Source: Candidatus Micrarchaeaceae archaeon (GTDB lineage Archaea; Micrarchaeota; Micrarchaeia; Micrarchaeales; CABMGC01). From it: a DNA stretch of 17,761 nucleotides. The stretch's first letter is position 1. Each line of letters opens with the position of its first letter. The notes beneath the pieces were generated by a model. It worked only from the letters and a program-made list of their open reading frames with translations, did not search any database and was not told the DNA's origin. Made by a program: the position numbers and the translations under genes. Location of the stretch: assembly GCA_038877255.1 (NCBI GenBank), contig JAVYWZ010000015.1, positions 1 through 17,761 of the forward strand, given 5' to 3'. Of this stretch, positions 1 to 17,761 are shown one piece after another.

Positions 1-72
1 GAGGACGACACTGTAACAATAAGAAACAGAGACGATACGAAGCAAGTGAGGAAGCAGGCTTATGAACTTTAG
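1..72 (+). CDS. glyS: 3' end of a class IIa aminoacyl-tRNA synthetase anticodon-binding domain, most likely glycyl-tRNA synthetase (partial, starts before the window)
   Basis: Frame 1 reads EDDTVTIRNRDDTKQVRKQAYEL*, matching the D.TVT(I/L)R.RD...Q.R C-terminal motif of GlyRS-type anticodon-binding domains. TAG stop at 70-72 overlaps the next gene. Confidence 0.65.
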   Translation, partial: EDDTVTIRNRDDTKQVRKQAYEL

Positions 73-934
73 CATTCATGTCTCTGATTTTTCGCTGCTG
101 AATACGTATTCCAGCGGTCAGGTGCTTAATTTCATAGGCGGGTTTTCGCAGCGCAATAATACGCAGAGACTGAGCTTTGCAACAATAAGGGCTTTTTACA
201 AAATTTCATATATTAGCAGAAGCACAAGCGGTGTGCTGAAATACGCATTTTATGGAAAAATAAGCAATGAAGAAGCAAGAAAAGAGCTTTTCAATATGCT
301 TGGACTGCGCAATCCGATAAAAAAGGTCTATGCTGAACTGGAAAAAGACCCTATTTTAAGAACCGCAATAAGCAGTGCATATGGCATGAGGCTCACAAAG
401 GCAGACCCTTGGCAAGCAGGCGTTTGCTTCGTAATTTCGCAGTTCAACAGCATAAAAAGAATAAGGCGAATAGTGCAAACACTGATGCGCAGGTTCGGGA
501 AAAAGCAAAATGGTCATTACCTCTTCCCAAGCAGCGAAGCGATTGCAAGCCTGAGCAAGGCAGAGCTTGATTCATGTGGGCTCGGCTTCAGGTCGAAATA
601 CGTTATGGCGTTTGCAGATGGTTATTGCGAAGGCGCTTTGAAAGGCATAGAAAAGCTGCCTTATAAAAAGGCGAAGGAAAGGCTTGTGTCTATAAGCGGT
701 ATAGGCGACAAAGTAGCTGACTGCATACTGCTTTTCGGCTATGGCAACACAAGGGCATTTCCCATCGACACTTGGGTTAAGCGCGCCTTGGAATCATTGT
801 ACTTCAACAACAGAAAGACAAGCATCAGGCAGATGCATGCGTTTGCAGAAAGCAGATTCGGCACTTTAGCAGGATACGCCCAGCAGTACCTTTTCCAGTA
901 CGCAAGGCAGAGCAAACTAACAAGAAGCCCATAA
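62..934 (+). CDS. ogg: 8-oxoguanine DNA glycosylase/AP lyase, OGG1-type HhH-GPD family
   Basis: N-terminal TYSSGQ (OGG_N-like T.xSGQ), ISQFNSIKRI, GLGFRSKY, HhH motif ISGIGDKVADCILLF with catalytic Lys, FPIDTWV with catalytic Asp, C-terminal GYAQQYLF. Confidence 0.9.
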   Translation: MNFSIHVSDFSLLNTYSSGQVLNFIGGFSQRNNTQRLSFATIRAFYKISYISRSTSGVLKYAFYGKISNEEARKELFNMLGLRNPIKKVYAELEKDPILRTAISSAYGMRLTKADPWQAGVCFVISQFNSIKRIRRIVQTLMRRFGKKQNGHYLFPSSEAIASLSKAELDSCGLGFRSKYVMAFADGYCEGALKGIEKLPYKKAKERLVSISGIGDKVADCILLFGYGNTRAFPIDTWVKRALESLYFNNRKTSIRQMHAFAESRFGTLAGYAQQYLFQYARQSKLTRSP

Positions 935-942
935 GGCAACAG

Positions 943-958
943 CCAAAAGATTTTTAAG
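943..958 (+). promoter_or_regulatory. Putative BRE/TATA promoter of the pilin gene
   Basis: A-rich CCAAAAGA followed by TTTTTAAG (951-958), about 40 nt upstream of ATG 998, with GTGA SD-like words before the start. Confidence 0.5.
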
Positions 959-997
959 CTTTAATACTTGATATAACAGTGATATAGTAGTGATGAA

Positions 998-1489
998 ATG
1001 AATACACGACACGCGTTTAAAGCGCAAAGCGCGATGGAATACCTCATGACCTACGGATGGGCTATACTGATAATTGCGGTGGTGCTTGGCGCACTATTCA
1101 GCCTTGGCGTTTTCAGCAGCAGCTCATTCCTTGGCACAGCATGCATTCCGCAGAGCGGCTTCCTTTGCAGTAATCCAATTGCGACAGCCACAGGTCTTAC
1201 GGTTACGGTTGGCCAGGCAACAGGATCTTCTTGGAGTAGCGTAGTATTATGCTTTGTACCTACAGGCACTACTGTTCCTTCCACCTGCAGCACTTCAGGA
1301 TATTCATCAAATTCTGTAGGCAGTTTGGCATCCGGTCAGACCGTCACAGCAACTTTCCCTCCGGGTAATGGAATATCAACTACATTAGGAACAGGCTTTT
1401 CAGGACAGATTTGGGCCACGTACACCTCCGCATCAGGTGTAAGTAATCTTATGACCCAAATAGGAACGGTAACGGTCAAAGTGTCATAA
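998..1489 (+). CDS. Archaeal type IV pilin-like protein with class III signal peptide
   Basis: Short basic leader ending K-A|Q-S-A-M-E (Gln +1, Glu +5), then hydrophobic helix YLMTYGWAILIIAVVLGALFSLGVF and a Ser/Thr/Gly-rich domain with 4 Cys. Confidence 0.88.
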   Translation: MNTRHAFKAQSAMEYLMTYGWAILIIAVVLGALFSLGVFSSSSFLGTACIPQSGFLCSNPIATATGLTVTVGQATGSSWSSVVLCFVPTGTTVPSTCSTSGYSSNSVGSLASGQTVTATFPPGNGISTTLGTGFSGQIWATYTSASGVSNLMTQIGTVTVKVS

Positions 1490-1494
1490 ACGCT

Positions 1495-1575
1495 GTTTTA
1501 GTTTTTCTTTTCCTTTTCTTTGTTTTTCTCTTATTTTCTCTTATTTTGCTTTGGTTATATTCTTTGCTTTTACGT
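1495..1575 (+). terminator. Extended oligo-T tract after the pilin gene, putative archaeal intrinsic terminator
   Basis: About 80 nt of T runs immediately after the stop, including a tandem TTTTCTCTTA x2 at 1524-1543. Confidence 0.55.
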
Positions 1576-1676
1576 TGCTTTTGGCATGCTGGCGCTGCCG
1601 CTTCTTCTGTTTTATATGCGCCATAACACCTGCTGCAAAGATATAAAAACTTTTTAATCGTAATTGTTTTGATTGG

Positions 1677-3731
1677 ATGGCGGTCCAGTTTCGTCTTGCA
1701 GCTGTCGTTTTGGTAATTGTGCTGCTGCTCGGTTATTCCCATGCCTATTCTTTAACACAGCTAAACACGTTGCTTGTGCGCTACAATGTTTCGCCATCAC
1801 TCATTGCTTCTCTAAAGCTCGTTTACATTAATTACTCTGGCGTAGAGTATGCTGTCCTATACAACAACACAGTGCCTTACTTTATTGTAAACACTTCAAG
1901 CGACAGCTTCGTGCTTAATGCAACAAGCATATACGACATAATAAGAAATTACACAATGGAGAACGCACTCGCAGGCATTAATTTTTCGAAGCTTAACACG
2001 CAGATGAATAAATATCAGAGCTCTTCCTCTGGGCCTATAAACGATTGCCTCCACGAGACTGGGCTCGATACAGGGCTTACTTGTACGCTTGCAAACAACT
2101 GCGATTCTTGCCAGGTAGTGCCCGTGTGCAAGGATGTGCTTGACAACACTTCAGGGCCGAGTGGCGTAGTGGGCTTGGGCATAATCAAATTTGAAAACCA
2201 GTACAGCGTGCTTAATTCCAGCTATAACGCATTCTACTCGCTTCTGCACGGAATAAACAGCACAAATGCGCTTCTAAGAATTGCAGGCTTAGAGAGCGCG
2301 TTTTACAACATATCTAATATAAGCAGCACACTTTACCAAAATCCAATATTCCCACCAACGAACGTGACGCCAAATATGCTTGCAACGTGCATAAACTACC
2401 CAACACTAACAAACGCGCCATGGTACTGCTCAGCAGTGGGCTTTTGCGAACAGCTTACCTATAACACTTCCCTGCTCAACACAATGCAAAATGAAATTAA
2501 CGCGATAAACAGATCGCCGCTCTCTAACCAGCAGGTATACGCGCTTGCGCAAAAGGCAGGCGCGATTCAGCTTAGCTATGTTTATCCAGTTCTTTCAAGG
2601 CAGCGCTACGCAGCGCTGCAAACGGCAATAAATTCAAGTCTTGGCAATTACTCAGTCATGATTAACAATGTTGAAGGATTGCTGAGCCACGTAAACAACT
2701 CTACTATGGTCAGTGACCTTGTGCTTCTTGAGAAGAGTTACAGCACATTGCAGAATAACTATTTGACAGAGAACATAAGCAGCGCAGTAAATTCGACGGC
2801 GTTACTGCTTAATAACCTGAACGCTTTATATGAAAAGGTAAATGGCACCTATTCGCGCATACTGAACCTTGCTTCTGAAAACACTGCAAAATTGCTTGAA
2901 GCGCAGCTTACAAACCCGATGCAGACAGGCCTTGTAAATCTTGCATTTCAGGAAATGGGTCTTAACAGCATACTTAGCAAAGGGAACTTAAGCAACACAG
3001 CAAATTTGCAGGCAAATCTTGAAAATGTCTCTGCAAAGGCTAAAGCATACGGCACAGCTGCATTCGGCTTGGTAGAGATTTCGCGCGCCATCGATGGCGC
3101 TTTTGCAAGGCCTCTTGCTTACGCATTGCACATGCCATATAGCAGCGCTGTTGCGGCTTCGCCTTTGCTTGGCTCGTTGCTCTCTTTGATAATAGGTATA
3201 GTGGCAATCTTGTGCTTGGTTTTTGTGCGCTCCTATCTTTCGCTGAAGCACAAGCTTGTTCTGAATAGGCGCACAGCAAGGAACTGGCGTTTGCTGACTT
3301 ACATTGCAATACTGCTCTTGATAGTTTATGTGCTTGCAACATATGTTGTGCTTGTTTACGCTAACGCGCACGCGCCTTATAGCGCTTTTGCAAGCGCTGT
3401 TGCCAATTCTAAGTATGTGGTAATAGCAATCAACGGAACGCCAACGCTTAATACATATTCTTGCGCAAGCAGCATAAGCGCAAAGGCAAGCGCACTGGGC
3501 AAGAATCCAGTGCTTGTTTCTTTCGTTGGCAATTTGTGCAAGTTAGGAAACAACACCATGAGCGTCAGCGCGTGCATGAACTATTACTCAGCGCTGAACA
3601 TACCTATTATACTGCTCACTAACAGCACGGGTTCAGGCATTGGCCTGTATTCGCTCTACGGCACAGTGCTCAACTATTTTGGCAATGTATCGGTAATGAA
3701 CGCATGCTATCCTAAATTGCTTCTAAATTAG
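1677..3731 (+). CDS. Large secreted/membrane glycoprotein of unknown function
   Basis: 684-aa ORF with a signal peptide ending SHA|YS, more than 20 N-x-S/T sequons, a Cys cluster, a helical region, two TM helices around a basic loop (KHKLVLNRRTAR) and a C-terminal 4-Cys domain. TTTTTAAT at 1651-1658 suggests a leaderless transcript. Confidence 0.85.
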   Translation: MAVQFRLAAVVLVIVLLLGYSHAYSLTQLNTLLVRYNVSPSLIASLKLVYINYSGVEYAVLYNNTVPYFIVNTSSDSFVLNATSIYDIIRNYTMENALAGINFSKLNTQMNKYQSSSSGPINDCLHETGLDTGLTCTLANNCDSCQVVPVCKDVLDNTSGPSGVVGLGIIKFENQYSVLNSSYNAFYSLLHGINSTNALLRIAGLESAFYNISNISSTLYQNPIFPPTNVTPNMLATCINYPTLTNAPWYCSAVGFCEQLTYNTSLLNTMQNEINAINRSPLSNQQVYALAQKAGAIQLSYVYPVLSRQRYAALQTAINSSLGNYSVMINNVEGLLSHVNNSTMVSDLVLLEKSYSTLQNNYLTENISSAVNSTALLLNNLNALYEKVNGTYSRILNLASENTAKLLEAQLTNPMQTGLVNLAFQEMGLNSILSKGNLSNTANLQANLENVSAKAKAYGTAAFGLVEISRAIDGAFARPLAYALHMPYSSAVAASPLLGSLLSLIIGIVAILCLVFVRSYLSLKHKLVLNRRTARNWRLLTYIAILLLIVYVLATYVVLVYANAHAPYSAFASAVANSKYVVIAINGTPTLNTYSCASSISAKASALGKNPVLVSFVGNLCKLGNNTMSVSACMNYYSALNIPIILLTNSTGSGIGLYSLYGTVLNYFGNVSVMNACYPKLLLN

Positions 3732-4270
3732 TGGTTCTTGTGGTAAAATCTGGAAAATTAGAGAACAAAGCAGCTGTTGAAAAGAGCGCTAAAAAAGCGA
3801 AAAACTCGATGTTAATTGCGATCGCAATCGCAGTGCCAGTGCTTATTGTGTTTTTCGCGCTTGTTTTGTTACTGAGGGCGCCAGGCGTGCCTTTTACTGT
3901 ATTCAAGGGCAATTTCTACGGCGCGAGCAGCGCTTCTATAGTTGCAACTTATAGCAACGAATCCGAGTTCGTCTCAGAAGCCGATTGCGTTGGCATGCTG
4001 CGCGAGCTGATTCACTTCAGAAATACTAGCGACGTGCACGTATTCTTTATAAACAGTACCAACAGCTCATGCATCTTTTCACCTACTGTGACTAACATAA
4101 CGCTGCAGATCAAGCCAGCAAGCTACTGCTTGCGCATAGCAAATTCAGAGCCAAGCATCTTTCTGAACTACAGCAGCATAAACGTTAGCACAGTAACTGC
4201 TTACAAGCTCACAATATACGGCAATACGGAGTATATGCAGCGCTGCCCTATCGCAATAGACATGTCATGA
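3731..4270 (+). CDS. Membrane-anchored hypothetical protein, apparent paralog of the C-terminal domain of the upstream protein
   Basis: GTG start overlaps the upstream TAG (TAGTG). Lys-rich N-terminus, one TM helix, extracellular domain with 4 Cys and several sequons. Confidence 0.8.
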   Translation: MVLVVKSGKLENKAAVEKSAKKAKNSMLIAIAIAVPVLIVFFALVLLLRAPGVPFTVFKGNFYGASSASIVATYSNESEFVSEADCVGMLRELIHFRNTSDVHVFFINSTNSSCIFSPTVTNITLQIKPASYCLRIANSEPSIFLNYSSINVSTVTAYKLTIYGNTEYMQRCPIAIDMS

Positions 4271-4312
4271 CGAATGCAAATTTAAATTTGATTCAGAAAG
4301 TTGTACGGTTCA

Positions 4313-4320
4313 TTTATAAA
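4313..4320 (+). promoter_or_regulatory. TATA box of ORF 4343, likely leaderless or short-leader transcript
   Basis: TTTATAAA ends 22 nt before ATG 4343 and no SD is visible. Confidence 0.5.
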
Positions 4321-4342
4321 CTTTTTTTTATAATAAGCAATT

Positions 4343-4786
4343 ATGGCGATGCTTGCAGTAAAACATCTTTGTGTGATAGTGGGGCAGGATGACTTATACA
4401 AACGCATGCCGGCTCAGGAAACTGTGCAGTCGATGAATGGCGCACCTGTATTTTACAAGGTACTGCCAAACCATTTGATTGCAAAACTAATACCAGAAGC
4501 ATTTACATCTGATGAAAAACTATTGTATTATAATACTGCTGTGTTCGACGCGTTTTTCCCGGAAAGCAAGCTAAAAACAACAATAGCGGTGCGGTCACCT
4601 ATGTTATATACTGGATTAGGCGACTTGCCCGTGTTCCTTTCTTGGGAGAAGAAATTTGAAACGTTTAGAGAAGCTGTTAGGAATCCTGAAAACTTGGTTA
4701 TTGATGCTATAGAACTAAAAGGAATGCGAAGGCTAAGTAACGAAGAAAAAGTTGTGCAACTTGTAAGCACGATAGGCATTGCGTAA
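4343..4786 (+). CDS. Hypothetical protein (no recognised family)
   Basis: 147-aa ORF filling the gap between neighbours, with its own TATA box. The true start could be a later ATG. Confidence 0.65.
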   Translation: MAMLAVKHLCVIVGQDDLYKRMPAQETVQSMNGAPVFYKVLPNHLIAKLIPEAFTSDEKLLYYNTAVFDAFFPESKLKTTIAVRSPMLYTGLGDLPVFLSWEKKFETFREAVRNPENLVIDAIELKGMRRLSNEEKVVQLVSTIGIA

Positions 4787-4792
4787 TTGCAA

Positions 4793-5179
4793 TTACAGTA
4801 TCGCGTTTTCAAGCATGCGGCCTATTGCGAGCACCTTCTTTCGCGTTATGTTATATGTAGAAGCGCCCTTTTCAAATTCGTCAAGCTTTATGAAAAGCCA
4901 GCCCTTGCCATTAATGCGCCACGCAACAAATGTTGGAAAAGAGGTATTTGACTGCCATTCTGCAAGCTTTGTGTACTGCTCAGCGTCAAGCGAAAGGCTG
5001 CTCTTGTTCCAAGCTTTGCACTCTATGGAAAAGACCATGCCGTTTTTTATCGCTATCAAATCAGGGCTTATCGCATTGACGCCTGAGCCTGCGCTCCTTA
5101 TTACTGAATAGCCTTTTTTGGTAAGTATGGCAAAAAGCTCGCGTTCGGTCCTTGCGCCTTTGGCATAGTTGCTCAACAA
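4793..5179 (-). CDS. hjc: Archaeal Holliday junction resolvase Hjc
   Basis: KGARTERE, VIRSAGSG, PDLIA and IECK match the Hjc PD-(D/E)xK signature. TTG start at 5179 or 5176; GGTG SD spacing favours 5176. Confidence 0.93.
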   Translation of the reverse strand: MLSNYAKGARTERELFAILTKKGYSVIRSAGSGVNAISPDLIAIKNGMVFSIECKAWNKSSLSLDAEQYTKLAEWQSNTSFPTFVAWRINGKGWLFIKLDEFEKGASTYNITRKKVLAIGRMLENAIL

Positions 5180-5235
5180 AACACCAACATGTACGCAATC
5201 TATATAACATTTTCCTTATTAATAATATTGTTTCA

Positions 5236-5385
5236 GCTAAGGCTTTGCTATGCTTATTGCTTCATATGCAAATGTGCAAGGGCATAAATGCGCTTAGCCA
5301 CGGCATTGTGGTTCTGTGCTTGAGAAGCAACTTGAAGAAAAAAAGTATATTTTGCGAAGTTGTGGAATTGCAGTATATGCTTTTT
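5236..5385 (+). ncRNA. Candidate structured RNA or long dnaG 5' leader
   Basis: Three consecutive hairpins found by hand-folding (5236-5298, 5296-5313, 5340-5385) whose G-U pairs favour the + strand. No known family recognised. Confidence 0.25.
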
Positions 5386-5455
5386 CTCAGGGCAGTGAAC
5401 AAATAAGTAGCAAAGCTAATAGCAGAAGCATTCAAAGAAAAACAAGGTGAATTTG

Positions 5456-6841
5456 ATGGCGAAGACATACTTAGACATAGTAAAGTATATGATAGTAGCG
5501 AATTTCAGCATAGACGGCCTGGTAGACAAGCCAGACATAATAGGGGCAGTATTTGGGCAAACAGAAGGCCTTCTTGGCAACGAGCTCGATCTTAGGGAGC
5601 TGCAGAAGAGCGGCAAGATAGGCAGAATAGAAATAGATGTATCGCAGTCAGGCACAAAAACGTATGGCAAGCTTTACCTACCGGCGTCGCTTGACAGAAT
5701 AGATACATGCATACTCGGCGCAGCGGTTGAATCTGTAGATCGTGTTGGTCCATTTGACGCTCGACTCCAGGTTGAGCGCATAGAAGACACGCGCTCGGAG
5801 AAGCGCAGGAAGATACTTGAAAGGGCAAAGGACCTGCTCAAGAAGCTGCTTTCTACAGAACTGCCCGATAGCAGGGAGCTTGCAGAACTCGTTGAGAGTG
5901 AAGTAAAGGCAGACGAGATAGCAAGTTATGGGCCTGAGCGTCTGCCGGCAGGACCTGATGTTGCCACAAGCAAAGAAGTCATAATAGTAGAAGGCAGGGC
6001 CGACGTACTGAATCTGTTGAAGAATAACATACCAAACGTAGTGGCAGTCGGCGGAGCGACAGCAAACATACCTAAAAGCATAATAGAGCTTGCTAATGAA
6101 AAAGAAATAACGGTATTTGTAGATGGAGATAGGGGCGGAGACATGATAGTGCGCGCCCTTTCAAACGCAATGGACATAGACTATGTAACAAAGGCGCCTG
6201 AGGGTAAAGAAGTTGAAGAGCTTACGCAAAAGGAAATCATAAAGGCACTGCGCTCCAAGGTTCCCGTAAGCCAATACTTTGCAATGATAAAGGCCAAGGA
6301 AAATGCAAGGTACTATGATGAAAAAAACCACAGCACGCATGGCGAGCAGAGGCAGCAGCAGGAACAGCAGGCCAATGGTGAAGAAAGCAAACAAGCCGAA
6401 GAGCCTTATGTTGCAAAGTCTGTTGCTAAAAAGCCAGATATAGGTCTAGAAGAGCTTGAAAATGAAGAGGAGCCGCTGCAGAAAATAGAAGAACAAGAAG
6501 AGCCATTGTATGAAGAGAAGCAGGCAAAGCCGGTTCTTGAGAGTGTGTTGCTCGCTCAGCTTTCAAGCAGCCTAGCAGAGCTTGCAGGAACATTGCGCAG
6601 CAGGCTTTACTCTTCTGATGGCAGCATGATAAAGGAGGTGCCTATACGCGAGCTTTTGAACGAGCTTCAGGGCGCGCAAGGGGTATATGGCGTTGTACTT
6701 GACGGCGTCGTGACACAGAGGCTTGTAGAGCTGGCGTTGCAGAAAGGAGTAAAGGCCATATATGGAATAAGGTCGAACCCTATGCCAAAGCTGCCAAGTG
6801 AGATGATAATATACACGAAGGAGCAGGGCAAGCTTAATTAG
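5456..6841 (+). CDS. dnaG: Archaeal DnaG (TOPRIM primase-like, exosome-associated protein)
   Basis: KPDIIGAVFGQTEGLLG...DLRELQKSGKIGRI N-terminal domain, TOPRIM motifs VEGRADV and DGDRGGD, C-terminal DGVVTQRL. SD AAGGTGA at 5444-5450 puts the start at ATG 5456. Confidence 0.96.
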   Translation: MAKTYLDIVKYMIVANFSIDGLVDKPDIIGAVFGQTEGLLGNELDLRELQKSGKIGRIEIDVSQSGTKTYGKLYLPASLDRIDTCILGAAVESVDRVGPFDARLQVERIEDTRSEKRRKILERAKDLLKKLLSTELPDSRELAELVESEVKADEIASYGPERLPAGPDVATSKEVIIVEGRADVLNLLKNNIPNVVAVGGATANIPKSIIELANEKEITVFVDGDRGGDMIVRALSNAMDIDYVTKAPEGKEVEELTQKEIIKALRSKVPVSQYFAMIKAKENARYYDEKNHSTHGEQRQQQEQQANGEESKQAEEPYVAKSVAKKPDIGLEELENEEEPLQKIEEQEEPLYEEKQAKPVLESVLLAQLSSSLAELAGTLRSRLYSSDGSMIKEVPIRELLNELQGAQGVYGVVLDGVVTQRLVELALQKGVKAIYGIRSNPMPKLPSEMIIYTKEQGKLN

Positions 6842-6869
6842 CTGTGCTGTGCTTCTTCATGCACACCTT

Positions 6870-8009
6870 CTAGCTTGTGATCAGATCTGGCGTTTCAACT
6901 ATTTTCTGCTCTTTCATGGTTATCTTTTTTACTTTGTTTTTGCTTTCCAAATAAGCATAAATATTGCTGTAGCGCATGTCAAAGTTTCTAACTGCTATGG
7001 ACCCTATGAGCACACTTTTAATTGCTGTAAATTTCACGTGTGCGCCACGCAATGAACTAAGTTTCTGCATTTCACGGCTTAGCTCCTTGTTGTCTTTTAC
7101 ATTTATAATTGCTATGCTGCCTATGGGGCTAAAAGTATCTGCGATATAAGTGTATACACATTCATCCTCACTTTGCTTTACCATGTCTTCGTACCATTGC
7201 TCTTTGCTTTTTTCGAATATGCTTTCGTTGCTTATGCTTATCTGCGCTATCGCAGAGATTTTGCGTTTAGGTATTTCTTCTATATATGTCATGTGCTTAA
7301 GGACACCAGTCCTTACCAGGCGCTCATAAGCATAAAGCATTTGCGTCGAACCTTGGCCATATTTTGAGCCGATGTCAGAAAAGGTAGCCCTGCCATCTTT
7401 TATAAACCCAAGCAATATGTTCTTGTAGGAGTCAAAGAGATTAAACTGCTGCACAAGCTCCTCGCTCGCAGGGAAAAAGCCATGCGTTGTCCAGATTCTG
7501 TTAACGTTTTCAGTCATGCTATATTTGTTGAGCTTGGCGTTGAATTTATCAAGGAAGTATCTTATATCGTCGTAGGTTCTTGAAACCATATACGCGAATA
7601 CGTCGTACGCGCCCTTTCCCGAAGCTGCAAACTGTATCATGTAATTATTGCCAAGTGCGCTTGCGATGCTGTTGTCACTCGGCTTTTCGCCTTCAAAATT
7701 TATCGTTAGCATGTATTCATTAAATCCTGTGTTCGCTACAATCTCTGTTGCTCCGCCTATTATGCCCCTTTTTGTCTGCGACCTCGCCTGCCTTGCGAAT
7801 TCCATGCGCCACAGGTTTTCAAGGCTTATCTCCGGGCAAAAACGGAGGCCATACTTTTTTATTGTTTCTGCAAGAAGGGCGTATGCGGTTGTCTTGCTTA
7901 TGTGGAGTTCGTTAGAAATTTCCTGCAAGCTGGCCCTTGAATTGACACTCAGCATTTTCAAAAGGGCATTTTCGTTGCGCTGTTCTAACATGTCTTTTGT
8001 GAGAACCAT
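6870..8009 (-). CDS. Lrp/AsnC-family regulator with two tandem wHTH-RAM-like units
   Basis: HTH1 LLKMLSVNSRASLQEISNELHISKTTAYALL and HTH2 ILLGFIKDGRATFSDIGSKYG...YERLVRTGVL. GKGAYDVF resembles the Lrp G.YD motif. Confidence 0.8.
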   Translation of the reverse strand: MVLTKDMLEQRNENALLKMLSVNSRASLQEISNELHISKTTAYALLAETIKKYGLRFCPEISLENLWRMEFARQARSQTKRGIIGGATEIVANTGFNEYMLTINFEGEKPSDNSIASALGNNYMIQFAASGKGAYDVFAYMVSRTYDDIRYFLDKFNAKLNKYSMTENVNRIWTTHGFFPASEELVQQFNLFDSYKNILLGFIKDGRATFSDIGSKYGQGSTQMLYAYERLVRTGVLKHMTYIEEIPKRKISAIAQISISNESIFEKSKEQWYEDMVKQSEDECVYTYIADTFSPIGSIAIINVKDNKELSREMQKLSSLRGAHVKFTAIKSVLIGSIAVRNFDMRYSNIYAYLESKNKVKKITMKEQKIVETPDLITS

Positions 8010-8198
8010 ACGGTCGCCAATGAGAAATGCACTGCAAATTTATTATACGTTACGGTGGATGCTGATGGCGTATGCTGTTTTTACTAGTTTGGAAAAGTTG
8101 TTGGCAATTCAAAACTATCAGATTGGCGCGCTCGGCCTCAAATAAAACAAATAGTTGCCATTTTACCCGATATCTAACATTTGTACCAGCATCCTCTA

Positions 8199-8218
8199 TT
8201 ATAAAAGTGAGCGGGAAA
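8199..8218. repeat. 20-bp direct repeat copy 1, TTATAAAAGTGAGCGGGAAA
   Basis: Identical to 12450-12469; intergenic. Confidence 0.9.
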
Positions 8219-8296
8219 ACTTCTATCTTAAAGTATTTAGGCCTTGACTTCACAACAAACAAAAAGGTATTTCCAAGTTAGAAATGGTGCTTTGCT

Positions 8297-10489
8297 TCAG
8301 TCAAGAAAATCTTCTGGTTTTGGCGGCTCTTCAGGTATGCCTTTTCTCTTTCTTATCTCTCTGACTATTTTGTCTTGGAGCTCCTTCGGCAAGCGTTCGT
8401 AGCCTGCATATTCAGTGTACCATATCGCCCTGCCGCTAGTTATGCTTCTAAGCTCGCTTGAAAAGCCCTTTATTACTTCTGCAACTGGCATCTTCGCTGA
8501 GATCGTTACTTCTTCGCCTTCCTGCTTTATCTCTTGAATGTGGCCACGCTTGCTTTGCAACATATTTATTACATCTGTTACATATCCCTGGGGCACGTTT
8601 ATTGTGAAGATCTGCTTTGGTTCAAGCAGTATGTCATGTGCAAGTAGCATGCCCCCGTTTATAGGTCTGCGTATTGCCGGTATTATTTGCGCAGGGCCCC
8701 TGTGCACAGGGTCTTCGTGTATCGTGGCGTCGGTAATCAGGATCTTTATGCCTGTGCATTTTTCCCTGGCAAGCGGTCCGTCTTCCATTGCCTCTTCAAA
8801 GCCGTCTACAAGAAGCTCCATAACTTCATTCATGTACTGCACGCCATGCGTCGCGTCTATAAGCACACTTGAGTTCTTTATATCTACAACATTTCTTGCC
8901 TGCTCTCTTTGCAAGCCCGCACTTATGAGCTTTTCAACAGTCTCTCTGCCTTTGGGCTTGCCCTCGTTTATTGCTCCTTGCTCTATCAAATCAACAACGC
9001 CCTGCTCCAGGGGCTCAACATTTATATAAAACTTTGAAAGCCTGTTAGGTGCCTTGCCCTGTAGGTCTTCCACTTTGTCTTCAATAGTTTCTCTATAAAC
9101 CACTATAGGGTCGCTTGTTGTTATTGGTATTTTGTAATCGTTCTTGAGCTTTGTCTCTATTATTTCAAGATGAAGCTCGCCCAGTCCGCGTATGATGTGC
9201 TCTCCAGTTTCCTGGTTTATCTCTACTTTGAAAGTAGGATCTTCTTTTGAAAGCTCCCTGAGCGCCTCTATAAGCCTTACTGTATCTTTTGTTTCTTTTG
9301 CCTCTATCGCCTTTGCAACAACAGGAGGTGAATAATGCCGTATCTCTTCGAAAGGCGTTATGCCGTTTTCGCTTATGGTGTCTCCTACTGAGATATCCTT
9401 CAAGCCTATAAGTGCTGCTATGTTGCCTGCAGGTATCGCTTCTACAGGGACGCGGTCAGGTCCCATATAAAGTGCTACCTGCTGCAGCTTTTGCTTATCT
9501 GCGAGGCCGCTTATGCTAACCTCTACGCCTTTGTGTGCCACGCCTGAAAATATCCTGCTTATTGCTATTTCGCCTGCATGTTGATCGTATGCTATGCTAA
9601 AAACAACAGCAGCTAAGCCTGCGTTTGGGTCTACTTCTAGCATTGCTTTGCCTTCCTTGCTGTCAAGCTCGCCGTGCCAGATATTTGGCAATCTATATGC
9701 CTGTGCCTCTTTAGGGTTAGGCAGGTGCTCTACTACCATGTTGAGTATCGCTTCGTCTATGGGAGCAGTTTCCCTTAACTTTTCAAGGTCGCCTTTTGCA
9801 GTGAGCTCGAAGATGTCTTTAAAAGTTATCTTGTACTTGTCCATGATTCTTATTGATATGGCCCATCGCTCATATGCAGAGCCGAATGCCACATTGCCTG
9901 CGTTTACGCTTATTTTCCATTTCTCTGCGAGCTCTTCACCGCCGTACCTTGCAATTAGCTTGTTTATGTTGTTTATCAATTCTAGCAATCTTTCATATGT
10001 TTGCTCTGGAGTAAGCTTTAGCTCTGTAAGCAATCGGTCAATCTTGTTTACAAAAAGCACAGGCTTTGCCTTCTCCTTGAATGCCTGCCTAAGCACTGTT
10101 TCAGTCTGAGGCATTACGCCTTCTACTGGGTCTACTACAAGCACAACGCCGTCAACCGCACGCATAGACCTTGTCACATGGCCGCTGAAGTCTACATGAC
10201 CTGGCGTGTCTATCAGGTTTATTATGTAGTCTTCGCCTTTGTAGTCAAATGCCAGGGATATGTTTGCAGATTTTATCGTGAGCCTTCTCTCCTTTTCGAT
10301 CTCATCATAATTAGTATAAAGGACTTCGCCTGCAACTGTCTTCGATATTATGCCTGCCTTTGCAAGAAGGGCGTCTGTAAGCGTTGTCTTGCCATGGTGA
10401 ACATGCGCTATTATTGCAACGTTCCTCACTTTGCTTATATCGTGCATTATCTTTACTACTTCCTCTGCAACAAACTCCTTCCTTACCAT
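8297..10489 (-). CDS. fusA: Archaeal translation elongation factor 2 (aEF-2)
   Basis: G1 AHVHHGKTT, G3 DTPGHVDF, G4 NKID, GLGELHLE and diphthamide loop HEDPVHRGPAQ. Lies directly downstream of rps7. Confidence 0.98.
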   Translation of the reverse strand: MVRKEFVAEEVVKIMHDISKVRNVAIIAHVHHGKTTLTDALLAKAGIISKTVAGEVLYTNYDEIEKERRLTIKSANISLAFDYKGEDYIINLIDTPGHVDFSGHVTRSMRAVDGVVLVVDPVEGVMPQTETVLRQAFKEKAKPVLFVNKIDRLLTELKLTPEQTYERLLELINNINKLIARYGGEELAEKWKISVNAGNVAFGSAYERWAISIRIMDKYKITFKDIFELTAKGDLEKLRETAPIDEAILNMVVEHLPNPKEAQAYRLPNIWHGELDSKEGKAMLEVDPNAGLAAVVFSIAYDQHAGEIAISRIFSGVAHKGVEVSISGLADKQKLQQVALYMGPDRVPVEAIPAGNIAALIGLKDISVGDTISENGITPFEEIRHYSPPVVAKAIEAKETKDTVRLIEALRELSKEDPTFKVEINQETGEHIIRGLGELHLEIIETKLKNDYKIPITTSDPIVVYRETIEDKVEDLQGKAPNRLSKFYINVEPLEQGVVDLIEQGAINEGKPKGRETVEKLISAGLQREQARNVVDIKNSSVLIDATHGVQYMNEVMELLVDGFEEAMEDGPLAREKCTGIKILITDATIHEDPVHRGPAQIIPAIRRPINGGMLLAHDILLEPKQIFTINVPQGYVTDVINMLQSKRGHIQEIKQEGEEVTISAKMPVAEVIKGFSSELRSITSGRAIWYTEYAGYERLPKELQDKIVREIRKRKGIPEEPPKPEDFLD

Positions 10490-10493
10490 AGGA

Positions 10494-11231
10494 TTACCTT
10501 GCGCTTCTTGCTATCCTCTCTTGCTCTACTTTCCTTTTTATGGCATAGCTGTTAGGGTCTTTGCTTGCAGCAAGCATTATCTCATTAGCAAGCGCTTCTT
10601 TCAACTCTTTCTTATTCTTGAATGCGCTTATTAGCGCAGCAAGCGCTATGTTCCTAAGTGCAACGTCAAGCCTTCTAGAAGCACTTATTCCCACTGCAAC
10701 ATTGTAGTTTATCCCTCCGTAGCGTATGCGCGTAGTGTCATCTATTGGTGCTGAATTTTCGAGAGCGTCGACAAAAACCTGTATTGGATTTTTGTTGGTT
10801 TTGCTGTGTATAATGTCAAATGCGCGTTCGACTATGCCTATGAGCTTTAATTTCTTCCCCTGTAGCCTGCCTTCTGTTCTTATCACTATGCCGCCTATCT
10901 TTTTTCCTGTTCCGCCTCGCATGAGCTTATTGACAAGCCGCTCGACTATGCTGACTTGCGTCACGTAATGGGCTTTGTCTTTTCTCCTGCCGAACGTGTT
11001 TATGTTTGATCTGGGTGTCAGCAAGATGTAATTGGCAAGGCTAGCATCTTCTATTACAACGTCTTTGGTGCTGTACTTGCCAAATACTAATTGTTCTTCC
11101 AAGCCTATGTTGCGGACTTTCTTTGCTGCCGGTTTCCTTGTTCTAGCTGTTTTTTCATCGCCGTGCTCGTTTGCTACATTGTTAGTATTGTCTGATTTAA
11201 AGTCTGTTTTGTTGCTTGTTTCTTCTTGCAC
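10494..11231 (-). CDS. rps7: 30S ribosomal protein uS7 with N-terminal extension
   Basis: IVERLVNKLM, NPIQVFVDALENSAP, TTRIRYGG and ERIARSAR. GTG start 4 nt after the rps12 stop. Confidence 0.96.
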   Translation of the reverse strand: MQEETSNKTDFKSDNTNNVANEHGDEKTARTRKPAAKKVRNIGLEEQLVFGKYSTKDVVIEDASLANYILLTPRSNINTFGRRKDKAHYVTQVSIVERLVNKLMRGGTGKKIGGIVIRTEGRLQGKKLKLIGIVERAFDIIHSKTNKNPIQVFVDALENSAPIDDTTRIRYGGINYNVAVGISASRRLDVALRNIALAALISAFKNKKELKEALANEIMLAASKDPNSYAIKRKVEQERIARSAR

Positions 11232-11235
11232 TTAA

Positions 11236-11664
11236 TCATCTCTTTGGTTTTTCCTTCCTGCCCTTTACTATCTCATAAAGGTCTACGCCGTTGACTTTTA
11301 TTACCCTATACTTAAGCCCGGGTATGCATCCCATCTGGCCACGCTGAGAGCCGCCAAGGCCTTGCACCATTACTTCATCATGCTCTTCTATGAAGCCTAT
11401 TGAGCCGTCATAAGGAACGTAAGCACCAACAACCTTGCCATTCTTGGTAAGCTGCACACGGACGCACTTTATAAGACCTGAGTGCGGCTGCTTCTGCTGG
11501 AGGCTGAACTTCTGGAGTACAAGTGCCCTTGCCATTGGTACTGTTCCTACAGGATCATACTTTTGCTTTAGCTTGAAGTACTTTCTTTTCCACCACTTCT
11601 TGAGCATGCGCTCCTTGTGCCTCTTCTTTACGAGCTTCAACGCAGCGAATTCACCGTTTGACAA
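11236..11664 (-). CDS. rps12: 30S ribosomal protein uS12 (archaeal S12/S23 type)
   Basis: KCVRVQLTKNGK, IEEHDEV, IPG and GRKEKPKR. TTG start with AAGGTG SD. Confidence 0.97.
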   Translation of the reverse strand: MSNGEFAALKLVKKRHKERMLKKWWKRKYFKLKQKYDPVGTVPMARALVLQKFSLQQKQPHSGLIKCVRVQLTKNGKVVGAYVPYDGSIGFIEEHDEVMVQGLGGSQRGQMGCIPGLKYRVIKVNGVDLYEIVKGRKEKPKR

Positions 11665-11673
11665 TATAGCACC

Positions 11674-11976
11674 TTAATCATAATTTTCTTCCAGTATTTT
11701 AGAAGCGCCAGGATCTAATATTGCTAGCGTGCTAACCCCAAAAGGCTTGCCGCACACGGCGCCAAGTTCTACTGGATTGCCCTTGAAATTGAGGAGCTTT
11801 GTGCCTGCAAGTTTGCACGCATGTGTTATGTCACTTATGTTATCTCCTTTACTCGAAGACGCAACAATAGCCACCTTCGCTTTGCCCTGTGTTATTGCTT
11901 TTATAGTTTCCTTTATTCCAAAGCTTATGCTGCCTGTCTCTACTGCAAGCCTCAAATCGGCACTTAAATCTGGCAT
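11674..11976 (-). CDS. rpl30e: 50S ribosomal protein eL30
   Basis: LRLAVETG, ELGAVCGKPF and ILDPGASKIL match L30e. Confidence 0.95.
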   Translation of the reverse strand: MPDLSADLRLAVETGSISFGIKETIKAITQGKAKVAIVASSSKGDNISDITHACKLAGTKLLNFKGNPVELGAVCGKPFGVSTLAILDPGASKILEENYD

Positions 11977-12013
11977 TCAAAAACCTGACTGATTATTCTA
12001 AACTGATTTATTC

Positions 12014-12057
12014 AAGCATTTAAATTAATGTATTTAATGTATTTAAGCATTTAAATT
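12014..12057. repeat. AT-rich repeat block upstream of rpl30e, probably overlapping its promoter
   Basis: AAGCATTTAAATT at 12014-12026 and 12045-12057, enclosing tandem TTAATGTAT x2 (12025-12042). Confidence 0.7.
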
Positions 12058-12352
12058 GCTACTGTTGTTGTGAATTATTTTGTGGCGTATGCTTAATAAG
12101 TTTTTGCCTGCAAGAGAAGCAAGCATTTTCTGCTCTTTTTCAGAAATTTGTAGACAGTTCCAAACGCCACTACTCAGTCGTTTAAGTTTTGGCTCAGCAG
12201 GCGTAAGTCCTGACTTGGAAAGCGCACGAAGCGGGCAAATGAATATGAAAATAACGGGATAAATATATGAGAATTGTGTAAAATAGATTGGCATATGCCC
12301 AATGCAGAAAACAACAGAATAAGAGAAAAAGGCAAGGCAACAAGCAAAGCGA

Positions 12353-12440
12353 GCATTGCCATTGAAGCGAGAAGCTCAAAACAACCAGATGTGGCGTAAG
12401 CTAAGTCTGTAAGAGCTGGGTAGTTCACACGGAGCAATGC
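12353..12440 (+). ncRNA. Candidate structured RNA (nested hairpin with GUAA tetraloop)
   Basis: Five nested helices found by hand-folding, capped by a GNRA loop. No known family recognised. Confidence 0.25.
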
Positions 12441-12449
12441 CAGTTCTCT

Positions 12450-12469
12450 TTATAAAAGTGAGCGGGAAA
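12450..12469. repeat. 20-bp direct repeat copy 2, TTATAAAAGTGAGCGGGAAA
   Basis: Identical to 8199-8218; intergenic. Confidence 0.9.
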
Positions 12470-12483
12470 GGAGAGGATGTCAC

Positions 12484-13467
12484 TCAGTGCTGTATTGTCT
12501 GGCTGCAGCCTGCTGTGCTTATGCCTCCTTTGAAGGCAAGCGTGACATAGCCCAAATAAGGAATGTGCGCAAGCACGTAACCCACTACCTGATTTGTAAC
12601 TGGCGGGTAATTGCCGAATTCTATGTCAAGTGCCTGGTTGTTGTCTCCTTTGGTAAGTATATAGTAATTATTTCCGGAGTGTATTGCCGCAAAAATCCTA
12701 TGCACTATGTCTCCGGAGAACGTGTCGCTCGGAATGGTTCTGTATACTATTATTGGATTTGAATAGTTTTCAATTATCGTTTCATTGCCTATTGTTATGC
12801 TTTTTGTGTAAACTATGCTGAATTGGGTTCCATTTACCGTGGCATTGCCTATGCCATAACTATATTTTATGAGATTGCCATTTTGGCTGCTGTTGCTTAA
12901 CAGGCATTTGTAAAAATCCTGGCTTTCGTTTAAGTACGAGTATACACTAAGGCAGCGTGTATTGTAGAGACCTATGCTGTAGTTTTCGCCTGGTTTTAAT
13001 AAATAGGTTATGTCTGATTTGTCACCGTTAAGGAAAGCGTAATAGGCAAGGAACTCATTGTTCATATTGTTCAGCATTGCGTTATACGAGCTTGTGCTAA
13101 CGTTTACAATTGGAATCTTATGCTGCGCAAGAAACATTGTCATGTTGCTTATGTGTTTTAATATTACAAGGTCACCAATCTTGAGCACGGGCAACATGCT
13201 GCAGCTTGGTACTACATCAACAGGCGATAGCGTGCCCAGCACTACTATCGCAATTAGCCATATCGCGATAACAATGCCTATTGCTTCTGCTACCTCTTTT
13301 GCTGCTTTTTTAGCGCCCTCTGAGTGTATGTCGCGACGTGTCTCTTCCACTACTAGCAGCACGAATACCACTATGAATGCTATGCTTAGCAAGGCAATTC
13401 TTGTTAGCGCGTAAGCTATCAGCGACACTGCTAACAGTATATACAGCGCAGCTTCTGCTGCGCTCAT
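12484..13467 (-). CDS. sec11: Signal peptidase I (S26, archaeal/Sec11 type) with large insertion; start may extend to ATA 13545
   Basis: N-terminal TM helices, catalytic Ser box VVPSCSMLP...GDL, His box DIVHRI, TKGDNN...D and IPYLGY. Confidence 0.9.
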   Translation of the reverse strand: MSAAEAALYILLAVSLIAYALTRIALLSIAFIVVFVLLVVEETRRDIHSEGAKKAAKEVAEAIGIVIAIWLIAIVVLGTLSPVDVVPSCSMLPVLKIGDLVILKHISNMTMFLAQHKIPIVNVSTSSYNAMLNNMNNEFLAYYAFLNGDKSDITYLLKPGENYSIGLYNTRCLSVYSYLNESQDFYKCLLSNSSQNGNLIKYSYGIGNATVNGTQFSIVYTKSITIGNETIIENYSNPIIVYRTIPSDTFSGDIVHRIFAAIHSGNNYYILTKGDNNQALDIEFGNYPPVTNQVVGYVLAHIPYLGYVTLAFKGGISTAGCSQTIQH

Positions 13468-13541
13468 CTTATTCGTGCCCTTTTTTGGTTTTGCGCTCTC
13501 TTTCAGTTTAGCGCTTGCAGTGCTGCTGATTGTCTGTTTTG

Positions 13542-16500
13542 CTATTGCATCACCTGAATATTACCGCTATTGCCGCTGTTGCCGCTACTGCCAATGTTGC
13601 CATTGTTGCCAATGTTGCCATTGTTGCTGATGCTGCTTAACTCTACACCAACAACTTTTGAAATGCCATCGGATTTGATTACGCCTATTGCCGCACTGGC
13701 ATTCAAGATAAGCGAGTCGTTGTGGCTTACGACTATGAACTGAGCGTCTTTCGAAAGCTCTTTGATAAGCTGTGACAGTTTCTTGGAGTTTTCCTTATCA
13801 AGCGATGCGTCTATCTCATCGAAAATATACAGGCTCGCTGGCTTATACATATGTATTGCAAAAAGCAGCATGAGCGAGACGAGGGCCTTTTCACCTCCAG
13901 AAAGTGCAACAAGCTCTCCTTTCCTGTTTGTTCCTGTTATCTTTATTTCAAGCCCGCCGCTGAACGGATCCTTCTCATTGTCAAGCACAAGCCTTGCTTC
14001 TCCAGGGAATATGTACTTGTACATTTTTTCAAAGTTTTTCTCTATTTCAGTAAATGTCGACATGAATGCAGCAAGCTTCTTTTTATCCACCTCATCAATA
14101 AGGCCTAGCACGGAGCGCCTCTCAGTCTCGAGCGTGTAGAGCTTTGATTGAGCATCATCTACCTCTTTCTTTTTCAGTGCATAAACTTCAGGTGCCTTCA
14201 TGTTCACTGTGCCGAGCTCTTGAATTTGCATGCTCAATGCACCTGCCTCTTTCTCCATCTCGTCTATGCTCTTGTCTTTTATCACTTCTATGCCCTGCTC
14301 GTATGCAGCAAGCTCTGCCCTCAGGTCATTTAACCGGACATCAAGCTGGCCTTTCTTTATCTGAATCTCTTTTATTTCTGACTCAAGCTCTTTTGACCTG
14401 CTTCCAGATTCGCCCAGCTGCTTGCTTATCTCTATTGCCTTATGCTCGAGCTCGTTTATCTTATCATATGCCTCTCTGTAAACCTTTCCGCTATTGCGTA
14501 TCTGCTCCTCTATTGTGTTTTTCTCCTTCTCATATGTATTTTTCGCGTTGCGCTCTTCAGATAGCATTTTCTCTGTTTCAGCGATTGCGCGCGACGCTTT
14601 TTCAATACTATTTTCTATTTCTGCTTTCTTTGCATTAAGCATCTGGTTTTCCTTTCTGAGTTCTGCAATCTTTATTCTTGTGCTTTCGGCCTTTTTCTGA
14701 AGCTCTTCTGCTTCGCTGCTGGCCTCTTGCTGTGTATCATCTTTGCCTAACGCAGAATATACTTCTTTTAGTTTTGCCTTTGCGTCAGCAAGCTCATTGG
14801 TTATTGTTCCAAGCTTTATTGCAAGTTCTTTTTTCTGCGATTCGGAGTTTGCTTTAAGCGTCTCCTGGCGCGCTATTTCATCATTGAGTGCCTTTGCTTG
14901 CTCTTCCATTGCAGTTTGCTGTTTTGTGACATTTGTTAGGTTGTCGCCCAATATGTTAAGCCTTATCTCTTCTGAGGCAATGCCCTTTTTGAGCTCGAAG
15001 AGTTTTGCGTCTAATTGCTGCTTCTCAGCCAAAAGTTGTGACATATCTGCGTCTAACTGTTTCAACATGCTGTTTATGCTATGCAAAGTCATTCGCGACT
15101 TCTTGTTTGAACCGCCGCTCACAAGACCGCTGCTTTCTACGAGCTCGCCGTCAAGTGTAACATATCTGCAAGTGCCTATTCCCAGTGCTTTTGCCTCTTG
15201 CAGAGTATTGACTATGTATGTGTTTCCGAAAACAAACGTAAATGCTTTTTCAAATCTTTTGTCATATGATACTACGCTGAGCAGCGACTTTGCTTCAACT
15301 GCTTTCGGCTGTGCTACACGTATTTCTTGCAAAGGTATGAATGTGGCTTTGCCTATGCCTTTTGATTTTAAATAAGCTATGGCCTTGCCTGCAGTATCAA
15401 TATTGTCTACTATTATATAATCGAGCCTGCTTCCTGCGGCAGCCTCCACTGCTTCTACATACTGCTCTTCATATTCGCATAGATCCCCTACTGTACCATA
15501 AACTCCTGAAGAAGCATCGAACGCGCGCAATAGTGCCTCTTTGCTTTGGTTTTCTCTTGACGCATTCATTGCCCTTTGCTCTTTGAGCTCTAGTACTTTT
15601 GCGCCTTTTTCGTCAATCAGTTTCACCAATTCGTTTAGCCTTTCGTTTTGTTTTTCAACCTCGTGCGCCGACGCTTCTATGTTCGACTTTGCAAGCTTTG
15701 CTGCTCTTTCAATCGTTTCGTGCTCATCTTCTAGCACCTTCAATCTGGTTTTCAGATCATTAAGCTCAGCTTTTGCCGTTTCTTCCTTTGAAGTGTATAA
15801 TGCGCATTCCAGGTCAAGCTTTGCTATGCTTTCCATTATGCTTTTTTCTTGTTCTTCAAGTGTGCTAATTTTGTCAGTTAGCCCTTTCATTGTGCGCATT
15901 TCCTGTGCATGCGAGCTTTTGGGAATGCGCCCTTCTAGCGTTTCTAGTTCTTTTGAAAGCTGTGTAATGGCATTTTCATTGTCGTTAATGCTCAGCTCTG
16001 TTGCTTTTAGTGCTTCTTGTTTTTCTGTGCGCTCTTTTTTCACAGCCTCTATTTCAGAAGCATAATTTGCTATTTTAGCCAATGACTCTGCGAGCTGTGC
16101 GCTAAGCTTCTGAAGCAGTTCGTTAACATTGCCTATCTGCTTCGTATTTTCCTCTATGCTTTTTGTCAACTCCTGCCTTTCCGCATTCACACTTGAAAGC
16201 GCGTCGTAAAGCTTCTTAGCGCTTGCCTCTTCTTCTGCTTTCTGATTTTGAAGCGTTTCCATATCTTTCTGATAAGATTCTATTGTAGATTGAGTTATTG
16301 ATATGCGCGCAAGAAGTGCGCTGTAGTTTAGCTGTTTCAGCCTTGTAGCCATTGCAGAATAGCGTTCAGCTATTTCCTTCTCTTTTTCAAGCTCTTTGAG
16401 GAAACCAAGCCTTTCTTGGAATATGCCTTGCATTTCGCTTATCTTCATGTTGACTTTGTCAAGTTCTTTAAGTGCCTCGTCTTTTTTACGCTCAAACTCC

Positions 16501-16976
16501 ATTATGCCTGCAACAGCGTCAATGAGCTCGCGCCTCTCTTTCGCGTTAAGCTCTGTTATCTTTCCTATCTCACCCTGTGCGACTGTGTTGCGCTCGTCAG
16601 CATAGATTCTATGCGTGGAAAGCAGTTCAACAGTTTCTTGCCTAGTCAAGTGCTTGCCGTTCACCTTGTATGTGCTTTTGCCATCAGAGCTCAAAGACCG
16701 TGTTATTTCTATTTGCTCTTCGCCACCAAACTCAAGCCTGACATATGCTTTTGTAGCGGTATTTTTCTTGCCTTCGTTGTATATTAGATCATCAAGCCGG
16801 CTTGCCCTAAGCCTGTGCAAAGAGTTCTCACCAAGGCAGAATAGCATTGCATCGCAGATATTGCTTTTGCCAGAGCCGTTTGCCCCTACAATGGCGTTGA
16901 AGCCCTTGTCAAAGAGCAACTCAGCATGCTTGAAGGACTTGAACCTATCAAGTGCTAATGCCTTGATGTAAAGCAT
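13542..16976 (-). CDS. smc: Chromosome segregation protein SMC
   Basis: FKSF, Walker A GANGSGKSN, Q-loop VAQG, hinge GVYGTV/GKATFIPL/VTLDGE...G.VSGG, long coiled coils, signature LSGGEK, Walker B IFDEIDASLD and VVSH. Confidence 0.98.
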   Translation of the reverse strand: MLYIKALALDRFKSFKHAELLFDKGFNAIVGANGSGKSNICDAMLFCLGENSLHRLRASRLDDLIYNEGKKNTATKAYVRLEFGGEEQIEITRSLSSDGKSTYKVNGKHLTRQETVELLSTHRIYADERNTVAQGEIGKITELNAKERRELIDAVAGIMEFERKKDEALKELDKVNMKISEMQGIFQERLGFLKELEKEKEIAERYSAMATRLKQLNYSALLARISITQSTIESYQKDMETLQNQKAEEEASAKKLYDALSSVNAERQELTKSIEENTKQIGNVNELLQKLSAQLAESLAKIANYASEIEAVKKERTEKQEALKATELSINDNENAITQLSKELETLEGRIPKSSHAQEMRTMKGLTDKISTLEEQEKSIMESIAKLDLECALYTSKEETAKAELNDLKTRLKVLEDEHETIERAAKLAKSNIEASAHEVEKQNERLNELVKLIDEKGAKVLELKEQRAMNASRENQSKEALLRAFDASSGVYGTVGDLCEYEEQYVEAVEAAAGSRLDYIIVDNIDTAGKAIAYLKSKGIGKATFIPLQEIRVAQPKAVEAKSLLSVVSYDKRFEKAFTFVFGNTYIVNTLQEAKALGIGTCRYVTLDGELVESSGLVSGGSNKKSRMTLHSINSMLKQLDADMSQLLAEKQQLDAKLFELKKGIASEEIRLNILGDNLTNVTKQQTAMEEQAKALNDEIARQETLKANSESQKKELAIKLGTITNELADAKAKLKEVYSALGKDDTQQEASSEAEELQKKAESTRIKIAELRKENQMLNAKKAEIENSIEKASRAIAETEKMLSEERNAKNTYEKEKNTIEEQIRNSGKVYREAYDKINELEHKAIEISKQLGESGSRSKELESEIKEIQIKKGQLDVRLNDLRAELAAYEQGIEVIKDKSIDEMEKEAGALSMQIQELGTVNMKAPEVYALKKKEVDDAQSKLYTLETERRSVLGLIDEVDKKKLAAFMSTFTEIEKNFEKMYKYIFPGEARLVLDNEKDPFSGGLEIKITGTNRKGELVALSGGEKALVSLMLLFAIHMYKPASLYIFDEIDASLDKENSKKLSQLIKELSKDAQFIVVSHNDSLILNASAAIGVIKSDGISKVVGVELSSISNNGNIGNNGNIGSSGNSGNSGNIQVMQ
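13561..13632. repeat. 9-bp tandem repeat (8 imperfect units) encoding the (G-N-x)n tail of SMC
   Basis: + strand units: ttaccgcta ttgccgctg ttgccgcta ctgccaatg ttgccattg ttgccaatg ttgccattg ttgctgatg. Confidence 0.85.
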
Positions 16977-17014
16977 GATACCACTTAGTCGCCGAACAAA
17001 CTTGTATTTAAGAA

Positions 17015-17022
17015 ATTATAAA
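17015..17022 (-). promoter_or_regulatory. Putative TATA box of smc
   Basis: TTTATAAT on the - strand, about 40 nt upstream of ATG 16976. Confidence 0.45.
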
Positions 17023-17094
17023 TCTATCGCAAGCAGCTTTGCATAATTATATATGCATGTTAAACGAATGCGGCGCTCGTAGTGTGTTGCGTCG

Positions 17095-17760
17095 CTATTG
17101 CTTTGCTTGTTTTTGCCTGTTTGATTTTTGCGCTACGTGCAACGACACAAACGCTTCAAGGTGCTGTGCAGTTACTATTCCAATGAGTTTGCCGCCCTTT
17201 GTCACAGCTGCTATACTGGCTTCCTTGTTTTCCAACAATGAGATTGCATCTACTACATTTGTGTTTTCAGGTATGTTTAGTATTGGAATGGAGAGATCGG
17301 CTACGTATCTTGCTGTGCCGAGCCTTCTCTTGTCAAACAGATTTACATAGGCATATGCGCCTTGCATATGCGTTATTACCATGTGTTTTTTGCTTCTTTT
17401 TACTGCGTTGTAAAGCTCTTTTATGCTCGCGTTCGGATTGGCAAGCACAAAATCTTTGGTCGCAGCACTCTTAACGCTTAGGCCACGTGCGTTCTTCCTC
17501 AATATGGCATTGTTTTGCTCGGCCTCTGCGCCGCCATAAAGTATGAATACAGTGAACAGCGTTATGACAAAGAGAGTCTCTTTGTAATAGAAAGAAGAGC
17601 TTATTATAAGCACGTATGCAAGTGCGCCAATTACAAGCGCATACATGATTGCCTTGCTAGTCTTTACAGTCAGCATGGTTGCATCGTAGAAGTTGTGCTT
17701 CCTTTCCAGGTAGCTTCTGAATACCCTGCCACCATCAGTGGGAAATGCAGGCAGCAGATT
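17095..17760 (-). CDS. Site-2 protease family (M50) membrane zinc metalloprotease with C-terminal CBS pair (partial, starts beyond the window)
   Basis: The frame stays open to the window edge and reads NLLPAFPTDGGRVF (M50 NxxPxxxxDG motif), then TM helices and CBS repeats (GKLIGIVT). The ATG at 17676 is internal. Confidence 0.9.
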   Translation of the reverse strand, partial: NLLPAFPTDGGRVFRSYLERKHNFYDATMLTVKTSKAIMYALVIGALAYVLIISSSFYYKETLFVITLFTVFILYGGAEAEQNNAILRKNARGLSVKSAATKDFVLANPNASIKELYNAVKRSKKHMVITHMQGAYAYVNLFDKRRLGTARYVADLSIPILNIPENTNVVDAISLLENKEASIAAVTKGGKLIGIVTAQHLEAFVSLHVAQKSNRQKQAKQ

Positions 17761-17761
17761 T

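Follow-up and report, generated by a model that had tools for sequence, protein, structure and literature searches.

The window analysed here, the whole 17,761-nucleotide stretch of contig JAVYWZ010000015.1 from a Candidatus Micrarchaeaceae archaeon (assembly GCA_038877255.1), harbors a gene for elongation factor 2 (EF-2) on the minus strand (8297..10489). Its product of 730 residues contains five Pfam domains above their cut-offs (GTP_EFTU, domain 2, EFG_III, EFG_IV, and EFG_C) and aligns with the solved archaeal EF-2 structures 5h7j and 9ou7 (E 5e-245). Residue numbers are those of MnEF-2; the accessible part of the MnEF-2 crystal paper numbers Asp31, Gly69, Thr71, and His98 identically (PMC8244253). 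Immediately upstream in the same operon, also on the minus strand, lies the gene for ribosomal protein S7 (10494..11231; PF00177, E 3e-37), preceded by those for S12 (11236..11664; PF00164, E 7e-33) and a ribosomal protein of the L7Ae/L30e family (11674..11976; PF01248, E 1e-16). This order, L30e-S12-S7-EF-2, is the canonical position of EF-2.

Catalytic motifs of the EF-2

All the motifs below are encoded on the minus strand. The P-loop (G1, residues 28-35; 10385..10408) reads AHVHHGKT and thus contains three histidines, His29, His31, and His32, together with the conserved Lys34 and Thr35. His31 (codon CAC, 10397-10399) replaces the canonical Asp and stands opposite Asp in both 5h7j and 9ou7. 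In switch I, Asn60 (AAT, 10310..10312), within TNYDE, replaces an Asp, and Arg69 (AGG, 10283-10285), within the G2 motif ERRLTI (residues 67-72; 10274..10291), replaces a Gly that is present in both structures. The same segment keeps Thr71, a Mg ligand, and an acidic residue at position 67 (Glu67), as is found throughout the clade. No change is seen in the remaining motifs: G3, DTPGH, with catalytic His98 (residues 94-98; 10196..10210); G4, NKID (residues 148-151; 10037..10048); G5, FGSAY (residues 202-206); and the diphthamide loop, HEDPVHRGPAQ (residues 591-601; 8687..8719). Translation of the open reading frame and alignment to 5h7j and 9ou7 bear out an earlier sequence-only reading of this DNA, both in the altered P-loop and switch I motifs and in the preserved catalytic His of G3, G4, and diphthamide loop.

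In terms of the Kuhle-Ficner cation motif, as set out in two papers (PMC8244253, PMC4342817), the P-loop Asp (AHxDxGKT) is lost to His31, and the switch I Gly (RGITI) is lost to Arg69; at the latter site, the backbone carbonyl still exists and this ligand may persist. The features of a bona fide archaeal EF-2 are nevertheless present, namely the domains, the G3 His, G4, and G5, the HxDxxHRG diphthamide-target loop, and a single gene copy after those for S12 and S7. A search of the source genome, which is 92% complete, for a second EF-2 returned this single match, and five further genomes searched for a canonical EF-2 beside the His-type gene, including the complete genome of the cultured Nanopusillus acidilobi, each have one EF-2, of the His type. 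EF-1α and aIF5B of the source genome both retain the canonical Asp. The second, canonical EF-2 that the sequence-only reading had proposed to look for is thus absent from all six genomes. EF-2 paralogs such as aEF-2p and EFGII-like proteins are second copies that have lost the catalytic His and/or domain IV motifs, and this gene shows neither trait; two paralog-like representatives, P0153 and P0256, both lack the diphthamide loop, unlike this EF-2.

That reading had itself raised the doubts that His31 might reflect a sequencing error or that the gene might be an inactive paralog alongside a canonical EF-2. Such an artefact or spare copy is vanishingly improbable. The motif recurs in 119 of the 120 nearest homolog clusters and in 166 of 176 sampled genomes from two families, which disposes of a sequencing error, and a spare paralog is rejected by the sole copy in every genome checked, its canonical operon place, and the retained catalytic His and diphthamide loop. 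The preferred account, about as likely as not, is that the protein is the organism's working translocase and that its GTPase centre follows a distinct, alternative design.

Conservation and distribution of the His-type EF-2

Across the 120 homolog clusters, Asn60 and Arg or Lys at position 69 are present without exception. The only cluster representative without His31 carries Leu and is a singleton; a cluster mate has His and differs there only. Both CAC and CAT encode His31 among the genomes, indicating that the residue is retained while its codon drifts, and His31 and Asn60 are essentially invariant over 54 genera with such synonymous turnover. Purifying selection acts on the three-residue package. 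Two sister families of Micrarchaeia, called f1 and f2 here, have become fixed for it, the His31 codon being present in 75 of 82 and 91 of 94 genomes, respectively; it was found in none of the 224 genomes sampled elsewhere in the class.

Outside this class, 50 of 201 sampled genomes of the phylum around a Pacearchaeota genome are His-type, and the combination of His31 with the absence of Asp60 and Gly69 is found in Nanoarchaeota, among them N. acidilobi, as well as in Thermoplasmata, which are not DPANN. The suggestion that the trait may be shared across DPANN is therefore wrong in both directions, being too broad within DPANN and too narrow beyond it. Many carriers are DPANN with genomes of 0.5-1 Mb, and those in Thermoplasmata have about 1.4-2.5 Mb. 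DTPGH is kept at all 115 readable His-type loci. As a separate observation, aIF5B of Nanopusillus is also without the Asp.

Independent origins and reversal

With the trait columns left out of the EF-2 tree, the His clade of Micrarchaeota (support 100) is nested inside Asp-type Micrarchaeia as the sister of a third family, f3, with the combination D/D/S (support 97), and a pair of His-type sequences from Thermoplasmata has an Asp-type sequence as its sister (support 99). At least five changes are needed on this tree. AU tests reject the grouping of all His types as one clade (delta lnL 421, p 1.5e-7), also with the revertant described below included (delta lnL 267, p 7e-62). By the tree and these tests, a single origin followed by transfer between Thermoplasmata and DPANN symbionts is rejected, and at least three archaeal lineages acquired the package separately. 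The arrival at His in every independent origin favours a specific replacement over simple loss.

The three residues change together. In an alignment of 64 sequences, all 20 rows with His31 or Leu31 lack both Asp60 and Gly69, and all 44 rows with Asp31 have Asp60. Four independent contrasts were compared over the 730 columns: 31, 60, and 69 alone switch in every one; nine further columns do so in three of the four, all nine being variable in Asp-type sequences too, and additional convergent sites are thus rejected. One genome, G363, has Asp31, Asp60, Gly69, and Ile70 together, and its five genus mates are His-type. Its EF-2 is 78-81% identical to theirs over the full length, with similar windowed identities except in the last 30 residues, by which a mis-binned or foreign gene is rejected. 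The whole package was reversed at least once, in G363.

The tightest partner of Asp31 is Asp60, which the sequence-only reading mentioned merely in passing while proposing covariation between the P-loop Asp and the switch I Gly. The proposed pair holds insofar as every His31 or Leu31 row lacks Gly69, but residue 69 varies with Asp31 as well. In the wider family, the coupling between 31 and 60 can break down: the 623-residue P0153 has His31 and retains Asp60. Residue 60 is Trp in 69 of the 115 His-type loci. The accessible part of the literature on translational GTPases yielded no statement on a role of Asp60; its co-variation with Asp31 suggests a link to the cation site.

These patterns bear on whether the trait is merely damage. 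Slow-growing symbionts with reduced genomes might tolerate a GTPase centre crippled under relaxed selection and only partially compensated, as the small genomes of many carriers, the Asp-less aIF5B of Nanopusillus, and the roughly 1000-fold cost of the D21A mutation in EF-Tu (PMC5084732) could suggest. Such degeneration is nonetheless quite improbable: His31 and Asn60 persist despite codon turnover, the identical residue was attained independently at least three times, the larger genomes of Thermoplasmata carry it too, the remaining catalytic residues are all kept, and the reversal brought back all sites together.

Residue 69 and the putative basic finger

Residue 69 behaves differently among lineages. 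In the 120 clusters of the Micrarchaeota clade it is Arg (92) or Lys (28), with at least six interchanges between the two on the tree and nothing else, and residue 67 of this clade is always Asp or Glu. In the other His31 lineages, residue 69 is Leu at 86 loci, Glu at 3, and Cys at 1, the Nanopusillus type having Glu69. Representatives of the EF-2 family with Asp31 may also have C, S, A, T, Q, K, or R there, Arg or Lys accounting for 4 of 150, and the variability of eEF2 at the switch I Gly was already remarked by Atkinson (2015; PMC4342817). Arg/Lys69 is an addition specific to Micrarchaeota. Since Gly69 contributes its backbone carbonyl, according to the accessible part of the MnEF-2 paper (PMC8244253), a change of the side chain does not in itself abolish this ligand. 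The claim that this EF-2 has lost both cation ligands accordingly stands for the P-loop Asp, which is gone from the sole, otherwise intact EF-2, and not for Gly69, the ligand of which is backbone-based and which varies in Asp-type proteins.

The sequence-only reading also supposed that Arg might supply the charge in cis. In its strongest form, Arg/Lys69 would be a built-in arginine/lysine finger reaching from switch I into the cation site, and His31 would merely remove a trapping carboxylate. A cis arginine in switch I is found in Gα proteins. Within the clade, the strict limitation to Arg and Lys through repeated interchanges and the return to Gly69 only along with Asp31 and Asp60 in G363 fit this idea; among P-loop NTPases, K+ shares a position with Arg/Lys fingers, and the two have been swapped in evolution, as stated in the accessible part of a survey of these enzymes (PMC6310460). 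However, Leu, Glu, or Cys in other His31 lineages indicates that a basic residue 69 is not needed for a working His-type EF-2 and that Arg charge in cis is not the general solution. In addition, Glu69 of Nanopusillus and the acidic residue 67, which in Micrarchaeota may pair with residue 69, argue against a simple rule of adding positive charge, and Arg and Lys69 occur with Asp31 as well. As the main explanation, such a finger is fairly unlikely.

Possible role of His31

In canonical EF-2, the predicted cation site consists of Asp31, the carbonyl of Gly69, and the phosphates, as given in the accessible part of the MnEF-2 paper (PMC8244253). The P-loop Asp is called invariant with the sole exception of eIF2γ, and D21A of EF-Tu reduces the ribosome-stimulated GTPase to the extent mentioned above; Asp mutants of EF-Tu and eIF5B lose K+ stimulation, and in ribosome-bound EF-G the Asp holds Mg2+ near A2662 (PMC5084732). 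What the cation does on the ribosome is disputed, and no K+ stimulation of EF-Tu was observed there (PMC5084732). Therefore, "cation-independent", the term used in the sequence-only reading, may be ill chosen; what counts may be the loss of a bridge from Asp through Mg2+ to the sarcin-ricin loop.

We propose that His31 stands in for the Asp-cation pair in an alternative three-residue GTPase centre, a reading that we hold to be just as probable as not. The carboxylate-based cation site, made up of the Asp31 side chain, the Gly69 carbonyl, and the GTP phosphates, would be absent from His-type EF-2. The imidazole of His31, probably protonated, would sit between the GTP phosphates and a phosphate of the sarcin-ricin loop and would give a hydrogen bond or charge straight to phosphate oxygens, which Asp31 would reach only via K+/Na+ or Mg2+. 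Asp60 and Gly69, which may shape or neutralise the cation site, would then become dispensable and be replaced, and in Micrarchaeota Arg/Lys69 would add a second, lineage-specific basic group.

Alternatively, a cation may still be bound at a rebuilt site, with His31 and Asn60 serving as neutral ligands or acting via water, perhaps for NH4+ or for a divalent metal that favours imidazole. Imidazole is in general a poor ligand for K+ and Na+, and Trp, the commoner residue 60 at His-type loci, is unable to ligate metal. Whatever side chain residue 69 carries, its main-chain carbonyl stays available, as do the phosphate oxygens. The P-loop offers its three histidines, and in MnmE, a GTPase that depends on K+, the corresponding P-loop residue is an Asn that ligates the cation, according to the accessible part of the NTPase survey (PMC6310460). 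The loss of K+ stimulation in Asp mutants of EF-Tu and eIF5B (PMC5084732) nevertheless argues against retention of the cation, and a rebuilt site is rated as unlikely.

The sarcin-ricin loop itself varies in these archaea. Most of the f1 and f2 genomes sampled have A in place of its bulged G (E. coli G2655), and these are precisely the two His-type families; A was not found at this position in the 23S rRNA of the other families checked. Elsewhere, G2655 ranks with the best-conserved bases of rRNA. The loop core is canonical in the source genome and in five others (G038, G402, G403, G405, and G409), and a universal compensating change in the loop is thereby rejected. A broader and more doubtful extension of the His31 proposal, which is possible at best, is that the GTPase centre of archaeal EF-2 comes in two builds, each convertible into the other. 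In the His build (His31, Asn/Trp60, and non-Gly69), the imidazole would replace Asp and the cation, hydrolysis would be metal-independent at that site, and the centre in Micrarchaeota may have relaxed the constraint on the sarcin-ricin loop.

Significance and comparison with known systems

How the ribosome triggers GTP hydrolysis by translation factors, and what the P-loop Asp and a cation contribute, is contested. Reviews call this Asp invariant in ribosome-activated factors (PMC5084732), whereas whole lineages, including a cultured organism with a complete genome, live on a His-type EF-2. No published description of it was found in the literature searched, where AHIHHGKT, AHVHHGKT, and HHGKT gave no match and "P-loop aspartate" with "elongation factor" led to the MnEF-2 paper alone (PMC8244253); the accessible part of a paper on EF-2 evolution (PMC6143161) does not contain the term "P-loop". 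The trait offers a natural repeated experiment with a defined three-residue set, which is swappable in vitro in both directions. It also brings out Asp60 as a previously unremarked partner residue and a possible link to sarcin-ricin loop variation. Moreover, EF-2 is a common phylogenetic marker, and convergence within its best-conserved motifs can lead alignments and trees astray.

Four known systems can be compared with the His-type EF-2. First, canonical archaeal EF-2 (5h7j, 9ou7, 6q2d, and 6u45/6u43 of Methanoperedens nitroreducens) is orthologous and similar in architecture, length, and operon position. It has Lys34, Thr35, Thr71, His98, G4, G5, the diphthamide loop, and the MnEF-2 numbering in common with the protein described here, but combines Asp31, Asp60, and Gly69 (5h7j, 9ou7) in place of His, Asn, and Arg. 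Second, EF-G-2/EFGII of Thermus and other bacteria likewise lacks the P-loop Asp, which is Gly there, and the switch I Gly, and works on ribosomes, as described in the accessible parts of two papers (PMC8244253, PMC4342817). EFGII accompanies a canonical EF-G as a second copy and is without the catalytic His, whereas the His-type EF-2 is the sole copy, keeps the catalytic His, and has His rather than Gly in the P-loop. Third, eIF2γ, the one translational GTPase that reviews name as lacking these two residues, has Ala for the P-loop Asp and Asn for the switch I Gly and binds no cation (PMC4342817, PMC5084732), but it is activated by a protein factor (PMC5084732), in contrast to the activation of EF-2 by the ribosomal sarcin-ricin loop. 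Finally, in the Arg/Lys fingers of P-loop NTPases, a cation at the α- and γ-phosphates is likewise exchanged for a protein-borne positive group, and the Arg or Lys comes from a partner or another domain, according to the accessible part of that survey (Shalaeva et al., 2018; PMC6310460). Unlike these fingers, the His shared by His-type EF-2 lies within the P-loop at the cation-ligand position, and the exchange has taken place in one ortholog and in both directions.

EF-2 Gene of the Window

The EF-2 gene lies on the minus strand of the window (8297-10489) and encodes a 730-aa protein, in which all five EF-2/EF-G Pfam domains are present and whose best solved structures are archaeal EF-2 (5h7j, E 5e-245). 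Genes for an L7Ae/L30e-family protein, S12, and S7 (Pfam) stand ahead of it on the same strand. In alignments with 5h7j and 9ou7, three residues are found opposite Asp, Asp, and Gly: His31 (CAC, 10399-10397) in the P-loop AHVHHGKT, Asn60 (AAT, 10312-10310), and Arg69 (AGG, 10285-10283) in the switch I motif ERRLTI, all on the minus strand. Re-reading of the sequence gave exactly the coordinates of His31 and Arg69 reported in the sequence-only reading, and the elements described there as intact, G3 with its catalytic His (His98), G4, and the diphthamide loop, were all found, as were G5 and the Mg-binding Thr35 and Thr71. Downstream of EF-2 (6870-8009, minus strand) is a gene for a protein of 379 aa whose only match is a weak one, to a winged helix at the N-terminus. 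Unlike in many archaeal str operons, EF-1α is not adjacent to EF-2 but is encoded on another contig. Five ORFs of 147-684 aa in the window, four on the plus strand (1677-3731, 998-1489, 3731-4270, and 4343-4786) and one on the minus strand (12484-13467), matched no Pfam family at E 0.001.

The assembly to which the window belongs, as contig 15 of 30, is 713 kb long and rated 92% complete (G000); the sources named for the nearest homologs put the organism among Candidatus Micrarchaeia. A search of this whole genome with the EF-2 protein retrieved the EF-2 gene and only two distant GTPases, aIF5B and EF-1α; with no second, canonical EF-2 in the assembly, a spare copy is ruled out. Both distant GTPases are canonical at the corresponding sites (GHVDHGKT and GGITQ in aIF5B; GHIDHGKS and ERGMTI in EF-1α). 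Across the 120 top-ranking homolog clusters, at 67-100% identity, residue 31 is His in 119 and Leu in one, whose representative differs from a cluster mate with His only at this residue. Recurrence of His31 in 119/120 clusters also rules out a sequencing error. Asn60 occurs in all 120; at residue 69, 92 have Arg and 28 have Lys, the two having interchanged at least six times on a tree; and residue 67 is always Asp or Glu.

Distribution and Origins

Codon patterns were scanned in 401 genomes from the phylum sample, all of the window's class and including two unpublished ones (G197 and G029). A pattern leaving residue 31 free matched in 351 genomes, and its 150 listed rows all belong to families other than the two sister His-type families of Micrarchaeia (f1 and f2) and all have an Asp codon. 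The His-specific pattern matched in 167/401 genomes, including that of the window: 75/82 in f1 and 91/94 in f2, against 0/1 in a one-genome family of the same order (f3) and 0/223 in all other families of the class. The proposal that the change may be shared across DPANN is thus not borne out. Each of ten genomes drawn from nine other families encodes a single EF-2, with Asp31/Asp60/Gly69. Exceptions within the order are G336, with no EF-2 assembled, the sole f3 genome (G366), with Asp31, Asp60, Ser69, and Met70, and G363 of f2, with Asp31, Asp60, Gly69, and Ile70.

The same residue package was found in other archaea by a scan for the His-P-loop codons in one genome per GTDB species, which yielded at least 120 loci. 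The matches listed comprise 115 readable EF-2 N-termini, three further EF-2 genes that are cut or masked, and two chance bacterial matches; DTPGH is kept in 115/115 of these readable loci, and none of the 115 has Asp60 or Gly69. By record title, Trp60/Leu69 (at least 66 loci) belongs to Woese-, Pace-, and Nanoarchaeota, Asn60/Leu69 (at least 20) to Thermoplasmata, and Asn60/Arg69 (at least 20) and Asn60/Lys69 (at least five) to Micrarchaeota; Trp60/Glu69 (at least three) includes Nanopusillus acidilobi, and Asn60/Cys69 (at least one) comes from one record. In five His-type genomes, the complete Nanopusillus genome among them, the His-type gene is the only EF-2. In the phylum to which the Pacearchaeota genome belongs, 50/201 sampled genomes have the His type. 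The free-31 pattern matched in 133/151 genomes of the Thermoplasmata genome's class; by row count, 18 of these have His (including the unpublished G702) and 115 Asp only.

Several other features were seen in these sequences. One genome of the latter class (G748, contig 1, 95091-95113) has, in addition to a canonical Asp-type match, a second P-loop match whose Asp position is occupied by an Arg codon, translating to AHVRHGKT. The aIF5B of Nanopusillus (locus L138; G401 contig 1, about 331649-332032) has GHVGAGKT and EAGEMTQ: in the P-loop both the Asp and the His after it are lost, and in switch I the Gly, so that a second translational GTPase of this organism is affected; aIF5B of the other His-type genomes keeps the Asp, with variation (R, Q) at the position in switch I. 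An intein-like insertion directly follows the P-loop GK (HGK/C) in 8/9 listed long EF-2 representatives (P0123-P0131 and P0137, 916-1233 aa), two of which, P0123 and P0131, have a His-type P-loop. The record labels of some His-type loci (L082 and others) are at odds with the type of sequence. A 2.6-kb contig that bears a Woesearchaeota-type EF-2 is named as Paceibacterota bacterium, a record that contains a Micrarchaeota-type EF-2 is ranked by NCBI under Acidobacteriota, and six loci come from records given as uncultured Methanosarcinales. The likely cause is mis-binning or mislabelling.

A maximum-likelihood tree of 64 full-length sequences, built without the P-loop-to-switch-I columns, requires at least five state changes. 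Micrarchaeia form one clade (support 100), within which the Micrarchaeota His clade (support 100) is nested as sister to the f3 Asp/Asp/Ser sequence (support 97). An Asp-type representative is the sister of the Thermoplasmata His pair (support 99), and a separate, mixed clade (support 99) contains the Nanoarchaeota types. A single clade of all His types was rejected by the AU test (ΔlnL 421, p 1.5e-7), as was such a clade with G363 added (ΔlnL 267, p about 7e-62), in groups set by trait but with the tree already seen. G363 shares 78-81% identity with five His-type congeners (82-93% among themselves), and its windowed identities are similar except in the last 30 residues. This full-length similarity makes G363 a genuine genus member that returned to Asp31, Asp60, Gly69, and Ile70 together. 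Judging from the codons, the three main changes are each one nucleotide step, and Ser69/Met70, as found in f3, may be an intermediate stage.

Coupling of Residues 31, 60, and 69

All 730 columns were examined for switches in four independent comparisons, which set the Micrarchaeota His clade against the remaining Micrarchaeia, G363 against its congeners, the His-type Thermoplasmata against their Asp sister, and the His-type Nanoarchaeota against Asp-type neighbours. Columns 31, 60, and 69 are the only ones to switch in all four. In the 44 Asp-type rows, columns 31 and 60 are 100% Asp and column 69 is 89% Gly; therefore Asp60, not Gly69, is the tightest partner of Asp31. Representatives that keep Asp31 can also have C, S, A, T, Q, K, or R at residue 69. 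A paralog-like 623-aa protein without the diphthamide loop (P0153) combines His31 with Asp60. Loss of the P-loop Asp ligand, as the sequence-only reading held, is real and is coupled to changes in switch I. The window EF-2 is a working, selected, and sole EF-2, in which the Asp31/Asp60/Gly69 triad has been exchanged as a unit.

Sarcin-ricin Loop

The 23S rRNA of the window's genome (contig 1, 24775-27606, minus strand), outside the window, has a canonical sarcin-ricin loop core (24988-25001), and the core is also canonical in G038, G402, G403, G405, and G409. In the His-type f2 genome G099, whose loop falls within the 23S as delimited by Rfam, the bulged G is replaced by A. This position is G2655 as identified from oligonucleotide sequences in PMC3496166; there, G2655U abolished detectable EF-G binding to a loop oligonucleotide. 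A degenerate loop pattern matched in 119/181 genomes of the order. A tally of the rows listed gives 79 genomes with the A form (26 f1, 53 f2), 38 with the G form (30 f1, including the window's genus, seven f2, and the sole f3 genome), and two with only off-type matches; placement of the A form inside a 23S was confirmed for G099 only. The window's own genome and genus have the G form. In a 211-genome sample, the A form was found in 15/39 f1, 33/57 f2, and 3/114 other-family genomes. The last figure is at chance level, since a reversed control pattern matched, by row count, in four of the same 114; moreover, in two of the three genomes the match and the 23S rRNA are on different contigs, and no 23S is assembled in the third. 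Therefore, the A form is confined, in these samples, to f1 and f2, and it represents one or a few evolutionary events. The loops considered here include loci L157-L162 and those of f1 and f2 genomes. A GAAA rather than GAGA tetraloop is found inside the 23S of Nanopusillus (L160; G401 contig 1, 569680-569693) and of G464 (contig 1, 396734-396747), both His-type with very small genomes.

Comparison with Known Translational GTPases

In the Methanoperedens EF-2 (MnEF-2), which shares the residue numbering used here, a monovalent-cation site is predicted from the Asp31 carboxylate, the Gly69 backbone carbonyl, and phosphate oxygens, according to the crystal-structure paper (PMC8244253). The carboxylate-based metal site would be gone from His-type EF-2, and His31 may contact phosphate oxygens directly, whether of GTP, the sarcin-ricin loop, or both. 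A specific role for His is favoured because every independent origin is to His, His31 is invariant within clades, and the surrounding catalytic machinery is untouched. Arg/Lys69 of Micrarchaeota is under selection for charge. However, it is not a general answer, since other lineages have Leu, Glu, or Cys, and since residue 67, beside Arg/Lys69 in Micrarchaeota, is invariably acidic. The idea that Arg supplies the cation's charge in cis is accordingly not supported; the observation of the sequence-only reading is confirmed, and the interpretation given there is partly right.

Literature searches for the motif and the P-loop aspartate found no published description of a His variant, and the term "P-loop" is absent from a paper on EF-2 evolution (PMC6143161). 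A review of translational GTPases (PMC5084732) calls the Asp invariant, in all of them but eIF2γ, and reports that its mutation abolishes K+ stimulation, that such stimulation was not seen on the ribosome, and that when EF-G is bound to the ribosome, a Mg2+ is held by the Asp close to A2662 of the sarcin-ricin loop. Atkinson (2015) gives only one further exception, EFGII, whose P-loop has Gly, and remarks on variation of eEF2 at position 69 (PMC4342817). Thermus EF-G-2, as mentioned in PMC8244253, is without the catalytic His, the Asp, and the Gly. What His-type EF-2 adds to these is an alternative state of three residues in the EF-2 GTPase centre, one that is recurrent and reversible and is carried by the sole translocase of several archaeal lineages.
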